DNA from: a virus
IMG/VR virus record: IMGVR_UViG_3300031576_000026
Location: 1 to 64,000 of that record
Reading direction: 5' to 3' (one strand)
DNA: 64,000 nt
Positions 1 to 64,000 of the stretch are shown here, piece by piece. The position numbers and the translations under genes were made by a program. Within the stretch, counting starts at the first letter, position 1, and every line of letters begins with the position of its first letter. The notes below the pieces were generated by a model that was not told where the DNA came from, did not search any database, and worked only from the letters and a program-made list of their open reading frames with translations.

Positions 1-217
1 TAATAAAATTACCAGTACCCACTACTAACAAAGGTTGTTTATTTCTAGATAGATATTGATTAATTACTAAATTTTTGGCTTTCTCGAATTCCGGGATAAA
101 TATTAATGAATCTTTTTTATCAGAACTTATGATAGTATTCTCGAATTCTTGAATCCATACATTTCCTGAAGGCAAAGAAAAACGCGTTATCTTTTTGTTT
201 TCTTTATCAATTTTCAT
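1..217 (-). CDS. hypothetical early protein, runs off window edge
   Basis: ATG at 217 overlaps the TGA of the 214..426 ORF; frame open to position 1 (MKIDKENKKITRFSLPSG...). Confidence 0.6.
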   Translation of the reverse strand, partial: MKIDKENKKITRFSLPSGNVWIQEFENTIISSDKKDSLIFIPEFEKAKNLVINQYLSRNKQPLLVVGTGNFI

Positions 218-426
218 GCGTTTTCCTTTTTAGTCATATGTTCAATTGTTTGATAACGAGCATAGATTTTATCTAGCATGTAAAGACTGGACGGAACCTT
301 AACCCCTTTTTCAACTAATTCCCGCTCCAGTGAAAGTTTAATGTCATAGTCCAATGCTTCCAATGTCTCAAGGAATTCCAATTCATCTAGAGTCATTTTA
401 ATCGATTTTAAGGCATGTTTATTCAT
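214..426 (-). CDS. hypothetical early protein
   Basis: ORF track; GAGG upstream; coupled to neighbours. Confidence 0.6.
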   Translation of the reverse strand: MNKHALKSIKMTLDELEFLETLEALDYDIKLSLERELVEKGVKVPSSLYMLDKIYARYQTIEHMTKKENA

Positions 427-574
427 TTGTTCCTCTCTTTACTTGATTCCCCACTTGATCCCTCACTTGATCCAATACTTGATTCCACACTTGATCCCAC
501 ACTTGCTTCTCCACTTGATTCCACATTTTCAACTCTTTACCGAACTTTAATTTATTCAATGTTTTAGGGCTCAT
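419..574 (-). CDS. small x[DN]QV tetrapeptide-repeat protein (51 aa, not in ORF track)
   Basis: Manual translation MSPKTLNKLKFGKELKMWNQVEKQVWDQVWNQVLDQVRDQVGNQVKRGTNE; AAGGTG upstream. Confidence 0.7.
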   Translation of the reverse strand: MSPKTLNKLKFGKELKMWNQVEKQVWDQVWNQVLDQVRDQVGNQVKRGTNE

Positions 575-579
575 TGTAG

Positions 580-759
580 TCACCTTTCAGGGTTAAAATG
601 GTATTCTGCTGAATCAATTAATTCACCGAAGTCACCTTGAGTACCACAGTTAATACAAGTGTATCCCTCGTCTATATCATAATCATGTTCACAGCATTCT
701 GGACAGGTCATATTATTAACTTCAAGGGTATTCTGACAGTTTTCGCATGTGTATCCCAT
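580..759 (-). CDS. small Cys-rich Zn-ribbon-like protein (59 aa)
   Basis: Manual translation with CENC, CPECC and CINC; AGGAG upstream. Confidence 0.65.
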   Translation of the reverse strand: MGYTCENCQNTLEVNNMTCPECCEHDYDIDEGYTCINCGTQGDFGELIDSAEYHFNPER

Positions 760-771
760 ATTAATTAACTC

Positions 772-909
772 CTATAGTTTATCTATATAATTTTCACATT
801 CTTCTTTAGTCGGAAACGAGGCCATAATAGTGTAAGTATCTTTACCTATAACCGACCAATCACCAAAATCATGAGAGTATTCTATGTAATATTCTTTATA
901 ATTTTGCAT
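772..909 (-). CDS. small hypothetical protein (45 aa)
   Basis: Manual translation MQNYKEYYIEYSHDFGDWS...; AAGGAG upstream. Confidence 0.55.
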   Translation of the reverse strand: MQNYKEYYIEYSHDFGDWSVIGKDTYTIMASFPTKEECENYIDKL

Positions 910-1008
910 ATGCTACTTCACTCCTTTGTTATTTGTCTATTGACAAACTCATAGTACTCATATTTTTATTATGATATTCATCTTATTCTCCCTGTATTCC
1001 GGCTTGAT

Positions 1009-2103
1009 TCATGTTTTTCCTGTATCGGGTTGAATGCCTCTAATAACTCCCTGAAACACTTTGGGTTTTTTAGAGCGTCTAGCACGGGATTTTCTAGCCG
1101 GTTTCAATTCCCATACTGAAAAATAACTCTGAAATTGTCCTGATTCATCGTGAGTGAATACATATTGTTTTTCAGGATTAGCCTTGAGTAGTTCAGCTAG
1201 AACGCTTTCCGGCTCTCCTTCTCTGCAATATTCCCCGGCATAATACCCGCCACGACCGTCAACCCAACCACTTATAAATCTCTCAATATGTTTCAAACGT
1301 CTACATTTTTGAAGTGTTTTAACCTGTTCTAATTCAATCGCCTTATTTGAATCGTTCGCATAGTCGTCTATATTGTTTAAGGCATAATCTGTGAAACAGC
1401 CACAATTCAACCCCAATTCTCCGAATGATTCTATATAGCGAAAATTGGTTTTATAACAATCGTCGTTATCATCATATTCAGAACAACCGGAACACGCGGT
1501 TACAGAATCAGAGAAATATCTATCCTCGATTTTTGCTTGTGATTCCATTTTTTTCAGGCTATAACCTAGAAAAGGCAAAACGTGGTAGTAATGCCATCCG
1601 GCCATAACAATGATATTTTTCCGATTCTGACCATGGTAACCAGTCTCTTCAATTCCCAGCTCATAACCCCTTCCTGAATTCACAAGTTCATGTAGTGCGC
1701 TGTCATACTCTTTAGATTGCGGCGGGTCATTGTCTAGGGTTTCCAAGGCTGAAAAAATGGAGGATTTAGGTAAAGAAACAAAACCTAAATAAACTGGCCT
1801 ATTTTCGGTTTCATTCCCGAATGTGTTAATATTGATTTTTTTCGTTTCAGTTAACAGGATTGTATGGGTAACCGTGATTCCGTCGCTTTTCCTGTTTGTT
1901 TTAACCGTTCCCTGTTCTACCATGCCATATTGTGCAGCTATTTCACACAATTCAGCATAACCGGCATTGTCAGGGAATAGGCCGGAAATAATCTCATATT
2001 TAGTTGAACATGTTGAAAAATTCGCCTCATCAGACTCATATTGATTCCAATATTTTATAGCGCGTTTCATTTTTTTAACCTCTCTTTTATAACCGGATTC
2101 CAC
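1009..2103 (-). CDS. hypothetical early protein (true start probably the ATG at 2070)
   Basis: 364-aa ORF; GAGG precedes MKRAIK. Confidence 0.75.
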   Translation of the reverse strand: MESGYKREVKKMKRAIKYWNQYESDEANFSTCSTKYEIISGLFPDNAGYAELCEIAAQYGMVEQGTVKTNRKSDGITVTHTILLTETKKININTFGNETENRPVYLGFVSLPKSSIFSALETLDNDPPQSKEYDSALHELVNSGRGYELGIEETGYHGQNRKNIIVMAGWHYYHVLPFLGYSLKKMESQAKIEDRYFSDSVTACSGCSEYDDNDDCYKTNFRYIESFGELGLNCGCFTDYALNNIDDYANDSNKAIELEQVKTLQKCRRLKHIERFISGWVDGRGGYYAGEYCREGEPESVLAELLKANPEKQYVFTHDESGQFQSYFSVWELKPARKSRARRSKKPKVFQGVIRGIQPDTGKT

Positions 2104-2146
2104 GCTCTAAGGTTCATCACACCAGTAACATTTTGGATAATTCATC

Positions 2147-2353
2147 TTATTCTTCCTCCACATTTTCAAGGTCCCAAAAACTAATTTCATCATCAATTTG
2201 AGTTAACAAATATGATGTAACCTCTCTAGCCTCTAAGGATTCATTGATATCATCATTAATTTTGGCTAATATAAACTGAATTCTTCTGTATTGGTCAATC
2301 ATTTTCTTTTTTTCAATCTTCATTAATGTTCTCCTATTAATCATGTTTGTCAA
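2147..2353 (-). CDS. hypothetical protein
   Basis: ORF track; AGGAG inside the 5' end points to a later start (MKIEKK). Confidence 0.5.
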   Translation of the reverse strand: MTNMINRRTLMKIEKKKMIDQYRRIQFILAKINDDINESLEAREVTSYLLTQIDDEISFWDLENVEEE

Positions 2354-2517
2354 TATCCATCACCAAAATAGCATGTTCTTTCCACGTTATCAACCCATTT
2401 TTGAATAAAAACCAAGCCTAAGCGTATAACTCATCTTTTATCATATGATTTTCCTTTGTTATTAATCCCATTGTATCTCCTCTTTACAGTACTCAATAAT
2501 ATAGTAACCTTTTTTTC

Positions 2518-3039
2518 TTATTTATAAATACCCCCTCCTCGAACTTCGATTTGAGATTTGTGAACGCCTGTATAATCAAAGTAAGAATTGTTATCGGAGT
2601 ATACACGATAAACAGGAACATAATTATTGAAACCACCGCGATAAGATGTATTAACTAGAGCGACTAGTCGAAACTCCCTAAACTTACGTAAAACGAGAAT
2701 GCCGCCGAGTTCATGTCTTAAAAAATTTTCCTTGGACTGGCGTAGTGTTCCGTCCTTTCGAAAAACGAGACTTGATATATAACTAAGTCCCTTCGCGGTC
2801 TGTTCTGAGGTTATCTTATATCCTCTCCCCTTAAGTGCTCTCTTCTCAAATTCTACAAGCAGTGGATGCTTCGAGGGTAAGGATATGGAAGAGACTGCGT
2901 TTTTATACTCCCAGTTATTAATATATTTGCGAAAGTATATGATTTCATTTTCTGCCCATGGAGTCCGCATGTTTTTAACTCGCCGTTCCCATTTAGTATA
3001 TGTTAGGTGTTGACTTCGGCTTAAAGATAGTGTACTCAT
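2518..3039 (-). CDS. hypothetical early protein
   Basis: 173-aa ORF with AGGAG RBS. Confidence 0.7.
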   Translation of the reverse strand: MSTLSLSRSQHLTYTKWERRVKNMRTPWAENEIIYFRKYINNWEYKNAVSSISLPSKHPLLVEFEKRALKGRGYKITSEQTAKGLSYISSLVFRKDGTLRQSKENFLRHELGGILVLRKFREFRLVALVNTSYRGGFNNYVPVYRVYSDNNSYFDYTGVHKSQIEVRGGGIYK

Positions 3040-3058
3040 CTTAGCTCCTAATTGATGC

Positions 3059-3427
3059 TTATCGTGTAATCCAATATCCAGTCAATGAATCATAAGTATA
3101 AGGCTCACCAGACCGGATTTCCGTCTTAGGTACATTCTGTAGTATTCCAATGTCTTTAGTGTCACCAGTTGAGTAAATAATCTTGGTTCGCCTGAAGTCA
3201 TCTGAATAAAGAATACATTCTTGGTCATAGGAATCAGCTAGTGCCTTAGCCAAGCTCAAATCTTCAAGGTAAGGAACCTCTAAGATGTAGTTATTCTCAC
3301 CTTGACCATTATAGTAGCCAACAACATGCTTGGCTTTGAATCCCCAATCTTGAATTAGTTTTAATTCCTTTTCAGGGGTGTCAATGTTAAGGGCCAATAT
3401 AACAATAGGTGTTTTAATATTTGTCAT
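3059..3427 (-). CDS. putative S-adenosylmethionine lyase (T3 SAMase-like)
   Basis: GYYNGQGENNY...LADSYDQECILY fits the G-x-Y-x-G-x-x-E ... Q-[ED]-x-[IV]-L pattern of phage SAM lyases; 122 aa; early region. Confidence 0.55.
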   Translation of the reverse strand: MTNIKTPIVILALNIDTPEKELKLIQDWGFKAKHVVGYYNGQGENNYILEVPYLEDLSLAKALADSYDQECILYSDDFRRTKIIYSTGDTKDIGILQNVPKTEIRSGEPYTYDSLTGYWITR

Positions 3428-3457
3428 AATTCATTCTCCTATTAATATTAAATTAAG

Positions 3458-3793
3458 TCAATCCCACTGAATTTCGAAATATTGGTTTGATAACGAACCA
3501 TCAGAATTCTTGTTAAAACCGATGTATCTTGATTCTTTTTTGCTTGTAACTGCATTCAGTACTGTGCTGAATACGAGTGCGCCGTCTTTAAGCTTGACGC
3601 ACAGAGCCTTGAAACCATCATAGTCATATAAATTAGCATGTTCTTTGCTCTTATCATCTGTCCACACGTGACAGAATGTCTTAAACTCAGGTTTGCTATA
3701 ATCAACTCCATACATTTCAGGTGTGATAAGTGTAAACATAGTTATTCTCCTATTAGTGTCCACAACATGGTTTGTCTTCGCATTCACACACAC
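3458..3793 (-). CDS. hypothetical protein
   Basis: ORF track; AGGAG before MFTLIT suggests start at 3739. Confidence 0.6.
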   Translation of the reverse strand: MCVNAKTNHVVDTNRRITMFTLITPEMYGVDYSKPEFKTFCHVWTDDKSKEHANLYDYDGFKALCVKLKDGALVFSTVLNAVTSKKESRYIGFNKNSDGSLSNQYFEIQWD

Positions 3794-3959
3794 TGTATTC
3801 AGTGCTTATATCCTCTTTAGGCTCGTCTAAACTTAACTTTAGACGGTTATAAGCCTCATAACATGCGTTACTACAGAATTCAGTGCGCGCAAAAGATATA
3901 TCACATATATTATACTCGAAGTCATCACCACATTCAAAACAAGTATTGATTTTAAACAT
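3753..3959 (-). CDS. small Cys-rich hypothetical protein
   Basis: CFEC...FCSNAC and C-terminal CECEDKPCCGH; AGGAG RBS. Confidence 0.6.
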   Translation of the reverse strand: MFKINTCFECGDDFEYNICDISFARTEFCSNACYEAYNRLKLSLDEPKEDISTEYSVCECEDKPCCGH

Positions 3960-3967
3960 ATTAACTC

Positions 3968-4147
3968 CTATTGTAGTGCTTTAATTTCCTCTTCGGTTTC
4001 GTTAATAAAATATTCGAGAACTTCCTTGTATTTTGCGTCGTTGAAACGATAGCACTTACGTTTCAACTCGCATTCTAAGTATTTTTTGAACTTAATAAGT
4101 GATTCTAAGTTCATTGATTTTAGTCCTTGCTCGATAGATAGTGTCAT
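3968..4147 (-). CDS. first gene of the leftward early cluster, hypothetical
   Basis: ORF track gives 3968..4228, but GGGAG RBS favours the ATG at 4147. Confidence 0.6.
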   Translation of the reverse strand: MTLSIEQGLKSMNLESLIKFKKYLECELKRKCYRFNDAKYKEVLEYFINETEEEIKALQ

Positions 4148-4244
4148 TTTATTCTCCCTTTTTAACAAAAGGTTTGTTTTACTTTTGTTAGTTATATAGA
4201 TGTAAATCAAACTGCATTTTCTAAGCACATTCTATAAGCTTATG

Positions 4245-4262
4245 TAGCATCTTTCATGCCAA
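4245..4262 (-). promoter_or_regulatory. sigma54-type -24/-12 promoter facing the leftward early genes
   Basis: Minus strand TTGGCATGAAAGATGCTA, GG-N10-GC spacing. Confidence 0.5.
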
Positions 4263-4443
4263 TCTTCCTAGCTTCGCAACCCAAGTGTCCTTCGTCAATG
4301 TACCATACACAAATACAAATTCATTAATGATTATTATACTGTTAACTTTTTGGGCAACACACTAAACTTAAACACTAGATATCCACGGGCTCACGCCCAG
4401 GGTTTCAAGTAAGGTGTTAATGAAGTACAAGGAACGATATCCC

Positions 4444-4470
4444 GTAAGGTCAAGGTGTATATGACCTTAC
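4444..4470. repeat. 9-bp perfect inverted repeat
   Basis: GTAAGGTCA-N9-TGACCTTAC. Confidence 0.85.
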
Positions 4471-4548
4471 CTAGGCTTGATTCTCTATGTTATTCATTTG
4501 TGGTTCAGGGGGATTGGGTGATGTATTTGTAGTGGGTGAAGCATTGGG

Positions 4549-4565
4549 TTGGCATAGTTTTTGCT
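4549..4565 (+). promoter_or_regulatory. sigma54-type -24/-12 site
   Basis: TTGGCATAGTTTTTGCT matches TGGCAY-N5-TTGCW. Confidence 0.55.
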
Positions 4566-4567
4566 AA

Positions 4568-4584
4568 TGCAAGGATTGGGCCAA
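4568..4584 (-). promoter_or_regulatory. sigma54-type -24/-12 site, convergent with the previous one
   Basis: Minus strand TTGGCCCAATCCTTGCA, GG-N10-GC spacing. Confidence 0.5.
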
Positions 4585-4735
4585 GGATCAAGGGGGGGGG
4601 GTAGGGACACAAATGGCAAGAGATCAGTAAACGTTATACAACACGAATATCATTAGGTTTTTCATTCTAGAAATATTTTACCATGTCACAATTTATATGC
4701 ATTATTTGCAACAATCCATGGTCAAAGATAATCAA

Positions 4736-4771
4736 ATAACCTTGACTTAATCGCCTTTAGGTCAAGGTTAT
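4736..4771. repeat. 11-bp perfect inverted repeat
   Basis: ATAACCTTGAC-N14-GTCAAGGTTAT. Confidence 0.85.
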
Positions 4772-4898
4772 CACAATAACTTTGATTGAGGCTGCATAAA
4801 AACCATATATTTCTATTAAACAACTATTATAATTAAAGTCATTTCCTATAAACAAAAAATAATATTACAGATCTTTAAAAATAGAAATCAGATTTCAA

Positions 4899-4927
4899 TT
4901 GACAGATTATAGAAAATTTGATAGAAT
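4899..4927 (+). promoter_or_regulatory. sigma70-type promoter for the rightward operon
   Basis: TTGACA-17nt-TAGAAT with TGn extended -10, just upstream of ATG 4943. Confidence 0.75.
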
Positions 4928-4942
4928 TAGATTCTAGAAAAT

Positions 4943-5197
4943 ATGAATTATATGGATCAAATATTACCTCAGATTTTGGTTAAAGATCAAGTGAGGGATC
5001 AAGTGTATAATCAAGTGTGGGATCAAGTGGAGAATCAAGTGAAGGATCAAGTAGTGGATCAAGTGTGGAATCAAGTGGGGAATCAAGTGTATAATCAAGT
5101 TAGGGGTCAAGTGTGGGATCAAGTGGAGAATCAAGTATGGAATCAAGTACTAGGTGGTATAGTGGTGATTATAGAAGAGAAAATAAAAGGCGGATGA
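4943..5197 (+). CDS. x[DN]QV tetrapeptide-repeat protein
   Basis: About 14 tandem 12-bp units with ATCAAGT core. Confidence 0.65.
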   Translation: MNYMDQILPQILVKDQVRDQVYNQVWDQVENQVKDQVVDQVWNQVGNQVYNQVRGQVWDQVENQVWNQVLGGIVVIIEEKIKGG

Positions 5198-5284
5198 TTA
5201 TATGTATCAAATAACTCGTGATATATTTGGTTATATATACAATAAAGTGTAAAATCAAATAGAAGATTTACAAAAGAGAATTAC

Positions 5285-5626
5285 ATGGAAATGCTTAGAG
5301 ATCCAAAGATAACCCCAACTATAAAGCTCATAACACCAATAGACTTCTGGTATGAGAAGGGTCACTTCTGGTCTACTAAACAGATATGGGTTAGAGTTAT
5401 TAGGGTTAGTATGAGTTCTAGAAACAGGCCGAAAATTCTAGAAACTGCTCAATATTGGGTTCAAGATCAAGTAGAGTTAACCGATATTGGTGTAGTGTTT
5501 GGATATGGTGGACCATGTAAATGCGATAGTTGTAAAACAGGAAGAAAAGAGGTTAAGAAAGGTTGGAAACCAGAAATTGATGGGTTTGGTTATAGAACAG
5601 ACTCTATATTAGATAGAATGCCTTGA
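5285..5626 (+). CDS. hypothetical protein
   Basis: ORF track; CKCDSC motif. Confidence 0.55.
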   Translation: MEMLRDPKITPTIKLITPIDFWYEKGHFWSTKQIWVRVIRVSMSSRNRPKILETAQYWVQDQVELTDIGVVFGYGGPCKCDSCKTGRKEVKKGWKPEIDGFGYRTDSILDRMP

Positions 5627-5728
5627 ATTATAGAAATTAGATATGGATCGTGTGTAATTATGTGATGTATAAAGCGACTGATCAAGTGCTTTATAACATA
5701 CGGGATCAAGTGGAAGGGTGAGGAATTA

Positions 5729-6046
5729 ATGGAGAATAAAGTGAAGGATCTAGTGATTCAGCATTATGATCCAATTCATGCTCAAATACGGGATCAAATG
5801 TGGAATCAAGTGAAGGAGCAAGTATATAATCAAGTGTCGAATCAAGTGTGGAATCAAGTGGGGGATCAAGTGGGGAATCAAGTGGGGAATCAAGTGGGGA
5901 ATCAAGTGGGGGATCAAGTGTGGGATCAAGTGAGGAATCAAGTGGGGAATCAAGTGAGGGATCAAGTGTGGGATCAAGTGAGGAATCAAGTGAAGGATCA
6001 ACTAAAAGATCAACTATGGGAGATTTATAAAAATGAAGTACAATGA
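5729..6046 (+). CDS. x[DN]QV tetrapeptide-repeat protein
   Basis: About 19 tandem 12-bp units; GAGG RBS; coupled to next gene. Confidence 0.7.
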   Translation: MENKVKDLVIQHYDPIHAQIRDQMWNQVKEQVYNQVSNQVWNQVGDQVGNQVGNQVGNQVGDQVWDQVRNQVGNQVRDQVWDQVRNQVKDQLKDQLWEIYKNEVQ

Positions 6047-6242
6047 ACCTCCTTTTATAAGATATAATGCACATTCCGACCCTTGTGATGTTTTAGTGGG
6101 TCCGTGTGCTTGTGGAGCTTGGCATTCTAAAGAAGAATGGGATTATTTGGTTTTCTTAAAAAAGATTAAAGAAGAAACGACTTCATGGAGTGATAATAAA
6201 AGGAATAGTGCTCAACATTTGTTTGCAAAGAAGAACACATGA
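6033..6242 (+). CDS. hypothetical protein (PCD...GPCACGAWH)
   Basis: ORF track; coupled overlaps. Confidence 0.6.
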   Translation: MKYNEPPFIRYNAHSDPCDVLVGPCACGAWHSKEEWDYLVFLKKIKEETTSWSDNKRNSAQHLFAKKNT

Positions 6243-6532
6243 GCAGTAAACTTACCGAAATATGTGATTTGTTTATCGAAGGACACACTAAGATGTTATC
6301 GAACAAACAAGCAGGAACACCGAACTGTCTTCAAGTTGGAGCTTTAATATCGTATTATATGGAATATTCTCCCAAACTTGCCTGCGCTGCGAAGATGATG
6401 GAGAGGTTAGCTGGCTTTCTTATAGAAGCGTTAGAATTGGAATGCGATGCCGATTTAGTAAATAAACCGATTTATAATGTCGTAGAGACACACCTAAAAG
6501 AAATTGAAAGGATTTTGAATGAAAAGACTTAA
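6239..6532 (+). CDS. hypothetical protein
   Basis: ORF track; ATGA overlap. Confidence 0.55.
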   Translation: MSSKLTEICDLFIEGHTKMLSNKQAGTPNCLQVGALISYYMEYSPKLACAAKMMERLAGFLIEALELECDADLVNKPIYNVVETHLKEIERILNEKT

Positions 6533-6662
6533 ATATATTATTTGTTGGTTCGGATGGCATGGTCCAACAATATATGAATTTTTTGACAGATGCAGTGTTC
6601 ATGCTCGATGTAAATGGTGTGGATATCGTGGGATGATAGATTCTCAAGGAAATCTTTTTTAA
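6519..6662 (+). CDS. small Zn-ribbon-like protein (47 aa)
   Basis: Manual translation MKRLKYIICWFGWH...CSVHARCKWCGYRGMIDSQGNLF. Confidence 0.6.
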   Translation: MKRLKYIICWFGWHGPTIYEFFDRCSVHARCKWCGYRGMIDSQGNLF

Positions 6663-6678
6663 TGAATAAGGAGAAAGT

Positions 6679-7065
6679 ATGAGTGTAATGAATAGATTAG
6701 GAAATTGTCATAATCAATTTCAAGGTAAATATAAAAGGGTATTAACGGTTTGTTCTGCTGGTCTTCTTCGATCTCCAACGGCAGCTTTAGTTCTCTCTCA
6801 AGAACCATTTAATTTTAATACAAGAGCGGCAGGACTAGAAAAAAATTTCGCCTTAATTGTCGTAGATGATGTTCTTATAGAATGGGCACAAGAAATTGTT
6901 TGTATGACTAAATCTCAAGAAAAATCTTTAAAGGGGATGACAAATAAACCAGTTATTTGTCTTGATATTCAGGACAGCTTTCCCTATAGAGATCCAGAGT
7001 TAACTAAATTAATTGTTGAAAAATATGAAGAAAAAACTAATAATAAAACTATATGCAAAACCTAA
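6679..7065 (+). CDS. low-molecular-weight protein tyrosine phosphatase-like protein
   Basis: CX5R loop VCSAGLLRSPTA; TRAAG; WAQEIVCM; LDIQD. Confidence 0.8.
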   Translation: MSVMNRLGNCHNQFQGKYKRVLTVCSAGLLRSPTAALVLSQEPFNFNTRAAGLEKNFALIVVDDVLIEWAQEIVCMTKSQEKSLKGMTNKPVICLDIQDSFPYRDPELTKLIVEKYEEKTNNKTICKT

Positions 7066-7258
7066 TACAAAAGAAGAAGCCCAAGCTATGATTATAAGAA
7101 TATTGAGACGTCATGGCTGCACATGGGGCAGAATCGGAGAACTTTGTGCTTTAGCATTTAATCTTAAAGAATATGGAGGTCAAATGCTTGGGAAAGAATT
7201 GTGTGATGGAGCTGCTAAATTATTCGATGAAGACCCCAAAAAAGAGCCGTGGAACTAA
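7013..7258 (+). CDS. hypothetical protein, possible HTH
   Basis: ORF track; LRRHGCTWGRIGE. Confidence 0.5.
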   Translation: MLKNMKKKLIIKLYAKPNTKEEAQAMIIRILRRHGCTWGRIGELCALAFNLKEYGGQMLGKELCDGAAKLFDEDPKKEPWN

Positions 7259-7794
7259 TTCTTCCCCATAAAGAATACTACAATGCCCTTATTCCTGGAA
7301 TATTTGCCTTTATTAATGAAGTTGATAAGAAGATTGAGGTTAGGTATAGCCAATGTATTAGTAGCTCAATGGTGAGCATTTTAAGAGAAATTAAGCTGGG
7401 TTCATTAAGACCTAAAGATATTATAAACGATTTTCATGATAATAAACTTCGATTTAGGATTCTTGAAGAAATTCCAAATGATAGGTCTATAGGGAACATT
7501 AAGAAACAATATTGGATTGATGAATATAGAAAACAAGGTTATTCAACTTATAAAATCTTAAAGCAACCTGTTTATAAAATTAGAATTGATATTGAAAATT
7601 ATTTAGTATGTGTAAGTATTGAGAATTTAAACTCAATTAAGACTATAGTTGGGATCTTTGATAAAATGAAAGACGCAAAACAATTCATCAAGCAATATTA
7701 TAACAAAGATAAAATCAATGATATGGGTTCTATAGTTGTTGCTAATAATCCCTTAACAAGGCATCATTTTCTAGAAATTAACAACTTTTTATAG
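7249..7794 (+). CDS. degenerate GIY-YIG-fold-like protein
   Basis: PGIFAFIN...FRILEE...QYWIDEY layout; catalytic residues not canonical. Confidence 0.4.
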   Translation: MELILPHKEYYNALIPGIFAFINEVDKKIEVRYSQCISSSMVSILREIKLGSLRPKDIINDFHDNKLRFRILEEIPNDRSIGNIKKQYWIDEYRKQGYSTYKILKQPVYKIRIDIENYLVCVSIENLNSIKTIVGIFDKMKDAKQFIKQYYNKDKINDMGSIVVANNPLTRHHFLEINNFL

Positions 7795-7812
7795 AAATAA
7801 GAGGGAATTTTT

Positions 7813-7974
7813 ATGTTGCCAATCATTGAAATTATTGATATGGTATTAATAATGATCCTTGTGATAATAGAATCAGCAACCTATTATAGAACCTTTTTAA
7901 AGAAAAAAAGAACCTATAATAGAAAGCCTAAGTTTATTCCTAAAGTAATAAAAAATAAAGCTTATGATGAATAA
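7813..7974 (+). CDS. small membrane protein (53 aa)
   Basis: Manual translation; N-terminal hydrophobic helix, basic tail; GAGGG RBS. Confidence 0.5.
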   Translation: MLPIIEIIDMVLIMILVIIESATYYRTFLKKKRTYNRKPKFIPKVIKNKAYDE

Positions 7975-8137
7975 AATTATTAAAGTTGATTTTAAAAATA
8001 AGAGAAGAACAGGAATTTTTAATGCAAACAGGCTACTGGCTTGGCCGATTAAAAGTTATATTTTCATATTGACCGTATTACTTTTATCTGCTATAATGCC
8101 TTTTATGATGGAATTGGTATCCAAATGGGTATTTTAG
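7964..8137 (+). CDS. small membrane protein (57 aa)
   Basis: Manual translation MMNKIIKVDFKNKRR...FILTVLLLSAIMPF. Confidence 0.5.
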   Translation: MMNKIIKVDFKNKRRTGIFNANRLLAWPIKSYIFILTVLLLSAIMPFMMELVSKWVF

Positions 8138-8394
8138 ATTTCTTAAATTTAGTTCCTTCAAGAAGAACGGGAAGAAAAGATTTAAATTACGAATTCGACA
8201 TATTACAAAAATTCAAGGATGTTACATTCGGTGCTGTAGATTTTAGACTTAACATAAGAGCGGATAGATTAATGAAAATCTTATCAGTAATTTCTGTAGG
8301 TGAGTGTTATTATGCACGGGGTGTGGATTGGAAATATCAGGAATTCCCAGTTTATAATATGCCACTACCTTTAAAATCAAGGAATAAGAAATAA
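8125..8394 (+). CDS. hypothetical protein
   Basis: ORF track. Confidence 0.5.
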   Translation: MGILDFLNLVPSRRTGRKDLNYEFDILQKFKDVTFGAVDFRLNIRADRLMKILSVISVGECYYARGVDWKYQEFPVYNMPLPLKSRNKK

Positions 8395-8396
8395 TT

Positions 8397-8873
8397 ATGA
8401 ATAAAGAACTAGAAGATAGATTATGCAGAGAGTTTCCGAATTTATACGCGGATATGTACAAAGATCCCATACAGAGTTGTATGGCATTTGGAATAGAAAC
8501 TGGTGATGGTTGGTTTGATCTTATTTATGATCTGTCTTCTAAATTAGAAAAAATAATTGTTGAATATAAAGAAAAATATCCAGATATAGAATATTGGCCT
8601 AAAGCAAGTCAAGTGAAAGAAAAATATTCATCTTTGAGATTTTACATGACCACATCAACAGATGAAATGGAAAGGTTAATAGATGAAGCTGAATCTAAAA
8701 GTTATCATCTTTGCGAGATGTGTGGAAAAGAGGGTCAGTGTAATCTTAATGGCTGGTTGGCAGTACGTTGCAGAGACTGTTGGAACTCTGATGTTGGTTA
8801 CGACGAAACTACTAAATTAAAGAAAGAGCAAAGACTAAAGGATCTAGAAGATGGATTTGGTGAAACAGATTAA
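8397..8873 (+). CDS. conserved phage protein with C-terminal Zn ribbon
   Basis: GDGWFDLI...QVKEKYSSLRFY...CEMCG...CRDC, a recurrent phage family. Confidence 0.75.
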   Translation: MNKELEDRLCREFPNLYADMYKDPIQSCMAFGIETGDGWFDLIYDLSSKLEKIIVEYKEKYPDIEYWPKASQVKEKYSSLRFYMTTSTDEMERLIDEAESKSYHLCEMCGKEGQCNLNGWLAVRCRDCWNSDVGYDETTKLKKEQRLKDLEDGFGETD

Positions 8874-9159
8874 AAATCTTTTTACTTTCGGATGGTTTAG
8901 TAAAAAAAGACCATCGAAAATAACAAAGAAATTTAAAGTTTATAATGATTATGTAGATTTAACTTTTTCAATGAAAGATGGGATGTCTTTTGTTCATAGA
9001 AAAATACCAGAGCATCTTTATCAGCTTCACATTCCAACTGGTCCATGGGTATTCATTTATGATCAAATTTCTACTTATTATCCAGTTTCTGACATAATCA
9101 AAATAAAGGTGAATAGATATAAAGAAGAAACTGAAATGGTGATTGAGGAGTACAAATGA
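8851..9159 (+). CDS. hypothetical protein
   Basis: ORF track; coupled overlaps. Confidence 0.55.
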   Translation: MDLVKQIKNLFTFGWFSKKRPSKITKKFKVYNDYVDLTFSMKDGMSFVHRKIPEHLYQLHIPTGPWVFIYDQISTYYPVSDIIKIKVNRYKEETEMVIEEYK

Positions 9160-9620
9160 AACTAATACTAGCCCTTGTTGTTAGAACTATTATTTTTCTT
9201 AGAAAGTTTTTTATTAAAGGTCATCTAATTCAAGGTGATCCTTCTAGATTATTTACAGATCCCACTATTTTTAGTGATATCGATGGAACATTAGTTATAT
9301 GGCATCAAGAAGATCATCTGGAAGCAATACCATTTAATTGTTATGGAACAGAATATAAACTAGTACCAAATAAAGAAAATATAAAAAAACTTAAAGAATT
9401 TCACAACAAAGGATATACAGTTATCGTATGGAGCGCAGCTGGAAGTGGCTGGTGTCAAGAAGTAGTTAAAAAACTTAAATTGAAAAAATACGTTAAGTAT
9501 TGCGTATCCAAGCCTGAGTATTTTCTCGATGATTTAAAAGCAGAAAAATTCCTTCCTGAAAATAGAAGATTTAATCATGAATATATTAAACAGGAGGATT
9601 CTAAGGTGTTAAAACTATAA
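9156..9620 (+). CDS. HAD-superfamily phosphatase-like protein
   Basis: Motif I DIDGT, motif II WSA, motif III K (SKP), motif IV DD. Confidence 0.75.
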   Translation: MKLILALVVRTIIFLRKFFIKGHLIQGDPSRLFTDPTIFSDIDGTLVIWHQEDHLEAIPFNCYGTEYKLVPNKENIKKLKEFHNKGYTVIVWSAAGSGWCQEVVKKLKLKKYVKYCVSKPEYFLDDLKAEKFLPENRRFNHEYIKQEDSKVLKL

Positions 9621-9621
9621 T

Positions 9622-9892
9622 TTCCCCAAGTCCAAGAGGGCGAAACAATCAACCCTATCGCAGCTCGGGCAACTGCAAACTGATGATCTTGTAGGGTATA
9701 TGATACATCAGCGAAGCATAGGGGGGCGATACCGGCCAGCCAAAGGAATCATGCCCAAAGGCTTAAGGGTCTATTGGACCCAAATGGTATGACATATGCT
9801 GGACAGACAGCGTTTCCCGAGTCACATGCGGGTATTCTGATCAAATAGAAGGTGTGAGGAGTTTGGGAGGTCTGGCTTAAAATCTCCCTTAT
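9622..9892 (+). ncRNA. putative structured non-coding RNA, family unknown
   Basis: GC-rich ORF-free gap with many nested helices, 5'/3' end pairing and a terminator-like last hairpin. Confidence 0.55.
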
Positions 9893-9893
9893 T

Positions 9894-10031
9894 ATGACAA
9901 AATTTATAATATATCCATTTAAATTTATTTTAAAAATACTATCTTATTACATTGAAAATAAAGATAAAAAAAGAAGATTTAAGAAGTCTCGAAAAGCCAA
10001 GATTAAAGTTAAGAGGAACAAAAGTACATAA
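9894..10031 (+). CDS. small Lys/Arg-rich protein (45 aa)
   Basis: Manual translation; no strong RBS. Confidence 0.35.
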   Translation: MTKFIIYPFKFILKILSYYIENKDKKRRFKKSRKAKIKVKRNKST

Positions 10032-10069
10032 AAGCCACAAAAAGTACAACAGAAAGGCAAATCATAAAT

Positions 10070-10279
10070 ATGAACGGGAAGAAAGAGACTAGATTAATAT
10101 CATGTAAGGTTTGTAAGGAAGTAAAAGAAGCATTTCAGGATGGATTCTACCCAAAAGGAATTAACAGGCGTTGGCGAGATTCCGATGGGAGGATGTTTAA
10201 TGGTAAAGTTTGCCCTATTTGTAATGCGGAACGTACGAAATCACACGCACAAAAGAAACGCCTATTAAACACTATGTGA
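10070..10279 (+). CDS. small Zn-finger protein
   Basis: CKVC ... CPIC. Confidence 0.6.
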   Translation: MNGKKETRLISCKVCKEVKEAFQDGFYPKGINRRWRDSDGRMFNGKVCPICNAERTKSHAQKKRLLNTM

Positions 10280-10289
10280 TACTAATAAA

Positions 10290-11189
10290 ATGAAAAAATT
10301 AGATCTAGCATATGGTAATCCAGCTTTTCTTCATCCATATTGGGATGAGAAAACTTTAAAACTACCCCAAATTAAATCTTTTACTCATTCATATACTTAC
10401 GATGGAATTCCAGAATTAAAAGATGCTATAGTCAAATTACACAAACAAGAAACCAACGCATCAACTATTAATAGATATATTGTTGTGGGTAATGGTGCTG
10501 GACAAGTATTATCTTCGGCAATTCATGCCCTGAATTCTCCGGTATTTGCAGCAATACCCCATTTCCAAAGATTCCCATTTTATGCAAAAAATGCAGGATA
10601 TCCGTGGATGGAATGTTATAATCCAGATTTTACACAAATTATCACATGTCCGAATAATCCGGACAATTTCAATGAATATCATGACTATGGCTGTAAAAAA
10701 ATTTTTGATTTAAGTTATAACTGGAGGACGTACACCGATCCTATTTTTTTTGATGAAGATATTATGATTTTTAGTTTGAGTAAATCTCTGGGAATGGCTT
10801 CGGCGCGTATAGGCTGGGCTCTAGTTAGAGATAAAAAAATAGCTGAGAAAATGAGAGACTATATAGAATATAATACAGGGGGAGTATCCATCTATTCACA
10901 AATGGAAGCTGTAGATCATTTATCATCTCAACTCTATGATAATAACAAAATATTTGACTATGGAAGAATTATTCTAAGGAATAGATGGTGCAAAATTTTT
11001 CAAGCCAAGCCAGATTTTATTCCTCTGAATATAAATGGACAATTTTTATGGGGATTGGGGAATCCTCCCCCCAACGTCGAAGTTGTTGAAGGAAAAAAAT
11101 TTGGGGCAAATGATTCCTTTTTTCGTATTAATTTGGGATGTTCAAATAAACATTTTGAAACTCTGTTATGTTATCTTCAGAAGAAATAG
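10290..11189 (+). CDS. PLP-dependent fold-type I enzyme, alliinase/tryptophan aminotransferase (TAA1)-like
   Basis: YIVVGNGAGQ, CPNNPD, DLSYNW, FSLSK(PLP lysine)SLG..SARIGWALVRD. Confidence 0.8.
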   Translation: MKKLDLAYGNPAFLHPYWDEKTLKLPQIKSFTHSYTYDGIPELKDAIVKLHKQETNASTINRYIVVGNGAGQVLSSAIHALNSPVFAAIPHFQRFPFYAKNAGYPWMECYNPDFTQIITCPNNPDNFNEYHDYGCKKIFDLSYNWRTYTDPIFFDEDIMIFSLSKSLGMASARIGWALVRDKKIAEKMRDYIEYNTGGVSIYSQMEAVDHLSSQLYDNNKIFDYGRIILRNRWCKIFQAKPDFIPLNINGQFLWGLGNPPPNVEVVEGKKFGANDSFFRINLGCSNKHFETLLCYLQKK

Positions 11190-11440
11190 ATCATCTTATT
11201 AAAGAAACCATGGATGTTGGAAATCGCGTGAAGACTTCTTATAATCTAGTGATGTCTTTGAATAATAAAGAAAGTCGAGCTACATATACCCAAGATCTTT
11301 TAATTATGATTGAGGCTTATAAGGATTTGTGTCTCATATTAAAAAATGAATTGGATGTGTATATAAAAGAAGAATCTAAAAATAATAAACCCATTAATTT
11401 AATTTATAGGAAAATTTTTCGTTGCTTGAGTATTAATTAG
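11168..11440 (+). CDS. hypothetical protein
   Basis: ORF track. Confidence 0.5.
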   Translation: MLSSEEIDHLIKETMDVGNRVKTSYNLVMSLNNKESRATYTQDLLIMIEAYKDLCLILKNELDVYIKEESKNNKPINLIYRKIFRCLSIN

Positions 11441-11843
11441 TCATTTTGAAGTATGGTATAAAGATTCTTTTACCGCTTTGGGGTGGATATATTTGGCAAT
11501 GAACCCAAGAAGGCGTAAAGCTTTTATCTTCTAAATAAACCCCTAATTTTTCTAATAATTTCAAGTTATCTATACACCAATTCCAAAACTGTCTATCTCT
11601 ATCCCAAACATCACAAGCTGCTGCTAATATGTGCGTACTTTTCCTGGGTTTTCTTCCTGCTGCGCTATCTATTCTAACCTGATCTTCTTCACTACGAACC
11701 CCAGAAGTAATTATTATGGGCTTTCCATAAGCTTTTCTGATCTCATTCATTACTTCATAAAGCTTTTCAAAATTTTTCTTTTTTTCCTCAGTTAGGGGAT
11801 AATCATGAGGATTTAATTCTTTTCGCGTAATAGCCATATTCAA
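11433..11843 (-). CDS. peptidase M15-family endolysin
   Basis: ITSGVRS, SxH-x6-D (STHILAAACD), WVH Zn ligands. Confidence 0.8.
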   Translation of the reverse strand: MNMAITRKELNPHDYPLTEEKKKNFEKLYEVMNEIRKAYGKPIIITSGVRSEEDQVRIDSAAGRKPRKSTHILAAACDVWDRDRQFWNWCIDNLKLLEKLGVYLEDKSFTPSWVHCQIYPPQSGKRIFIPYFKMTN

Positions 11844-11912
11844 TGAAAGTTGTTAAATCCCGAAAATTATTCACAATTTCAATACTTCTTTAATATTTTC
11901 CATATTTTAGAA

Positions 11913-11922
11913 TTAACAACTA
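11913..11922 (+). promoter_or_regulatory. TTAACAACTA motif (candidate late promoter) before the terminase operon
   Basis: Identical 10-mer also at 16205, 23440, 24827, 26791, 34096 and 43121, each at a gene boundary. Confidence 0.65.
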
Positions 11923-12018
11923 TATATGAAAATAGAAGCGGATAGGCCAACTGCTACACAATGTAGCTCTATAATTAACCAGTGGTAATCCAAATCTTTT
12001 CACAACTAGGAGAATAAT

Positions 12019-12309
12019 ATGTCTTCAGCTATTAGATATCTAGCTTTGGGACTCTTTTGTATTACATCATTTAAAGGTCTCTATTATGGCTTTACGTGGA
12101 TTGAAATTCCTTTATTGGCTATCATGGCATGTTTAAGTATGTTTTATGAATACAATTCACAGAATAAAAAGTGGAAAGAACTAAGTGATAAATGTAATTC
12201 CCTTCAAAAAAATCACGGTGATTTGGTACAAAATATAGACCAACTAAAAACACATGTGGCTGGATTAAAGCTAGGAACACAATTACGAAGTTCGAATCTG
12301 GTAAAATAA
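12019..12309 (+). CDS. membrane protein with two TM segments and a coiled coil
   Basis: Hydrophobic N-terminus; GGAG RBS. Confidence 0.65.
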   Translation: MSSAIRYLALGLFCITSFKGLYYGFTWIEIPLLAIMACLSMFYEYNSQNKKWKELSDKCNSLQKNHGDLVQNIDQLKTHVAGLKLGTQLRSSNLVK

Positions 12310-12723
12310 ATGGATAATATTTATAACTTAACAAGTCAATTTAAAGATTTCTCCGAACTTCAGGAATATGCGAATTCACAATATCGATTAATAGTTGATT
12401 TATCAAGAAAAATAAATGATCTAGAAGCCGAAAATAAACATTTAAAGATTCTGTTGGAGGGGGCAGTACCTTTAATAGGTCAAAAACCATCGGAATCTAT
12501 AGTTACTGATTTATCCGATGAAGAGGTGATTTGTAGAACTCAAATTAAGATCTTAAAAGATACCGCACTAGATCGAGAATTTACCAATGATGAGGCTAAA
12601 AAATTTGATATTTTTGTTAAAACCTTATTATCGTTGAAGTCTAAAGAAGACAATTCATCGTCCAAACTCTCTAAAGTGAAGGATTCAGATTTATTAGAAG
12701 TCTTGATTACTAGTAATGAGTAA
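12310..12723 (+). CDS. putative terminase small subunit
   Basis: Directly upstream of and overlapping terL; helical; position-based only. Confidence 0.45.
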   Translation: MDNIYNLTSQFKDFSELQEYANSQYRLIVDLSRKINDLEAENKHLKILLEGAVPLIGQKPSESIVTDLSDEEVICRTQIKILKDTALDREFTNDEAKKFDIFVKTLLSLKSKEDNSSSKLSKVKDSDLLEVLITSNE

Positions 12724-14170
12724 TATGACAAAACAAGAAGCCAAAAATCAACTCTGGAGAAGGGGCATACTTTCTTGGAAATTAGACAAGGCTCAGAAAG
12801 AACTATATAAATTATTTTATGAATCTGATCATAAGGTCCAGACTTGGTTACTGAGTAGAAGAAACGGAAAAACATATTCACTAATCATATTGGCTGCTGA
12901 GATATGTATAAAACATAAGGATAGTATTATAAAATTCGTAGCTCCTACCAAGTTACAGATTAATAATATATTACGTCCATTATTTAAACAGATTTTTGAA
13001 GATTGCCCGGAAGATATAAAACCGGAATTTCGCGCGAAAGACTACATTTATTATTTTCCTAATGGAAGCGAAATCCAATTAGCCGGAACTGATAATCAAC
13101 ATGCCGAGAAATTAAGAGGTGGTGATAGCACAATAGCAATAGTTGATGAGGCAGGAAGCTGTTCTAATTTGGAATATGTGGTGAAAAGTATTTTGCTACC
13201 AACTACTTTGGTCACAAAGGGTAAGGTTATACTAGCTAGCACTCCACCAGAAGAACCAGAACATGATTTTATTAAGTTTATAGAAGATGCGGAAATGAGG
13301 GGTTCTTTAATCAAAAAAACCATAGAAGACAATCCTAGATTGACTAAAGTGGAAGTAGAACAATTCATAATTGAACTTGGTGGTAGAAATAGTGCAGCAT
13401 GTAGACGAGAGCTATTTTGCGAAATAATTAAAGATTCTTCCCTGGCCGTAATTCCAGAATTTTCTCCAGACTTGGAAAAAGAAATCGTTAGGGAATGGCC
13501 CAAACCGCCTTTTTTTGATGGGTATGTATCAATGGATTTGGGATTTAAAGATTTAACTGCTGTCTTATTTGGATATTATGATTTCAGAACGGATAAGGTC
13601 ATATTGGAAGATGAATTAGTTATAGATTTTTCAGATTCTAATAATAATTTACCAAATCTCATCGATAAAATCAAAAATAAAGAAAAAGAACTATGGTTTA
13701 ACATATTAACCAATGAAGTAAAAAAACCATACATGAGGGTTAGTGATATTAACTATATAGTAACTCAAGAAATTGCTAGGGCATCTCAAGGAGAAATTTC
13801 CTTTATTCCAACAAGAAAAGATGATAAAGACGCAGCATTAAATACTTTTCGAATGATGATTGCAAATAAAAAAGTCATTATTAATCCGAAGTGTAAAAAT
13901 ACTATACGTCATTTAAGAAATGTTAGATGGGCTAGTAAACTTAACCATAAAACATTCGGAAGATCCCCAGATAATGGACATTATGATTGTGTAGATGCTG
14001 CTATTTATTTCATTAGATCTATAGCTTATGGTAAAAATCCTTACCCAGCTCATTATAATGTAAATATGAAAGATCTATTTATCCACAATCCAGAAAAGTT
14101 CAATAAAGCAAATAATCAAATAGATATATTTAAGCATGTTTTTAGAAAGGTAAAGAAAATTTATGGCTAA
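12716..14170 (+). CDS. terL: terminase large subunit
   Basis: Walker A SRRNGKT, Walker B IVDEAG, coupling motif ASTP, nuclease MDLG...D and HYDCVDA. Confidence 0.93.
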   Translation: MSNMTKQEAKNQLWRRGILSWKLDKAQKELYKLFYESDHKVQTWLLSRRNGKTYSLIILAAEICIKHKDSIIKFVAPTKLQINNILRPLFKQIFEDCPEDIKPEFRAKDYIYYFPNGSEIQLAGTDNQHAEKLRGGDSTIAIVDEAGSCSNLEYVVKSILLPTTLVTKGKVILASTPPEEPEHDFIKFIEDAEMRGSLIKKTIEDNPRLTKVEVEQFIIELGGRNSAACRRELFCEIIKDSSLAVIPEFSPDLEKEIVREWPKPPFFDGYVSMDLGFKDLTAVLFGYYDFRTDKVILEDELVIDFSDSNNNLPNLIDKIKNKEKELWFNILTNEVKKPYMRVSDINYIVTQEIARASQGEISFIPTRKDDKDAALNTFRMMIANKKVIINPKCKNTIRHLRNVRWASKLNHKTFGRSPDNGHYDCVDAAIYFIRSIAYGKNPYPAHYNVNMKDLFIHNPEKFNKANNQIDIFKHVFRKVKKIYG

Positions 14171-16208
14171 TGAAAATACATCCCAAGATATTCCACTAAA
14201 TAAGTATTTCGCAGCTCAGGAAGCTAATAAAACAGCCAGTGTATTATTAAATAAAGCTGAAACATTTTTTAATGTCCTAAAATCTAATGCTTATATTGAA
14301 AAAATTAATAAGATGTGGCGCGCATATCATGGTGCATACAATCAAGATTTAGGTTATGGTCATGAAGTCAATTTCACAGGAGAGCAAGGAGAACTAGTTT
14401 CTCTGCCAGTTAATCATTTCCGTAATTTGGCTCAACATATGTATAATATTATAACAGCCAATCGTCCAACTATGGAAGCTAGAGCTATAAATACAGATTA
14501 TAAATCTTTGGCTCAAACTTATTTAGCAAATGGAATTCTTGATTACTATATGAGAGAAAAACATTTGGAAGCTGCTTTAAAAAAGGCAGTTGAATACGCT
14601 ATTGTTATGGGATCTGGATTTATACAGCTCTCATGGAATGCGACTTCTGGCGAAGCATATGATTATGATGAGGATACTGGAGAATTTCGTTATGAGGGAG
14701 AAATAGAATTTTCTAATTTATCCCCATTAGATGTGGTTTTTGATGGAACAAAAGAATCATGGAATCATGATTGGCTTTTGGTGCGTTCATTTCAAAATAG
14801 ATTTAATCTAATGGCCAAATACCCAGAACTAGCCGAAAAAATTAAGGGGATTCCACCTAAGACGGATAGTACTATATATAGATTGGCCATTTGGTCTAAT
14901 GATGACACTGATGATATTCCTGTTTATGAATTTTACCACAAAAGAACTGAAGCTATTCCTGATGGTCGTTATATTTTATTTTTAAATGATGATGTTATTT
15001 TATTAGATACTAAATTACCATACAGAGTTTTACCTATATTTAGAATTGCCCCAAGTGATATATTGGGCACTCCTTATGGGTATACACCAATGTTCGATGT
15101 TTACCCCATCCAAGAGAGTATTAACGCTCTATATAGCATGATTATGACAAATCAAAATGCATTTGGTGTACAAAATGTTTACGTTCCACGCGGAGCCGAT
15201 ATTCAAGTAAATTCTCTAGAGGGGGCAATGAATATTATTGAGGGTAATGCCAAACCCGAACCATTACAATTAACCAATACTCCCGCAGAAGTATTTAAAT
15301 TCCTTCAAGAGTTAATTCAAGCTGCTGAAACTATTTCAGGAATTAATTCAGTAGCTAGAGGAAATCCAGAAGCATCATTAAAGAGTGGAGCAGCTTTAGC
15401 TCTTGTGCAAAGTATGGCTCTACAGTTCATATCCGGATTACAGCAAAGTTATATTAAATTAGTAGAAGATGTTGGAACAGCACTTCTTCAAATTCTCAAA
15501 GATTTCTCCACTACACCTAAAGTTATAGCATTAGTAGGTAAAAACAATAGGCCGCTTTTAAAAGAATTTACAGGAGAGGACATTAATGCTATTAATAGAG
15601 TAGTTGTGGATGTCGGAAATCCTTTGAGTCGCACTGTGGCTGGAAGAGTTCAAATGGCAGAACAATTATTACAAATGAAATTACTCAAAAGTCCTCAACA
15701 ATATTTTCAAGTTATTAATACTGGAAGACTGGACGTTACTTTTGAAGGCGATATGAGTGAATTGCTATTAATTAAAGCGGAAAATGAAAGAATGATGGAG
15801 GGAGAAAGAATTCAAGCGATTGCATTAGATCAACATACACTTCATATAAATGAACATAAGGCAGTTTTAGCTGATCCGGATTTAAGAAAGGATGAAGAAT
15901 TAGTTAAAAATACATTAGATCATATACAAGAACATATTACATTACTAAAAACAACAGATCCTGATCTACTTCAAATTATTGGTCAACAACCACTTCAACC
16001 TTCTCCACAACAACCACCAGTACAACCATTAGAAAGAAGTCCAATGGGGGGATTACTGGAAACTGAACAAGGATTAGTTCCGGCGGGAGAACAGATAACA
16101 GGCCCTGGAATTCCGACGGCACAAATGCCTTCTTTACCCAAACCTCCAGCTCCCTTTGAACAACTTCCAATAACCGCTGAAGAATTAGGTCCAACTGGAA
16201 TTACTTAA
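14163..16208 (+). CDS. portal protein
   Basis: 681 aa after terL; ISGINSVARG..SG.A segment typical of P22-like portals; Pro/Gln-rich tail. Confidence 0.85.
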   Translation: MANENTSQDIPLNKYFAAQEANKTASVLLNKAETFFNVLKSNAYIEKINKMWRAYHGAYNQDLGYGHEVNFTGEQGELVSLPVNHFRNLAQHMYNIITANRPTMEARAINTDYKSLAQTYLANGILDYYMREKHLEAALKKAVEYAIVMGSGFIQLSWNATSGEAYDYDEDTGEFRYEGEIEFSNLSPLDVVFDGTKESWNHDWLLVRSFQNRFNLMAKYPELAEKIKGIPPKTDSTIYRLAIWSNDDTDDIPVYEFYHKRTEAIPDGRYILFLNDDVILLDTKLPYRVLPIFRIAPSDILGTPYGYTPMFDVYPIQESINALYSMIMTNQNAFGVQNVYVPRGADIQVNSLEGAMNIIEGNAKPEPLQLTNTPAEVFKFLQELIQAAETISGINSVARGNPEASLKSGAALALVQSMALQFISGLQQSYIKLVEDVGTALLQILKDFSTTPKVIALVGKNNRPLLKEFTGEDINAINRVVVDVGNPLSRTVAGRVQMAEQLLQMKLLKSPQQYFQVINTGRLDVTFEGDMSELLLIKAENERMMEGERIQAIALDQHTLHINEHKAVLADPDLRKDEELVKNTLDHIQEHITLLKTTDPDLLQIIGQQPLQPSPQQPPVQPLERSPMGGLLETEQGLVPAGEQITGPGIPTAQMPSLPKPPAPFEQLPITAEELGPTGIT

Positions 16209-16227
16209 CAACTATTAGAGGAAGAAT

Positions 16228-16734
16228 ATGCCTCCTCTGGCAACAACATTAGATGGGAGTCAGGTTCTCCAGCATTCTTTTGAAGAATCAACTGGTAGAA
16301 TAAGAGTTGATACTGGCGCGACTATAATTGGTGGTGATCTTGAAGTTGCAATTGATCACACAGAAGACTCCATTCGACTAGGAGATGGAACTAGTTTTTT
16401 CACTTCCACTAGTGGTGGGGGTAAAGTTGGTTTAGATGTTAATGTTTTAGAGGCAAATACACCTCAAATATTTAACGTATCTATTCCTTTAGCAAACACA
16501 GAAGTTTCACAGGCATTACCTACTGGAACTAAATATTTTTTAATAAGAGTGAGAGGAAGTTCTTCTCTTTTAAAATTGGCTTTTTCTGCGGGAACTTCAG
16601 GAACTACATTTGTTGAAGTTAATAGAGGAACAGTATATTCCTCGCCCGTAGTAACAGCCGGATCAGTGACTTTATATTTTCAGACAACACAAGCCAGTCA
16701 AACAGCTGAAATTTTAGTTTGGAAATTAGTTTAA
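16228..16734 (+). CDS. virion structural (decoration/spike-base-like) protein
   Basis: N-terminal LDGSQVLQHSFEES motif plus small beta-sandwich domain. Confidence 0.6.
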   Translation: MPPLATTLDGSQVLQHSFEESTGRIRVDTGATIIGGDLEVAIDHTEDSIRLGDGTSFFTSTSGGGKVGLDVNVLEANTPQIFNVSIPLANTEVSQALPTGTKYFLIRVRGSSSLLKLAFSAGTSGTTFVEVNRGTVYSSPVVTAGSVTLYFQTTQASQTAEILVWKLV

Positions 16735-16759
16735 CATACAATGAGGAGATAAAATAATA

Positions 16760-17689
16760 ATGAGTGGTTTAACTAAAGATAAATTAATATTAGATACAAG
16801 TAATCTAACAGAAAGCGATAACGTGGGTGCATATGTTAGATCATCTGATGGTACTTTAATTGATCACACCACTCTACTCGGCAAAGATGCTTTAGATGTT
16901 CATCCAGTTGCTGATGGAGATAGTGGTGTTTTCACAGAAGATTCTGTTCATTCTTCTGGACACAGAGGTCAATTTGTGCTTTCTGTTCGCCATGATACTA
17001 ATACAAGCCTGGTCGATGCTGATGGTGATTATGCACCTTTACAGGTTGATTCTGTCGGTAGACTTAAGGTTTCTGCTGATTTAGATGTCACAAGTTCATT
17101 CGAAAAAATTGAAGATAGTGCTCATGTATCAGGCGATACTGGTGCATATGTTTTAGCCGTTCGTCAAAATACTCTAACTTCTAGTGTTGATATGGATGGT
17201 GATTATGCCTCCTTCAAATTAAATGATAGGGGAGCTTTATGGACTGTTCCTATTGGAACTGTTGCCGATGATGCTGTTGATACAGAAAATCCAGTTAAAG
17301 TTGGGTCTAGAGCATATTTTGGTGCTCCATTAGCAGCAATTTCAACTTCCGGAGACAGAGCTAACGTTCTTTCTGATAAATATCGAAGATTATGGATAAA
17401 TGATAGTTCTAATGTTCAGCTTAAAAGAGCACCAGTTACTGTCGGAACTTCTGCTGTTAATCTTGTTGCTTCTCCAATAGATAGTCGTAAGATCTTTCTT
17501 GTACAAAATCTCGGAAATAAAGCAATTTTTATTGGTCATCATGTACCAATTACAGACGAATTAACAACATCTAATGGGTTTAGAATTGCAGCAGGTGCTA
17601 CTATATCTTTAGAATTAGGACCAGATGTTTCTGCATACGCGATTTCTTCTGGTGCCGGACAAGATGTTAGATTATTAGAAGTTGGTTAA
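16760..17689 (+). CDS. virion structural protein with internal duplication
   Basis: Two EDS.H.SG..G..VL.VR...DGDYA units and a C-terminal jelly-roll-like domain. Confidence 0.6.
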   Translation: MSGLTKDKLILDTSNLTESDNVGAYVRSSDGTLIDHTTLLGKDALDVHPVADGDSGVFTEDSVHSSGHRGQFVLSVRHDTNTSLVDADGDYAPLQVDSVGRLKVSADLDVTSSFEKIEDSAHVSGDTGAYVLAVRQNTLTSSVDMDGDYASFKLNDRGALWTVPIGTVADDAVDTENPVKVGSRAYFGAPLAAISTSGDRANVLSDKYRRLWINDSSNVQLKRAPVTVGTSAVNLVASPIDSRKIFLVQNLGNKAIFIGHHVPITDELTTSNGFRIAAGATISLELGPDVSAYAISSGAGQDVRLLEVG

Positions 17690-17705
17690 TTAAAGGTTAT
17701 AATTT

Positions 17706-18017
17706 GTGGGCAATCTTTTCGAAAGTCCTGAATTTAGCGATGTTTTAAATGATTCTTATATTACAGGAACAGTCACTGCTACAACATCACAAATCGAACT
17801 TAAAGTTGGAGGAAGCCCCCTAGTGGGAAGAGAACTTTTAATTATTCATAATAATGGTTCTAAAGATATATGGATTGGTCCATCTGGAGTAACAACATCC
17901 AATGGTATTCCTGTAGAAGATGGTGAAACTATCACTATTTCTGTTGGTCAAAATCTTAGTGTATATGCTATTACATCTAGTGGAACGGCATCTGTTGTTG
18001 TACAAGAGTTGGGATAA
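17706..18017 (+). CDS. small beta-sandwich virion protein
   Basis: Resembles the C-terminal domain of 16760 (R...I.N.G...I.IG...TSNG). Confidence 0.6.
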   Translation: MGNLFESPEFSDVLNDSYITGTVTATTSQIELKVGGSPLVGRELLIIHNNGSKDIWIGPSGVTTSNGIPVEDGETITISVGQNLSVYAITSSGTASVVVQELG

Positions 18018-18583
18018 TGTTTAAAAAATTTATATCCAGATTTCGTATTAAGGGAGCAACGGATGGCACTTTAATAGGTAATGTCACTGATCGCCTCAAA
18101 GTTGATACTGGATTAACTGGTCCATCTGGAAGTTTAACTTTAGCCACTTCCAAAAAACTCAGATATGTTGATATGAATGCTACCACTGGAGGTGTAGCCA
18201 GAGGTACTATATTAACTACTACAGAAACCACTTTGTTCGAATATATTGGTACTGGATTAGTTTTTGCATTTTTAGTAAATTTAGAAGAAAAGAAAGACTG
18301 GATAATAAGATTTAAAATAGATGGAGAAGCAATATTCACTTCTAGCGGTCTTCTGGTTAGTGATTTAGAAAGCAATAGAGCTTATGACTTAGATCATAAT
18401 CATGACGAAGAAGCAGAATTAGTTGGAATAAGATTAGGTAAACACACCAAGTTTATTTGGTCAGGTCCATTGGAATTCCCAATACGATATGACCAGTCTG
18501 TCAAAATAACTATTCAAAGAGTTTCTGGTAAACCGAATAAGAAATTTACTGGAGGATTTATTATTTTAACTCAGGAAACCTAA
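18017..18583 (+). CDS. putative structural protein
   Basis: ORF track; IGNVTDRLKVD stalk-like segment. Confidence 0.55.
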   Translation: MFKKFISRFRIKGATDGTLIGNVTDRLKVDTGLTGPSGSLTLATSKKLRYVDMNATTGGVARGTILTTTETTLFEYIGTGLVFAFLVNLEEKKDWIIRFKIDGEAIFTSSGLLVSDLESNRAYDLDHNHDEEAELVGIRLGKHTKFIWSGPLEFPIRYDQSVKITIQRVSGKPNKKFTGGFIILTQET

Positions 18584-19488
18584 TGATTGTATCATGGTCA
18601 CAATTAAAAAGTTTTGTTGATAGTAAAAATCTTTCTATTCAATGGATTGATGTGGATGATTATTATCTTCTTTTGGCTTTTGATGGTATTTTTACTCTTG
18701 AGACAAGACTTGATAAATTTCCCACAGATAATACGAACCTAACTGATTTTGAAACTAATTACAAATCACTTGGTAATAAAAAGATACAAACTCAAGATTC
18801 ATCAATGAGATTTGGATATAAATCCACAACCAGTATTACAAAAACAGCTATTCAAGCAACTGCATATACTGAACAAACTACCAATGGCCGACGTTCTTTT
18901 AAATCCACTTCAGCCAATGATATAACAGGTGGAACAGGAGCGAGAAACGTAAAACTTACTTATTATGATAGTAATGTTAATGGACCATTTACTGAGACTA
19001 TCACATTAAATGGTCTAACTGCTGTTAATACAGTAGCTACAAATATTTGTTTAATAGAAAAATTAGAAGTATTTGAAGTAGGTTCAACCGGAGGTAATGC
19101 TGGTGCAATTAATCTTTATACCGGAATTAATGGAACAGGAACTATTTTCGTTTCTATCGCTATTCAAGATAATATGACTTATTTTGCTCATCACTATATT
19201 CCTAAAAATAAAACTATGTATCTCCTAACCATCGCCGGTTCTTCAAAAGGTAATAATTATTTACTGGACGGAGTAAAACGAGAGTTATCACAACCAGTAA
19301 GTGCGATATCTTATGCATCTTATAATTCAACAGGAACTCTTAGGGTTTATAATACAGCCAGAGCGATGCAATATATATTAATAAATCCATTTTTAATTGT
19401 TGGTCCAGCAAAATTTACATTATTCGTAAAGGCAGATTCGACAACTGCTGGGACTATTCATGGAGATTTTACTTTTTATGAGGTTTAA
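18583..19488 (+). CDS. putative structural protein, N-domain paralogous to 20130
   Basis: VSW...SF....LSIQW...FDG.F...TDFETNYK. Confidence 0.6.
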   Translation: MIVSWSQLKSFVDSKNLSIQWIDVDDYYLLLAFDGIFTLETRLDKFPTDNTNLTDFETNYKSLGNKKIQTQDSSMRFGYKSTTSITKTAIQATAYTEQTTNGRRSFKSTSANDITGGTGARNVKLTYYDSNVNGPFTETITLNGLTAVNTVATNICLIEKLEVFEVGSTGGNAGAINLYTGINGTGTIFVSIAIQDNMTYFAHHYIPKNKTMYLLTIAGSSKGNNYLLDGVKRELSQPVSAISYASYNSTGTLRVYNTARAMQYILINPFLIVGPAKFTLFVKADSTTAGTIHGDFTFYEV

Positions 19489-19490
19489 AA

Positions 19491-20126
19491 ATGGCTAATA
19501 CATTTACGATGAGATCTGCCTTAGGTAGCGGAAGATATAGATTATATGACGCTATTTTACCTGTAGATACATTGTTAAATGTTTCTGCTATTATTTTATC
19601 TTGTGGGGGAGCTGATCCTGAATGGGAAATATATTTTGATAAAATTGTAAATGATTTGGCCAAACCAAATCAACCTTCTTTAACTGCGGTAACTACGGGT
19701 GGGACTATTCCCAGAAGCACGAAATTATTTGTTAGAATAACTACAGTGGATGTGAATGGGGCAGAAGGAATCCCTACTGACGGCCATAAAACCATAACCA
19801 CTGGTGCATCTACTGATACAAACAAAGTTACTGTATCATGGTCTTCTATATCTGGTTCTTCTAGTTATAATGTTTATGCTGGGGGTTTATCTGGAAGAGA
19901 GTCTTTTGTGGGCAATACAGTATCTACATCATTGGTAATAGTTGATATGCCCGGTGAAGCTCTACAGGCTATACCAACCACACCAGATATACACATAATT
20001 GGTAAAAAGGGAGGGGTAGAGCCCATTCCTTTAAGCGGTTCTGGTCTTACGGTTAGTTCAAGACTGATTGTATATGTCACAATTTCTGCTGGGGGTGATC
20101 CAGCGGTTTCAATTTTGTCGGTATAA
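19491..20126 (+). CDS. putative structural protein with FN3/Ig-like domain
   Basis: VTVSWSSISGSSSYNVY. Confidence 0.55.
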   Translation: MANTFTMRSALGSGRYRLYDAILPVDTLLNVSAIILSCGGADPEWEIYFDKIVNDLAKPNQPSLTAVTTGGTIPRSTKLFVRITTVDVNGAEGIPTDGHKTITTGASTDTNKVTVSWSSISGSSSYNVYAGGLSGRESFVGNTVSTSLVIVDMPGEALQAIPTTPDIHIIGKKGGVEPIPLSGSGLTVSSRLIVYVTISAGGDPAVSILSV

Positions 20127-20129
20127 CTT

Positions 20130-20738
20130 ATGGTAGTATCTTGGAATGTTATTAAATCTTTCGTGATTAATAGAGCGCTTTCTATTCAATGGATCGAAAT
20201 AGAAAATAAATATTGGCTTAAGGTATTCGATGGCCCGTTTTTCCTTGAGTGTATTTTAAATAAGGGTATAGAAGCAGAAAATGTAACTGATTTTGAAACC
20301 AATTACAAACCATATGGTAACAAATCACCAACCACCAAAGTAATACAGCAATTGGGAAAGGATTCCTATAACTTAAATACAAGAGCATATGATTTTATAG
20401 CAACAAAACAAACATCTACAACACATTATTTTTTATTAAGTTCTTCACAAACGATTGCAATTAAAGGAGGAGTTTTATTTTCTGATAATAGCGCCTGGAA
20501 AGATTATATTATCGTGGAGATTGAAGATAAGGATGGTGTATATTTTCCGGCAGGTACCGTGATTGCTGGATACATACAGAAATGGTTTGTATTTAAAAGT
20601 GTGGTTAATGAAGTTGATGATATATCAATTGCTGAGATACCTGCAGGTTTATATTTAAAAGTCATTTATGTGTCTGATAATTCTGCAACAGAAGATGCTA
20701 AAATTTTATTAAATCTATATTCTTATACATTGGGATAA
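20130..20738 (+). CDS. putative structural protein, N-domain paralogous to 18583
   Basis: Shared N-terminal ~65 aa. Confidence 0.6.
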   Translation: MVVSWNVIKSFVINRALSIQWIEIENKYWLKVFDGPFFLECILNKGIEAENVTDFETNYKPYGNKSPTTKVIQQLGKDSYNLNTRAYDFIATKQTSTTHYFLLSSSQTIAIKGGVLFSDNSAWKDYIIVEIEDKDGVYFPAGTVIAGYIQKWFVFKSVVNEVDDISIAEIPAGLYLKVIYVSDNSATEDAKILLNLYSYTLG

Positions 20739-20741
20739 ATT

Positions 20742-21557
20742 ATGAAAACAGCATTGATATTATCTGGGGGTGGTTCTAAGGGTTCTTTCCAATTTGGCGT
20801 ATTAAAATATCTAATAGAACGCGGATTTACTCCAAATGCCGTATATGGTACTTCAGTAGGTGCATTAAATGCTGCTGGATACGGATATCAAAATATAGGG
20901 GGATTAGAAGAGGTTTGGAATAATATTAAGGGGAAATCAGATATTCTTAAATTTAACTGGTCTAGTTTTATTTTACGATCAACTGGTCTTTATAATACCA
21001 AGCCCCTAAGAAAAATCCTAGAAAAAAATATCATAGGTCAGCCCATTTGTGATGTTTATGCTTGTAAGGTTAATTTATTAACCGGAGATATTGTTTACAG
21101 TAAACATACGGATTCTGATTTTATCAGTTCTGTTGAAGCTTCTGCTTCCATTCCTGGTATTATGTCACCCGTGGATGATGAATGGGTAGATGGTGGGATT
21201 AGGGAACAAACACCTTTAAAACAAGCAATATTGGATGGAGCTAAAAAAATCATAGTCGTTCTATGTAATCCTTGGGAATATAATCCAGTAAAAACTAAGT
21301 GTGGTAATTGGTTGCAAAATTCTCTACGGGCTGTTGATATTTTATCACATGAAAATTTTCTTAGTGATATTTCTTTATGTTTAGAAAAAAATAAAGATTC
21401 GGAATATGAGTATATTAAAATGGAGATTTATGCCCCACTGCAACATTTAAATGACGCTTTAGATTTTTCTCCAGATAAAATCAAAGAAAACATAAAACTC
21501 GGTTATGAAACCGCCCAACTTGGACCTCTTAAAACGGATAAAAATTATGCACTATAA
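20742..21557 (+). CDS. patatin-like phospholipase
   Basis: GGGSKG oxyanion loop, GTSVG nucleophile, ASASIP, DGG catalytic Asp. Confidence 0.9.
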   Translation: MKTALILSGGGSKGSFQFGVLKYLIERGFTPNAVYGTSVGALNAAGYGYQNIGGLEEVWNNIKGKSDILKFNWSSFILRSTGLYNTKPLRKILEKNIIGQPICDVYACKVNLLTGDIVYSKHTDSDFISSVEASASIPGIMSPVDDEWVDGGIREQTPLKQAILDGAKKIIVVLCNPWEYNPVKTKCGNWLQNSLRAVDILSHENFLSDISLCLEKNKDSEYEYIKMEIYAPLQHLNDALDFSPDKIKENIKLGYETAQLGPLKTDKNYAL

Positions 21558-21774
21558 TAAACAATCACTAGTTAATGCAGATAATCTTATTAAAATTATT
21601 AAAAGAGCTAAATTTGAATTGACAGGAATAGAAGCACTGGCTTTTGCTGAATCTTGTCGATGGTTTAATGAATTATATAAAGAAATAGAATTTGAAGTGA
21701 ATAAACCTAATTTACAAATGAATGAGGTCAAAGATCCTCTAAGCCAAGACAAAAAATCAAAGAAAAATAAATAG
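21547..21774 (+). CDS. hypothetical protein
   Basis: ORF track 21505..21774; ATG at 21547 overlaps the patatin end. Confidence 0.5.
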   Translation: MHYNKQSLVNADNLIKIIKRAKFELTGIEALAFAESCRWFNELYKEIEFEVNKPNLQMNEVKDPLSQDKKSKKNK

Positions 21775-21894
21775 TTATGAAACTAAAATTTAAACATCAA
21801 GAAAAATATAAACCATTCAAAAATACCAAACAACTATTATTGATGAGTAGTATTTTACACATATTATCACTTCTCACAATATTACACGTATTTT

Positions 21895-22641
21895 ATGCTT
21901 AAAAAATGGCTAAAACATGGCATATTATACTTAACGATGGGATCTTTCCTATATTTTTATTTTAATCTACATCAATGGAAACACAATACAACAAGAAATT
22001 ATGCAGATAAAAGAATTGTCAAACTTTTATCAAAAAATAGGAACAGGGGCGGAACGGGTGTTCATATAAAATTACCAAGTGGAAAAACAGCAATTCTAAC
22101 TAATAGTCATGTATGTGAGAGTTTATTAAAAAATGACGGGATTTTTGTTGAATATAGCCCCGAACGATTACTACCAAAGAGAATTATTGAAATTTCCGAT
22201 GATACCGATTTATGTTTAGTAGAGCCCGTAGAAGGAATTAAAGGTTTAAAATTAGCCTCAAATGCCTATAATGGGGAACTGGTCTCGGCTTTGGGATTTC
22301 CCAATCTAAACCCATTGACAATGGTTGAAGGAGAATTAGTCGAAAAAAAACCCATATTAGTTTTAGATCATATTATTGATGTTGATGACCCAGATGATAC
22401 GTGTTCTCTACCCAAGAATAAAAAAGATAAGATAAATTATTGGTTTACGGAAGTAGAAGCGTGTTTTACTAACATAGATGCTTATTGGACAACCCTTGTT
22501 GTTAGACCTGGTAACTCTGGGAGCCCCGTTTTAAATAAATGGGGAAATGTTGTGGGATTAATTTTTGCTGGAGATCAAAGAACTGGATGGGGAGCTGCTA
22601 TTCCATTAGAACAAATAAAAGATTTTATTAAACCCTATTAA
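21895..22641 (+). CDS. trypsin-like (S1) serine protease with N-terminal membrane anchor
   Basis: TNSHVC, DLCL and PGNSGSP catalytic triad motifs. Confidence 0.88.
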   Translation: MLKKWLKHGILYLTMGSFLYFYFNLHQWKHNTTRNYADKRIVKLLSKNRNRGGTGVHIKLPSGKTAILTNSHVCESLLKNDGIFVEYSPERLLPKRIIEISDDTDLCLVEPVEGIKGLKLASNAYNGELVSALGFPNLNPLTMVEGELVEKKPILVLDHIIDVDDPDDTCSLPKNKKDKINYWFTEVEACFTNIDAYWTTLVVRPGNSGSPVLNKWGNVVGLIFAGDQRTGWGAAIPLEQIKDFIKPY

Positions 22642-22665
22642 GTATGCCTCAAATGGAGATATATA

Positions 22666-22989
22666 ATGGCTGATGAAGATGCTAAATTGAGAGAAATAAT
22701 TAGGAAAAGACAAAAGATACAAGACGAACAATTAAGAAGACAAGCCTTAGAAGGATTAATGGATATAAGTGGAGTAACTGGAGAAAAATTACCAGATCTC
22801 CCCCCTGCACAAGAGTTATATACAGATCCCTATAGGACACCAGATTCAGAATCTAGTGATATAGAAATAAGAAGATTGCGGGCTAGTCCATGGAAATTTG
22901 TGCAAAAACGTTTAGTAGAGAGTGATGAAGAAAGAATAAAAAGACTGGTAAAACTAAGGGCTTTATTAAGAAAAGCCAGGGAAGAATAA
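22666..22989 (+). CDS. small charged protein, possible head cargo
   Basis: GGAG RBS; head module. Confidence 0.6.
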   Translation: MADEDAKLREIIRKRQKIQDEQLRRQALEGLMDISGVTGEKLPDLPPAQELYTDPYRTPDSESSDIEIRRLRASPWKFVQKRLVESDEERIKRLVKLRALLRKAREE

Positions 22990-23005
22990 TAAATTAACTT
23001 TAATT

Positions 23006-23305
23006 ATGCCTGATTTTAATAAAATAAAAAAATTTATAAAGATCCCCGTTCTGGATATACCAGAAACTTATTTAGAAGAGTATCTACAAACTCTTTTTGA
23101 TCCTAGATTAGGTTTCGAAAATGCAGATCCCTTTGTATCTCCTTTACATCTTGAAAAATTAGATAATCAATATATTTCTCCTCTTCCTAGGGTGTATCAA
23201 GAACCTGCAGGACCCGAAGATGAAGGTTATTTAAAATCTTACGAACCTACCCCAGAAGAAATGACTTTATTGCGATTGATAAAACAACGTAAAATAGAAA
23301 TATAA
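23006..23305 (+). CDS. small protein, possible head cargo
   Basis: ORF track. Confidence 0.55.
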   Translation: MPDFNKIKKFIKIPVLDIPETYLEEYLQTLFDPRLGFENADPFVSPLHLEKLDNQYISPLPRVYQEPAGPEDEGYLKSYEPTPEEMTLLRLIKQRKIEI

Positions 23306-23306
23306 T

Positions 23307-23435
23307 ATGGCAATTGCTAATATATTCCAATCATTAAAACCACTTTTTAAAGAAACATATTCTAAATCTTTAACTTCTCCTATGAACTCTAACTATTGGA
23401 AAAAGATAAAACAACTACTAAAACCTAAAAAATAG
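23307..23435 (+). CDS. 42-aa protein (not in ORF track)
   Basis: MAIANIFQSLKPLFKETYSKSLTSPMNSNYWKKIKQLLKPKK fills the gap exactly. Confidence 0.5.
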   Translation: MAIANIFQSLKPLFKETYSKSLTSPMNSNYWKKIKQLLKPKK

Positions 23436-23466
23436 AAATTTAACAACTAACTATAGAGGCTATTAT

Positions 23467-23637
23467 ATGGCTAAACCAAAATTAGGTTCTGGTGAGCGCT
23501 TTAAAAAGCTTAAAGAGAAGCTAGAAAAACGAGGAGCAAAAAGCCCTGGTGCTTTGGCCTCGTGGCTGGGACGTAAAAAATTTGGAAAGTCTCGCTTCCA
23601 AAAACTAGCAGCCGTTGGGAAAAAAAGAGCCAAATAA
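23467..23637 (+). CDS. 56-aa highly basic protein (not in ORF track)
   Basis: MAKPKLGSGERFKKLKEKLEKRGAKSPGALASWLGRKKFGKSRFQKLAAVGKKRAK; GAGG RBS. Confidence 0.7.
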   Translation: MAKPKLGSGERFKKLKEKLEKRGAKSPGALASWLGRKKFGKSRFQKLAAVGKKRAK

Positions 23638-23715
23638 ATTAACCGAAATGATTCTATCCGAAAGGACGAATCACTTTTAATATATCCCTAACCGGACTAT
23701 CTAAAGGAGAAAAAC

Positions 23716-24786
23716 ATGTCTGAAACTAATACCGCACCTTCGACAGTAGTTGAAGAATCTCCCCCTACACAACGAGAATCTCAATCAACAGAACAAGAAT
23801 CTAAAGAAAGTTCTTCCACAGAGCAATTATCTCAAAAAATCCAAGATAATTCTAATCATGAACTCAGTACTGAAGAAATTTCTAGGGCTGAATCCCTATT
23901 AAGCAAAGATGAAAAGGATTTAACATCTTCTGATGTTAAATATTTAGAAGATCTTGAAAAAAGAGTCACTGATACAGAAAAACAACAGAAAAGGCTTAAA
24001 AGGGTTAAGTTAAAAGTAGATCAAAAAGAGTTTGAGGAAGAACTTCCCTTTGAAATACCCGATGATCCAGAATCTTTAGATTACATAACACGTAATTTAC
24101 AACTAGCTAAAATGGGTCAATCTAGGGCACAACAATATAGCCAACTAGAAAAAGAAGTTAAAGCTTTTATAGAGGAATTAAAAAAAGATCCCGTAAAAAT
24201 CCTATCAAGTCCTGAATTTGGGGTAGATGTTAAAAAACTAGCAGCTAAAGTTATTGAAGATGAAATCGCTGCTTCTCAAAAATCTCCAGAACAATTAGAA
24301 AAAGAAAAGATAGAATCCGAATTAAAAGCTCTTAAAGAAGAGAGAGAAAAAGAAAAAAAGGTAAATGAGGAGAGAGATTTTGAACGGGCAACAGAAAAAG
24401 CATATGAAGAATACGATAAGATGATTACAGACGCTTTGGGTAAATCCGATCTTCCGACTACTCCCTATACAATCAAAAAAATTGCTGATTATATGCTTCT
24501 AGGACTACAAGAAGGTTATAGCATAGTTCCCGAAGATGTTATTCCTCTGGTTAAAGAAGAAATGCATAAAGATTTAAAGGATATGTTTAATGTTATGCCC
24601 GATGATGTTATAGAGCAACTAGTTGGAAAAGATGTATTGAGTCGTATTAGGAAGAGGAATGTTGCTAAAGCTAAAGAAGCTCCACCCCAACCAGCTAATA
24701 AAACTGTTCAAGATGTGGGAAAAGCCTCTGAAAAGAAGGTTGATGATGCCAGTAAAAAATCTTTTAGAGAGTTTTTTGGGGTATAA
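23716..24786 (+). CDS. capsid scaffolding protein
   Basis: Acidic disordered N-terminus, KLKVD motif, coiled coils, upstream of the MCP. Confidence 0.75.
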   Translation: MSETNTAPSTVVEESPPTQRESQSTEQESKESSSTEQLSQKIQDNSNHELSTEEISRAESLLSKDEKDLTSSDVKYLEDLEKRVTDTEKQQKRLKRVKLKVDQKEFEEELPFEIPDDPESLDYITRNLQLAKMGQSRAQQYSQLEKEVKAFIEELKKDPVKILSSPEFGVDVKKLAAKVIEDEIAASQKSPEQLEKEKIESELKALKEEREKEKKVNEERDFERATEKAYEEYDKMITDALGKSDLPTTPYTIKKIADYMLLGLQEGYSIVPEDVIPLVKEEMHKDLKDMFNVMPDDVIEQLVGKDVLSRIRKRNVAKAKEAPPQPANKTVQDVGKASEKKVDDASKKSFREFFGV

Positions 24787-24851
24787 GCTTCTGTATTTAT
24801 TTTAGATTTTGATAAATAGTTTATTTTTAACAACTATTTAATGAAAGTTTA

Positions 24852-24980
24852 GCATTTATTATTCTATTAGACTCGGCATTACCTAAATTAGGGTGCTGAT
24901 ATCCAAGATAGAAAAGAATAATGCACATGACAGTAAGATAAATAGGTTATCTTACATTAACAATCTATCTTGAGGATAAT
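24852..24980 (+). promoter_or_regulatory. structured 5' leader of the capsid operon
   Basis: Several hairpins plus a 9-bp pairing abutting the Shine-Dalgarno. Confidence 0.45.
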
Positions 24981-24985
24981 TAAAT

Positions 24986-25453
24986 ATGTCATCCTACTAT
25001 GGAAAACAAGAATTGGTAATGGGATCACAGCTTAAGGTTCAATCCCTATCTCTACACTTTTTCATTGATGGTGATGCGGTTGCGGCTAACGTAAAGCATC
25101 GACCTGATGAACCTGCGGTTCTGTTTCTTAAAACAGAGGGTGTAGATGATGTAACTAGCTCTACCGGAGCACTTGATTCTGGTGAAGCTTCTCCGACTTT
25201 TACAGCACCAAGTAATGCTATGGGCAAATTTGGCTGTCTTATTAAAGTTGGTGAAAAAATTAAAAGGGTAGTCTCTGCTATGGCAGTGAGACAAGATTCA
25301 CCTGAGGTGGTATCTTGCACTCTTGCTAATAGTACTGGCTTATCAGCAAATGGCGATAAAATCGTACTAAATGTTGATAGTGCTGCAGATCTTGCTGCTG
25401 GAGATTATCGTGGCGCAATTGAAATCCACTATGTTGTGGATGAACAAGCTTAA
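24986..25453 (+). CDS. putative capsid decoration/cement protein
   Basis: Beta-rich 155 aa between scaffold and MCP. Confidence 0.55.
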   Translation: MSSYYGKQELVMGSQLKVQSLSLHFFIDGDAVAANVKHRPDEPAVLFLKTEGVDDVTSSTGALDSGEASPTFTAPSNAMGKFGCLIKVGEKIKRVVSAMAVRQDSPEVVSCTLANSTGLSANGDKIVLNVDSAADLAAGDYRGAIEIHYVVDEQA

Positions 25454-25465
25454 TGAGGGATTAAT

Positions 25466-26704
25466 ATGAGTGCTTCAAATCAATTATCTACTCTTAACGG
25501 ATTTTTTAAGGAAGCCTATGCAGATAAGCTTGGCGAACTTATTCCCGATGGAGTAAAACTTCTTAATAAAATTAAATTCATGTCTAAGGATAAACAACCT
25601 GGTAATCTTTATCACCAGCCTGTTATTCTTGGAATGGAGCATGGTGTTACATTTGCTTCTTCAGACGAAGATGCATTTAATCTTAATGCTCCAGTGGCTG
25701 GCGTTATCAAAGATGCTCAAATCAAGGGTAATCCTATTCTAATGCGATCACTTCTTGGTTATGTATCTGCGAGCCGTGCAGCTCTTGGTGGACAAAAAGC
25801 ATTTATGGATGCTACTAAGTATTTAGTGGCTAACATGCTTCGATCAATGGCTAAAAAGCTTGAGATTGAATTGCTTTATGGTCAAGTTGGATATGCTCGC
25901 ATTTCAGCTGTGTCTGGTACTCTTTTGACAATTAAAACATCAGAGTGGGCACCCGGAATTTGGGCTGGTGCAGAAGGCATGCCAATTGAAATTCGTAATT
26001 CAGCTGGAACGACTTCCAGGGGTGAATCTGTTGTTAAAAGTGTTGACATGGATGCTAGAACCGTTACTCTACAAACTGCGGTTCCTGGTATTGATGTAAC
26101 TCTTGGCGCAGAAGATATCATCTGGCATAAAGGGGCTTTCGGAAACGAATTTGCGGGAGTTCATAGAGTTCTCTCTATTTCTTCTGGAACGCTCTTTAAT
26201 ATCGATGTCGGGGCATTTAACCTCTTTAAGGGCAATGAGTTTAGTGCTGGTAGTGCTGCTCTCAGCTTTACCAAACTCAATCTCGCTGCTGCACGAGCGG
26301 TTGAAAAGGGTCTCGATAATCGAGTAGTTGCCTATGTTAATCCACGAGCTTGGGCAAATATGCTTTCAGATCAAGCTGCTCTTCGCAAGTATGATCAAAG
26401 CTATAGTTCTAAAAAGGCAGAGAATGGTTCAGAATCTCTTCTTTTCCACTCACAAAATGGGGAAATTGAGATCGTGCCAAGTATCTACGTAAAAGAAGGT
26501 TACGCATATCTTCTTGATGAACAAGCTTGGTCAAGAGTCGGTTCTACCGATATGACCTTTAAGCGTCCAGGACAAGGTGAGGAATTCTTTAGGGATCTAG
26601 AGAATTCAGCTGCTTATGAGCTTCGTCTTTATTCAGACCAGGCTCTATTCTGTTACGCACCAGGTCGAAATACTCTTATCAAAGATATTGTTAACGTAAC
26701 ATAA
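25466..26704 (+). CDS. major capsid protein
   Basis: 412 aa, position after scaffold, HK97-like layout with insertion, followed by a terminator. Confidence 0.85.
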   Translation: MSASNQLSTLNGFFKEAYADKLGELIPDGVKLLNKIKFMSKDKQPGNLYHQPVILGMEHGVTFASSDEDAFNLNAPVAGVIKDAQIKGNPILMRSLLGYVSASRAALGGQKAFMDATKYLVANMLRSMAKKLEIELLYGQVGYARISAVSGTLLTIKTSEWAPGIWAGAEGMPIEIRNSAGTTSRGESVVKSVDMDARTVTLQTAVPGIDVTLGAEDIIWHKGAFGNEFAGVHRVLSISSGTLFNIDVGAFNLFKGNEFSAGSAALSFTKLNLAAARAVEKGLDNRVVAYVNPRAWANMLSDQAALRKYDQSYSSKKAENGSESLLFHSQNGEIEIVPSIYVKEGYAYLLDEQAWSRVGSTDMTFKRPGQGEEFFRDLENSAAYELRLYSDQALFCYAPGRNTLIKDIVNVT

Positions 26705-26738
26705 TTAATAATATCATATAATTAAAAGTCTATTATAT

Positions 26739-26768
26739 AGAGGGAGCCTAAAAACTCCCTCTTTCTTT
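26739..26768 (+). terminator. Rho-independent terminator after the MCP
   Basis: AGAGGGAG-cctaaaaa-CTCCCTCT followed by a T-rich run. Confidence 0.8.
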
Positions 26769-26836
26769 ATCTAGACATTCTTCTTTACATTTAACAACTA
26801 TTAATGTAATTATAATAACCACTATTTTCGATTTAT

Positions 26837-27325
26837 ATGGCTGTAACCGTTACGATTAGAGGAACCCCGATCCCCTTTCCTACTTCAGGAGAATCACCTA
26901 ATTGGGCGGAAGCTGTAACAGAATTTGCTCAGGCCGTCGAGGATGCTCTTATAACGCTTGGATTAGGCATCGGGGATATAACCCCTCAAATATATAACAT
27001 CGATGCTTTTAATGGCAATGTTATCCCTCAGGATGTGCAGAATCTAGCATTTTCAAATACTTTAGTACGTTCTAGTGTTATTAGATATGCCGTGACTAGA
27101 ACAAGTTCCACCGAAACAGCCATTGAGGCCGGTCTTATATTAATAGCATATAATCCAAGTCTATCGGTTGGTAATAAATGGTATATAACCACACAGAAAG
27201 TGGGGGATGGTAAAATATCATTTTCTATAACAGATGCTGGTCAAATTCAATTCACAACTACGGCATTGGGTGGTATCAATTATAGTGGTGAAATTAGTTT
27301 TGCTGCTGTGAGTTTATTACAATAA
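26837..27325 (+). CDS. virion structural protein
   Basis: P.SGESPNW N-terminus, beta-rich. Confidence 0.6.
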   Translation: MAVTVTIRGTPIPFPTSGESPNWAEAVTEFAQAVEDALITLGLGIGDITPQIYNIDAFNGNVIPQDVQNLAFSNTLVRSSVIRYAVTRTSSTETAIEAGLILIAYNPSLSVGNKWYITTQKVGDGKISFSITDAGQIQFTTTALGGINYSGEISFAAVSLLQ

Positions 27326-27326
27326 A

Positions 27327-29087
27327 ATGGCTAATAATATCTTCGAATTTTTAAATGGATTAAGGATTAAACCAGTCTCTTCTTCATCATCTTCAAGAGA
27401 AGGAGAATTTGAATTATTATCCACAGATAATAAACTTAGAATATTCGCTGGTGCTTCTAATAGAGCGGTTGTCACAGAAGATCAAACTCAAACCTTAACT
27501 AATAAAACCCTAAGTGGTTCTTTAAATACCTTCTCAAATCTACCCTCATCTGCTTTCAATATTGATTCCGATATTAACTGGAATCAATTTAGCATAACTA
27601 ATTTTAGAAGACTTGAATTTTTTGATCCAGCTGCCGTTATTGTTGGTTCTAATAAATTATATGTGAAAAGTGGCAATCTTTTTTACAATGATGGTAGTGG
27701 AAATCAAATACAACTAACAATTAGCGGTATTGTTAATGCTAGTGAATCTATTACAGGATTAAGCCCAGATGATACTGTAGTTTTTAATGATGCTGATAAT
27801 ACACTCTCTTTTAATGCAGATGGTGGGTCTGATAATATGGTGCTTCAAGCATCAGAATATCAAGCTTTTTCGAAATACACATTTGGTATAGCCGGAACTC
27901 CCAATTTAGATTTTTCGAGTAGTCAATTCAATTTTAATAATGGTGGAACTGGTAATGGTAATCTGAAAGCTGGAACTTATACTGGCACAGCCAGTATAAA
28001 TGTTTTAGATATAACCGGAACAGCAGGAGGAGATGCAGTACAACTTATTGGAAGATTGACAACTTCTACTACTACAGATGGTCTAATTATTAGATCTAAT
28101 ACAGGAGCTGTTAGTAATAGAGTTGCGACTTCAGGTTCTGATACAAATGCAGGAGCAGCAATTAGATTAGTTCCGGATGGAGTTGCGACTAATGGTGGAA
28201 GTATAGATTATTTTGCTCATTCTACATCAAATTCCATTGATAAAAATAAGCATAGATTCTTTATAAGAACTGGAGTTGGTACTTCTACAGAAGCTGTTAG
28301 AATTAGTAGTGTTGGATTAACTATAAATCCGGGCGCAGGTGGACCACGCTTTAGTGATGATGGTTTCGGTCGATTAGTTATTGAAACACCGTCTGAACCT
28401 GATGGTAGAGTTAGATTAGGACCAGCTGGTGGTGTCAATATATCAAATTCCGCTGGTGCTTTAGAAGTAACACCCGGAAGCGGAATAATAGGAATAATAG
28501 TTGCATCTGGTAGTGTTAGATTGGGATCGGTGTTTAGTGGTGTTAGTTTATCAAATTCCGCTGGTGCTTTAGAAGTAGCCGTTTTAAGTGGTGCAGTCGG
28601 ATTAAAAGTAGTTGGAGGGGTTGAATCTCAGTTAGATGGAAGTATAAGATTAGGGGGAAGTGCGGCTCCTACCACATTTCTTGTTAAACATCCTTCATCT
28701 ACTGTCCCTGTTGTAAATGTGTCAGATGGAGCATCCTCTAGTAGAAGTATCGTTGTTGGTCCATTGGATAGTGAGTTATTTAGTAGTCTTAGAATTATTA
28801 GGGGAAGAATTAGTAAAACTGGCACTCTTTTATCTGGAGAAGGATTTACTGCCTCTCAACCAGGAGCAATAAATGGATTAGTGAGGGCCGATTTTACAAC
28901 AGTATTTTCAGCTACTCCTACTGTTGTTGCTTCAGTTGAATTAGTTCTTGAAAATACGGGGGCTCATTTTTCATGTACGCACACTTTAAGCACGGGTGGA
29001 GTAGAATTTGATATTGTTGATGATACGGGGAGCCGGGACACCACAAACGTTCAAGCGCTTAATTTTATTGCAATTGGACCGAGGTAA
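27327..29087 (+). CDS. tail or head fibre protein
   Basis: QTQTLTNKTL motif, Gly/Ser-rich, H-lectin/gp53-like C-terminus ending FIAIGPR. Confidence 0.7.
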   Translation: MANNIFEFLNGLRIKPVSSSSSSREGEFELLSTDNKLRIFAGASNRAVVTEDQTQTLTNKTLSGSLNTFSNLPSSAFNIDSDINWNQFSITNFRRLEFFDPAAVIVGSNKLYVKSGNLFYNDGSGNQIQLTISGIVNASESITGLSPDDTVVFNDADNTLSFNADGGSDNMVLQASEYQAFSKYTFGIAGTPNLDFSSSQFNFNNGGTGNGNLKAGTYTGTASINVLDITGTAGGDAVQLIGRLTTSTTTDGLIIRSNTGAVSNRVATSGSDTNAGAAIRLVPDGVATNGGSIDYFAHSTSNSIDKNKHRFFIRTGVGTSTEAVRISSVGLTINPGAGGPRFSDDGFGRLVIETPSEPDGRVRLGPAGGVNISNSAGALEVTPGSGIIGIIVASGSVRLGSVFSGVSLSNSAGALEVAVLSGAVGLKVVGGVESQLDGSIRLGGSAAPTTFLVKHPSSTVPVVNVSDGASSSRSIVVGPLDSELFSSLRIIRGRISKTGTLLSGEGFTASQPGAINGLVRADFTTVFSATPTVVASVELVLENTGAHFSCTHTLSTGGVEFDIVDDTGSRDTTNVQALNFIAIGPR

Positions 29088-29092
29088 TTCAT

Positions 29093-29278
29093 ATGGCTAA
29101 ATTAAGTTCTAAAGCAAAAAAATGGATAAGTGATAAGATAAGTAAACTGGCTCATGAAGGTTATAAAGATCCCAATCAACGTTCAGCCATTGCTTATAGC
29201 ATGGCGCGTAAGAAGAAATATGATGTTCCAGAATCACCTTCAAAATTCAAAAAAATTCGTAAAATGATGAAAAAATAA
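29093..29278 (+). CDS. small basic protein
   Basis: KISKLAHEG...Q..AIAYSMAR, a common small phage family. Confidence 0.65.
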   Translation: MAKLSSKAKKWISDKISKLAHEGYKDPNQRSAIAYSMARKKKYDVPESPSKFKKIRKMMKK

Positions 29279-29697
29279 TGCAAAGACAAATTACACATTT
29301 AGATAGTGATCAAATAAATAAAAGAATTTTTGATGAATCACAAGATGCTAATCGTGTGGTTATAGTGGGTGGTGTAGACTTTAATTTTGAACATAAAGAT
29401 CCTAAAGTTATTACTATAAAAGAACCCATCATTATTAGAGAAACAGAAATTAGAGAAATAGAAAAACCTATTATTATAAAAGAATTCGAATTAAAGGAAA
29501 TACATATACCAGTTATTGTGAAGGAATTAGAAATTAAGGAAGTTGAAAGAATTGTTTATAAAGATTCACCAAAAGATATACATTATGTAGATAAAATAGT
29601 TAAAGAATTTCATACACCTAAAGCATTGCAGTATCTATTACTTTTACAGGGATTATTGATTGTTGGTTTACTAACAACTTTATTTATAAAGAGTTAA
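29278..29697 (+). CDS. protein with alveolin-like E/K/I/V/P repeats and C-terminal TM
   Basis: IKEPIIIRETEIREIEKPIIIKE...; hydrophobic C-terminus. Confidence 0.6.
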   Translation: MQRQITHLDSDQINKRIFDESQDANRVVIVGGVDFNFEHKDPKVITIKEPIIIRETEIREIEKPIIIKEFELKEIHIPVIVKELEIKEVERIVYKDSPKDIHYVDKIVKEFHTPKALQYLLLLQGLLIVGLLTTLFIKS

Positions 29698-29716
29698 GCC
29701 AAAAGGATTATAAATT

Positions 29717-30739
29717 ATGGCAACTACATTAGATTTTAGCCAGGTTCTACAAAGAGCTTTTGATGAATCAGCCCAGGCTCTTAAAGTTACAGTAAGTGGG
29801 GCTGTATTAGAGGTTAATCTAGATAATACCGATGATGATGTTTTAGTTTATGGGTTTGATGGAGTAGCGAATAAAAAGATTAAAACCGATGCAGCTGGAG
29901 AATTACAAATTGACGTATTATCTTCAGCACTTCCAGCAGGAGCAGCCACTGAAGCCACATTAGTTGGTATAGCAGTTGGGATTGGCTCTATTGATTCAGA
30001 TATAGATGTCTCTCTTTCTTCAAGAGCTAGTGAATTAACACTTTCATCCATAAACACCAAATTAACCGATGCTTCTCAAAAGACTCAAATCGTTGATGGT
30101 GTTGGTAGCGTTATTGGAAGTACATCCAACGCTTTAGATGTTAATATTAAATCTAGTGCTATAACATTAGAAGTTAATCTAGATAATGCTAATGACGATG
30201 TTTTAATTTATGGATTTGATGGTGCGGTTAATAGGGCTATAAAAACTGATGCTGCTGGTGAATTACAAATAGATGTTCTATCTTCGGCACTACCCGCTGG
30301 TGCTGCAACAGAAGCTACCTTATCCTCAATTAATGGTAAATTAAATTCTTTAGGCCAAAAAGTAATGACTGCATCTGTTCCAGTGGTTATTGCTTCTGAT
30401 CAATCTACAGTTAAGCAAAGTCAAACTGGTAGAAGTGTTGTAACTACTACAAGAAATGATTACAGTTCTTCTAGTGTAACCACGGCAGCTTGGAGTCAAT
30501 TAATTGCTTCTACAGCAGCTGATATTCATGAAATTGAAATTTTTGATAGTTCGGGTCAAACTTTAGAATTAGGAACTGGGGCAGCAGCCGCTGAAACAAG
30601 GTTACTTCTAGTGTTTCCAGGGGGAAATGGTCGTGTTCAATCTTTTGTTGTTTCAGGAACCAGGATTTCTATTAGAGCAGTTTCTGCTAATGCCACAGTG
30701 GGCGAGAGTTCAATCAACTATTATGGAGCTGGAATCTAA
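29717..30739 (+). CDS. virion structural (spike/decoration) protein with internal duplication
   Basis: Two LEVNLDN..DDVL.YGFDG...IKTDAAGELQIDVLSSALPAGAATEATL units. Confidence 0.65.
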   Translation: MATTLDFSQVLQRAFDESAQALKVTVSGAVLEVNLDNTDDDVLVYGFDGVANKKIKTDAAGELQIDVLSSALPAGAATEATLVGIAVGIGSIDSDIDVSLSSRASELTLSSINTKLTDASQKTQIVDGVGSVIGSTSNALDVNIKSSAITLEVNLDNANDDVLIYGFDGAVNRAIKTDAAGELQIDVLSSALPAGAATEATLSSINGKLNSLGQKVMTASVPVVIASDQSTVKQSQTGRSVVTTTRNDYSSSSVTTAAWSQLIASTAADIHEIEIFDSSGQTLELGTGAAAAETRLLLVFPGGNGRVQSFVVSGTRISIRAVSANATVGESSINYYGAGI

Positions 30740-30788
30740 TTAACTATTATATACTGTCTAATTAAATAGACACTTAATTGGGATAATC

Positions 30789-32588
30789 ATGTCATCACCT
30801 TTTATATGGAATGGAAATTTTGCTAAATCATTAAAACAAAGATTAAATCTTAATGATAAAGCATATATTCTTCCGGAAACTACTGATCCTACCGTATCAG
30901 CAACCGATGCACCTAGAAGTTCACTTGTTTTACAAGATACGGGCTCTGGTGGTAAATTATTCATAAAACAAGATACAGGTTCTTCTACTAACTGGAATCA
31001 GTTATTAGATTCATCAGCTAGTGATGCTTTATATCTTCGTTTAAATGGATCTAATTCAATAACTTCTTTTATTGATTATACCCAAACTGCTACACCAGCT
31101 AGTCCTGCAGCGTCCCACAATCGATACTATTTTAAGAGTAACAATCGTCCAGCTACTTTAGATAGCACGGGCCAAGAAGTTTTTCAAGTTTGGCAAAATA
31201 CTGCTTTTAGTACATTTATTGGAACTGCAGCAACTACTACAACAGCAGTTGCAAATACGGCTGCCGGTTTTGATGCTGGACTTTCCCTAACTACAGGAGC
31301 TGTAAATGCTTTATTTGGGACGAATGCAGGAAAAGCATTAACAACAGGATCTGCAAATGCTTATTTTGGAGTAGCAGCAGGAGAATTTACTACAACAGGA
31401 GGGAACAATACATGTGTTGGAAGGAGTGCTGGAAATTCCCTTACTACGGCGGGGGATTGTACTTATGTTGGATCAGAAGCAGGAAAACTCGCTACAATAG
31501 GAACGAGAAATACATGTATTGGAATGAAAGCTGGAACTTCCCTTGTTACTGCGGAAGATTGTACTTATGTTGGCGGTTTTGCGGGTATATTCGCTACGGG
31601 AAGTCATAATACTGTTGTAGGATCATTAGCTTTTAATGGTCTTGCATCTACTGGCAGTTTTAACACAGCTATTGGTCGTGCTGCTATGAGCACTGGCACT
31701 ATAACAGGAACTCAAAATACTGCACTTGGGTACAACGCACTTCTGGAACTAACTACAGGAATTCAAAATACAGCTTGTGGTGCAGCAGCTTTACGTCAAG
31801 TTACGACTGGAAGCAACAATTCTGCTCTTGGTTTAGCTGCTGGTGTAAATGTGACCACAGGTAGCGATAACATCTTTCTTGGAGCTAACAACCTTTCAGG
31901 TTCAGCTGTAACAGCTTCAAATGAATGGGTTGTTGGTAGTCAACTTAATCCAATTAATAATGCATATTTTGGTCGTGGATTTTCGTCTCCAACTTTAGCT
32001 GACTTTACCATGGGAGTTGCTGGGGCAACAGGAACTGATATCTCGGCTAATGCTTCAGGCTTCAAAATAGCTGGCGCAAGAGGAACAGGAACTGGCGCTG
32101 GTGGGCACATCTTTTTTCAGACTGCTCCTGCGGGTGCTACGGGATCTACACAAAATGCCCTTGTTAGCCGATGGGAGATCGAAGATGTTAGCGGACATCT
32201 TTTAGCTTCTACGGACAATGTCTCAGACATTGGCGGAGTTACCAGGCCAAGAGATTTATTTTTAGGACGGCATTTTTCTTTCGAAGGGAAATTAAAAGGC
32301 CATAGAACTGCAGTAGCGGATGCAAATTATACTACAGTTGAAGGAGACTATATTGTTGCCTTTTCCTCTCTAACTCTTCCTAGGACTGTTAACTTAGTTG
32401 CAGCTGCAACAGCGGGTAGTGGCACAGTTCTTTACATAAAAGACGAAGCTGGAACTGCAGGAACAAACAACATCACAGTTGATCCAGCAGGTGCAGAAAC
32501 CGTAGACGGATCTACTACGATTCTTATTAGTGCAAATTTTGGAGTTGCAAGACTTTACTCAAATGGAGCTAATTGGTTTACTTTTTAA
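30789..32588 (+). CDS. tail fibre with YadA-head-like beta-roll repeats
   Basis: Repeated NT.[IVL]G..A...LTTG units. Confidence 0.75.
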   Translation: MSSPFIWNGNFAKSLKQRLNLNDKAYILPETTDPTVSATDAPRSSLVLQDTGSGGKLFIKQDTGSSTNWNQLLDSSASDALYLRLNGSNSITSFIDYTQTATPASPAASHNRYYFKSNNRPATLDSTGQEVFQVWQNTAFSTFIGTAATTTTAVANTAAGFDAGLSLTTGAVNALFGTNAGKALTTGSANAYFGVAAGEFTTTGGNNTCVGRSAGNSLTTAGDCTYVGSEAGKLATIGTRNTCIGMKAGTSLVTAEDCTYVGGFAGIFATGSHNTVVGSLAFNGLASTGSFNTAIGRAAMSTGTITGTQNTALGYNALLELTTGIQNTACGAAALRQVTTGSNNSALGLAAGVNVTTGSDNIFLGANNLSGSAVTASNEWVVGSQLNPINNAYFGRGFSSPTLADFTMGVAGATGTDISANASGFKIAGARGTGTGAGGHIFFQTAPAGATGSTQNALVSRWEIEDVSGHLLASTDNVSDIGGVTRPRDLFLGRHFSFEGKLKGHRTAVADANYTTVEGDYIVAFSSLTLPRTVNLVAAATAGSGTVLYIKDEAGTAGTNNITVDPAGAETVDGSTTILISANFGVARLYSNGANWFTF

Positions 32589-32597
32589 GGACTAAAT

Positions 32598-33824
32598 ATG
32601 TCTGACGTCAATTTTAATTCAAGCACTAAAAAGGCAGCAGTCTCAGGGGATGCGGGATCTTTTACCGATCTTTCTTTGACAAGCTTTACAGATTTTACAC
32701 AAATTGCAACTCCGGCTAATCCCACTGCTCTGCATGATCGTCTCTACTTTAAAAGTGATGACAAACTTTATAAGAAAACAAGTGCTGGAGTAGAATCAGA
32801 AGTAGGGGGCGCAGGAACTCCTGCGGGGGCAGATACTCAAATACAGTTTAACGATGCTGGGGCTTTCGGTGGAGATGCTGATTTCATTTGGAATAAAACA
32901 ACTAATCTGTTAACAATAACAGGCAGGACAACTATTTCAGCGGGTACTTTAGCTAGTGCTACTTCTGCACTTCGCGCAACAGGTACTTTAGACACAACTG
33001 GATTTGAAGTGCTAATCGATTCTTCGGCTACTTCTTCTGGCTCTGCCGCATCTCAAGAGCAGTTCTCTGTGTTCGGATCAATGGGAGCTGGTCATACCGG
33101 CGCTGGGCTTTTAGTTGGTGTGTTTGGAGGGAATACCGCGCTTGGAACCGGCAATTTGTTGTCTCTTGCTGGCAATTTTGGCGGAGTATTCAGCGCTGAA
33201 GTGGGAGCACCCACGGGAGTAAGAGTAGGAGCCTTAGGAAAAGCAACGGGCTCATCTAAGAATTATGGTTTAATAGGATTTGGTCTTGGTGGGACAATAG
33301 AAACTGTTGGTGTTTATGGATCAGCTAATGCTTTTGCTGGGAATGGCGCTGGTGGGTATTTTATATTTGACACTGATGGCAATCCTGGAGTTCGTCCAAA
33401 TACCACAGGTGCTTTAATAGCAAACAATAATACTGCTGCTTTTTCTATTTTTAAAGCTCAAGATAATGGGAGCACCATCTTTGAAATTAAAGACGGGGGT
33501 GACGTTGTCATTTCCAAAGCTAATGTTCTCGGATCATCTTCAACTAGTTTAACGGCAGACAATCAAGTAGTTTCTCCTGCGAACACAAGCTATATTCGTC
33601 TTAGCTCTGATAATGCAGTTGCAACGAATCGAACTTTCACTTTATCTGCTGGAACAGCAGGGCAGCAACTCCTTTTAGAATGGACTGGAACAAATGCTGC
33701 TGAACTCCTAGCAGACGCAAATACGAAACTCTCGGTTACATGGCTTCCGACAGAATTTGATACTTTGTCTTTAATTTATAATGGAGCCGCTTGGCTCGAA
33801 GTTGCTAGGAGTACAAATGCCTAA
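32598..33824 (+). CDS. tail fibre/spike protein
   Basis: PAGADTQIQFNDAGAFGG linker; Gly-rich beta-helix-like region. Confidence 0.7.
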   Translation: MSDVNFNSSTKKAAVSGDAGSFTDLSLTSFTDFTQIATPANPTALHDRLYFKSDDKLYKKTSAGVESEVGGAGTPAGADTQIQFNDAGAFGGDADFIWNKTTNLLTITGRTTISAGTLASATSALRATGTLDTTGFEVLIDSSATSSGSAASQEQFSVFGSMGAGHTGAGLLVGVFGGNTALGTGNLLSLAGNFGGVFSAEVGAPTGVRVGALGKATGSSKNYGLIGFGLGGTIETVGVYGSANAFAGNGAGGYFIFDTDGNPGVRPNTTGALIANNNTAAFSIFKAQDNGSTIFEIKDGGDVVISKANVLGSSSTSLTADNQVVSPANTSYIRLSSDNAVATNRTFTLSAGTAGQQLLLEWTGTNAAELLADANTKLSVTWLPTEFDTLSLIYNGAAWLEVARSTNA

Positions 33825-34035
33825 AAATTTAAAACGCATCCGTGAAATTAAATTAGTTCCGGATTCCTCGGGACTATCCTTTAGTCATATACTAGTTGAA
33901 TATGAATCTGGAGCATCAGAATATGCTGATGTTAGCATTTCAAAAAATTTAAAAGATGATCCCTCTGGACTGGATTTGACTAAAGCCCAAGACGTGTTCA
34001 ACTACGCTAAAGGGAAAGCTGAAGGTAATTTATAA
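33817..34035 (+). CDS. small hypothetical protein (possible fibre chaperone)
   Basis: ATG at 33817 with AGGAG RBS within track ORF 33781..34035. Confidence 0.5.
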   Translation: MPKNLKRIREIKLVPDSSGLSFSHILVEYESGASEYADVSISKNLKDDPSGLDLTKAQDVFNYAKGKAEGNL

Positions 34036-34146
34036 CTTATTAGATTCTTTGAGAGATTCTATATATCATAGTGAGAATATTCTATAATATATAATTTAAC
34101 AACTATATATAGATTTAATTCTTCTGTATAATTAAGGAGATAATCA

Positions 34147-35742
34147 ATGTCACAATTAGCATGGCGCAATCCGGCCAGAATGATGGATTCTGCATCTACG
34201 GTATTGCCTAGTGGTTCTGGTCCGGTTGTTGTTGATAGTGTTGTTGTTCAAAATCATGACCGTATTCTTTTTACACAATTAAGTGATCCGTTAAAAAATA
34301 ATAGGATATTTAAACCCAATAATATTGGTGTTAGTGTTAACTGGGTCTTAGAAAAAGATGGATATGATGCTGTAAAAGCTGAATTTCATGGAGACCCTTC
34401 AGATGGTGAAATTCTTTATGTAAGAGAAGGGGCAATTCATAAAGACAAAATTTTTGCGTTTAGATCTGAATCTAATACATGGGATAATATTCTTCAAGGT
34501 GCTTCTGATATCGTAGCTATCCACAGGGATAATTCTCAACCTCCTAGTACAAATATTAGCTGGAATAATTTTAAATTAATGGATTTGGCTAATGCAACTT
34601 TAGCAAATGATGCTATTAATAAAGGCCAATTAGATGCAGCAATTGCTAGTGTTTCTATGGCGGCAGATCCAAACGCCATTCGTAAAAATAATACAAATCC
34701 TCCAATCACTGATATTTCTTGGGCTGGATTTCGTTTAATTAATTTGGGTAATGGTCTTGTTGCCGGTGATGCTGTTAATAAATCACAATTAGATCTTAAA
34801 GCTGATCTTAGTTATGTTAATTCGCAAAATGCTGCTCAGGATTTAGTAATAGCTGCTAAGGCAAATACAAGCTATGTTGATTCACAAAATGCTGCTCAAG
34901 ATGCAGTAATCGCTCTTAAGGCTGATAAAACATATGTTGATTCACAAAATGCTGCTCAAGATGCAGTAATCGCTCTTAAGGCTGATAAAACTTATGTAGA
35001 TGCACAGGACACTCTTAAAGCTAATATTACATATGTTGATTCACAAAATGCTGCTCAAGATGCAGTAATCGCTCTTAAGGCTGATAAAACATATGTTGAT
35101 TTTCAAAATGCTGCTCAAGATGCACAAATTGCTATTAGATTAAGAACAGACGGTGGCAATCAAATGGCTGGTGATCTAAAATGGTCATCTGATAATTTAT
35201 TTGACATTGGAGCCTCTGGAGTTAACCGTCCAAGAAGTGGTTATTTTGGAACTTCTCTTGTTGTTGGCAATTCTTTCACTATTACATCTAATAGTGTTGC
35301 TGGAGATGAGACTAGTCATCTTACTATTAAATCAAAGCCCTCTTCTACAGCACCTTATTTCTTTAAAGTACTTCCCTCTGATACCACAGGTAGATCAGAA
35401 AGAATAAGGGTTGGAAAAATAGATTTAGTGTATGGCGAAGCTGGAACCGGTGGATTTTTCGACAATGACGGCTTTGGTATAATGAATAACGTTAATGGTC
35501 AACCTATAGCAGAATTAACAATAGGTGGTGGAACTATTAGATTTAGAGGATCTGATGTTCTAATTCATGAAGGACTTAGGGTTATAGGTTTTGTTAATCT
35601 TTCTGGTGGTCATATGAATTTAGCCCCCAAAACCACAGCACAAAGAGATGCATTTGGTGCTACGGCTGGGGCCATTGTGTTTAATTCAACCGTTGGTAAA
35701 CATCAAGGATTTGATGGAACTAACTGGAATGATATGTATTAA
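34147..35742 (+). CDS. fibre protein with 20-aa coiled-coil repeats
   Basis: ADKTYVDSQNAAQDAVIALK units (60-bp repeats around 34800-35125); DA[IV]NK.QLD motifs. Confidence 0.75.
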   Translation: MSQLAWRNPARMMDSASTVLPSGSGPVVVDSVVVQNHDRILFTQLSDPLKNNRIFKPNNIGVSVNWVLEKDGYDAVKAEFHGDPSDGEILYVREGAIHKDKIFAFRSESNTWDNILQGASDIVAIHRDNSQPPSTNISWNNFKLMDLANATLANDAINKGQLDAAIASVSMAADPNAIRKNNTNPPITDISWAGFRLINLGNGLVAGDAVNKSQLDLKADLSYVNSQNAAQDLVIAAKANTSYVDSQNAAQDAVIALKADKTYVDSQNAAQDAVIALKADKTYVDAQDTLKANITYVDSQNAAQDAVIALKADKTYVDFQNAAQDAQIAIRLRTDGGNQMAGDLKWSSDNLFDIGASGVNRPRSGYFGTSLVVGNSFTITSNSVAGDETSHLTIKSKPSSTAPYFFKVLPSDTTGRSERIRVGKIDLVYGEAGTGGFFDNDGFGIMNNVNGQPIAELTIGGGTIRFRGSDVLIHEGLRVIGFVNLSGGHMNLAPKTTAQRDAFGATAGAIVFNSTVGKHQGFDGTNWNDMY

Positions 35743-35753
35743 TAGGAGATAAA

Positions 35754-35990
35754 ATGGCAAGGATTGTATTAGTGATTAATAGTAGTAAAGAATCTATAAA
35801 TCAGTTAAACGAGAAGGTTATCAACGCTAGTGGTAATCCACACGAAGGTATTGTAAAATGTCGTAATTATTTAGATTCTCTTCTAGCTGGTGCTGTGGAT
35901 GCTAGCGTTCAAGCAACGACTCGGGACACAGATCCAGCAGTTGCTACTTCTGGTTCGGGATCAGCTCAGAGAACATACGATTTATCATAA
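35754..35990 (+). CDS. small structural protein
   Basis: AGGAG RBS. Confidence 0.6.
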   Translation: MARIVLVINSSKESINQLNEKVINASGNPHEGIVKCRNYLDSLLAGAVDASVQATTRDTDPAVATSGSGSAQRTYDLS

Positions 35991-36002
35991 TAAGAGGTAA
36001 GT

Positions 36003-36422
36003 ATGCCACATATGTATGAAAAAATGGCTAGAATGGCCTCTAAGAAAAAAAATAAAGAACCCATGTCTGATATGGAAAAGAAGGCTAAAATGGGAGTTCT
36101 TGGTTCTCTTAGAGATGAAATGTCTGGCATGATGAGCGATAAACTTAAATCTCTAAAAAAGGTTAGTGTTGCTTCTGATACTAAAGAAGGACTCAAAAAA
36201 GGTTTAGAAAAAGCAGAAGAGATGGTTGAAAGGGCTCCCGGTGATGAAGAAACAAAAGAAGAAGTGCCGATGGGTGAAGCGGGAGAATCAGAAGAAGAAT
36301 ATGAAGCCATGTCTAAAGAAGAGTTAGATTCTGAAATTAAAGAGATGGAAGCACACCTCGAAGGATTAAAAAAGCTAAGAGAGAAAAAATCCGATAATTC
36401 ATCTCCTAAGATGAACTATTAA
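36003..36422 (+). CDS. charged Met/Glu/Lys-rich protein
   Basis: GAGG RBS; low complexity. Confidence 0.65.
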   Translation: MPHMYEKMARMASKKKNKEPMSDMEKKAKMGVLGSLRDEMSGMMSDKLKSLKKVSVASDTKEGLKKGLEKAEEMVERAPGDEETKEEVPMGEAGESEEEYEAMSKEELDSEIKEMEAHLEGLKKLREKKSDNSSPKMNY

Positions 36423-36445
36423 AATTGCCATAGAAGGAGATTTTT

Positions 36446-37660
36446 ATGGCAACGCCTTGGATGACTAGTGATGATTTAGTCGCTGCAGTCAAAAGAAAAA
36501 TATCATTTCCCTCATCTCAAAGTACCTTCACTGATACTGAAATATTAGCATTTGCTAATGAAGAAATGGCTATATCCCAAGTTCCTGCAGTAATGTCTTT
36601 TCATGAAGAATACTTCGTCACAACAACAAAAGTTACTATAGAATCCAATAAAAATCGATATCCCATCCCAGAAAGAGCTATTGGGATGAAGTTAAGAGAC
36701 TTATTCTGGGAAGATGATAATGGCAATATATTCGAAATGACTAAAGTCTCTGAAGAAGATAGAGCATTTTTTCAAAGAAATATCGGTGCAAATCAAGCCA
36801 TTCATAAATATCTTATGGAAGGCAATGATATTATTTTAACTCCTCTTGTCCTATCTCAACCAACCGGCAAATTATTATTTGTTTATTTTTTGAGACCAAA
36901 CCAATTAGTATCGAATAACAAAGCGGCTATTATATCTTCTTTTGGAAGAACTATAACCGTTGATAATACATCTTTAGTGGCTGGTAATACTGTAACTATA
37001 AATTCTACAGTTTTTACTGCTGTTGGTGCTGCTCCAACCGGGAATCAATTTTTAATAGGCGGGACTTCGGCGATTACAGCAACCAATTTAAACACTGTAA
37101 TTAATGTTAGTGGAGTGGTTGCCTCTGCTATTTCTGGTACAGTCCTTACCCTAACCTTTAGCAATAGAAACTTAGAGACAACTACTACTAATAGTTCTGC
37201 TTTTGTAATATCTTCTCTGAAGATAAATTTTTCCAGCATTCCGATTAATATTACAAATGGATCAATAATTGACTTTCTACAAACTAGGCCGGGTCATAAA
37301 ACCATGGCATTTTCGGTCTCTATCCCTAGTTCTGGAGTTTCTGGCAATACTATATCTTTCACAGAAAGTGATATACCAGCAGATTTAATAGTTGGTGATT
37401 ACATTGCTTCAGAGAATGAATGTATTATACCACAAATTCCCAGTGATTTACACAATGGTCTTGCAGAAAGATCATCTGCTCGAATATTAGCTGCGTTAGG
37501 TGATAGAGAAGGGCTTCAAGTCAGTATAGCGAAAATACAGGAGATCGCTGCAGCAGAAGGACCATTGTTAGATAATAGAGTTGAAGGATCTCCTATTAAA
37601 ATTACGAGTAGACATTCTCTATTGAGATATAATAAAAGTTCGGTTAAAAGACGTATATAA
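36446..37660 (+). CDS. head-tail adaptor/gatekeeper-like protein with insertion
   Basis: T..DL...V.R...EILAFANEE N-terminus and PQIP.DLH C-terminus typical of adaptors. Confidence 0.65.
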   Translation: MATPWMTSDDLVAAVKRKISFPSSQSTFTDTEILAFANEEMAISQVPAVMSFHEEYFVTTTKVTIESNKNRYPIPERAIGMKLRDLFWEDDNGNIFEMTKVSEEDRAFFQRNIGANQAIHKYLMEGNDIILTPLVLSQPTGKLLFVYFLRPNQLVSNNKAAIISSFGRTITVDNTSLVAGNTVTINSTVFTAVGAAPTGNQFLIGGTSAITATNLNTVINVSGVVASAISGTVLTLTFSNRNLETTTTNSSAFVISSLKINFSSIPINITNGSIIDFLQTRPGHKTMAFSVSIPSSGVSGNTISFTESDIPADLIVGDYIASENECIIPQIPSDLHNGLAERSSARILAALGDREGLQVSIAKIQEIAAAEGPLLDNRVEGSPIKITSRHSLLRYNKSSVKRRI

Positions 37661-37682
37661 TGTATGTATTTGAGAGAACTTA

Positions 37683-40600
37683 ATGCCTTCTTCAATTCTA
37701 ATAAAAGCTGCCGGATTAGACACATCGTCCAATTCTTTAAGCACCCCAGATGGAAGTCTATCTAAAGCTTCCAATGTTATTATTTTCAGAGATAATGTAG
37801 TCGAATCTCGCAGGGGATTCAAAATTTACGGAAATAACTTCGGCACATCTACAGATAGAGCCAAGCAATTAGTCGTATATCGCGATAGAATATTAAGACA
37901 TTATACTAATAAACTACAATTTGATAATGGTGGTGTTTTTACTGATTTTAGTGGAACCTTTAATGAAACTGAAACTGGGTTAAGAATAAAAAGTATACAA
38001 GCCAATGGTAATTTTTATTTCACAACAGATGAGGGAATTAAAAAAATATCAGCCACATCTGGATCTGAATTAACATCAAGTTCTGGGTATATCATTGCTT
38101 CTGGTGGTGTAAAGGCTATTGATTTTCAAGCTAGAGTAAAAACCACTAGTGGTACACAGAGTGCTTTTTTTACACAAGATAGTACAGTGGCTTATAGGCA
38201 TGTTTGGGGAATAATTGATGCCAATTCTAACCTTATATTAGGCTCTCCCAGTCAAAGAGTTGAAGTATTTAATACTCTATTAAATCTAATGCTCCGGGAT
38301 CATATGAGGCTTTTGGGAGCTTTAGATGATATATCTGTTCAATCTGGAAGTATCATAAATGATGCAAATTATATAAGTTCTTTGGGATTATCCAATACGG
38401 CATCTGCTTCTGATTTAAGAAGTAAATTAATAAGTTTAGCTGAGAAATTAGATAAAGAAAGGGGTACATTAGCTGGAACGGCTGATATAGATACAGCAAC
38501 TATTGCGAGTGGGGTTTGCACTATTGATTTCGCTGCGGCATTTTTTCCAAATAGACAATTTGAAGTTGGAGATAAAATATTTTTAAGTGGATTTACTCCA
38601 GCTAGTGGTACTTTGGATGGAGTACAAACTGTTATTTCAGTGGATTTAGGATCGGGTGCTTCCGTCATCAAATTCAATACTACAGCTAGTGGTGCAGTAA
38701 CTTTAAGTAGTGAAAGTATTGAATCTGGTTGGTTTAGATCAATAACTCAACCTTCAATTCCTAGTACAGTTCCCACAGATCAAGAATTAGTTTCACTACA
38801 AACTTATATTAGCAATATCATAATAGAACTACAATCTTCTCGACACTTGAGAAGAATAGCTAAAAATGATGGGTCTGCTACCGCTTCTCCTTTAGAATTA
38901 GATGAAGCCGGATCAAGTATTGCTGCAGCTAATGCTGTTACAATAGCTATTGTTGCTCCGGGTGATGTTGGAAATTTTTTATCCACTGGTGATAAAATAT
39001 TTTTAAGTGGAACCTGGAAAGACTCATTAGCTGTTTCATTTGCTGGAGTTCAAACTATAACCGGAACTACAGCAACAACATTTTCTTTTACGCATCCAGG
39101 GTCTGCATTAGCTATAGGAGCAGTAGATTTAGATACTGATTCTACTACAGATCGTATATTACGTTTCACTTCTGCAACTAAATCTACTTACATCGATCCA
39201 TTAGAAATTACAACAACAACAACTGTTCTATTAGATATTGCCATTCCTCAAGACATAACAACTAGTCATTTTCTTCAAATATATAGAACTGTAGTTAGCT
39301 CTGCTACTGGAGCTGTTATTTTATCAGATTTAAATGCTGGTGATGAAATGCGGCTCGTATATGAAGCATTTCCCACTCAAACGGAAATAGATACTAAGTT
39401 AATGATAGTTGAGGATATTGTACCAGATACACTTCGTGATGGTGGAACTAATCTTTATACTAACTCTATTAGTGGAGAAGGCATTCTACAGGCTAATGAT
39501 ATACCACCTTTCGCTAAAGATATCAATCGTTTTAAAAATGTTTTATTCTATGCTAATACAAGAACAAGACATCGAAGAGATTTAGCACTATTAGGCGTTT
39601 CCACTATGATTGATCTTTTTACTAGTGGAACTACGCCAAAAATTAATATAACGGATGGCTCTAATCATCATACTTATGATTTTGTAACTGGGATTAAAGA
39701 AGTTACATCATTAGCTTGTGGTGATTCTTCTATGTTATCAGGAGCGGGAGCTTCTTCATATTTTTTAATTAATTCAGCAAATAATATTAATAAATATTAC
39801 GTCTGGTATAAAAAAGATAGTTCAACAGATCCAGGAGTGGCTGGTAGAACAGGAATTCTAGTCGATTTAACCGATATTGATGGTAGTGGTACGGCGTCTG
39901 CTTCAGTAATAGCCTCTAGAACGAGAGATAAAATCAATTCATTGGCTTTATTTGATTTCACTGCAACATCCAGTGGTTCTAATGTGACCATTACAAATGT
40001 AGATGTTGGTTATACAGATGATTCTAATATAGGAACACTTCCAGGTTCTTTCACAATAACGACAACTACTCAAGGGAGAGGAGAAAGATCTACACAGGAA
40101 ATAACTAGTATTACCTGTGTAGCGGATGTTGCGGATAGCTTAAATGGTAAATATTTTAATATTAATACCGCATTCAATAGGGATTTATTTTATGTCTTCT
40201 ATAAGACAAGCGCCGCTTTAAGTGATCCAGCTCCAGCTGGAAGAACAGGCATACAAGTTAATATTGCAACAGGGGCTTCTGCAACTGCAGTCGCCACAGC
40301 CACAAAAGATGCTTTAAATGCATTATCTAATAAATTTATTGCTAGTAGTGTCGGAGCTATATTAACCGTAAAAAATTTCGACTTTGGGCCAGCAATTGAT
40401 GCAACCCCTGAAACTAGCGGATTTACTATTTCTATTACTCAACAGGGAGCCTTAGAAGTTTTATTATCTTCTTTAGTATCCATAGCTCAAGCCATAGATG
40501 AAACAGCCAGAAGTCTTGTACGAATAGTAAATAGGAACGAACGTGAAGTATCTTATGGATTTTACTTATCTGGCCCTGCCGATACTCCAGGTAAAATGCT

Positions 40601-42689
40601 TCTAGAAAGAAAAACTCTTAGTTCTACACCTTTCTATCTTTTAGCTAATCATGCCACAACAGGATTTGCCTTTAGCCCAGATTTATCTCCAGAATCAGGT
40701 AAAACTATAACAGCCATCAGTGTTGCTAATCCTACTATGGTAACAATAGCTACTGTCCATGGCTTATTAGATGGTGATCAAGTAGTTATTAGTGGAAGTG
40801 ACTCATTACCGAATATCGATGGCTTATATATAATATCTGAAGTCACACCCACAACTTTTAAAATTCAAGTAAATGTTAGAGTCGCTGGAACTACGGGGGC
40901 AATTAGAAAAGCAACCTTAGCTGAAGTTTCAAATAATGAAATAAAGGTGAATAGAATATACTTTTCTAAATTCCAGCAACCAGAAGCAGTTCCTGTTGTA
41001 AATACTATGGATGTGGGTTCGGAAAATAAAGCAATTCTGCGCATATTTCCGTTAAGAGATAGTTTATTCGTTTTCAAAGAGGATGGGTTATTTAGAATTT
41101 CGGGTGAAATTTCACCTTTTATAACTTCTTTATTTGATAGTTCTTATACTTTAATAGCATCAGATTCGGTTGATGTCTCAAATAATCAAGTATATGGATG
41201 GACAGATCAAGGAATTAGTATGGTTTCCGAAGCAGGAACTAATATTATCTCAAGATCCATTGATGTTGATGTTCTTCCAAAGGCTCTTTTCCCCAATTTT
41301 GAAACAGCTACTTGGGGCGTGGGATATGAATCTGATAATGCTTATATCGTTTGGACTTTAGAAAAATCAACTGATACTGTGGCTAAATTTGGTTTTCGTT
41401 ATAATACTTTAACAAATACTTGGACGACAATAGATAAAAGTAATACATGTGGGGTTGTAAATCTTACGGATGGTAAATTATATCTAGGGGCTGGTGATAT
41501 TAATTTTATCGAACAAGAAAGAAAAGATTTTTTAAGAAGTGATTATGCAGATAGAGAATTCTCTTCTTCATTACTATCCAGTGGACACTATATTTCTGGG
41601 GGAGAAAAAATCCTATTAACAGATGTATCTAATTTTCAAAAAGGTGACGTATTATTCCAGGAGCAATTTTTAACAGTTTTTGAATTTAACTTACTTTTAA
41701 AGAAATTGGATTTGGATAGTTTGGGAGATAGTGATTATTTTAGTCTTTTGCAGGCATCGGGTGGTAGTGACTTGAGGGATAAATTAGCAAATACCGATCC
41801 GACAAAAGGATTGGCTAAAAAGTTAGATGCTGATTCAGTTGTTTTCGATACAGATTATTTCTCTAAAATCGACACAAAGACAGGAATAGTCTCCAGTAAT
41901 ACCGCTACTAATCCAACAGTTATTACAACTGGTGCTCCACATGGGTTAATAAGTGATCGAATTGTTACTATTTCAGGAACGAACGCTGTTCCCTCTATTG
42001 ATGGGACACATGTTGTGACGGTTATTAGTCCCACAACTTTTTCTATTCCAGTTAGCGTTTTGACACCTACATCTGTTGTGGGGGCATTTACTACTATAGA
42101 TAGTGATTTTAGGGATATAAAGGCTTGTTATAATTTCATAGCATCAAAACTTAATGGCGATACGGGTGTTACTTTTAGTAATTATTCTCAGGTTGATACC
42201 GTATCCATTCAAGAAGCAGTGATTACGAATGTGAATAAAAATACCAAAGAAATCACATTAGATGTAAAACTTCCATACATCGTTGGCCCATTAACCATTT
42301 TTAAAGCCATAAAAACAGAGATTATTTATAATCCAAATACAATGGGAGATCCATTAGGATTAAAGCATTTAAGAGAAGCAACCTTAATGTTTGAAGATAG
42401 AACCTTTACTAATGCCACAATTAGCTTTGCCACAGATTTGTTTCCCTCTTTCGTTGATGTCGCTATAAATGGCCTTGGTGGGGGTTTATTTGGTCACCAG
42501 TCGTTTGGTGATAATTTTTTCGGTGGAAGGGGTAACTCAGCACCCTTTCGTACCTATATACCAAGAAATTGCCAAAGATGCCGATTTCTATTAGTAAAAT
42601 TCGTACATATGATAGCCAGAGAGAAATATTCTATTTTAGCACATTCTATTACGGGGGAGATTGGACAAAGTTCAAGAGCTTATCGCTAA
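37683..42689 (+). CDS. tail nozzle/packaged DNA stabilisation protein with multiple inserted domains
   Basis: GL...A.NV...G...RRG-type start, RIYFSK...PEA, LFVFKEDGLFRISG beta-propeller motifs. Confidence 0.7.
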   Translation: MPSSILIKAAGLDTSSNSLSTPDGSLSKASNVIIFRDNVVESRRGFKIYGNNFGTSTDRAKQLVVYRDRILRHYTNKLQFDNGGVFTDFSGTFNETETGLRIKSIQANGNFYFTTDEGIKKISATSGSELTSSSGYIIASGGVKAIDFQARVKTTSGTQSAFFTQDSTVAYRHVWGIIDANSNLILGSPSQRVEVFNTLLNLMLRDHMRLLGALDDISVQSGSIINDANYISSLGLSNTASASDLRSKLISLAEKLDKERGTLAGTADIDTATIASGVCTIDFAAAFFPNRQFEVGDKIFLSGFTPASGTLDGVQTVISVDLGSGASVIKFNTTASGAVTLSSESIESGWFRSITQPSIPSTVPTDQELVSLQTYISNIIIELQSSRHLRRIAKNDGSATASPLELDEAGSSIAAANAVTIAIVAPGDVGNFLSTGDKIFLSGTWKDSLAVSFAGVQTITGTTATTFSFTHPGSALAIGAVDLDTDSTTDRILRFTSATKSTYIDPLEITTTTTVLLDIAIPQDITTSHFLQIYRTVVSSATGAVILSDLNAGDEMRLVYEAFPTQTEIDTKLMIVEDIVPDTLRDGGTNLYTNSISGEGILQANDIPPFAKDINRFKNVLFYANTRTRHRRDLALLGVSTMIDLFTSGTTPKINITDGSNHHTYDFVTGIKEVTSLACGDSSMLSGAGASSYFLINSANNINKYYVWYKKDSSTDPGVAGRTGILVDLTDIDGSGTASASVIASRTRDKINSLALFDFTATSSGSNVTITNVDVGYTDDSNIGTLPGSFTITTTTQGRGERSTQEITSITCVADVADSLNGKYFNINTAFNRDLFYVFYKTSAALSDPAPAGRTGIQVNIATGASATAVATATKDALNALSNKFIASSVGAILTVKNFDFGPAIDATPETSGFTISITQQGALEVLLSSLVSIAQAIDETARSLVRIVNRNEREVSYGFYLSGPADTPGKMLLERKTLSSTPFYLLANHATTGFAFSPDLSPESGKTITAISVANPTMVTIATVHGLLDGDQVVISGSDSLPNIDGLYIISEVTPTTFKIQVNVRVAGTTGAIRKATLAEVSNNEIKVNRIYFSKFQQPEAVPVVNTMDVGSENKAILRIFPLRDSLFVFKEDGLFRISGEISPFITSLFDSSYTLIASDSVDVSNNQVYGWTDQGISMVSEAGTNIISRSIDVDVLPKALFPNFETATWGVGYESDNAYIVWTLEKSTDTVAKFGFRYNTLTNTWTTIDKSNTCGVVNLTDGKLYLGAGDINFIEQERKDFLRSDYADREFSSSLLSSGHYISGGEKILLTDVSNFQKGDVLFQEQFLTVFEFNLLLKKLDLDSLGDSDYFSLLQASGGSDLRDKLANTDPTKGLAKKLDADSVVFDTDYFSKIDTKTGIVSSNTATNPTVITTGAPHGLISDRIVTISGTNAVPSIDGTHVVTVISPTTFSIPVSVLTPTSVVGAFTTIDSDFRDIKACYNFIASKLNGDTGVTFSNYSQVDTVSIQEAVITNVNKNTKEITLDVKLPYIVGPLTIFKAIKTEIIYNPNTMGDPLGLKHLREATLMFEDRTFTNATISFATDLFPSFVDVAINGLGGGLFGHQSFGDNFFGGRGNSAPFRTYIPRNCQRCRFLLVKFVHMIAREKYSILAHSITGEIGQSSRAYR

Positions 42690-42704
42690 TAATACCAATT
42701 ATTT

Positions 42705-43118
42705 ATGTCTAAACTTCCCTCATTTAGAAGAATATTTAAAACAGACTTTCAGGCAGAATTTCAGAATATGATAGAAACCCTATCAAATAATCTAAATAAT
42801 GGTATAGAAGTCTTATATGATGCCCTTAATAAAAAGATTTCTTTAAGAGATAATATTCAGTGTGACGTTAAAGATATCGAAGTTACTGTTAGTAGTACGG
42901 GTATTCCGAAAATCGCAACGAGTTTTTTATTAACTAATATAACTAAAGCTGAAGGCTTATCGGTTATTAGAGCTATGAATTTAGATAATTCATCCGGTTT
43001 TCCGACGAATGGTGTTTTTATCACGTTTACACAAAGCACAAATAATATAATTATTAATCATATTACAGGTTTAGTTTCTGATAATCGATATAGCCTTAGG
43101 GTAGTGGCTTTTGGTTAA
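42705..43118 (+). CDS. tail accessory protein
   Basis: Directly after the nozzle; helical N-terminus, beta C-terminus. Confidence 0.55.
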   Translation: MSKLPSFRRIFKTDFQAEFQNMIETLSNNLNNGIEVLYDALNKKISLRDNIQCDVKDIEVTVSSTGIPKIATSFLLTNITKAEGLSVIRAMNLDNSSGFPTNGVFITFTQSTNNIIINHITGLVSDNRYSLRVVAFG

Positions 43119-43143
43119 TATTAACAACTATTAATGAATTATT

Positions 43144-44454
43144 ATGCCTAATGGACAAAAACAAGTAGTTGCTCCTCCAATTTTAAGGACCAGACCACGT
43201 ACCACTGGCTATGTTCCACTTCAGAGATTATTACAGGTTTCTCAACCCGGTAGATTGGGAGCTGAACTTGGTGGAAGAGTTATAGGTGAAGCTGCTCAAG
43301 AAAGAGAAAGATTAGGTGAGGAAGAGAGAAAATTTAGAGAAAGTCTTGAAAAAGAAAGACTGGGAACTGGGGCACAAGTAGCTGAAAGAGAAAGAATAAT
43401 CGGAACTGCATTACAACGTCCTGGTGAAGTTGGAGAAGAACAGCAAAAATTATTTGAAAGATTTCGTGGTGGTGAATATAAAGGTCCGACTGAGTTAGCT
43501 GGAAGTGAGGAAGCTAGATCTAGAGCACAAGCATTAGAAAGATTGGGTGGTGGAATCGGAACTGAAGCAGGCAGAAGAGGACTATTAGAAAGATATGCTG
43601 CTAGACCAGGATATACATCAGGTCAAAAAGCATTGGATGTATTATTGCTAGGCCAAGCTCCTGAATTAGCTAAAGCTAGAGAAGCCACACGTGGATTAGC
43701 CGGAGAGGTTGGAAGGGGCACAGAACTTGCTAGGGGTCAAGCGGGACTAGCGACTAGACAAGCTCAAGAATTTGGCGGGGAGACTGGAAGATTATTAGGA
43801 GAAAGAATATCTCAAATTAGGGGTGGTGTTGGACAAAGATTAACTGAAGCACAAAAAGAACGATCAGAGTTTGAAGCACTTAAAGGAGCTTTGGGACAAA
43901 AACAATTAACTGCCGAACAGGCTCGAAGGTTAGGATTATCTCCAGAAGGGCCTATTTATACTTGGGGATTAAGACCAGAAGAATTAATTCCTACTGTAGG
44001 AGCACCGCCAACAGAAGCTGCTGTTACAACAAGAGAAGAAGCAGCTCGTTTGGGTGCATTGGGAAAATTGACAGGAAGAGAGTTGGCTATACCGACTGAG
44101 GGGTTAGAAACCTATCAAAGGGCTGAAATTCCAAAAGATATACTAAGTAGAATAGAGGCAGCGCGTCAAAGAGAGACTTCTAATATAACAGAGGCATTTA
44201 GACCTCCTCAGGAAATGACAAATTTACTGGATAGTATTGATCGTGATCTTCGGCAGGCCATACCTTATGGTACAGATTCTATTCAAAAAGCAGTTGATTA
44301 TGTAAATAGTAGAGCGGCTACATGGGCTCAATTAGATCCGGGTGGTAGACAAGCATTAAGATATGCAGATTTAGCCCAAAAATTAAAAGGTGGTCTTGCT
44401 GGTTTAATAGAGCAAAGACGAGCAGCTGGTGGTGGAATAACAGTGAGAGGATAA
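43144..44454 (+). CDS. putative internal virion/ejection protein
   Basis: Gly/Glu/Arg/Ala-rich helical protein after the tail genes. Confidence 0.55.
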   Translation: MPNGQKQVVAPPILRTRPRTTGYVPLQRLLQVSQPGRLGAELGGRVIGEAAQERERLGEEERKFRESLEKERLGTGAQVAERERIIGTALQRPGEVGEEQQKLFERFRGGEYKGPTELAGSEEARSRAQALERLGGGIGTEAGRRGLLERYAARPGYTSGQKALDVLLLGQAPELAKAREATRGLAGEVGRGTELARGQAGLATRQAQEFGGETGRLLGERISQIRGGVGQRLTEAQKERSEFEALKGALGQKQLTAEQARRLGLSPEGPIYTWGLRPEELIPTVGAPPTEAAVTTREEAARLGALGKLTGRELAIPTEGLETYQRAEIPKDILSRIEAARQRETSNITEAFRPPQEMTNLLDSIDRDLRQAIPYGTDSIQKAVDYVNSRAATWAQLDPGGRQALRYADLAQKLKGGLAGLIEQRRAAGGGITVRG

Positions 44455-44455
44455 T

Positions 44456-45688
44456 GTGGAATTAACAAATCAAATATTAAATTTCTTTCATACATTTAAT
44501 AATTTAGATATTCAGTTTGCTATCGTTCCATGGATTATAGCAGGAGGAATAGCTGCTAATCTAGCTGGTAGTTTGATTGGTCATTTTGCTTCTGCTGGAG
44601 ATAAAAGAAAAGCCGAACAAGCAATGGAAGAGGCTTTTAAAGAAATTGAAAATATTCAAGCTCCTCCCGATGAGTCCAAAGAAATTATATTAGAAAAATT
44701 TAGACAAATAGGTCTTTATACTCCAAAATTAGAAGCAGAAGTTGAAAAACAAGTCTCTAGAGTAGCTACAATACCAGAAGACACAAAGCTACAAGAAGCT
44801 CGAAGAGAAGCATTAGAAGCATTAAGAGAAAGAGCAGTCACGGGTATAACTCCAGAAGAAAGAGCCCAACTAGGTCAATTAAGAAGGGAAGCTGCAGGTG
44901 CTGCACAAGCTAGGCGTCAACAAATTCTACAACAATTTGCCATGAGAGGGGCTGCTACTCCCGGACTAGAATTAGCTACACAACTACAAGCTGCTCAAGC
45001 TGGTGCAGAGCAAGAAGCTCAAGCAGGTGAAAGATTGGGTGCAATGGCTTCACAAAGAGCATTAGAAGCAATTTTAGGAAGAAGTCAATTAGCAGGTCAA
45101 ATAGCTGGAGAAGAATTTGGTAGGGAGAGAACTAGACGTGGAGCACAGGAAGAAATAGAAAGATTTAATATTCAACAACAAATAGAAAGACAAAGAAGAA
45201 ATGTTGAAAGAGAAAATCAAGCAGCCGCTGCTAATTTAACTGAAGCTCAAAGAGTCCTTGATGCTAATGTTAATATGGGTAATGCTGAAAAAATTAGACA
45301 ATCTCAAGAAAGAGTTAATTTTTGGAAAAACCAATTAACACAAACACAGGCTAAAGTGGCTGGGTTACAAGCCAAAGGGGCAGAATATTCTAAAAGGACA
45401 GGAGAAACTGCACAATTTTATGGGAAATTGGGAACATCAGTTGGAGCAGGAGCAGGACAGGTAGCTGGATATTTAGGCGACCAGCAATTATTACAATCTT
45501 TAGGTTCAAAGACAGTAGCTCCTCAAACACGAGCACAAATACCCCCAACAAGAGAAATTCTCCCAGCCCCTAGAGGGATGGGTGGAATTAAATTACCAGG
45601 CGCCGAAGAACCAATTCCAGAAGAAGTTAGTGGTTATGAGCCTTATAGTGGAATTCCTTTGGCACCAAGATTTCTTCCAAGAAGGTAA
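44456..45688 (+). CDS. putative DNA ejection (pilot-like) protein
   Basis: Gly/Ala hydrophobic N-segment, Gln/Ala coiled coil. Confidence 0.6.
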   Translation: MELTNQILNFFHTFNNLDIQFAIVPWIIAGGIAANLAGSLIGHFASAGDKRKAEQAMEEAFKEIENIQAPPDESKEIILEKFRQIGLYTPKLEAEVEKQVSRVATIPEDTKLQEARREALEALRERAVTGITPEERAQLGQLRREAAGAAQARRQQILQQFAMRGAATPGLELATQLQAAQAGAEQEAQAGERLGAMASQRALEAILGRSQLAGQIAGEEFGRERTRRGAQEEIERFNIQQQIERQRRNVERENQAAAANLTEAQRVLDANVNMGNAEKIRQSQERVNFWKNQLTQTQAKVAGLQAKGAEYSKRTGETAQFYGKLGTSVGAGAGQVAGYLGDQQLLQSLGSKTVAPQTRAQIPPTREILPAPRGMGGIKLPGAEEPIPEEVSGYEPYSGIPLAPRFLPRR

Positions 45689-45693
45689 ATTAC

Positions 45694-47040
45694 ATGGCTT
45701 TTTTTGATTTCCCAGAACAACTTCGCAAATTAGAAGAAGAAAAGGCTAAACAAGAGATTACACCACAGCCTTCTGTTGAATCTCAAATTCTTCCACAGGG
45801 TAGTATTCTAAGGGCTTTGACAATGGGAAGATCGGTTGGTCCTTTAGCTCCAGAAGCATTAGGATTATCTCCATTACCACCTCTAGAACCAACAAGAACT
45901 GTGGATGAAATAGCATCAGCTGAAATCCCCCCAAAACCATCAAGGGAATTAAAAGAGCCTTCTGCTCCTATCACTCTACCAGAATTAGAAATGGCAGAAG
46001 CTGGAATTCCAACTGAAGGAACTGTTGAGAATTTAAGAAAAGCACAGCAAGCTAGAAATCTTTTAAAATTAGGTGCTGGTCTTCAACAAGCAGTTGAATT
46101 AGCTGGAGAAGCATTAACTGGAAAAAAACCTCAATTAGAAATCTTTCAAAAACAGGCACAACAAGCTGAACAATTAGTTGAGGATTTTAAAGAAAGAGTT
46201 AAGCAAGAAAAGTTTGATCCACAAAGTGATGTGTCTAAACAACTTCGAGCATTCGCTAAAAGATTTAATATTACTATCCCAGACACTATGCCAGCTTCTA
46301 CAGTAGAAACTATAATGCCTTCTATTTTAAGGGCATTCGAGGCAGAAGAATCCCGTAAACAACAGAAAGAATTACAAAAAGAAAGATTGGAAACCCAAAA
46401 AGAAATAAAAAGAGACACGGTACAAGCTAAACAAGAAGCTAATAAAGAAAAAGAAGAGATAAATAAAGAAAAAGATGACAATAGATGGGTTGAAAAAACT
46501 TCTGCGTTTTTAACAAAATCTAAACAATCCGATGCTTTATCAACAGTTAGAAAGGCTAAATCTCTAGTTGATCGTATAGATGCTAGCTCCCCAAATGCTA
46601 TTAATGATATAACTGCACTTTATTCATTAATTAGAGCACTAGATCCTGGGTCTGTGGTAAGAGAAGGAGAAATAGCCTTAGCTCAAAGAGCCAGAGGACT
46701 ATGGGGAACAGTAGACACTCAACTATCGCAATTAGGCAAAAATCCTCGTTTATTAAATAAAAAAGTTCTAATTGATATTAAAAATACGTTGACTCAATTA
46801 CATGATATAGGAGAAAAGGAATATAAATCCATGGTTGAGCCTTTTGCTAATCAGGCTAAAAGAAGATTTAAAGAGGGTTGGGAAGAACGGTGGATAGAAG
46901 TTGATCCTTTAAGTGCAAAAATGATAGAACAACCCAAAGAAATGAAAACTATTGTTAAAAGAGGATATAATCCAAAAACCAATCAAACTGAATTGGTTTA
47001 TTCTGATGGATCTAGAGAGCTTGTATCTGGAAGACAATAA
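45694..47040 (+). CDS. putative ejection protein
   Basis: LDPGSVVREGE motif recurrent in phage internal virion proteins. Confidence 0.6.
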   Translation: MAFFDFPEQLRKLEEEKAKQEITPQPSVESQILPQGSILRALTMGRSVGPLAPEALGLSPLPPLEPTRTVDEIASAEIPPKPSRELKEPSAPITLPELEMAEAGIPTEGTVENLRKAQQARNLLKLGAGLQQAVELAGEALTGKKPQLEIFQKQAQQAEQLVEDFKERVKQEKFDPQSDVSKQLRAFAKRFNITIPDTMPASTVETIMPSILRAFEAEESRKQQKELQKERLETQKEIKRDTVQAKQEANKEKEEINKEKDDNRWVEKTSAFLTKSKQSDALSTVRKAKSLVDRIDASSPNAINDITALYSLIRALDPGSVVREGEIALAQRARGLWGTVDTQLSQLGKNPRLLNKKVLIDIKNTLTQLHDIGEKEYKSMVEPFANQAKRRFKEGWEERWIEVDPLSAKMIEQPKEMKTIVKRGYNPKTNQTELVYSDGSRELVSGRQ

Positions 47041-49022
47041 TGGCAGATAATAAAAAATTTGATTTGTCTCCGGGATTCGAGGAAATTCCATTGGACACAG
47101 AATTATCCCCTGGATTTGAAGCAATTCCTTCTGTAAAACCACCCACAACAATCCCCCAATTATTAGAAAAAAAAGCAGCTGGGGTCACTGAGACTATTTC
47201 CGAGCAAATTCCTGGGGCTATTCAAACTGGGAAAGATATTGCTAAGGCTGTTGCTGAGGAAGCTTTACTTGGTGGTGGAGCCGAAGCTTATGGAGCTTTA
47301 GCTGCCACAGGTGAAAAATTAAAATCTTATCTTGCCGGTCAACCAGGAAGAGATTGGTTAGAAATTTACAGACAATCTCAACAAGCTGCTGAAAAAGAAT
47401 TAGAAGAAGCCAAAGAGCGAACACCAATTGGCTATCGAGTAGGTCAAGTGGCCGGTACTATCCTACCAGCTTTACTTACAGCCGGAGCTGGATTAGGGGC
47501 TAAAGCAGCAGCCAGAGTCACACTTCCAGCATTGGAAAAAGCAATAGCAACTAAAACAATATCTTCTTTAGGAAAGGCAGCCACAACTAGCGCAGCTTTA
47601 GGAGCAACAGAGGCAACATTAAGATCTAAAGGTGAATTAGAAACTAGTCAAGGAAGACAAAAAATATTAGCCGATGCTATAGGTGGTGCTTTAATGGGAG
47701 GAGCAGTTGGCACGGCTTTTGCTGCAGCTGCCCCTAAATTGCGCGATATTTATGATTCTGCAAGACAAAGCGTTAGTTCTTACATAGCAGATTCGCCAAA
47801 ATTAAGACAATCTGTTTTAGCCTTTAAACAAGGTAAAGCTGGAACTCCAGTGACGGAAGGATTACGAGATACTATAAGAATAGGTCAACAACAAACAAAA
47901 GATATAGCAGATGTAACTAATAGAATCTTAGATGCTGAAAGTGCTGTGGGAAGTAAAATTAGTAATACTATAAAAAGAGCAACGGATGAGGGGGTGCAAA
48001 TTGGTGTAACTCCCGATATGCTTAAAGCAGCTAGAGATGCAAACAGATTCTTTAAACAAAATCCCCATTTTTTGAAAACAGATGATGCGGCTAGACTTAG
48101 AACTATGTTTCAAAAGATTCAAACTAACACAATGACTCCCCTAGAAGCCAATCAATGGAAAAAAGAGTTAGTTGAATTGGCTGGAAGAACTAATACACCA
48201 GAAATTGAATCCATTGCCAATAATTTTTATGGCGCTACCCGTAAAGCATTAACCGATCAAATTCCCGATTTAAATCCTTTATATAGTCAATTTTATGATT
48301 TAAGAAAAGCAGTTAGTGAAACTATTGTTTCTAGAGGACTCCCAGTTGAATTGTCCGAAGTTTGGATGGGAGATATGATCAAAGGTCGTAGAAAGTTAAC
48401 AGAAGGAGTTAGAGATTTATTGACATCAGCTACTACTCCAGGTGCTAAAAAACTACCCGCTGCCGGTGGATCATTTCCACAATTAATTACTAATTTAAAT
48501 GAATTTGATGTTAAACATCCAGGTGTTCTAAAAGAAATAGGATTAGATTCAAAGGAATTTTTTGAGGATATTATATCTAAAGGTGATGAATTTGCAATTG
48601 CAAAACAGAAATTAGGATTTGAGCCTCAAGCTGGGATAGGCAGAGAATTAAAAGCTATTCCTATTGGTGGGGCTACCACTGGTAAGGGAAGATTGTTAAG
48701 CGTGGCTACTGTGGCGGGACAGGGAGTAAGAGCTATAAAACCTGTTGCTGGAAAAGTGGCTAATTTGAGTAGAAAACTTTATGATGCTCCAGCTCAACAA
48801 CTTGGGGAATTATCCAAAGATTTATATGAATCTGGTGTTCCTGGTTTAGTTTCTTTAGGTAAGGCATTAGAAAAAGGATTAGCAGATAAAAATACTGCAG
48901 CCAAGAATGCTGCATTATTTGCTATCCTACAAAATCCAAAATCTAGATTATTTATTTCTGGTGAAGAGGTAGAAGAAGAAACTCCAATAGAAAACGGGGA
49001 GGTTCCATCTTATGGACAATAA
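47040..49022 (+). CDS. putative large ejection protein
   Basis: Ala/Gly-rich amphipathic segments; last large structural ORF. Confidence 0.55.
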   Translation: MADNKKFDLSPGFEEIPLDTELSPGFEAIPSVKPPTTIPQLLEKKAAGVTETISEQIPGAIQTGKDIAKAVAEEALLGGGAEAYGALAATGEKLKSYLAGQPGRDWLEIYRQSQQAAEKELEEAKERTPIGYRVGQVAGTILPALLTAGAGLGAKAAARVTLPALEKAIATKTISSLGKAATTSAALGATEATLRSKGELETSQGRQKILADAIGGALMGGAVGTAFAAAAPKLRDIYDSARQSVSSYIADSPKLRQSVLAFKQGKAGTPVTEGLRDTIRIGQQQTKDIADVTNRILDAESAVGSKISNTIKRATDEGVQIGVTPDMLKAARDANRFFKQNPHFLKTDDAARLRTMFQKIQTNTMTPLEANQWKKELVELAGRTNTPEIESIANNFYGATRKALTDQIPDLNPLYSQFYDLRKAVSETIVSRGLPVELSEVWMGDMIKGRRKLTEGVRDLLTSATTPGAKKLPAAGGSFPQLITNLNEFDVKHPGVLKEIGLDSKEFFEDIISKGDEFAIAKQKLGFEPQAGIGRELKAIPIGGATTGKGRLLSVATVAGQGVRAIKPVAGKVANLSRKLYDAPAQQLGELSKDLYESGVPGLVSLGKALEKGLADKNTAAKNAALFAILQNPKSRLFISGEEVEEETPIENGEVPSYGQ

Positions 49023-49278
49023 TTGGGGAGAACAATTCGATAAGTTAGATATGCGTTTAGATTCCATAGATAAAACTCTTTGTAGGCAAGAGATTAGTCT
49101 TTCTGAACATCAAAGAAGAACCGAATTATTAGAAAAACAAAACGAGAAATGTTTTGAGGAATTAAAACCAATTCAAAGGCATATCTCCATGATGGATGGA
49201 GCTATTAGATTCTTAGGACTTAGTAGCGTTGGTTTATCTTTGATTGCTGGATTATTAAAATTATTTGGGGTTTTATAA
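49012..49278 (+). CDS. coiled-coil protein with C-terminal TM (holin/XhlA-like)
   Basis: LSEHQRRTELLE plus hydrophobic C-terminus. Confidence 0.55.
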   Translation: MDNNWGEQFDKLDMRLDSIDKTLCRQEISLSEHQRRTELLEKQNEKCFEELKPIQRHISMMDGAIRFLGLSSVGLSLIAGLLKLFGVL

Positions 49279-49701
49279 TTTTTTATCGAACTTTTTAATA
49301 AGGCCCTCTTCCCCATTAAATACTAATTCATCCTGTCTAGTATCCTCAAAATGAACCTGTTTACCACAAGCCTTTGCTCTAGTTAATATATCTCTGTTTC
49401 TAGCATTATTCCTAGAATAGATTTCTCTTCTTTGTTGTTTTGTTTTATGTATTTTTTTGCCAGGATGATTAAAATTAGCATGGGTATACTCTTCGGTAAA
49501 CCGTGCTAGCCAATCTTTTTCTTCATCAGTCAACTTATCTAAATAATCATAATCTAATTCTTCATATCTAGTTTTCAGATTATAATGTGGTTTTAAAGCA
49601 GAGAATTTATCCTGATTCCTTCTATTAATTTTTGCTCTATGTTTTTTCTTATTATTCTTTACTTTCTTGTTTTTTCTGGTAATTTTTACTGCCTTTTTCA
49701 T
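49273..49701 (-). CDS. basic hypothetical protein
   Basis: DYDYLDKL...YSRNNARNRD. Confidence 0.65.
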   Translation of the reverse strand: MKKAVKITRKNKKVKNNKKKHRAKINRRNQDKFSALKPHYNLKTRYEELDYDYLDKLTDEEKDWLARFTEEYTHANFNHPGKKIHKTKQQRREIYSRNNARNRDILTRAKACGKQVHFEDTRQDELVFNGEEGLIKKFDKKL

Positions 49702-50389
49702 AGCGTGCTTCTCTTAGTTGTTGAATCTCAGTTGTTGTTATATGTTGTGTGATATTCTTAGACACTCTAAAAAACATTACACGACTAACCGATTTTCGTT
49801 TGTAATCAAAATATAGTTTACAGAAATTAAAAAATTGTATTTCTCCTAATGGATTGTTCTTTCGTATCTTATAAGACCACATATCGTAGATATAATATAA
49901 TCCATATGAAGGAATCCAATAATTTCCACTAGTTATATTATAATATTTCAAAAAATTCTCAAAATGTTGCTTATATCTAGGGGATTTAGTCTTATCCATA
50001 GAAGATTGCTGAATTAGTTTTAATGCCTCCTCTTTTAGCTTAAAAGCCTTTATATTGAGTCGGTAGTATTGGACTGGACCCTTCTGGTGGACTAGGAGGT
50101 ACTGGCTCAACTCACGCGAAAATTGACGACTTAGGAGGGGATTAGGGGACCATTTGGAGTATAGATTATAGACCAATCGTCTAGTTATTAGATTTTTGCC
50201 TGGTTTAATGTTATAAATAGAAAGAAAGGGAATAATATCGTTATTAGTTAATGCATAAGCTTGTAATGCATCAGGGGCAGTTTGTAGAAGTTCTATTAAT
50301 TGTTCATTAGATAGGCTATTTGGTAGTGATTTCTTTAACGGCATAGATGGCGAATCCAGTTGCAATAATACCCAATGTAAACCAACCAA
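49652..50389 (-). CDS. tandem RFX/D5-type winged-helix-like DNA-binding protein
   Basis: Two units F(L)..YNI..G...I....[LV]Y..Y..W......L....F. Confidence 0.45.
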   Translation of the reverse strand: MVGLHWVLLQLDSPSMPLKKSLPNSLSNEQLIELLQTAPDALQAYALTNNDIIPFLSIYNIKPGKNLITRRLVYNLYSKWSPNPLLSRQFSRELSQYLLVHQKGPVQYYRLNIKAFKLKEEALKLIQQSSMDKTKSPRYKQHFENFLKYYNITSGNYWIPSYGLYYIYDMWSYKIRKNNPLGEIQFFNFCKLYFDYKRKSVSRVMFFRVSKNITQHITTTEIQQLREARYEKGSKNYQKKQESKE

Positions 50390-50717
50390 CTCGTTCCCAA
50401 TTGGTCATTGTGCGTTCATCGTAAAGTGATTTAGCGAGTTTTTCGTTTTGTCCAATTAATAAATTAACCTTATTATCCTGAGAATTTATAATATTCTCTT
50501 GTAATTTGAGGCTATTCTGAAAAGAATCATTAAGTAATTTATATCCATCTCTTTCTTGGGCTAATACTTTAATATTATTGGCATGTTGTTGTGTAATAAC
50601 AAACCCATCTATTGGAGATGGATCATTCTTTTTAATAGGTACTACTTCATCAGCCAGTACCCAATTATTAGATATTGAACTAGTTAAGAATAGTATTAAG
50701 ATCTTCCGCAGTAGCAT
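50316..50717 (-). CDS. putative spanin-like lysis protein
   Basis: Signal peptide, coiled coil, C-terminal TM. Confidence 0.45.
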   Translation of the reverse strand: MLLRKILILFLTSSISNNWVLADEVVPIKKNDPSPIDGFVITQQHANNIKVLAQERDGYKLLNDSFQNSLKLQENIINSQDNKVNLLIGQNEKLAKSLYDERTMTNWERVGWFTLGIIATGFAIYAVKEITTK

Positions 50718-50931
50718 CTTTGCCTTTCTTTTTCATCTCTTCCTCTATTTGTTTTCTCTTAGCTTCTTCTGCTTGAAGTAGTCCACTATCTCTTGCAATC
50801 GCTTTATCTTGTTCGTTAAGTTTTTTATTGGTCTCATTATTTTCCAATAAAGCTTCGGCTGAACGTCTCTTAACAAAATTATATCCAAGAAGTCCTAACA
50901 AAATACCAATAACACTTAATATTAATTCCAT
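50680..50931 (-). CDS. N-terminal TM coiled-coil protein (i-spanin-like)
   Basis: MELILSVIGILLGLLGY followed by a charged helix. Confidence 0.5.
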   Translation of the reverse strand: MELILSVIGILLGLLGYNFVKRRSAEALLENNETNKKLNEQDKAIARDSGLLQAEEAKRKQIEEEMKKKGKDATAEDLNTILN

Positions 50932-51116
50932 AAATTTGTTCCAAATAAATAAATCAAACCAGTTGCCACGATTAGACTAAACAAACTAAAAAGAATACCA
51001 GAGACAACCATACCTAAAAACAAAGCAACTCCGAACTTAAATGATTGCACAAAATTCATATTAACATTGACCAATTCTCGTTCTTCTGGTAATGTTACTG
51101 CATTTCTCATACTCAT
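50922..51116 (-). CDS. small membrane protein
   Basis: Long hydrophobic stretch. Confidence 0.5.
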   Translation of the reverse strand: MSMRNAVTLPEERELVNVNMNFVQSFKFGVALFLGMVVSGILFSLFSLIVATGLIYLFGTNLWN

Positions 51117-51412
51117 TCATTCTCCTTTTTAGGTTCACTTAATGAATCTTTATTAGATTCCTTGAGTGTATCTGTGTTAATTAAACTTCCCATAGTTTTT
51201 GATTTCTTATTAGTAGTGAATTTTCTACCCCAATATAAACTAGCCGAGAGACCAAAGTATTCAACCGCTAGGCTTGTATCTTTTGTTAGACCACCCAAAT
51301 ATAAACCTCCGGCAATGAGCAGAAATAATACCGACAATACAAAATTGGTTAAACTAACACTGGCTTCTCTACTTTTCGGATCAACTACCCATGGTAAATT
51401 AAGTCTTGGCAT
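51113..51412 (-). CDS. putative holin
   Basis: Two TM segments, YWGRK, charged C-terminal tail. Confidence 0.55.
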   Translation of the reverse strand: MPRLNLPWVVDPKSREASVSLTNFVLSVLFLLIAGGLYLGGLTKDTSLAVEYFGLSASLYWGRKFTTNKKSKTMGSLINTDTLKESNKDSLSEPKKENE

Positions 51413-51414
51413 AT

Positions 51415-51792
51415 CTAAATACCTCTTTTCTTTCTTTTCTTCCTATAAAATTTTCTCATACTATTTTCCAATTCTGTTTTATTCGAATGACATTGCTGAC
51501 ATAAAATCTGCAGCCCACTAACATCAACAAACAATCTTTTAATATATTCATCCCAATTTGTAAAATAGCCAGACATTGGAATCACTGCTTCAATATGATC
51601 AACATGAACTTGATTAGCTTTAAATTTTCCTTTACATGTAGAACATTGATAAATTCCACGTTCTATTCTACTTTTCCTCAATGCTTCGGTTCTAGCTGGC
51701 CACTGAAGTGATATTCTTCTTAATTTAATTCTAAGCCAAGATTCTATTTTAGGAAGTTTAAACTCCTTCTTTATTTTTCCATCTTTTTCCAT
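51415..51792 (-). CDS. HNH endonuclease
   Basis: CSTC, VDHI, LQILCQQCH..KT. Confidence 0.85.
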   Translation of the reverse strand: MEKDGKIKKEFKLPKIESWLRIKLRRISLQWPARTEALRKSRIERGIYQCSTCKGKFKANQVHVDHIEAVIPMSGYFTNWDEYIKRLFVDVSGLQILCQQCHSNKTELENSMRKFYRKKRKKRGI

Positions 51793-52106
51793 GTTCCGTC
51801 AAGTTGTAGTATTTTAACCTTTGTTCTATTATTGCAAACATTGCATTCTCTAAATCTTCTGTTTAAGATGAGCTTTAATTCTAGAACTCCACGTTCACAC
51901 TCAAAGCAAACCTTTTCAGGTTCTTTTTTTACTTTTGGATCTTTTATTTCATCAATAGGTTCTGAATCTAGATAATGCCTATATCCTTTAGTAATTCTCT
52001 TTAACCTTTTATGTAGATGCCTATTCTCCGATTTAAGTCTTCTTACTTGCTCTTCCAAACGTTCTTGATCATTGGCTTTACGCTCAAAATGAGTTCTTCT
52101 TGGCAT
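51771..52106 (-). CDS. coiled-coil plus Zn-ribbon protein
   Basis: CFEC ... CNVC. Confidence 0.6.
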   Translation of the reverse strand: MPRRTHFERKANDQERLEEQVRRLKSENRHLHKRLKRITKGYRHYLDSEPIDEIKDPKVKKEPEKVCFECERGVLELKLILNRRFRECNVCNNRTKVKILQLDGTWKKMEK

Positions 52107-52110
52107 TTAT

Positions 52111-52458
52111 TCATACTTCTCGATTAATAGATCTATCTTCACTAAACCCATCCGGATATCTTTTGCGAAGTTTTTCTACATTAGCTTTCTTAATGTCATC
52201 CTCCTCAAATCCAAACATTTCGGAAAGAACTTCAAGATACCAGTAGCAATCTCCCATTTCACCCATCAATTGTTCTTTCATTTTATCATTAACATCATGG
52301 CCGTGAAACATAATTTTTTTAATCACGTTTGCCAGTTCCCCTGCTTCGCCTGTTAATCCTAGAGTTGCGTTTACTACTATTTCGTCTGGGTTTAGTTTTT
52401 GATTTAGAGTTCTTAGAACTTCGTCTCGGTAATTCATCATGTCCTTTCCATAGGTCAT
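52111..52458 (-). CDS. MazG-like nucleoside triphosphate pyrophosphohydrolase
   Basis: GLTGEAGE...KK..FHGH...EMGD..WY...N.EKL.KRYPDGF. Confidence 0.85.
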   Translation of the reverse strand: MTYGKDMMNYRDEVLRTLNQKLNPDEIVVNATLGLTGEAGELANVIKKIMFHGHDVNDKMKEQLMGEMGDCYWYLEVLSEMFGFEEDDIKKANVEKLRKRYPDGFSEDRSINREV

Positions 52459-52750
52459 CTTTCCCTATATTATTTTTTTCAAACTCCAGTAAAAAAAGCA
52501 AATTACATGCCGCATGCGCTAAGTGTGTTAAACCAGATTCCTTATCTATTCTGGTCATCCCACTAGAATTATATTTATAGAGGTGCCTAAATGTTGCATC
52601 TAAAATGCGACTCCAATCAAATCCTTCTCTCCAATTTTGCGCTGTATATTTACTTTCACCGTAGGTTAGAACTTCGGCTACTAATAATAATGCATCAGAA
52701 GGTAGAAGAGAACATCTGGGTTTTCCCTTATCAAACTTTACCCCACCCAT
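52319..52750 (-). CDS. dATP/dGTP diphosphohydrolase-like (DUF5664) protein
   Basis: KFDKGK....LLP...V..VL.YG..KY...NW..G......A..RH...D.ESGL.HLAHA. Confidence 0.8.
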   Translation of the reverse strand: MGGVKFDKGKPRCSLLPSDALLLVAEVLTYGESKYTAQNWREGFDWSRILDATFRHLYKYNSSGMTRIDKESGLTHLAHAACNLLFLLEFEKNNIGKDDLWKGHDELPRRSSKNSKSKTKPRRNSSKRNSRINRRSRGTGKRD

Positions 52751-52763
52751 ATTTCACACGATA

Positions 52764-53012
52764 TTAAGCTGCTGTTGGTTCTGCACTTTCTTCACTAACC
52801 GAAACTACTTCAGATTCTGTGTTTTCTTCTTTTACCGGAACGTCTGGGGTGGTTTGTGCATTAAGAGCCCTAACAGCAGAAAACTTCTGTAACAGTGGAT
52901 AAACTTCTTTAGCTGGCCTATTCCCAAGATATGCTAAAATCTCATTCAATAAACCTTCCTCCATTACAAATTGTTGGCTTGGTTTTGTTTCTTGTGTATT
53001 AGTTGTTGACAT
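52764..53012 (-). CDS. hypothetical protein
   Basis: IL.YL..RP..EV motif; AGGAG RBS. Confidence 0.65.
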   Translation of the reverse strand: MSTTNTQETKPSQQFVMEEGLLNEILAYLGNRPAKEVYPLLQKFSAVRALNAQTTPDVPVKEENTESEVVSVSEESAEPTAA

Positions 53013-53227
53013 TTTTTACTCCTATTTTAAGTTTAAGGTTGAAGCAGAAACATATGTACTATTATTCAAACTATTAAATAATCCTGATGTAGAAAGATTT
53101 GTAGTACTATCGGTAGTATATGTTGCGTATACTGGTTGCTGACTACCCAGTGAGTTAATGGAAATAGATTTGGGCTTATTATACTCTTTTGAAGGAGAGG
53201 AAACTCGCTCCTCGTTAACTCTCCCTC

Positions 53228-53428
53228 TTAAAAAGGACGAACTGCAACTTCTACTTGATCTAGTCGATTTAGAAAATTCTCTGGGATTTCTCTTCCAGCG
53301 ATTAACATAGCCGTCTTCTCATCGTTTGTTAAAATTGTCTTTGGACCCACTAAAATTTTAGCAGATTCACTTTGTTTCTTTACATCGGTTTTTGGATTAA
53401 AAAAAACAACATATTCATATAGTCTCAT
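53228..53428 (-). CDS. small conserved phage protein ending ...VRPF, with a probable -1 frameshift extension to 53022
   Basis: CCT TTT TAA followed by a stem-loop and a 69-codon open -1 frame. Confidence 0.65.
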   Translation of the reverse strand: MRLYEYVVFFNPKTDVKKQSESAKILVGPKTILTNDEKTAMLIAGREIPENFLNRLDQVEVAVRPF

Positions 53429-53482
53429 TATTTTCCTTTCCAACTATCCGGAATTTCCAGATAGTTCCAATTTATAGACATA

Positions 53483-53511
53483 ATTATATCAAACTTGATA
53501 AATTTTGTCAA
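53483..53511 (-). promoter_or_regulatory. consensus sigma70 promoter
   Basis: TTGACA-17nt-TATAAT on the minus strand. Confidence 0.8.
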
Positions 53512-54260
53512 TCTATTTTATAAAGTTTTCCAGAAACAACACAAGTTCCATTAACGATAGGAACGGGTTGAAGATAAACACAGCCCGTTTTAGAATCTAG
53601 AAATCCAATTCCAAAACCAAGACTCCAGTCTCGTAAAGCTTTGATTCTGTGCATATAATCAATTTCATTAATATCACCAAGCCAACCGAAGCTTGCTCCA
53701 ACGTGTGTATCACCATGGGCACTTCCTTGGACTACATAAGATGTTCGGTGTATATGTCCTATGACAATATTCTTTTGGAATGTATCTAATGCTTTATAAA
53801 CAGCATATTGACCAGCATTGCCAGTGTCATGAGTTATATAAAGTTTACCCAATTTATAATGTTTCTTGTAAGGTACATATTTAAAGCCAAATTTCTCAAG
53901 TTCTAGAATTTTTTCAGTTGATATGAAATTAAACAACTCTGGAGCATGATCCTGTAAGTATCGTTCCAATCTATCGCAATGATTACCTGAGATAAAGACT
54001 TTATTCTTAGCTCCAAGATCACTTAATTGCTTCAATAGCTTCTTGGCCTCTTCAACTTCATAATCCAACTTTAACGCTCTGTTTGGATCTTTGCTATGGG
54101 AACTAACTGAGAAATTATCAATAAAATCTCCCATGATTATGACATGATCTGGCTTAAAATCCTTCATGACTTTTAGCATTAAATTAAATGCTTTTTTATC
54201 ATGATATGGTATGTGTGCATCAGAGACAAAAAGAATTTTTTCTAGTTTATGATTTTTCAT
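53508..54260 (-). CDS. calcineurin-like metallophosphoesterase
   Basis: SDAH, GDFID, GNH, THD, GHIHR. Confidence 0.88.
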   Translation of the reverse strand: MKNHKLEKILFVSDAHIPYHDKKAFNLMLKVMKDFKPDHVIIMGDFIDNFSVSSHSKDPNRALKLDYEVEEAKKLLKQLSDLGAKNKVFISGNHCDRLERYLQDHAPELFNFISTEKILELEKFGFKYVPYKKHYKLGKLYITHDTGNAGQYAVYKALDTFQKNIVIGHIHRTSYVVQGSAHGDTHVGASFGWLGDINEIDYMHRIKALRDWSLGFGIGFLDSKTGCVYLQPVPIVNGTCVVSGKLYKID

Positions 54261-54714
54261 AATTAATACCTGCTACTTTGTAGATGATTTGTTTTTCCTT
54301 GTTTTTATTTTTCCTGGTAATACCAGAAAGAGAACAATTTATGGAATTTGTAACCCATTCCATATTATCTAAAGTATATCCTTCTTTAGGATTAATTCTA
54401 TTAATAGATGGAGTTAATTTAATATCATAGTTATTTATAACCCAGTGCTTATATAATCTAAGAAAATCCTCATTTGTTTTAGACCATGTATAAAAATCTT
54501 CTTTTTTTAATAAAGATTTACCCTTATATAGATGTGGGCTCCTGGTTGCTTTACCTTTGGTTCTTCTTTTCATGCCTCTATAACATATCATTATAAACCC
54601 ATTTATTGTTTTTTTATATATTTTTCGTCTGATATACTCACAATCAGAACAATAATTTGCAAGATTTACAACACAAGGATGCATCCGATGTTTACAATTT
54701 ATACATTCTTTCAT
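54247..54714 (-). CDS. HNH-like (homing-type) endonuclease-related protein
   Basis: PSINRINP..GY..DN..W....N. Confidence 0.55.
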   Translation of the reverse strand: MKECINCKHRMHPCVVNLANYCSDCEYIRRKIYKKTINGFIMICYRGMKRRTKGKATRSPHLYKGKSLLKKEDFYTWSKTNEDFLRLYKHWVINNYDIKLTPSINRINPKEGYTLDNMEWVTNSINCSLSGITRKNKNKEKQIIYKVAGINYEKS

Positions 54715-55040
54715 TTAAATAAATTTCTATGTTTTAAAATATAATAAAATCCTGCCTCGCTAGACAAAATTTGTCTTTCTGTTAATCCCATTGAATATTC
54801 ATTAGAAAAAGCATGCATACATTCATGTAGAAATGTTGTAACTGTTTCTTTATCAGACATATCTAATCTCAATAATATTTGTCTATTTTGAAAATCGGTT
54901 TCTCCAAATCTATCATTAGGATAAAACTCTCTAACCCAAACAACTTTATAGAAAACACTAGAAGCTATTTGTACTCGTGATGGAATCTTATTTCTTAATT
55001 TCCTCCAGTTCACTTTCACTAATATTCCCTCTATTTTCAA
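54711..55040 (-). CDS. HExxH metallopeptidase-like protein
   Basis: TFLHECMHA. Confidence 0.6.
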   Translation of the reverse strand: MKIEGILVKVNWRKLRNKIPSRVQIASSVFYKVVWVREFYPNDRFGETDFQNRQILLRLDMSDKETVTTFLHECMHAFSNEYSMGLTERQILSSEAGFYYILKHRNLFK

Positions 55041-55251
55041 TAATTCTTTTGTATTTTTCTAAATGAATTTCTAGTATTGATTGATTATTAATTATGCATT
55101 TATAAACGTCTTTTACCGGCACATACTTAAAATAACCAATCAACGCTTTTTTATTGGCATTGAATACATCTAAAATCTTTTCTAGATCTCTAACAATTAT
55201 TTTAGCTTTCTTATAATTTTTTAGGTCAAAAATCATCATCATCCACATCAA
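54988..55251 (-). CDS. hypothetical protein
   Basis: ORF track. Confidence 0.5.
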   Translation of the reverse strand: MMWMMMIFDLKNYKKAKIIVRDLEKILDVFNANKKALIGYFKYVPVKDVYKCIINNQSILEIHLEKYKRIIENRGNISESELEEIKK

Positions 55252-56224
55252 ATCCTTGTTTAATACCTAATTGTTGCTTTTTTGTTTGAAATTCCTTTTT
55301 GAAATATGATATTTCTTTCATAATACTATCTATTGCTTCTTGTGGAGTTATTTCATAAATTGCAGATCTAATTACAATCTCATGTAGATGGGCTGCTGTC
55401 AATTCACTATATTTTTTTTGCTTAATAATCTGTAAAGTTTCGTCTGGTATTTCTCCTTTACTGAAAAATTTAAAAAGTTCGTATCTGGCATTGGAATCCG
55501 GATAGTCCATTTTTATCTTATCATCAAATCTTCCCGGTCTATTGGTTATATTAGCCAAAAGATTTTCTGGGAAATTAGTAGTTGCTATGATGAATATTGG
55601 AATTTGGAATATTTTTTCTTTATTGTCTAATAAAGATAAAAGACTGCTCGTACTTTTTATTTTAGCATTTTCAGCTTCAACACCACCTATGTCTTCAGCC
55701 ACTAAGATAATTTTTTTAACTCCTTCCACATATTGAAAGCTCTTAAAGAAGTCTTTAACTTCAGACGGATCAATTTTATCAGTTGACCATAAAATAATAG
55801 CAGTTTTATTGTCTTTTGAATATTGTTGACAAACTTTAATTAAAGCTGTGGTTTTCCCCGTACCTGCGCTACCCCATAATAATACAGCCCGCCTTGGAAT
55901 TTCTATCCCTAATCTCTTATAAACATGAAGATTACGGAAAAAGCAATCTATTTTTTTAGTTAATTCTGTTACATTTACGAAATTTTCTAAAATAGAATCT
56001 GTAACAAACGAAGTAGATTCTAATTTTAAACCCTTTAACGTTTTTTGGATTGACCATACTCCAGGTTTAACCTGATATGGTTCTGGTTTATATTCCTCTT
56101 CGTGATAAATAAATTGAACAAAATCTCCTTCTGGTGTGACTGTACAAAAATCGCTTTCTTCAATCTTTTCATTTTCCTTTATGTCTAGTAATTTTTGTTT
56201 TCTGAGTAAAGTGAAATAACCCAT
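55226..56224 (-). CDS. AAA+ ATPase
   Basis: GSAGTGKT, LVAEDI, ATTN, RPGRFD second region of homology. Confidence 0.88.
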   Translation of the reverse strand: MGYFTLLRKQKLLDIKENEKIEESDFCTVTPEGDFVQFIYHEEEYKPEPYQVKPGVWSIQKTLKGLKLESTSFVTDSILENFVNVTELTKKIDCFFRNLHVYKRLGIEIPRRAVLLWGSAGTGKTTALIKVCQQYSKDNKTAIILWSTDKIDPSEVKDFFKSFQYVEGVKKIILVAEDIGGVEAENAKIKSTSSLLSLLDNKEKIFQIPIFIIATTNFPENLLANITNRPGRFDDKIKMDYPDSNARYELFKFFSKGEIPDETLQIIKQKKYSELTAAHLHEIVIRSAIYEITPQEAIDSIMKEISYFKKEFQTKKQQLGIKQGFDVDDDDF

Positions 56225-56226
56225 TA

Positions 56227-56403
56227 TTATTCTCTTCGATATTCTAGATATAGGTTAGCATCAATCACAACTTCTTCTCCGGTATCTTCTGATGTAAACT
56301 TAATCCATATACATTCTTTATCATGGTATAATACCAACATTCCTCCCCAACCAAATCCTGGCCATTGGCCATATAGATCATAATATCGTTTCTGGACTTC
56401 CAT
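56227..56403 (-). CDS. small hypothetical protein (58 aa)
   Basis: Manual translation MEVQKRYYDLYGQWPGFGWGG...; TAATG coupling. Confidence 0.5.
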   Translation of the reverse strand: MEVQKRYYDLYGQWPGFGWGGMLVLYHDKECIWIKFTSEDTGEEVVIDANLYLEYRRE

Positions 56404-57515
56404 TAATGAAATTCCGTTCCATTTTTTAATAAATAATAATCGGGATTTATCATCTTAACGATTTTTCTTCCTATTGGAGATATCTTCTCATTAATAGATT
56501 TAATAACTAATCCTTCATTCGTTTCATTTGATAATGGGTTTTGTCCAACTAAAATATTAGCCTGATTAATGTTAAAAGGCCCCACATATACAATTGGAAC
56601 TACGGGTAATTCCATGCGTTCTGCCATATCAATAAAATCCCAATGATCTAAATATTTATGTGTTCCATCTTCATCCACAAACATTATATCAAAGATATAT
56701 AATTTGTATTCTCCTCTAGCACATCCATAATTAAAATTCTTCTGTATTCCGTCTCCGACTATTTCTCCATATACCACATATCCTTCTGGGATTTTAGCAT
56801 CAAGATTATACTGTCTAAATATTTTACTATATACATCCTCTTCATAAAATCCCTTATGTTCTGATTTATCATGTATTTGAACATTATGGCTACCCCAAAC
56901 AAATTGCCATTTAGGTAAAAAACCAAAGAACTTTAGGATTTTTCTATATAGGGTATTTGCATCAAAAGGAACCCAGCCATATCTGGCATTGGTACCATGT
57001 AGTTTAGTAGTCATGACTACTGGTTCATTCTCAGTGAATAGATTGTTATACCACTTAATATTTTCTATATCGGTATATTTGCAAAAATATCTATTTGATT
57101 GTTTTTTAGATTTTTTTACATTGAGTTTACTTGGTAAGGATTCTTTAGCTGGTTCATATTTTTTTACTTGAAGAATTGAGGATACATCTTCTTCTAATTT
57201 ACAATTTTTATCGATAACTAATCCGGTATGATGCAAATCAACAATCATTCCTTGTGAGATAGCCCCTCTTATTTTTATTGATTTTACTCTAGATTTGGTT
57301 AATTTGATTTTAGAATCCGGAGGAAATAGTTTTTCTTCTAGATCCACAGGTAGAATAGAATCCACTGGAATATAGATAATAGGTTGACCCACCTTGTATA
57401 AATCCTTCTGTATTACTACCATCCAATCATATATTTTGGCAACAGATAAACGATCTGCATTTGGATGTGGTAAGATATCCTGAATTGTGGTTACTGGTAC
57501 TTTAAACGTACTCAC
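56403..57515 (-). CDS. RNA ligase (DRB0094/Rnl5-like) with N-terminal OB domain
   Basis: HPNADRL, KLHGTN (motif I), GEIVG.GIQ, IFDI, EGLVIK, K.INPDY. Confidence 0.85.
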   Translation of the reverse strand: MSTFKVPVTTIQDILPHPNADRLSVAKIYDWMVVIQKDLYKVGQPIIYIPVDSILPVDLEEKLFPPDSKIKLTKSRVKSIKIRGAISQGMIVDLHHTGLVIDKNCKLEEDVSSILQVKKYEPAKESLPSKLNVKKSKKQSNRYFCKYTDIENIKWYNNLFTENEPVVMTTKLHGTNARYGWVPFDANTLYRKILKFFGFLPKWQFVWGSHNVQIHDKSEHKGFYEEDVYSKIFRQYNLDAKIPEGYVVYGEIVGDGIQKNFNYGCARGEYKLYIFDIMFVDEDGTHKYLDHWDFIDMAERMELPVVPIVYVGPFNINQANILVGQNPLSNETNEGLVIKSINEKISPIGRKIVKMINPDYYLLKNGTEFH

Positions 57516-57880
57516 GCAGTCTCCTTATTGAAACCATTGGAATTTGAGTAATAAATATTCTTAATGCCGACATCTTTTATGAGCTGAAAACAAAAGGAGC
57601 AAGGCTTAGCTAAAGCCATCTGACTTGTTTTAGTTTCTCGGTAAACATATATATCACATCCATTCAGATCTTCTCTTCCAGCATTAAGAATTGCGTCTAA
57701 TTCAGCATGCAGCGTTTTCCATTTATTATTACTGCGCCTGTGTGTTCTATTCTTATTGAACCCCATTCCTATGATCTTATTCCCTTTAACTATAATAGCC
57801 CCCAATTTATGGGGTTTATAATTGCTCTTATAACTTAATTTTCTGGCTACATCAAAAAATCTAACCTTCATAATATCCAA
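57512..57880 (-). CDS. Zn-dependent cytidine/dCMP deaminase-family protein
   Basis: HAE ... KPCSFC. Confidence 0.85.
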   Translation of the reverse strand: MDIMKVRFFDVARKLSYKSNYKPHKLGAIIVKGNKIIGMGFNKNRTHRRSNNKWKTLHAELDAILNAGREDLNGCDIYVYRETKTSQMALAKPCSFCFQLIKDVGIKNIYYSNSNGFNKETA

Positions 57881-60636
57881 TCAATCGGTTTTACTTTATG
57901 CTTTGCAAGCCAATCATTGGTTTTTGAGAAATACTTTCCGCCTAGAAATCCTCCAGATTGATTTAAAGGAGAAGGATGATTTCCAGTTAATACCATTATT
58001 TTATCATGAATGGCTAATTTTGTCAATTTATCTTTAGCATATTTTCCCCAACATATAATAACTATAGGTTTTTTCAAGTTAACTAATTTCTTTAAAACAC
58101 AATCAGTGTATTGTTCCCAACCAATATTTGAATGTGACAAAGACTTTTCCTCTTCTATAGTTAAAATACTATTTAATAATAATACTCCTTGACTTGCCCA
58201 TGGACTAAGATCTCCACTAGAAGGAAAATTAATGTTTAGATCGGCTTGAAGTTCTTTAAATACATTTTTTAATGAGGCTGGAATTTTAGAATGACTAACA
58301 GAAAATGCTAACCCACAAGCATCTTTCTTGTTGGGATAAGGATCTTGACCTATAATAACCACTTTGGTTTTATCTGGGTTAAAATACTCAAATGCTTTAA
58401 AAATTTTATCCTTTCCCGGTAATATTGATTTTCCTGAAGATTCTTCTTTTTGAATAAAATCCAATGCTTTGGTTTTATACAAGCTCATTTCAAATTTAAG
58501 TAATTGATTTTGATGTTTTTTTAATGAATAATTAGGAAAAATTTTAGTGTCTAAAATAGTTGAAAATCTTTGTGCTGTTTTATGAAGCTTTTCCAAGAAT
58601 TTAGATTTACTATGATCACCATCGAAATCTTCTATTAGTGCTAAACTATTATCTGTTTTAAAATAACAATAAATCCTATCTCCTTCCACATAATCTGTTT
58701 CTTCTATTGCATCTCTAACTTTTGACTCATTGGTTCTTTCGGATGTTAAAGTTTTATCTGAAATAGTCATCCGTTTAACCCAGCGCTTAATATCTTTAAT
58801 ATCAAGTATTTCTTTAACATAATCTTCATAAATTTTCAAATAGCCATGTGTTTCTTTTATAATACCACCAACGATTTTCTCTAGAAATTCTCTGAGGGCT
58901 GGTTCTAGAGTGGGGCTTTTTAAAGCAGATCCTTTATATTTAATATCTCCATTTTCTTTATGAAGAACATAATTTTTACTTTTGATAACAATAAATTTCG
59001 GATAAAATCCATCATCGTCCCATCTAATTGTCTGAGGAAAATTCCCAGATAGTTCATCTTTTAATAATATTCTTTGTTCCTTATGTATAAAAGATCCATC
59101 CATATGGCCAAAAGATATACTATCTGTATCAACATTTGCTATGAGCATATTTCTAGAATTTACCCAGTCAATTCCCCTTTGTAATATCTCTCTGCCGTAA
59201 CGAGTAACCGTGGCTGCTCCTTCTCCATAATTAAAAGCCAATCCCGGAGCACCCATAAATCCATATAAAGAATTAATAAATATCTTTTCAGATTGCTCTA
59301 GATGTTTATAATAATCTTCTCCGGTATCTTGGGCAAGCCCTTTGTTTTTTAATCTCTCAGTTCTAAAATATTCTACTAAGTTTAAAAAATATTTATCGGG
59401 ATCTTTTTTCTCCGGATAGATTTTATATTCCATCATAATAGACGGATAAAGAGAAGCTATGTCAAGTTTTAAAATATTATTAAATATTCCCGGATTACCC
59501 CAAGAAATTGCTCCTTCAAATTCTGGTATAATATCAGCTTTGGGAATAGAGTGATCTTTCTGTAAATAAGATCTTAACATTATAGAATTTAATTGACTTC
59601 CGCTCGCACTCTGCATTGTGGCTTGGAAAGATTTGGGTATACTTTGAGCCATATAGAAATATGGAGGTATAAATTTATCAAAAAGAGTAAGAGAATCATC
59701 TGCATCGTGTATACAATAATCTTTAATTTTATCCCATTCTTGGGTTATTTTATAATTATCCCTTATTCGGGATGCATCATAAAAGACACGATCTTTATTT
59801 TCCCAGCCTTCTTGTTTAATAATTGCTTTTAATCCATAACTATCATATTTTTTTTCAACACTGTCGGCTTTGATAGCCAAAAACATTGTATCTATTATAT
59901 TTCTGCCATATATATAACAATCATGATAATGTAAATCTCTATTTCCGTCTACACGAAAATCTGATTGATATTTATCATTTATTTTCAGGCTGCTGCCATC
60001 CCTACCTATATCTAAACTTATATCGTATTTAGAAGCTATATAATTTAAATAAGGTAAATCATATCCAAAACAATTATGACCGAGAAGAATCGAAGGATCT
60101 ATTTTTCTAACCCAGGAGCACCAATCCTGTATCATGACTCCTTCATCTTCATAATCATCATATGCAAATAGTTTTCTGGTTATTGTATTACATCTCCTGA
60201 ATGTATTTGAAATTAATAGAAGTTTTGCGTCTTCAGTGTGTTTTAATGTCGTTGCTTCAATGTCAAAGGCCAATACGCCTATATCTGAAGGCTTCATATC
60301 TTTAAAATAACCGTAGCCTTCCTTAATCATTAAAGATTCTTTTGAATTATATATAGAAAAAGTATCTTGGCCTTTGTAGTGACGACGACAATCTAGAAAT
60401 TTTCTTTTATTATCATAGTATTGGATAAATCCATAATGTAAATCTCCATTTAATCTTTTCCATTTACCCTCTAATGACTTTGAGGACAATATCCAATATG
60501 TATTAGGAAAAAATTCACTGGTTACGGAACCATCCGGATTTTCTCTAAAAATTTCTACGCTATTATCTTTTGGTTCAATGGCCACGATATAGTTTATTGG
60601 TGATTTGCCAAAGATTAATGAATTGATATTATTCAT
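57868..60636 (-). CDS. family B DNA polymerase fused to a C-terminal family-1 uracil-DNA glycosylase
   Basis: Exo FDIE, HN..GYD, YC..D; Pol DIASLYPS, K.FINSLYG, DTDS; UNG GQDPY, GLAFS, WASQGVLLLN, HPSPL. Confidence 0.92.
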   Translation of the reverse strand: MNNINSLIFGKSPINYIVAIEPKDNSVEIFRENPDGSVTSEFFPNTYWILSSKSLEGKWKRLNGDLHYGFIQYYDNKRKFLDCRRHYKGQDTFSIYNSKESLMIKEGYGYFKDMKPSDIGVLAFDIEATTLKHTEDAKLLLISNTFRRCNTITRKLFAYDDYEDEGVMIQDWCSWVRKIDPSILLGHNCFGYDLPYLNYIASKYDISLDIGRDGSSLKINDKYQSDFRVDGNRDLHYHDCYIYGRNIIDTMFLAIKADSVEKKYDSYGLKAIIKQEGWENKDRVFYDASRIRDNYKITQEWDKIKDYCIHDADDSLTLFDKFIPPYFYMAQSIPKSFQATMQSASGSQLNSIMLRSYLQKDHSIPKADIIPEFEGAISWGNPGIFNNILKLDIASLYPSIMMEYKIYPEKKDPDKYFLNLVEYFRTERLKNKGLAQDTGEDYYKHLEQSEKIFINSLYGFMGAPGLAFNYGEGAATVTRYGREILQRGIDWVNSRNMLIANVDTDSISFGHMDGSFIHKEQRILLKDELSGNFPQTIRWDDDGFYPKFIVIKSKNYVLHKENGDIKYKGSALKSPTLEPALREFLEKIVGGIIKETHGYLKIYEDYVKEILDIKDIKRWVKRMTISDKTLTSERTNESKVRDAIEETDYVEGDRIYCYFKTDNSLALIEDFDGDHSKSKFLEKLHKTAQRFSTILDTKIFPNYSLKKHQNQLLKFEMSLYKTKALDFIQKEESSGKSILPGKDKIFKAFEYFNPDKTKVVIIGQDPYPNKKDACGLAFSVSHSKIPASLKNVFKELQADLNINFPSSGDLSPWASQGVLLLNSILTIEEEKSLSHSNIGWEQYTDCVLKKLVNLKKPIVIICWGKYAKDKLTKLAIHDKIMVLTGNHPSPLNQSGGFLGGKYFSKTNDWLAKHKVKPIDWIL

Positions 60637-62633
60637 TAACTACTCCAATGACTATCTGTGTTATTTTTATTTTCTGATTCCTTTTTTCTTCTTTTCAAGT
60701 CGTCTAATTTCTTTCTTTGTTCTTCCGTTTCAATGCTACTTATAATACCTCTAACTCCATCCCATAAAAAATCACCTTGCCATAAAGATCCAAATCTATT
60801 TTTAACAACAGAGATAGAAGCGAATTTGTCTTCACGGACCGTTGCTGGATTATATCCTTCTCTCCATAATCCTAAAATTAGAGAACAGCTTTGTTCTATT
60901 AAACTAGATCCTTTAACTGCTCTTAGAGTTAAGATTGGATCTGAGATATTGGGAGTAGCATGCTTCTGGGTTTGTAATAACAGTAAAACACAGGCAGACA
61001 TTTCATTAGCTAAATCTTTTAATTGGTTAGCAATAATCCCAGTATTTGCGATTGGATCACTATATGGTCCAGCTATGCATTCTAGATAGTCTACTATGAT
61101 TAATTTTACCTTTTGACTTGTACTTTCCTCGTGTTTTAAAATAATATTTCTCATGTCTGGTATAGTTAATCCAGATTTAAAGTTAAATCCAACATTTTTA
61201 TATTCTTCCTGGATTTGTTTAATAATTTTCTCTTTCTCTTTGGTATTATTCTTAAATACATCTAATACATGTTTAAAACTATGTCCGGTTAATTTTTGAA
61301 CTAACTTTGCGTAAATAATAGGAAGCCCCATATCTAAGCTAAAAAATACAGAACTTATACCGGATAGTGAAGCATTTCTTAAATAATTAAGAGATAGTGA
61401 TGTTTTACCACTTCCCGGAGCACCGACTAGTCCTACTAGGTTATACGCTAATAGCATTGCATTATCATCAAGTTCTTTAAGTCCAGTTTTAATTATATTT
61501 TGCTCATGGTTAACTGCAAAATTCGCAAACTGTTGATTAAATCTATCGAATGTAACACAAGGAGTTTCTTCCTCTTCGTCTGGACATTTATGATTGTCCA
61601 AGCTCTGGCAGTAATCTTTTAACCATCTATTAGATGGTGTATCATCTTTTTTACAACTATGTTGCCCTCCTCTCCAAGTATCTTTAAAGACGGCCCCTTC
61701 GATAATATTATTCCACAGTTCTTCTTTCGAGAACTTATTCTCTCCAGTTCTTTCAACATGTCTTTCAATAGCATCTTTACATAATCTATAAGTTGCGGTA
61801 TTAGAAAACCCCATAGTCCGATAGGTAGATGCTAAAATCATTAAAGCTATATCTCTGCTACCTTCTTGAAAGTAACCTTGCGATAAAGCCCACTTACAGC
61901 TTCTCCAATGCTTAGGTTTTTGTAACCAATCAAGCCCTTCAGTTTTTAGTTGGATGGATCGAACCACGGGAACTATTTGCCCATGTTCAAGCAAAGCTTT
62001 ATTAATTATAAAAGGATGGTACCATTTAATAATATCATCTATTTCTACATCACAATTAGTTTTAGCCAATTCTCTAACTTGATTTGCATCCCAACTATTT
62101 AATTCTGTTAATGTTATTGGAATTTTGTAAAGACCCGAAGCGGCGTGTTTAGAAAATGGAATGCGGAATACTCTTTGATTATCATAAATTTTACTATCAA
62201 ATGTTCGTAACTCTTTCCCTAAATTAGTACAAATTAATCCTACAATATTAACAGGAAGATCTTTATTAAGATCAACCATGACACTGATGCCTTTATGTCC
62301 CGAAAAACATATTTGAATATTCTGTTCTATCATTCCCAAATCAAGCAATTTTTTACAGAGTAGTCTAGCATCATCTATTGCATTTTGAAGATTATCAACA
62401 CTATCAAAATCAAACCAAAGTCTATCTGTTTTACTATCGGTTATTCCAGATAAAGTATGTGTTTTTTGCCATTGCTCATATTGTTCTTGGGTATATTTAG
62501 CCATGGAGATAAACCATGGGTTATTTAGATCTTTAATATGCTTATATGGAGATTCATCGGTGGGAATAAGCCAGTGATATTTTAAATCGGATGTAAGCTT
62601 TCGGTATTCCATAATATATATACATATATACAA
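60636..62633 (-). CDS. AEP primase-polymerase / SF4 (DnaB-like) helicase fusion
   Basis: WFDFD, FSGHKG, R.FRIP.S.H..SGLYKIP; GAPGSGKT, FSLDM, IIVDYL, VKNRFG. Confidence 0.88.
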   Translation of the reverse strand: MYICIYIMEYRKLTSDLKYHWLIPTDESPYKHIKDLNNPWFISMAKYTQEQYEQWQKTHTLSGITDSKTDRLWFDFDSVDNLQNAIDDARLLCKKLLDLGMIEQNIQICFSGHKGISVMVDLNKDLPVNIVGLICTNLGKELRTFDSKIYDNQRVFRIPFSKHAASGLYKIPITLTELNSWDANQVRELAKTNCDVEIDDIIKWYHPFIINKALLEHGQIVPVVRSIQLKTEGLDWLQKPKHWRSCKWALSQGYFQEGSRDIALMILASTYRTMGFSNTATYRLCKDAIERHVERTGENKFSKEELWNNIIEGAVFKDTWRGGQHSCKKDDTPSNRWLKDYCQSLDNHKCPDEEEETPCVTFDRFNQQFANFAVNHEQNIIKTGLKELDDNAMLLAYNLVGLVGAPGSGKTSLSLNYLRNASLSGISSVFFSLDMGLPIIYAKLVQKLTGHSFKHVLDVFKNNTKEKEKIIKQIQEEYKNVGFNFKSGLTIPDMRNIILKHEESTSQKVKLIIVDYLECIAGPYSDPIANTGIIANQLKDLANEMSACVLLLLQTQKHATPNISDPILTLRAVKGSSLIEQSCSLILGLWREGYNPATVREDKFASISVVKNRFGSLWQGDFLWDGVRGIISSIETEEQRKKLDDLKRRKKESENKNNTDSHWSS

Positions 62634-62687
62634 GGGACTGGTGGAGGAATTAAATATACCAGCCCCGACTACTGAAAAGTTTAGTTA

Positions 62688-63014
62688 CTATGGATTAGGA
62701 AGAACTATTTCAAATCTTACGAATTCTGGTAGATTATTAACTCTTTCTTTTTGTTTAATTACATAATCTTCGGTTAGTGTTCCTTGAGAAAGATTATAAT
62801 CTAGTTTAGCTAATTGTGTTTCTCTGGTTTCCAAACGTAGAAGAAGACCGTTTTCATCCATATTCTGAATGGCTGTTAATAGGAATGCCTGTGTCTGCTT
62901 ATCACCCTTTAGACGTATATAATCCATTTTTTTAAATGAATCTGAATTAGTCCCGTTTTTGTCTTTAGGTGGTTTTAGAATACTCCCCACTGTCCATTGC
63001 TTTAGTTTCGACAT
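62688..63014 (-). CDS. hypothetical replication-module protein
   Basis: ORF track; AAGGAG RBS. Confidence 0.6.
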   Translation of the reverse strand: MSKLKQWTVGSILKPPKDKNGTNSDSFKKMDYIRLKGDKQTQAFLLTAIQNMDENGLLLRLETRETQLAKLDYNLSQGTLTEDYVIKQKERVNNLPEFVRFEIVLPNP

Positions 63015-63369
63015 TGTTTATCTCCTTATTTTTTTCATTCGAATCAAGTTTTTGAATTTCTTCTTGTTTACTATATAATAGATGTAAAACTAAGGTTGTT
63101 TTAGCTTCATATAAATGTTGCCCTAATATATAAGCATTTTTTTCATTTTCCGATTTAAGATTCGGAAAATATTCTTCTAACGGATTTGCTATCAAAGCTC
63201 TAATTAATCTTCTTAATGCTTTATTAGACAACTTATCAACTGCCACACAAAATTTGGGAAAAAGATGACCGAATATTCCGCTTGCCGATGTTACTGGATC
63301 AAATTCTGGTGTTGGATTAACTTGAGAATCTACTGTGTTTAATTTTGCTGTTGTTTCTTCAGAAGTCAT
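62965..63369 (-). CDS. hypothetical protein
   Basis: ORF track. Confidence 0.6.
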   Translation of the reverse strand: MTSEETTAKLNTVDSQVNPTPEFDPVTSASGIFGHLFPKFCVAVDKLSNKALRRLIRALIANPLEEYFPNLKSENEKNAYILGQHLYEAKTTLVLHLLYSKQEEIQKLDSNEKNKEINNVETKAMDSGEYSKTT

Positions 63370-63906
63370 TTAATCATCCCACCCATTATTAGAGGCTGAA
63401 GCAACATCAGCCACTACGGGCACTTCCGGTGTTGGGGCAGTGACTGACTTTCTTTTTCTAAAAGAAGTTTCTATTGTGGTTGTTTTATTTTCTGGAGAAC
63501 TTTTGGGAACTGGGGATGCTGATTTTGTATTAGTTACGGGACTGTCTGCCAATCTTTCTCCTTCTTCCAAGTCGCTTATCGCAAATTGAGTACCATATCC
63601 AAGTAAAGCCAAAGCTCTTCCAATAGCTGAAGTTTCTGCCTTTTCAGTGTGATCCGGAAAATCCTTCAGTGTTTCTCGTTTAGTTGCTGTTGCTTTTTTC
63701 ACAACTTTACCTTCATCATTATAAACCGTTACTGTGGCTTTAGCAACGGTTTGTTCATTATCTAATGATAGAAATTCAGTTGCAATATCAAATCTGGTTT
63801 CTTTCTCATTAAACCAAACAAGGCGATGAGCAACTTGAAGATAGTCCTTACCTCTTAGAGAAAGAAGTGGTAGTACTGTCCCTTTTTCTGTTTTAACTGT
63901 GTTCAT
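63370..63906 (-). CDS. Rad52/Sak-like single-strand annealing protein
   Basis: GKDYLQVAHRL.WF...EKAETSAIGRALA.LG.GTQF, disordered tail with acidic end. Confidence 0.65.
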   Translation of the reverse strand: MNTVKTEKGTVLPLLSLRGKDYLQVAHRLVWFNEKETRFDIATEFLSLDNEQTVAKATVTVYNDEGKVVKKATATKRETLKDFPDHTEKAETSAIGRALALLGYGTQFAISDLEEGERLADSPVTNTKSASPVPKSSPENKTTTIETSFRKRKSVTAPTPEVPVVADVASASNNGWDD

Positions 63907-64000
63907 TTAATACCTCTTATTTCTTACCCATATTTAATCACCCAAACAAAATATTACCAACTTCGATGCGAAAAGCTTCCATTGCAAATTCTTTATGTGA

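Follow-up and report, generated by a model that had tools for sequence, protein, structure and literature searches.

The window analysed here is a stretch of 64,000 nucleotides from an IMG/VR virus record, which represents a tailed phage of 80,291 bp at 92% completeness. The locus under study holds an intact open reading frame (ORF) for a protein of 299 amino acids, in agreement with the compact viral family member described in an earlier note made from the letters alone, and all of the peptides quoted there (PELKDAIVKLH...NASTINRYIVVGNGAGQ, CPNNPD, DLSYNWRTYT, DIMIFSLSKSLGMASARIGWALVRDKK... and FDYGRIILRNRW) are contained in its translation. The gene appears to belong to a co-directional block that directly precedes the genes for lysis and packaging. 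The order of zinc-ribbon ORF, alliinase-family gene, small ORF, M15 peptidase, TerL and portal is also found in L002 and L052, two related phages from samples other than the source (Table 1). A homologue of the zinc-ribbon ORF adjoins or lies near the alliinase-family gene, on either side, in all phages resembling that of the window and is absent from the other phage lineages; a linkage between the two genes is at most putative. The 90-residue ORF is kept only in the closest relative, L002, and matches no family.

A 12.2-kb Logan contig that was assembled independently from the data of the source run, a cave metagenome, spans positions 9284-14500 of the window with zero differences. Its contiguity with TerL, together with the synteny in other phages, rules out the assembly chimera that had been raised as a concern for 10290-11189. 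The stretch is present in one sequencing run only, a cave metagenome that is probably the source, and no RNA dataset containing it is listed. Promoter and terminator scans gave signals no better than those of shuffled sequences, and a tRNA search found none. The window's genome also encodes ThyX and a member of the SAM lyase family, a small-molecule-directed takeover gene. The genomic context offers no metabolic hint.

Table 1. ORFs, genes and active-site motifs at the locus, in coordinates of the window.
Feature	Position	Strand	Description
Zinc-ribbon ORF (CxxC...CPxC)	10070..10279	+	69 aa; 3' end 10 nt ahead of the alliinase-family gene
TAA1/alliinase-family ORF	10290..11189	+	Complete; ATG at 10290, stop ends at 11189; 299 aa; Pfam Alliinase_C
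G9-N10-P11	10314..10322	+	G9 aligned with garlic alliinase Gly64
Tyr35	10392..10394	+	Aligned with alliinase Tyr92; in the predicted dimer interface
P121-N-N-P-D125 motif	10650..10664	+	Invariant N123, expected PLP O3' binder
D140-L-S-Y143-N-W145-R-T-Y148	10707..10733	+	Expected ligands: D140 for PLP N1, Y143 for O3'
Lys165	10782..10784	+	Schiff-base lysine, equivalent to TAA1 K217 and alliinase K251; invariant
R173-I-G-W176	10806..10817	+	R173, expected PLP-phosphate arginine; W176, family-specific
Arg279	11124..11126	+	Invariant C-terminal Arg, aligned with the Arg of alliinase 'yvRlsl'
90-aa ORF	11168..11440	+	22-nt overlap with the 3' end of the alliinase-family gene
TerL (large terminase)	12716-14170		1.5 kb downstream of the alliinase-family gene
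Portal gene	14163-16208		

Family assignment and predicted fold

The protein is matched by the Pfam model Alliinase_C (PF04864) with an E-value of 4.1e-41 and 141.5 bits (cut-off 22), against 2.3e-13 and 50.5 bits for Aminotran_1_2 (PF00155) on the same protein; the Alliinase_C model also matches generic aminotransferases, at low score, in 5 of 14 control genomes. PF04864 is present in 43/43 aligned relatives. In a phmmer search of the PDB, the top match is Arabidopsis TAA1 (3bwn, E=5.6e-32), with residues 39-238 of the query on 69-296 of TAA1, which reproduces the collinear alignment proposed in the earlier note. Garlic alliinase (2hor/1lk9) follows at 1e-22, and the next match, a bacterial AspAT, stands at 2.7e-5. 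None of the NCBIfam prokaryotic aminotransferase families comes near its own cut-off for the phage protein, the best being GntC with 48 bits (cut-off 415), and hisC (TIGR01141) reaches 25 bits (cut-off 277). The EGF-like alliinase domain (PF04863) has no Pfam match in the phage protein and is present in the metagenomic member P0228 and in plant members. PHROGs yields a weak N-terminal match only, to phrog_5879, whose function is not annotated, and JGI auto-annotation names some relatives L-tryptophan--pyruvate aminotransferase. Reaction type within the Alliinase_C family is not reliably readable from sequence.

The AF2 model of the protein has a pLDDT of 94.4. When this model was analysed with Foldseek, ranks 1-13 were all 3bwn, 3bwo or 1lk9 (3e-28 to 9e-26), with TAA1 at 3e-28 (TMq 0.88) and alliinase at 9e-26 (TMq 0.90); the next match is at 7e-17, and other class-I aminotransferases lie at about 1e-16, roughly 11 orders of magnitude weaker. 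Structural neighbours in the ESM Atlas are Streptophyta Alliinase_C clusters (TM 0.94), and the neighbour clusters are 83-99% Viruses. A homodimer was predicted with an ipSAE of 0.86 against 0.00 for the best of 3 controls, with a partner pLDDT of at least 91 and 100% contact agreement over 3 runs; this prediction may partly echo the solved TAA1 and alliinase dimers, and the calibration mark of the tool is reached by 20/30 known homodimers and 1/23 monomers. The model lends support to binding, as expected of the family's homodimer with active sites at the interface, but does not demonstrate it.

Residues N123, D140, Y143, K165, R173 and R279 show no variation among 43 relatives, are found in 99-100% of 150 phage sequences, and are common to the plant enzymes. 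The TAA1 counterpart of K165, K217, is the Schiff-base lysine of that enzyme (PMC6997161). By its position in class-I enzymes, Arg279 is expected to bind the α-carboxylate of the amino-acid substrate. The backbone of the Gly64 equivalent contacts the substrate carboxylate in class-I enzymes, and the aligned G9 is conserved in 96% of the phage family and 100% of plants; Tyr35 occurs in 98% of phage members and all eukaryotic members. The family-specific residues W18, H51, N56, W145, W176 and R232 are all present in the window protein, in 83-100% of the 150 phage sequences and in 100% of plants, and most of them differ in a basal viral aminotransferase group, from which W145, common to plant TAA/alliinases, is missing. 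At positions 8, 148 and 252, which split the plant TAA and alliinase clades, the phage family has the TAA-type residue. The PLP-pocket threonine site (T101 in TAA1) is occupied by T or S in 88% of phage members and by Gly71 in the window protein; since the T101A variant of TAA1 is active only with added PLP (PMC6997161), cofactor affinity may be lower in the phage protein.

Profile, structure and residues fully support the assignment of the phage protein as a TAA1/alliinase homologue, much nearer to that family than to HisC/AspC, as the earlier note had claimed, and at the level of sequence comparison the similarity to TAA1/alliinase is far beyond chance. The comparison of Alliinase_C with Aminotran_1_2 that the note had put forward came out on the same side.

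Distribution and phylogenetic position

Relatives of about 300 residues number in the hundreds, are diverse, and occur almost solely in uncultured viral contigs; the family counts 531 clusters at or below an E-value of 1e-30. In a scan of viral contigs, the single protein as query returned 0 matches and an alignment-based query returned 50 loci. A tblastn search with the window protein and two divergent family members found no match in 50,697 GenBank phage records, which implies that no member has ever been assayed. A scan of genome contigs with one narrow peptide pattern, which is no proof of absence from bacteria, matched 27 stretches, of which 1 was confirmed. This one is a contig of phage origin that had been binned with a Flavobacteriaceae MAG, and when 401 genomes from the phylum of this MAG were searched by profile, only that contig and one generic aminotransferase came up. 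Within the prokaryotic genomes covered by this narrow pattern scan and one-phylum profile search, the family is essentially absent. A search of the literature on phage or viral alliinase or TAA, PF04864, K16903 and AMG lists found no report.

At least five unrelated phage backbones, with differing neighbours, carry the gene, which is the sole BLASTP gene family common to all nine near-complete carrier genomes compared. Neither the neighbour comparison nor these nine genomes revealed a constant partner gene across lineages: the small upstream ORFs (clusters 13, 22, 59, 35 and 77) have no detectable mutual similarity, and the recurrent neighbours across lineages are replication, nucleotide-metabolism or lysis genes. 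Because it is found in unrelated backbones with no constant neighbour, the gene would be a stand-alone auxiliary enzyme, and its spread over phage lineages with almost no other genes in common implies a portable, selectable function. Among the three functional ideas of the earlier note, that of an auxiliary metabolic gene is the best fit for the same reason.

In the tree, the eukaryotic TAA/alliinases group with a giant-virus (NCLDV) copy in a single clade, set among many deep phage lineages. Under outgroup rooting, this eukaryote and NCLDV clade is a single branch beside about 15 deep lineages from phages; one of the outgroups (L055) has a very long branch and wanders in the careful tree. The backbone is poorly resolved, so that no claim is made on the direction of transfer. 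The window protein lies among the phage lineages. Neither the eukaryotic clade (100/99) nor its NCLDV/P0228 sisters (98/96) include it, and it is not placed in the land-plant TAA clade; the phage clade as a whole lies outside both plant subclades. The tree sets the protein within the Alliinase_C family and not among bacterial aminotransferases, against the placement with HisC/CobD enzymes that the note had named as contrary evidence. The note's further suggestion, that the gene is a clue to viral transfer of the family, is plausible and is strengthened by the giant-virus copy that is sister to the eukaryotes, but it fixes no direction of transfer, and a simple sister relationship is not rejected (AU p=0.40).

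In the published debate on a horizontal or vertical origin of the plant family, the best prokaryotic matches to TAA1 had E-values of 2e-8 and 9e-7 at 25% identity (PMC4754409), whereas the phage family reaches 30-35% identity and E-values of about 1e-30 to 1e-37 with plant enzymes. Judged from these comparisons of sequence, the family is a large, previously unreported, mostly viral branch, far nearer to the plant enzymes than the prokaryotic homologues used in the debate. Apart from at least one copy in a giant virus, its members come almost wholly from uncultured tailed phages, and they offer a much closer set of sequences against which the plant tree can be rooted, as well as a concrete hypothesis of viral transfer. 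We put this hypothesis forward tentatively, as a possible but doubtful scenario: the compact phage enzymes may be the closest extant non-eukaryotic relatives of TAA1/alliinase, and the eukaryotic family, which includes the enzyme that starts the main route to auxin, may have arisen from within a virus-borne radiation and not from any sampled cellular aminotransferase lineage, via phage or bacterial host and with giant viruses possibly acting as go-betweens.

Candidate activities

The protein may be active as a homodimeric fold-type I PLP enzyme of about 300 residues, encoded by a self-sufficient phage auxiliary gene and most probably working as a transaminase on a free L-α-amino acid, a reading to which we give roughly even chances. 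The substrate carboxylate would be held by Arg279 and the backbone of Gly9, and the amino group would form an aldimine with the PLP on Lys165 before being passed, most probably, to a 2-oxo acid acceptor in the manner of TAA1, so that the amino-acid and 2-oxo-acid pool of the host would be re-routed during infection. Transaminase rather than lyase activity, the substrate, and the benefit to the phage are points that we infer. As a putative auxiliary PLP enzyme spread through phages, it is unreported. Its size of about 300 residues is unusually small for fold-type I and, with the confident model, turns it into a convenient minimal scaffold.

The ranking leans to transaminase first and C-S/β-lyase second, since TAA1 outscores alliinase and positions 8, 148 and 252 carry TAA-type and not alliinase- or alga-type residues, although these three positions are weak evidence because the phage clade lies outside both plant subclades. 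A C-S (β-)lyase like alliinase would convert S-substituted cysteines, sulfoxides, cystine or cystathionine into pyruvate, ammonia and reactive sulfur species, through which the phage would gain carbon and nitrogen or alter host sulfur metabolism. We consider this activity rather unlikely: membership of the same Pfam family, the garlic alliinase matches in sequence and structure, and the alignment of Gly9 and Tyr35 with Gly64 and Tyr92 speak for it, but the protein is without the EGF-like alliinase domain and no sulfur-metabolism genes were seen nearby. In its favour, too, the ancestral activity of the family is not established, and the functions of TAR3/4 and of the algal members are undescribed (PMC10015382; PMC9309667). 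Tryptophan-specific action in an auxin pathway, as in TAA1, is suggested by the best solved match and by the JGI auto-labels on some relatives, yet is very improbable, given that the tree puts the protein outside the eukaryotic TAA clade, that 35 carrier virus records, of which 9 are at least 90% complete, yielded no YUCCA-like FMO, that the source is a cave metagenome and the host likely bacterial, with Flavobacterium as the probable host clade, and that TAA1 itself is promiscuous (PMC9309667).

Roles beyond general amino-acid metabolism were also weighed. A contribution to counter-defence or host takeover, by which the enzyme would destroy or make an amino-acid-derived signal, toxin or defence metabolite, is consistent with the patchy, horizontally spread occurrence of the gene in variable early/middle regions of unrelated phages and with the SAM lyase family member in the same genome; it is clearly unlikely, with no known defence system associated (PADLOC lay outside the search scope). 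PLP enzymes act in some phage thymidine hypermodification pathways. In several lineages the gene is found in the company of genes for replication and nucleotide metabolism, and its trimmed small domain could conceivably open the active site more. A step in DNA or tRNA hypermodification on a base-attached amino-acid moiety, the role in base modification raised in the earlier note, is nonetheless improbable and found no support: ThyA-like hydroxymethylase, TGT/DpdA and PurZ are missing from the window's genome, which does encode ThyX, no partner gene is kept across lineages, and the α-carboxylate Arg is invariant, as in enzymes of free amino acids. Lastly, an ordinary bacterial aminotransferase of the HisC, AspC or CobD type, a host contaminant or an assembly chimera would account for the weak Aminotran_1_2 match and recalls the low-score Alliinase_C matches to generic enzymes in the control genomes; it is rejected as having a negligible probability by the 141 against 50 bits, the NCBIfam scores far under their cut-offs, the Logan contig, the synteny, and the predominantly viral neighbour clusters in the ESM Atlas.

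Comparison with known enzymes

Prokaryotic class-I aminotransferases (HisC, AspC, CobD; PF00155) have fold-type I and the generic PLP residues in common with the phage protein, as well as the dimeric architecture predicted for it, but their similarity to it is marginal in both the PDB and Foldseek searches. The NCLDV and algal Alliinase_C proteins (the L037 ORF at 9641-10924 and chlorophyte members such as P0233) are fellow members of the family. The copy from the NCLDV has 35% identity to the phage protein over 223 residues; it differs in its length of 427 residues, in adjoining an NCLDV major capsid gene, and in grouping with eukaryotes (98/96) and not with phages.

Garlic and onion alliinases (EC 4.4.1.4; 1LK9, 2HOR), together with TAR3/TAR4, share the catalytic domain, with Lys165 aligned with Lys251, whereas the EGF-like N-terminal domain of the alliinase clade is absent from the phage protein and the residues at 8, 148 and 252 are unlike. 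Compared with TAA1, which has 391 residues, the phage protein of 299 lacks roughly 30 residues at the N-terminus, roughly 34 at the C-terminus and several loops. Gly stands where TAA1 has T101, and the protein is encoded by a phage with no YUCCA partner found. In other respects the Arabidopsis TAA1/TAR1-2 enzymes (PDB 3BWN/3BWO) are its counterparts in the Alliinase_C family and in fold (TMq 0.88), with plant TAR2 at 32% identity over about 290 residues (BLASTP 4e-37). TAA1 and the phage protein, for which a dimer is predicted, are both without the EGF-like domain, and they have in common the PLP lysine, the Asn, Asp, Tyr and Arg ligands, the carboxylate Arg, and the family-specific Trp, His, Asn and Arg residues.

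Family assignment and predicted structure

Every motif quoted in the earlier note was present in the uninterrupted 299-aa ORF, for which that note had proposed homology to plant TAA1 (the Arabidopsis tryptophan aminotransferase) and alliinase. Against Pfam, the protein matched Alliinase_C at 4.1e-41 (141.5 bits), far more strongly than Aminotran_1_2 (2.3e-13). Among the sequences of solved structures, Arabidopsis TAA1 ranked first (5.6e-32), followed by garlic alliinase (1e-22), and the first match outside these two was a bacterial aspartate aminotransferase at only 2.7e-5; alignment with solved TAA1 reproduced the collinear blocks described in the note. No prokaryotic annotation family of NCBIfam came near its cut-off (best 48 bits vs 415; hisC 25 vs 277), which refutes an ordinary HisC/CobD aminotransferase. 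Structure prediction by AlphaFold2 from 43 relatives gave a very confident model (pLDDT 94.4, pTM 0.92), for which the top Foldseek ranks were occupied solely by TAA1 and alliinase chains (3e-28 to 9e-26, TMq 0.85-0.90), with other class-I aminotransferases from ~7e-17; an independent structural search of the ESM Atlas recovered Streptophyta Alliinase_C clusters at TM 0.94. Together with the residues described below, these results bear out homology to TAA1/alliinase rather than HisC/CobD, and the finding is real and well supported: a known enzyme family has a new branch that is compact and carried by viruses.

Invariant residues comprise K165 (the PLP lysine, counterpart of K217 in TAA1), N123, D140, Y143, R173 and the C-terminal R279, while the TAA/alliinase-specific W18, H51, N56, W145, W176 and R232 are common to 150 phage and all plant and algal sequences. 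Compared with TAA1, the window protein lacks ~30 N-terminal residues, ~34 C-terminal residues and several loops. The PLP-pocket position of TAA1 T101 is occupied by Gly71 (10500-10502), and by Thr or Ser in 88% of phage members and in most plant enzymes. The T101A variant of TAA1 requires ample PLP for activity (PMC6997161); by analogy, Gly71 may weaken cofactor binding. A homodimer with PLP was predicted (ipSAE 0.86, the best of three controls scoring 0.00; 100% contact agreement, partner pLDDT >=91). In calibration, this mark was attained for 20 of the 30 homodimers and 1 of the 23 monomers tried, and the prediction may be partly owed to the already solved TAA1/alliinase dimers. The predicted interface (residues 8-18, 31-36, 68-75, 164-173 and 194-206) is the classical fold-type I interface.

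Genomic setting

The gene belongs to a tightly packed co-directional block, whose coordinates are listed with those of other features in the table. An assembly chimera, a possibility raised in the earlier note, is ruled out by a 12.2-kb Logan contig, independently assembled from the cave-metagenome run, that spans 9284-14500 with zero differences, and by the recurrence of the local gene order in related phages from other samples. A zinc-ribbon protein of ~70 aa accompanies the gene in all window-like phages, upstream in some and downstream in others; the two may be functionally linked.

Features of the phage genome and of related loci (window positions unless an IMG/VR locus, L0xx, is named)
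Feature	Position	Strand	Remarks
S-adenosylmethionine lyase family member, 122 aa	3059-3427	-	PF23780, 1e-10
Zinc-ribbon ORF, 69 aa	10070-10279	+	CxxC...CPxC; stops 10 nt 5' of Alliinase_C gene
Alliinase_C gene, 299 aa	10290-11189	+
90-aa ORF			overlaps last 22 nt of Alliinase_C gene
M15-type peptidase		-	endolysin-like; downstream of Alliinase_C gene
Large terminase (TerL)	12716-14170		downstream of Alliinase_C gene
Portal gene	14163-16208		downstream of Alliinase_C gene
1668-aa ORF	37683-42689	+	structural region; no Pfam match at curated cut-off
dATP/dGTP diphosphohydrolase N-terminal domain, 143-aa ORF	52319-52750	-	PF18909, 4e-30
RNA ligase, 370 aa	56403-57515	-	PF09414 + PHA02142 OB-fold; replication module
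Family-B DNA polymerase, 922 aa	57868-60636	-	C-terminal uracil-DNA-glycosylase-superfamily domain (residues 749-910)
Subtilase (Peptidase_S8) and adjacent trypsin-like serine protease	L057:14319-15056, L057:15244-15966 (genome 78319-79966)	-, -	genome end
Zinc-ribbon homologues	L004 3055-3276; L052 6833-7099
Distant aminotransferase group, match	near 10001-10900 in L044, L046-L049; 1638-2246 in L050
Giant-virus Alliinase_C gene, 427 aa	L037 9641-10924	+	directly downstream of NCLDV major capsid gene
Companion genes (capsid, VLTF3, A32-like ATPase region)	L037 7839-9587, 6359-7480, 2545-3387

The source record, an IMG/VR virus record from a cave metagenome, comprises 80,291 bp and is rated 92% complete; the window covers its first 64 kb. 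The TerL shares 31% identity at best with any GenBank phage, indicating an uncultured tailed-phage lineage. The genome also encodes ThyX, ribonucleotide reductase, a RecA-like protein, a PD-(D/E)XK nuclease, a PolB-UDG fusion, a DnaB-like helicase, an RNA ligase, a dCMP deaminase and two proteases. No ThyA-like hydroxymethylase, TGT/DpdA or PurZ (PF00709) was found in the 80-kb genome. The strongly matching PF18909 domain is the MazZ-like domain of Z-genome phages. The SAM lyase family gene likely has an anti-restriction or host-takeover role, and the 1668-aa ORF, kept in 4 of nine near-complete carrier genomes, probably encodes a tail or fibre protein.

Distribution and phylogeny

Word-indexed searching across 5.8 billion proteins returned ~80 relatives of ~300 aa (30-52% identity), many on 60-90 kb contigs, with plant TAR proteins ranking next and no named bacterial protein except one 1.2-kb MAG fragment. 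When 1.84 billion cluster representatives were searched exhaustively by HMM, 531 clusters scored at <=1e-30 and 1320 at <=1e-10, the best 150 mostly of 290-360 aa; directly behind the metagenomic sequences came Lupinus TAR2, a lycophyte and a chlorophyte (1e-55 to 1e-59). IMG/VR holds at least 50 loci. In the ESM Atlas, the neighbouring clusters comprise 53, 57 and 239 members and are classed as 'Viruses' to 83-99%, Uroviricota being commonest. Three divergent members found no match among 50,697 GenBank phage records. When 185,579 prokaryotic species genomes were scanned once with a narrow pattern, a single match was confirmed, on a phage contig that shares synteny with the window and is binned into a Flavobacteriaceae MAG. 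This is a weak host hint that fits the GC content of 33-34%. Profile searching of 401 genomes from the phylum of that MAG added one generic aminotransferase and nothing else. The family is thus large and almost purely viral. The bacterial 'alliinases' of Ensifer and Cupriavidus were reportedly purified for activity.

At least five unrelated phage backbones carry the gene. It adjoins the M15 peptidase and terminase in window-like ~80-kb phages; in another group, ribonucleotide reductase and a PD-(D/E)XK nuclease flank it; in 120-160-kb phages it lies between GroEL-like chaperonin and SbcC/SbcD-like genes; its neighbours are unknown in a ~100-170-kb group, and elsewhere it adjoins metallopeptidase-like genes. 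No similarity was detectable among immediate neighbours across groups. When the nine near-complete carrier genomes were reassembled and all ORFs clustered, Alliinase_C was the sole family in 9 of 9, followed at 6 of 9 by M15 peptidase, RNR, RecA-like, AAA ATPase, dUTPase and subtilase, the last common to otherwise dissimilar phages.

Trees were built using FastTree (196 sequences) and IQ-TREE (LG+C20 PMSF, 63 sequences). Both recovered a well-supported eukaryotic clade (100/99) of land-plant TAA and alliinase subclades, chlorophytes and Euglena. Nearest to it (98/96) were P0228, a metagenomic protein that carries an EGF_alliinase domain, and a pair including L037, a giant-virus contig with NCLDV major capsid protein, VLTF3 and A32-like ATPase, whose copy groups with eukaryotes, not phages. 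Rooted on bacterial aminotransferases, this assemblage is one of ~15 poorly resolved deep lineages, the others being phage or metagenomic. No phage sequence is nested within the eukaryotes, which excludes recent capture from plants. The AU test did not reject the phage core as one clade sister to eukaryotes (delta lnL 6.8, p=0.40), and transfer may have run in either direction. A second, more distant phage aminotransferase group (L044, L046-L050), with a weak Alliinase_C match, branches between the family proper and bacterial aminotransferases; most TAA/alliinase-specific residues differ in it, W145, W176 and N56 being absent, and in L044 and L047 its gene adjoins a family-A DNA polymerase.

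Proposed reaction and relation to plant enzymes

The PLP-bound homodimer would transform a free amino acid, most likely by transamination to the 2-oxo acid, a reading to which we give about even odds. It is favoured over C-S/beta-lyase activity, a less likely second candidate given the alliinase kinship, because the TAA1 match is better than that to alliinase and the phage family carries TAA-type residues at the three positions separating the plant subclades. Counter-defence chemistry, nucleic-acid modification and true auxin-precursor synthesis are each improbable. With ThyA-like hydroxymethylase, TGT/DpdA and PurZ absent from the 80-kb genome, and no YUCCA-like monooxygenase among 35 carrier records, the enzyme appears to act on a host metabolite without partners. 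Because the carboxylate-binding arginine is invariant, this metabolite would be a free L-alpha-amino acid.

Reviews treat the family as plant- and alga-centred, its ancestral function unknown (PMC5611494; PMC10015382; PMC9309667), and we found no mention in the literature of a phage or giant-virus member. The prokaryotic homologues on which the debate on TAA origin has drawn match at E=2e-8 and 9e-7 with 25% identity (PMC4754409); the phage branch is a much closer comparison group for plant TAA and alliinase than any of them.

Follow-up and report, generated by a model that had tools for sequence, protein, structure and literature searches.

An in-frame fusion of a phage family B DNA polymerase with a family-1 uracil-DNA glycosylase, rare and recurrent

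Uracil-DNA glycosylases (UDGs) covalently attached to phage DNA polymerases have been reported before. In the published fusions found, the polymerase belongs to family A and carries a family-4 UDG at its N-terminus (PMC10201439, PMC13697223, PMC3201878); family A was also what the first-pass annotation of the DNA studied here had given for phage fusions. The SP15-like UDG-PolA enzymes (YerA41, phiLo and SP-15) excise dU during replication (PMC13697223), and for the N4-like and SPO1-type enzymes a role of the UDG domain in processivity has been discussed, the catalytic residues being lost in the N4-like group (PMC10201439, PMC3201878). In family B, polymerase-glycosylase pairing is known from pox- and herpesviruses, where several proteins form a complex and PolB cooperates with a glycosylase of the UNG type at the replication fork (vaccinia E9-A20-D4; mpox F8-A22-E4; herpesvirus polymerase-UNG) (PMC13697223, PMC4889955). 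The mpox UNG E4 contacts its own family B polymerase, and the authors who recently showed polymerase-glycosylase coupling structurally in phage family A enzymes propose its extension to family B (PMC13697223).

The window, that is, the whole 64,000-nucleotide stretch analysed (positions 1 to 64,000 of IMG/VR record IMGVR_UViG_3300031576_000026), comes from an uncultured tailed phage of a cave metagenome. Its polB-ung gene (57868-60636, minus strand) is a genuine in-frame fusion of a phage replicative family B polymerase (PolB) with a family-1 uracil-DNA glycosylase (UNG). The product, P0001, runs to 922 amino acids in one frame with no internal stop, and its three Pfam matches all exceed the curated cut-offs: DNA_pol_B_exo1 at residues 161-272 (score 35.8, cut-off 23), DNA_pol_B at 444-631 (49.1, cut-off 23) and UDG at 749-910. 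The polymerase module comprises residues 1-716 (58489-60636, minus strand), with an N-terminal region, a 3'-5' exonuclease, palm/fingers and a thumb. The exonuclease motifs are Exo I FDIEAT (124-129, pattern DxE), Exo II GHNCFGYDLPYL (186-197, NxxxFD) and Exo III YCIHDADDS (307-315, YxxxD), and the polymerase motifs are A DIASLYPSIM (392-401, DxxSLYPS), B KIFINSLYGF (451-460, KxxxNSxYG) and C NVDTDS (501-506, DTDS). The open frame, the Pfam matches and the motifs agree with the first-pass description of a single 922-aa ORF holding all exonuclease and polymerase motifs, followed by a UNG with GQDPY and HPSPL. The module is 47-58% identical to unfused phage PolBs of about 715 aa, its AF2 model has a pLDDT of 94.6, and its core resembles the archaeal PolBs 9N, KOD and Tgo (Foldseek matches 4k8x, 8s84 and 5vu9; E about 1e-34; TM by target 0.71-0.73). 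Judged by its motifs and predicted fold, the polymerase part is a complete family B polymerase of the replicative, proofreading type.

Residues 717-922, with the stop codon (57868-58488, minus strand), constitute by homology a family-1 UNG with intact-looking catalytic motifs. The domain matches solved family-1 UNGs (3tr7; PDB phmmer, E 3.4e-49 over 718-922) and scores above the NCBIfam cut-offs of NF003589 (240.7 versus an equivalog cut-off of 223), NF003592 (239.9 versus 162) and TIGR00628 (214.7 versus 185.75). GQDPY (763-767), GLAFSV (775-780), LLLN (819-822) and HPSPL (887-891) are all present, and the key residues D765, Y767, the stacking F778, N822, H887 and L891 are kept. The domain belongs to a phage-specific UNG clade with the signature GQDPYP..DACGLAFS (SH-aLRT 98), throughout which the His after GQDPY is replaced (by Pro in P0001), as is the Ser of the WGS loop (by Lys in P0001). 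The catalytic residues are retained in every fused and unfused member of this clade, and we infer that the UNG domain of P0001 is active in uracil excision.

In P0001, as in the SP15-like enzymes, the replicative polymerase of a phage and a uracil glycosylase share one covalent chain; for the SP15-like enzymes, catalytic competence of the glycosylase and replication-coupled excision are established (PMC13697223). The SP15-like polymerase is of family A, and its UDG, on the N-terminal side, sits on the template in front of the active site, whereas P0001 combines family B with a C-terminal, family-1 UNG. The SP15-like phages contain modified thymine and encode PolX and a ligase alongside, whereas the window's phage gives no sign of base modification and has a ThyX above the equivalog cut-off (TIGR02170, 95.7 versus 87.9). 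The N4-like and SPO1-type polymerases likewise bear a UDG-superfamily domain, N-terminal and of family 4, on a family A core. Membership of P0001 in the UDG-PolA fusion class (SP15-like, SPO1-like or N4-like) was rejected on polymerase family and on the position and family of the glycosylase. The pox- and herpesvirus assemblies are non-covalent complexes of eukaryotic viruses, with the bridging subunit A20/A22 needed in poxviruses, whereas P0001 is a single covalent chain and, for that reason, was not assigned to the poxvirus-type bridged holoenzymes; the likeness is one of arrangement.

The fusion junction reads ..LLKFE-MSLYK.. (58474-58503, minus strand; DNA TTTGAAATGAGC), and both alternative frames hold a TGA there. 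No Shine-Dalgarno sequence stands 5' of the in-frame ATG of M717, and AAGGAG precedes many genes of the same phage; the earlier view that the junction has neither a stop nor a clear internal ribosome-binding site thus stands. It is most improbable that a one-base assembly or sequencing error fused two genes here. Fused and unfused layouts do differ in reading phase only, beside short A/T runs, and the sole supporting run, X1, a cave metagenome at about 10x, is probably the contig's own source. Against an error, a 19.7-kb Logan contig from that run, made by an independent assembler, aligns with 57512-60636 without a single difference or gap; because it is identical over the junction, the frame of P0001 is not one assembler's artefact. 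Four further fused proteins come from other samples, and the PolB tail of P0001 can be aligned to its relatives up to the junction.

An unfused counterpart is found in L029 (IMGVR_UViG_3300031576_000029), where PolB (715 aa) and UNG (204 aa) are two proteins of separate genes whose stop and start overlap as ATGA at the same point as the P0001 junction, whereas the window reads through in frame. Some relatives, L029 among them, do have a stop at this point, whereas P0001 itself is open in both assemblies. Both loci have the gene order primase-helicase, PolB, UNG, deaminase and RNA ligase; their PolBs are 50% identical, their UNGs are 63% identical and of the same clade, and a shift of the reading phase by one base separates the two layouts. 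The L029 layout is the ancestor-like, unfused one. The ancestor would have had adjacent, translationally coupled polB and ung genes, with the polB stop and the ung start overlapping as ATGA, and a one-base phase change in the last polB codons would have abolished the stop and created the fusion. Since L029 has separate genes with the ATGA overlap, we regard the fusion as a form that a coupled gene pair can readily take on, and has taken on repeatedly, and not as a fixed invention; it offers a clean example of gene fusion through loss of an overlapping stop and start.

The polB-ung fusion is rare and recurrent. In a set of 1.84 billion representative proteins, no more than two clusters extend over both the polymerase thumb and UNG. 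Five distinct PolB-UNG fusion proteins were found: in three the PolB is whole (P0001; P0005, 929 aa, on an 83-kb contig; P0006, 934 aa), and in two the UNG is joined to the C-terminal half of a split PolB (P0248 and P0252, 440 and 437 aa). The architecture, with its family-1 UNG, is uncommon. The fused forms make up at least three divergent lineages with 52-55% mutual identity and both domains intact. Neither the PolB tree nor the UNG tree separates fused from unfused forms, the nearest PolB of P0005 being the unfused P0020 (SH-aLRT 99), and standalone UNGs of the same clade lie on contigs of 76730, 44119, 34045 and 18190 bp, sizes that match the contigs of unfused PolB relatives. The junctions of the fused proteins differ in length and sequence: AF2 predicts an unbroken helix (706-733) across that of P0001 and a low-confidence linker (pLDDT <50 at 719-724) for P0005, so the models indicate no common geometry. 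Because the forms are interspersed and the junctions differ, fusion or fission has occurred more than once, and the interspersion also implies that selection for the covalent link may be weak.

A rival reading is that the fusion is near-neutral, the stop having been lost by one base and the domains acting as the separate proteins of relatives do, with nothing added by the link. In its favour, the ATGA overlap of L029 makes fusion or fission a one-step event, the two forms are mixed in both trees, the junctions vary, the P0005 linker is predicted to be flexible, and five distinct proteins are few. We nevertheless judge this explanation unlikely, though by no means negligible: the fusion is kept with intact domains in those divergent lineages and also on the split-PolB C-half, the unfused genes still lie side by side with their translation coupled, a sign that the products may act together, and coupling of a polymerase with a UDG is functionally proven elsewhere (PMC13697223). 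The window's phage family offers a small bacterial-virus version of the pairing in three states, namely no UNG, adjacent coupled genes, and covalent fusion, including the split-PolB half. These states form a comparative series for the benefit of tethering UNG and for whether the glycosylase acts before or after synthesis.

The gene after ung encodes a small Zn deaminase, probably a dCMP deaminase (57512-57871, minus strand; 119 aa from ATG, 119-122 aa depending on the start), with HAELDA and PCSFC motifs. It matches Pfam dCMP_cyt_deam_1 (PF00383; 2e-16, score 60.2 versus a cut-off of 25), its PHROG annotation is dCMP deaminase, and its best solved matches are all dCMP deaminases (2w4l, 4p9c, 1vq2 and 2hvv). 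At 119 aa it is much shorter than typical enzymes, and its score against ComEB TIGR02571 is 28.6, below the cut-off of 219. From these matches it looks like a dCMP deaminase that would supply ThyX, unlike a DNA or tRNA editor. The HAE/PCxxC assignment of the first-pass annotation is upheld, but its 13-nt overlap with the fusion gene holds only if translation begins at TTG. A likelier start is the ATG at 57871-57869, which gives a 4-nt ATGA overlap with the UNG stop.

In a comparison of 11 records, not all of them complete, the window's genome (G000) and two others (G006 and G007) have UNG, deaminase and ThyX, whereas six relatives (G001-G005 and G008) have none of the three; of these six, four are at least 96% complete. 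Deaminase and ThyX occur together in G000, G006, G007 and G010, six relatives lack both, and UNG is present only in relatives that carry both, which accords with the earlier linking of the fused UNG to the adjacent deaminase. This co-occurrence points to uracil chemistry. No trimeric dUTPase was found in the window's genome (92% complete).

We consider it rather probable that the fusion, having arisen by stop loss, provides polymerase-tethered uracil excision that protects the phage DNA from its own dUMP/dUTP pool. The dCMP deaminase would provide the dUMP on which ThyX acts; in the absence of a phage dUTPase, the dUTP level would rise and uracil would be incorporated. The UNG, attached at the C-terminal end of the polymerase thumb, would move with the replisome and cut uracil from phage DNA where it is synthesised. 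Abasic sites would pass to host repair enzymes and perhaps to the ligase-family enzyme that the phage encodes nearby; a search for phage AP endonucleases of the ExoIII or EndoIV type found none. Since abasic sites generally stall family B polymerases, removing uracil from template that the enzyme has yet to copy could do harm. We infer that the fused UNG acts at the fork and does so for the reason given here; the first-pass annotation had likewise proposed replication-coupled excision or built-in processivity. Practical use might be made of such a fusion as a single-chain proofreading polymerase that also removes uracil.

The first-pass annotation had raised the possibility that the fusion counters a host dCTP-deaminase defence. 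On this reading the fused UNG, with the deaminase, would protect against dUTP flooding or dCTP depletion by an anti-phage dCTP deaminase, or against another uracil-based restriction. Apart from a weak, sub-threshold match of the deaminase zinc motif to an anti-phage dCTP deaminase model (20.6 bits versus a cut-off of 400), nothing found supports this, and we think it very improbable: nothing in the context was found to point to defence or anti-defence, the deaminase is closest to dCMP deaminases and travels with ThyX as in the ordinary thymidylate pathway, and massive uracil excision would fragment the phage DNA and not rescue it.

In clamp-using family B polymerases such as RB69 and the archaeal PolBs, the C-terminus of the thumb is a clamp-binding tail beside the exiting duplex. 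The UNG of P0001 occupies this end, and a scan of replication-module genes recognised no sliding clamp, with only a weak clamp-loader-like AAA match at 55226-56224. The UNG might then mainly be a built-in processivity or DNA-holding module in place of a clamp, as vaccinia D4 is through A20, with glycosylase action secondary; such a role is proposed for UDG domains of phage PolA (PMC3201878, PMC10201439). We find this improbable: the catalytic residues are kept clade-wide, whereas they have decayed in the N4-like PolA with its proposed structural role (PMC10201439), most relatives copy genomes of the same size without UNG, and UNG tracks deaminase and ThyX. We also hold doubtful a combined view, namely that a family-1 UNG was repeatedly joined to a PolB without a clamp, at the end where a clamp would bind, and would there hold the duplex as an intrinsic processivity module while also proofreading new DNA for uracil, a minimal single-chain convergent counterpart of poxvirus D4-A20-E9 with fused and unfused forms still coexisting.

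Directly upstream of polB-ung lies an AEP-type primase fused to a DnaB-like helicase (60636-62633, minus strand; Pfam DnaB_C 1.4e-23, a weak LigD_Prim-Pol match and PHROG primase plus DnaB-like helicase), whose stop overlaps the PolB start; 12 of 16 related loci have it in the same upstream position. The deaminase gene is followed directly by that of an RNA-ligase-family nick-sealing enzyme with an OB fold and an adenylyltransferase domain (56403-57515, minus strand; Pfam RNA_ligase, PHA02142 OB fold, PHROG 968), which has a GTG start preceded by an AAGGAG Shine-Dalgarno sequence, overlaps the deaminase stop and occupies the same relative place in L029.

The PolB-UNG fusion encoded in the window (P0001; 57868-60636, minus strand) is real, rare and informative about evolution. 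As the first-pass annotation had read it, a complete family B polymerase and an intact family-1 UNG share a single 922-aa frame that is free of stops. Residues 1-716 form the polymerase, in which the three exonuclease motifs are all present together with polymerase motifs A, B and C, and the predicted fold of this part is most similar to that of archaeal PolB. Residues 717-922 match solved UNGs with an E value of 3e-49, exceed three NCBIfam UNG equivalog cut-offs and retain the water-activating Asp, the thymine-excluding Tyr, the stacking Phe, the uracil-reading Asn, the catalytic His and the intercalating Leu. Judged by its sequence, this part is a bona fide family-1 UNG.

The lack of an internal ribosome-binding site was confirmed at the junction: the in-frame ATG (M717) has no upstream Shine-Dalgarno sequence, while AAGGAG is used by many genes of this phage. 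The junction was also checked against a second assembly. A Logan contig from the probable source run, assembled independently at about 10x depth, is identical across the whole stretch, and we regard an assembly artefact as very improbable. AF2 predicts a confident, uninterrupted helix (residues 706-733) at the junction of P0001, and a low-confidence linker (pLDDT below 50 at 719-724) at that of P0005, another full-length fusion. A pTM of 0.82 versus 0.75 is insufficient to fix the domain orientation. Common to the fusions is tethering with no fixed geometry.

The full phage record comprises 80,291 bp, of which the window covers 64 kb, with a CheckV completeness estimate of 92% and is AT-rich, with a G+C content of about 33%. 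It is a tailed phage because portal, major head and tail genes are encoded in the window. A cave metagenome is the only public run containing the stretch, and no RNA run is among the public runs listed for it. From about 50 kb on, the minus strand carries a dense replication and nucleotide-metabolism module. The fusion is preceded by an AEP-primase/DnaB-helicase (60636-62633) and followed by a small deaminase (57512-57871) and an RNA-ligase-family enzyme with an OB fold and an adenylyltransferase domain (56403-57515). A RecA/UvsX-like protein, a ribonucleotide reductase, a PD-(D/E)XK nuclease, an endonuclease VII/HNH-like protein, a metallophosphoesterase and a ThyX that passes its equivalog cut-off are also present. 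Adjacent genes of the module share overlaps of 1-4 nt, namely TAATG for the primase stop and PolB start, ATGA for the UNG stop and deaminase start, and GTGA for the deaminase stop and ligase start. The HAE/PCxxC deaminase annotated as the next gene was borne out, as was its overlap with the fusion; the overlap length of 13 nt was not, since an ATG start overlapping the UNG stop by 4 nt is likelier than the TTG. Further along the same strand, a 332-aa AAA+ ATPase (55226-56224) gives weak, partial matches to CDC48/FtsH-like proteins, the anti-phage ATPase IteA model and a clamp loader. A 143-aa MazZ-like pyrophosphohydrolase (52319-52750) matches Pfam PF18909, the dATP/dGTP diphosphohydrolase N-terminal domain, at 3.9e-30. 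This gene raised the idea of a Z-genome, which is made improbable by the lack of a PurZ homolog in the genome; 2-aminoadenine DNA is therefore unlikely in this phage.

Searches for the architecture found five C-terminal UNG fusions, P0001 included. In a word-indexed search of the whole P0001 protein against 5.8 billion clusters, the best 120 PolB relatives (47-58% identity, about 715 aa) include a UDG in just two other proteins, P0005 (929 aa) and P0006 (934 aa). The UNG part alone, searched in the same database among proteins of 507-1614 aa, gave 268 matches; in the 120 listed, PolB is the partner only in P0001, P0005 and P0006, while elsewhere UNG is joined to endonuclease III, PIF1 helicase, Fpg, Smr or AP endonuclease. 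A search of shorter proteins added P0248 (440 aa) and P0252 (437 aa), both of which start immediately ahead of the DTDS motif and are therefore UNG fusions to a split PolB, of which they carry the C-terminal half. When residues 561-922 were searched exhaustively with HMMER against 1.84 billion representatives, only P0005 and P0252 spanned both thumb and UNG. The two-stretch matches from this search were rejected as tandem UNGs. Single-protein scans of IMG/VR gave no match with P0001 or P0251, and unfused relatives only with P0005. The ESM Atlas contains two viral clusters that combine PolB with the Pfam UDG (50 and 81 members, about 1030-1073 aa), and its search with the UNG domain of the window alone returned standalone UDG clusters only. 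These clusters and the search results indicate that the class of PolB-UDG fusions extends beyond this one, but that a C-terminal family-1 UNG on PolB is rare and, within reach of the searches, limited to this phage family.

Several other candidates were discarded. The tblastn match H24 (MT836508) seemed to reach into the PolB tail, which is spurious, as the record has a standalone 224-aa UNG, and the UNGs of loci L017-L023 are likewise standalone. Long UNG-ending ORFs (677-849 aa) from IMG/VR, including several giant-virus MAGs, occur at loci L035, L038, L042, L043, L047, L048, L051, L055, L069, L077, L081, L098 and L100. All ten that were scanned are PIF1 helicases with a C-terminal family-1 UNG, some with an N-terminal RNase H1 domain, and none is a PolB fusion. 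PIF1-UNG is a much commoner fusion of a replication protein with UNG than PolB-UNG. The metagenome proteins P0361, P0364, P0368 and P0379 carry a tandem pair of family-1 UNG domains, and P0363 joins endonuclease III to two UNG stretches.

The UNG domain belongs to a clade of 17 sequences (SH-aLRT 98) with the hallmark GQDPYP..DACGLAFS, which comprises all five fusions, a further UNG with a different N-terminal extension and 11 standalone UNGs (190-233 aa). Four of the standalone UNGs lie on contigs equal in size to those of unfused PolB relatives, and the unfused proteins (P0011/P0244 etc.) are paired by this contig-size match alone. Direct evidence comes from L029, a 76.6-kb IMG/VR contig with the order primase-helicase, PolB (715 aa), UNG (204 aa), small ORF, deaminase, ORF and RNA ligase. 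A stop at the junction does occur in this relative, where the PolB stop and UNG start overlap as ATGA, whereas the frame of the window is open. At the corresponding spot the window reads TTTGAAATGAGC, with ATG in the PolB frame and TGA in both remaining frames; therefore one base of phase, within the last few polB codons, separates the fused from the unfused state. The predicted complex of the L029 PolB and UNG scored 0.00 and carries no weight either way.

One 17-member subclade of the PolB tree contains the three full-length fusions alongside PolBs of genomes with separate UNGs, and P0005 groups with the unfused P0020 (SH-aLRT 99). The fusions occupy three separate positions in the UNG tree, and their junctions vary in length and sequence. 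The N-terminal PGW helix of UNG is kept in P0005, P0006 and P0252 and is missing from P0001 and the short standalone UNGs. The interspersed PolB tree, the three UNG positions, the differing junctions and the differing AF2 linkers point to recurrent fusion or fission rather than a single old event. We consider it unlikely that the covalent link is near-neutral.

PolB itself is interrupted or split directly ahead of motif C (DTDS), near residue 495 of P0001, in many relatives (L006-L011, L013-L015, L030, P0248, P0252 and P0385), with a gap of about 30 to 1070 nt, and two of the split C-halves are themselves joined to UNG. The same-clade UNG of L030 (9533-10558, plus strand) and P0242 has another kind of N-terminal extension, about 120-140 aa long and without a Pfam match, and lies 2.5 kb from a split PolB. 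In alignment A2, all phage-clade UNGs are altered at window residues 768 and 864: Pro mostly stands in for the His after GQDPY, and Lys mostly for the Ser in the WGS loop. In poxvirus D4, Pro likewise follows the DPY.

The co-occurrence of UNG with the deaminase and ThyX was checked in the window's genome and ten related phage records, with a positive control that worked in the same run. All three genes are found in the window's genome, L029 and L030. G001-G005 and G008, among them four records with 96-100% completeness, have none of them; G010 (76% complete) has the deaminase and ThyX without UNG, and G009 gives a weak deaminase-like match only. The deaminase is short and falls below every equivalog cut-off, and its closest solved relatives are the dCMP deaminases of human, cyanophage S-TIM5 and T4. 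No trimeric dUTPase and no AP endonuclease of the ExoIII or EndoIV type was found in the phage genome (92% complete). The route from dCMP through dUMP to dTMP is established biochemistry, and we infer that its logic applies to these phages. A subclade of AT-rich phages would have gained its own route, which would enlarge the dUMP pool and then, via host kinases, the dUTP pool; UNG may have been acquired alongside, keeping the phage DNA free of uracil. This uracil-pool account is the simplest reading of UNG and deaminase together. Counter-defence, also raised in the first-pass annotation, has a very small probability.

UNG is attached to the C-terminus of the thumb. In the family B polymerases of RB69 and archaea, this end is next to the exiting duplex and bears the tail that binds the clamp. 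A UNG at this position might scan the newly made duplex, or might just be concentrated at the fork. We lean toward polymerase-tethered uracil excision as the function.

Processivity as the main benefit of the UNG domain has a precedent, as it was proposed for the UDG domains carried by PolA enzymes and has been demonstrated for vaccinia D4 (PMC3201878, PMC4889955); for the present fusion we consider it improbable. In SP15-like PolA, the UDG contacts the template before it reaches the active site (PMC13697223), whereas here UNG sits at the thumb C-terminus. The published phage fusions are of family A, as first annotated, and their UDG is of family 4 and N-terminal (PMC10201439, PMC13697223, PMC3201878), in contrast to the family B polymerase and C-terminal family-1 UNG of the window. 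The non-covalent association of UNG with the family B polymerases of pox- and herpesviruses also agrees with the literature (PMC13697223, PMC4889955), and differs from the covalent link here. Full-text literature searches, with incomplete coverage, found no paper on a fusion of a family B polymerase with a family-1 UNG, which amounts only to absence of evidence.

The RNA-ligase-family enzyme lies downstream of the UNG-deaminase pair both in the window (56403-57515, minus strand) and in L029 (11976-13067), and could seal nicks after uracil repair.
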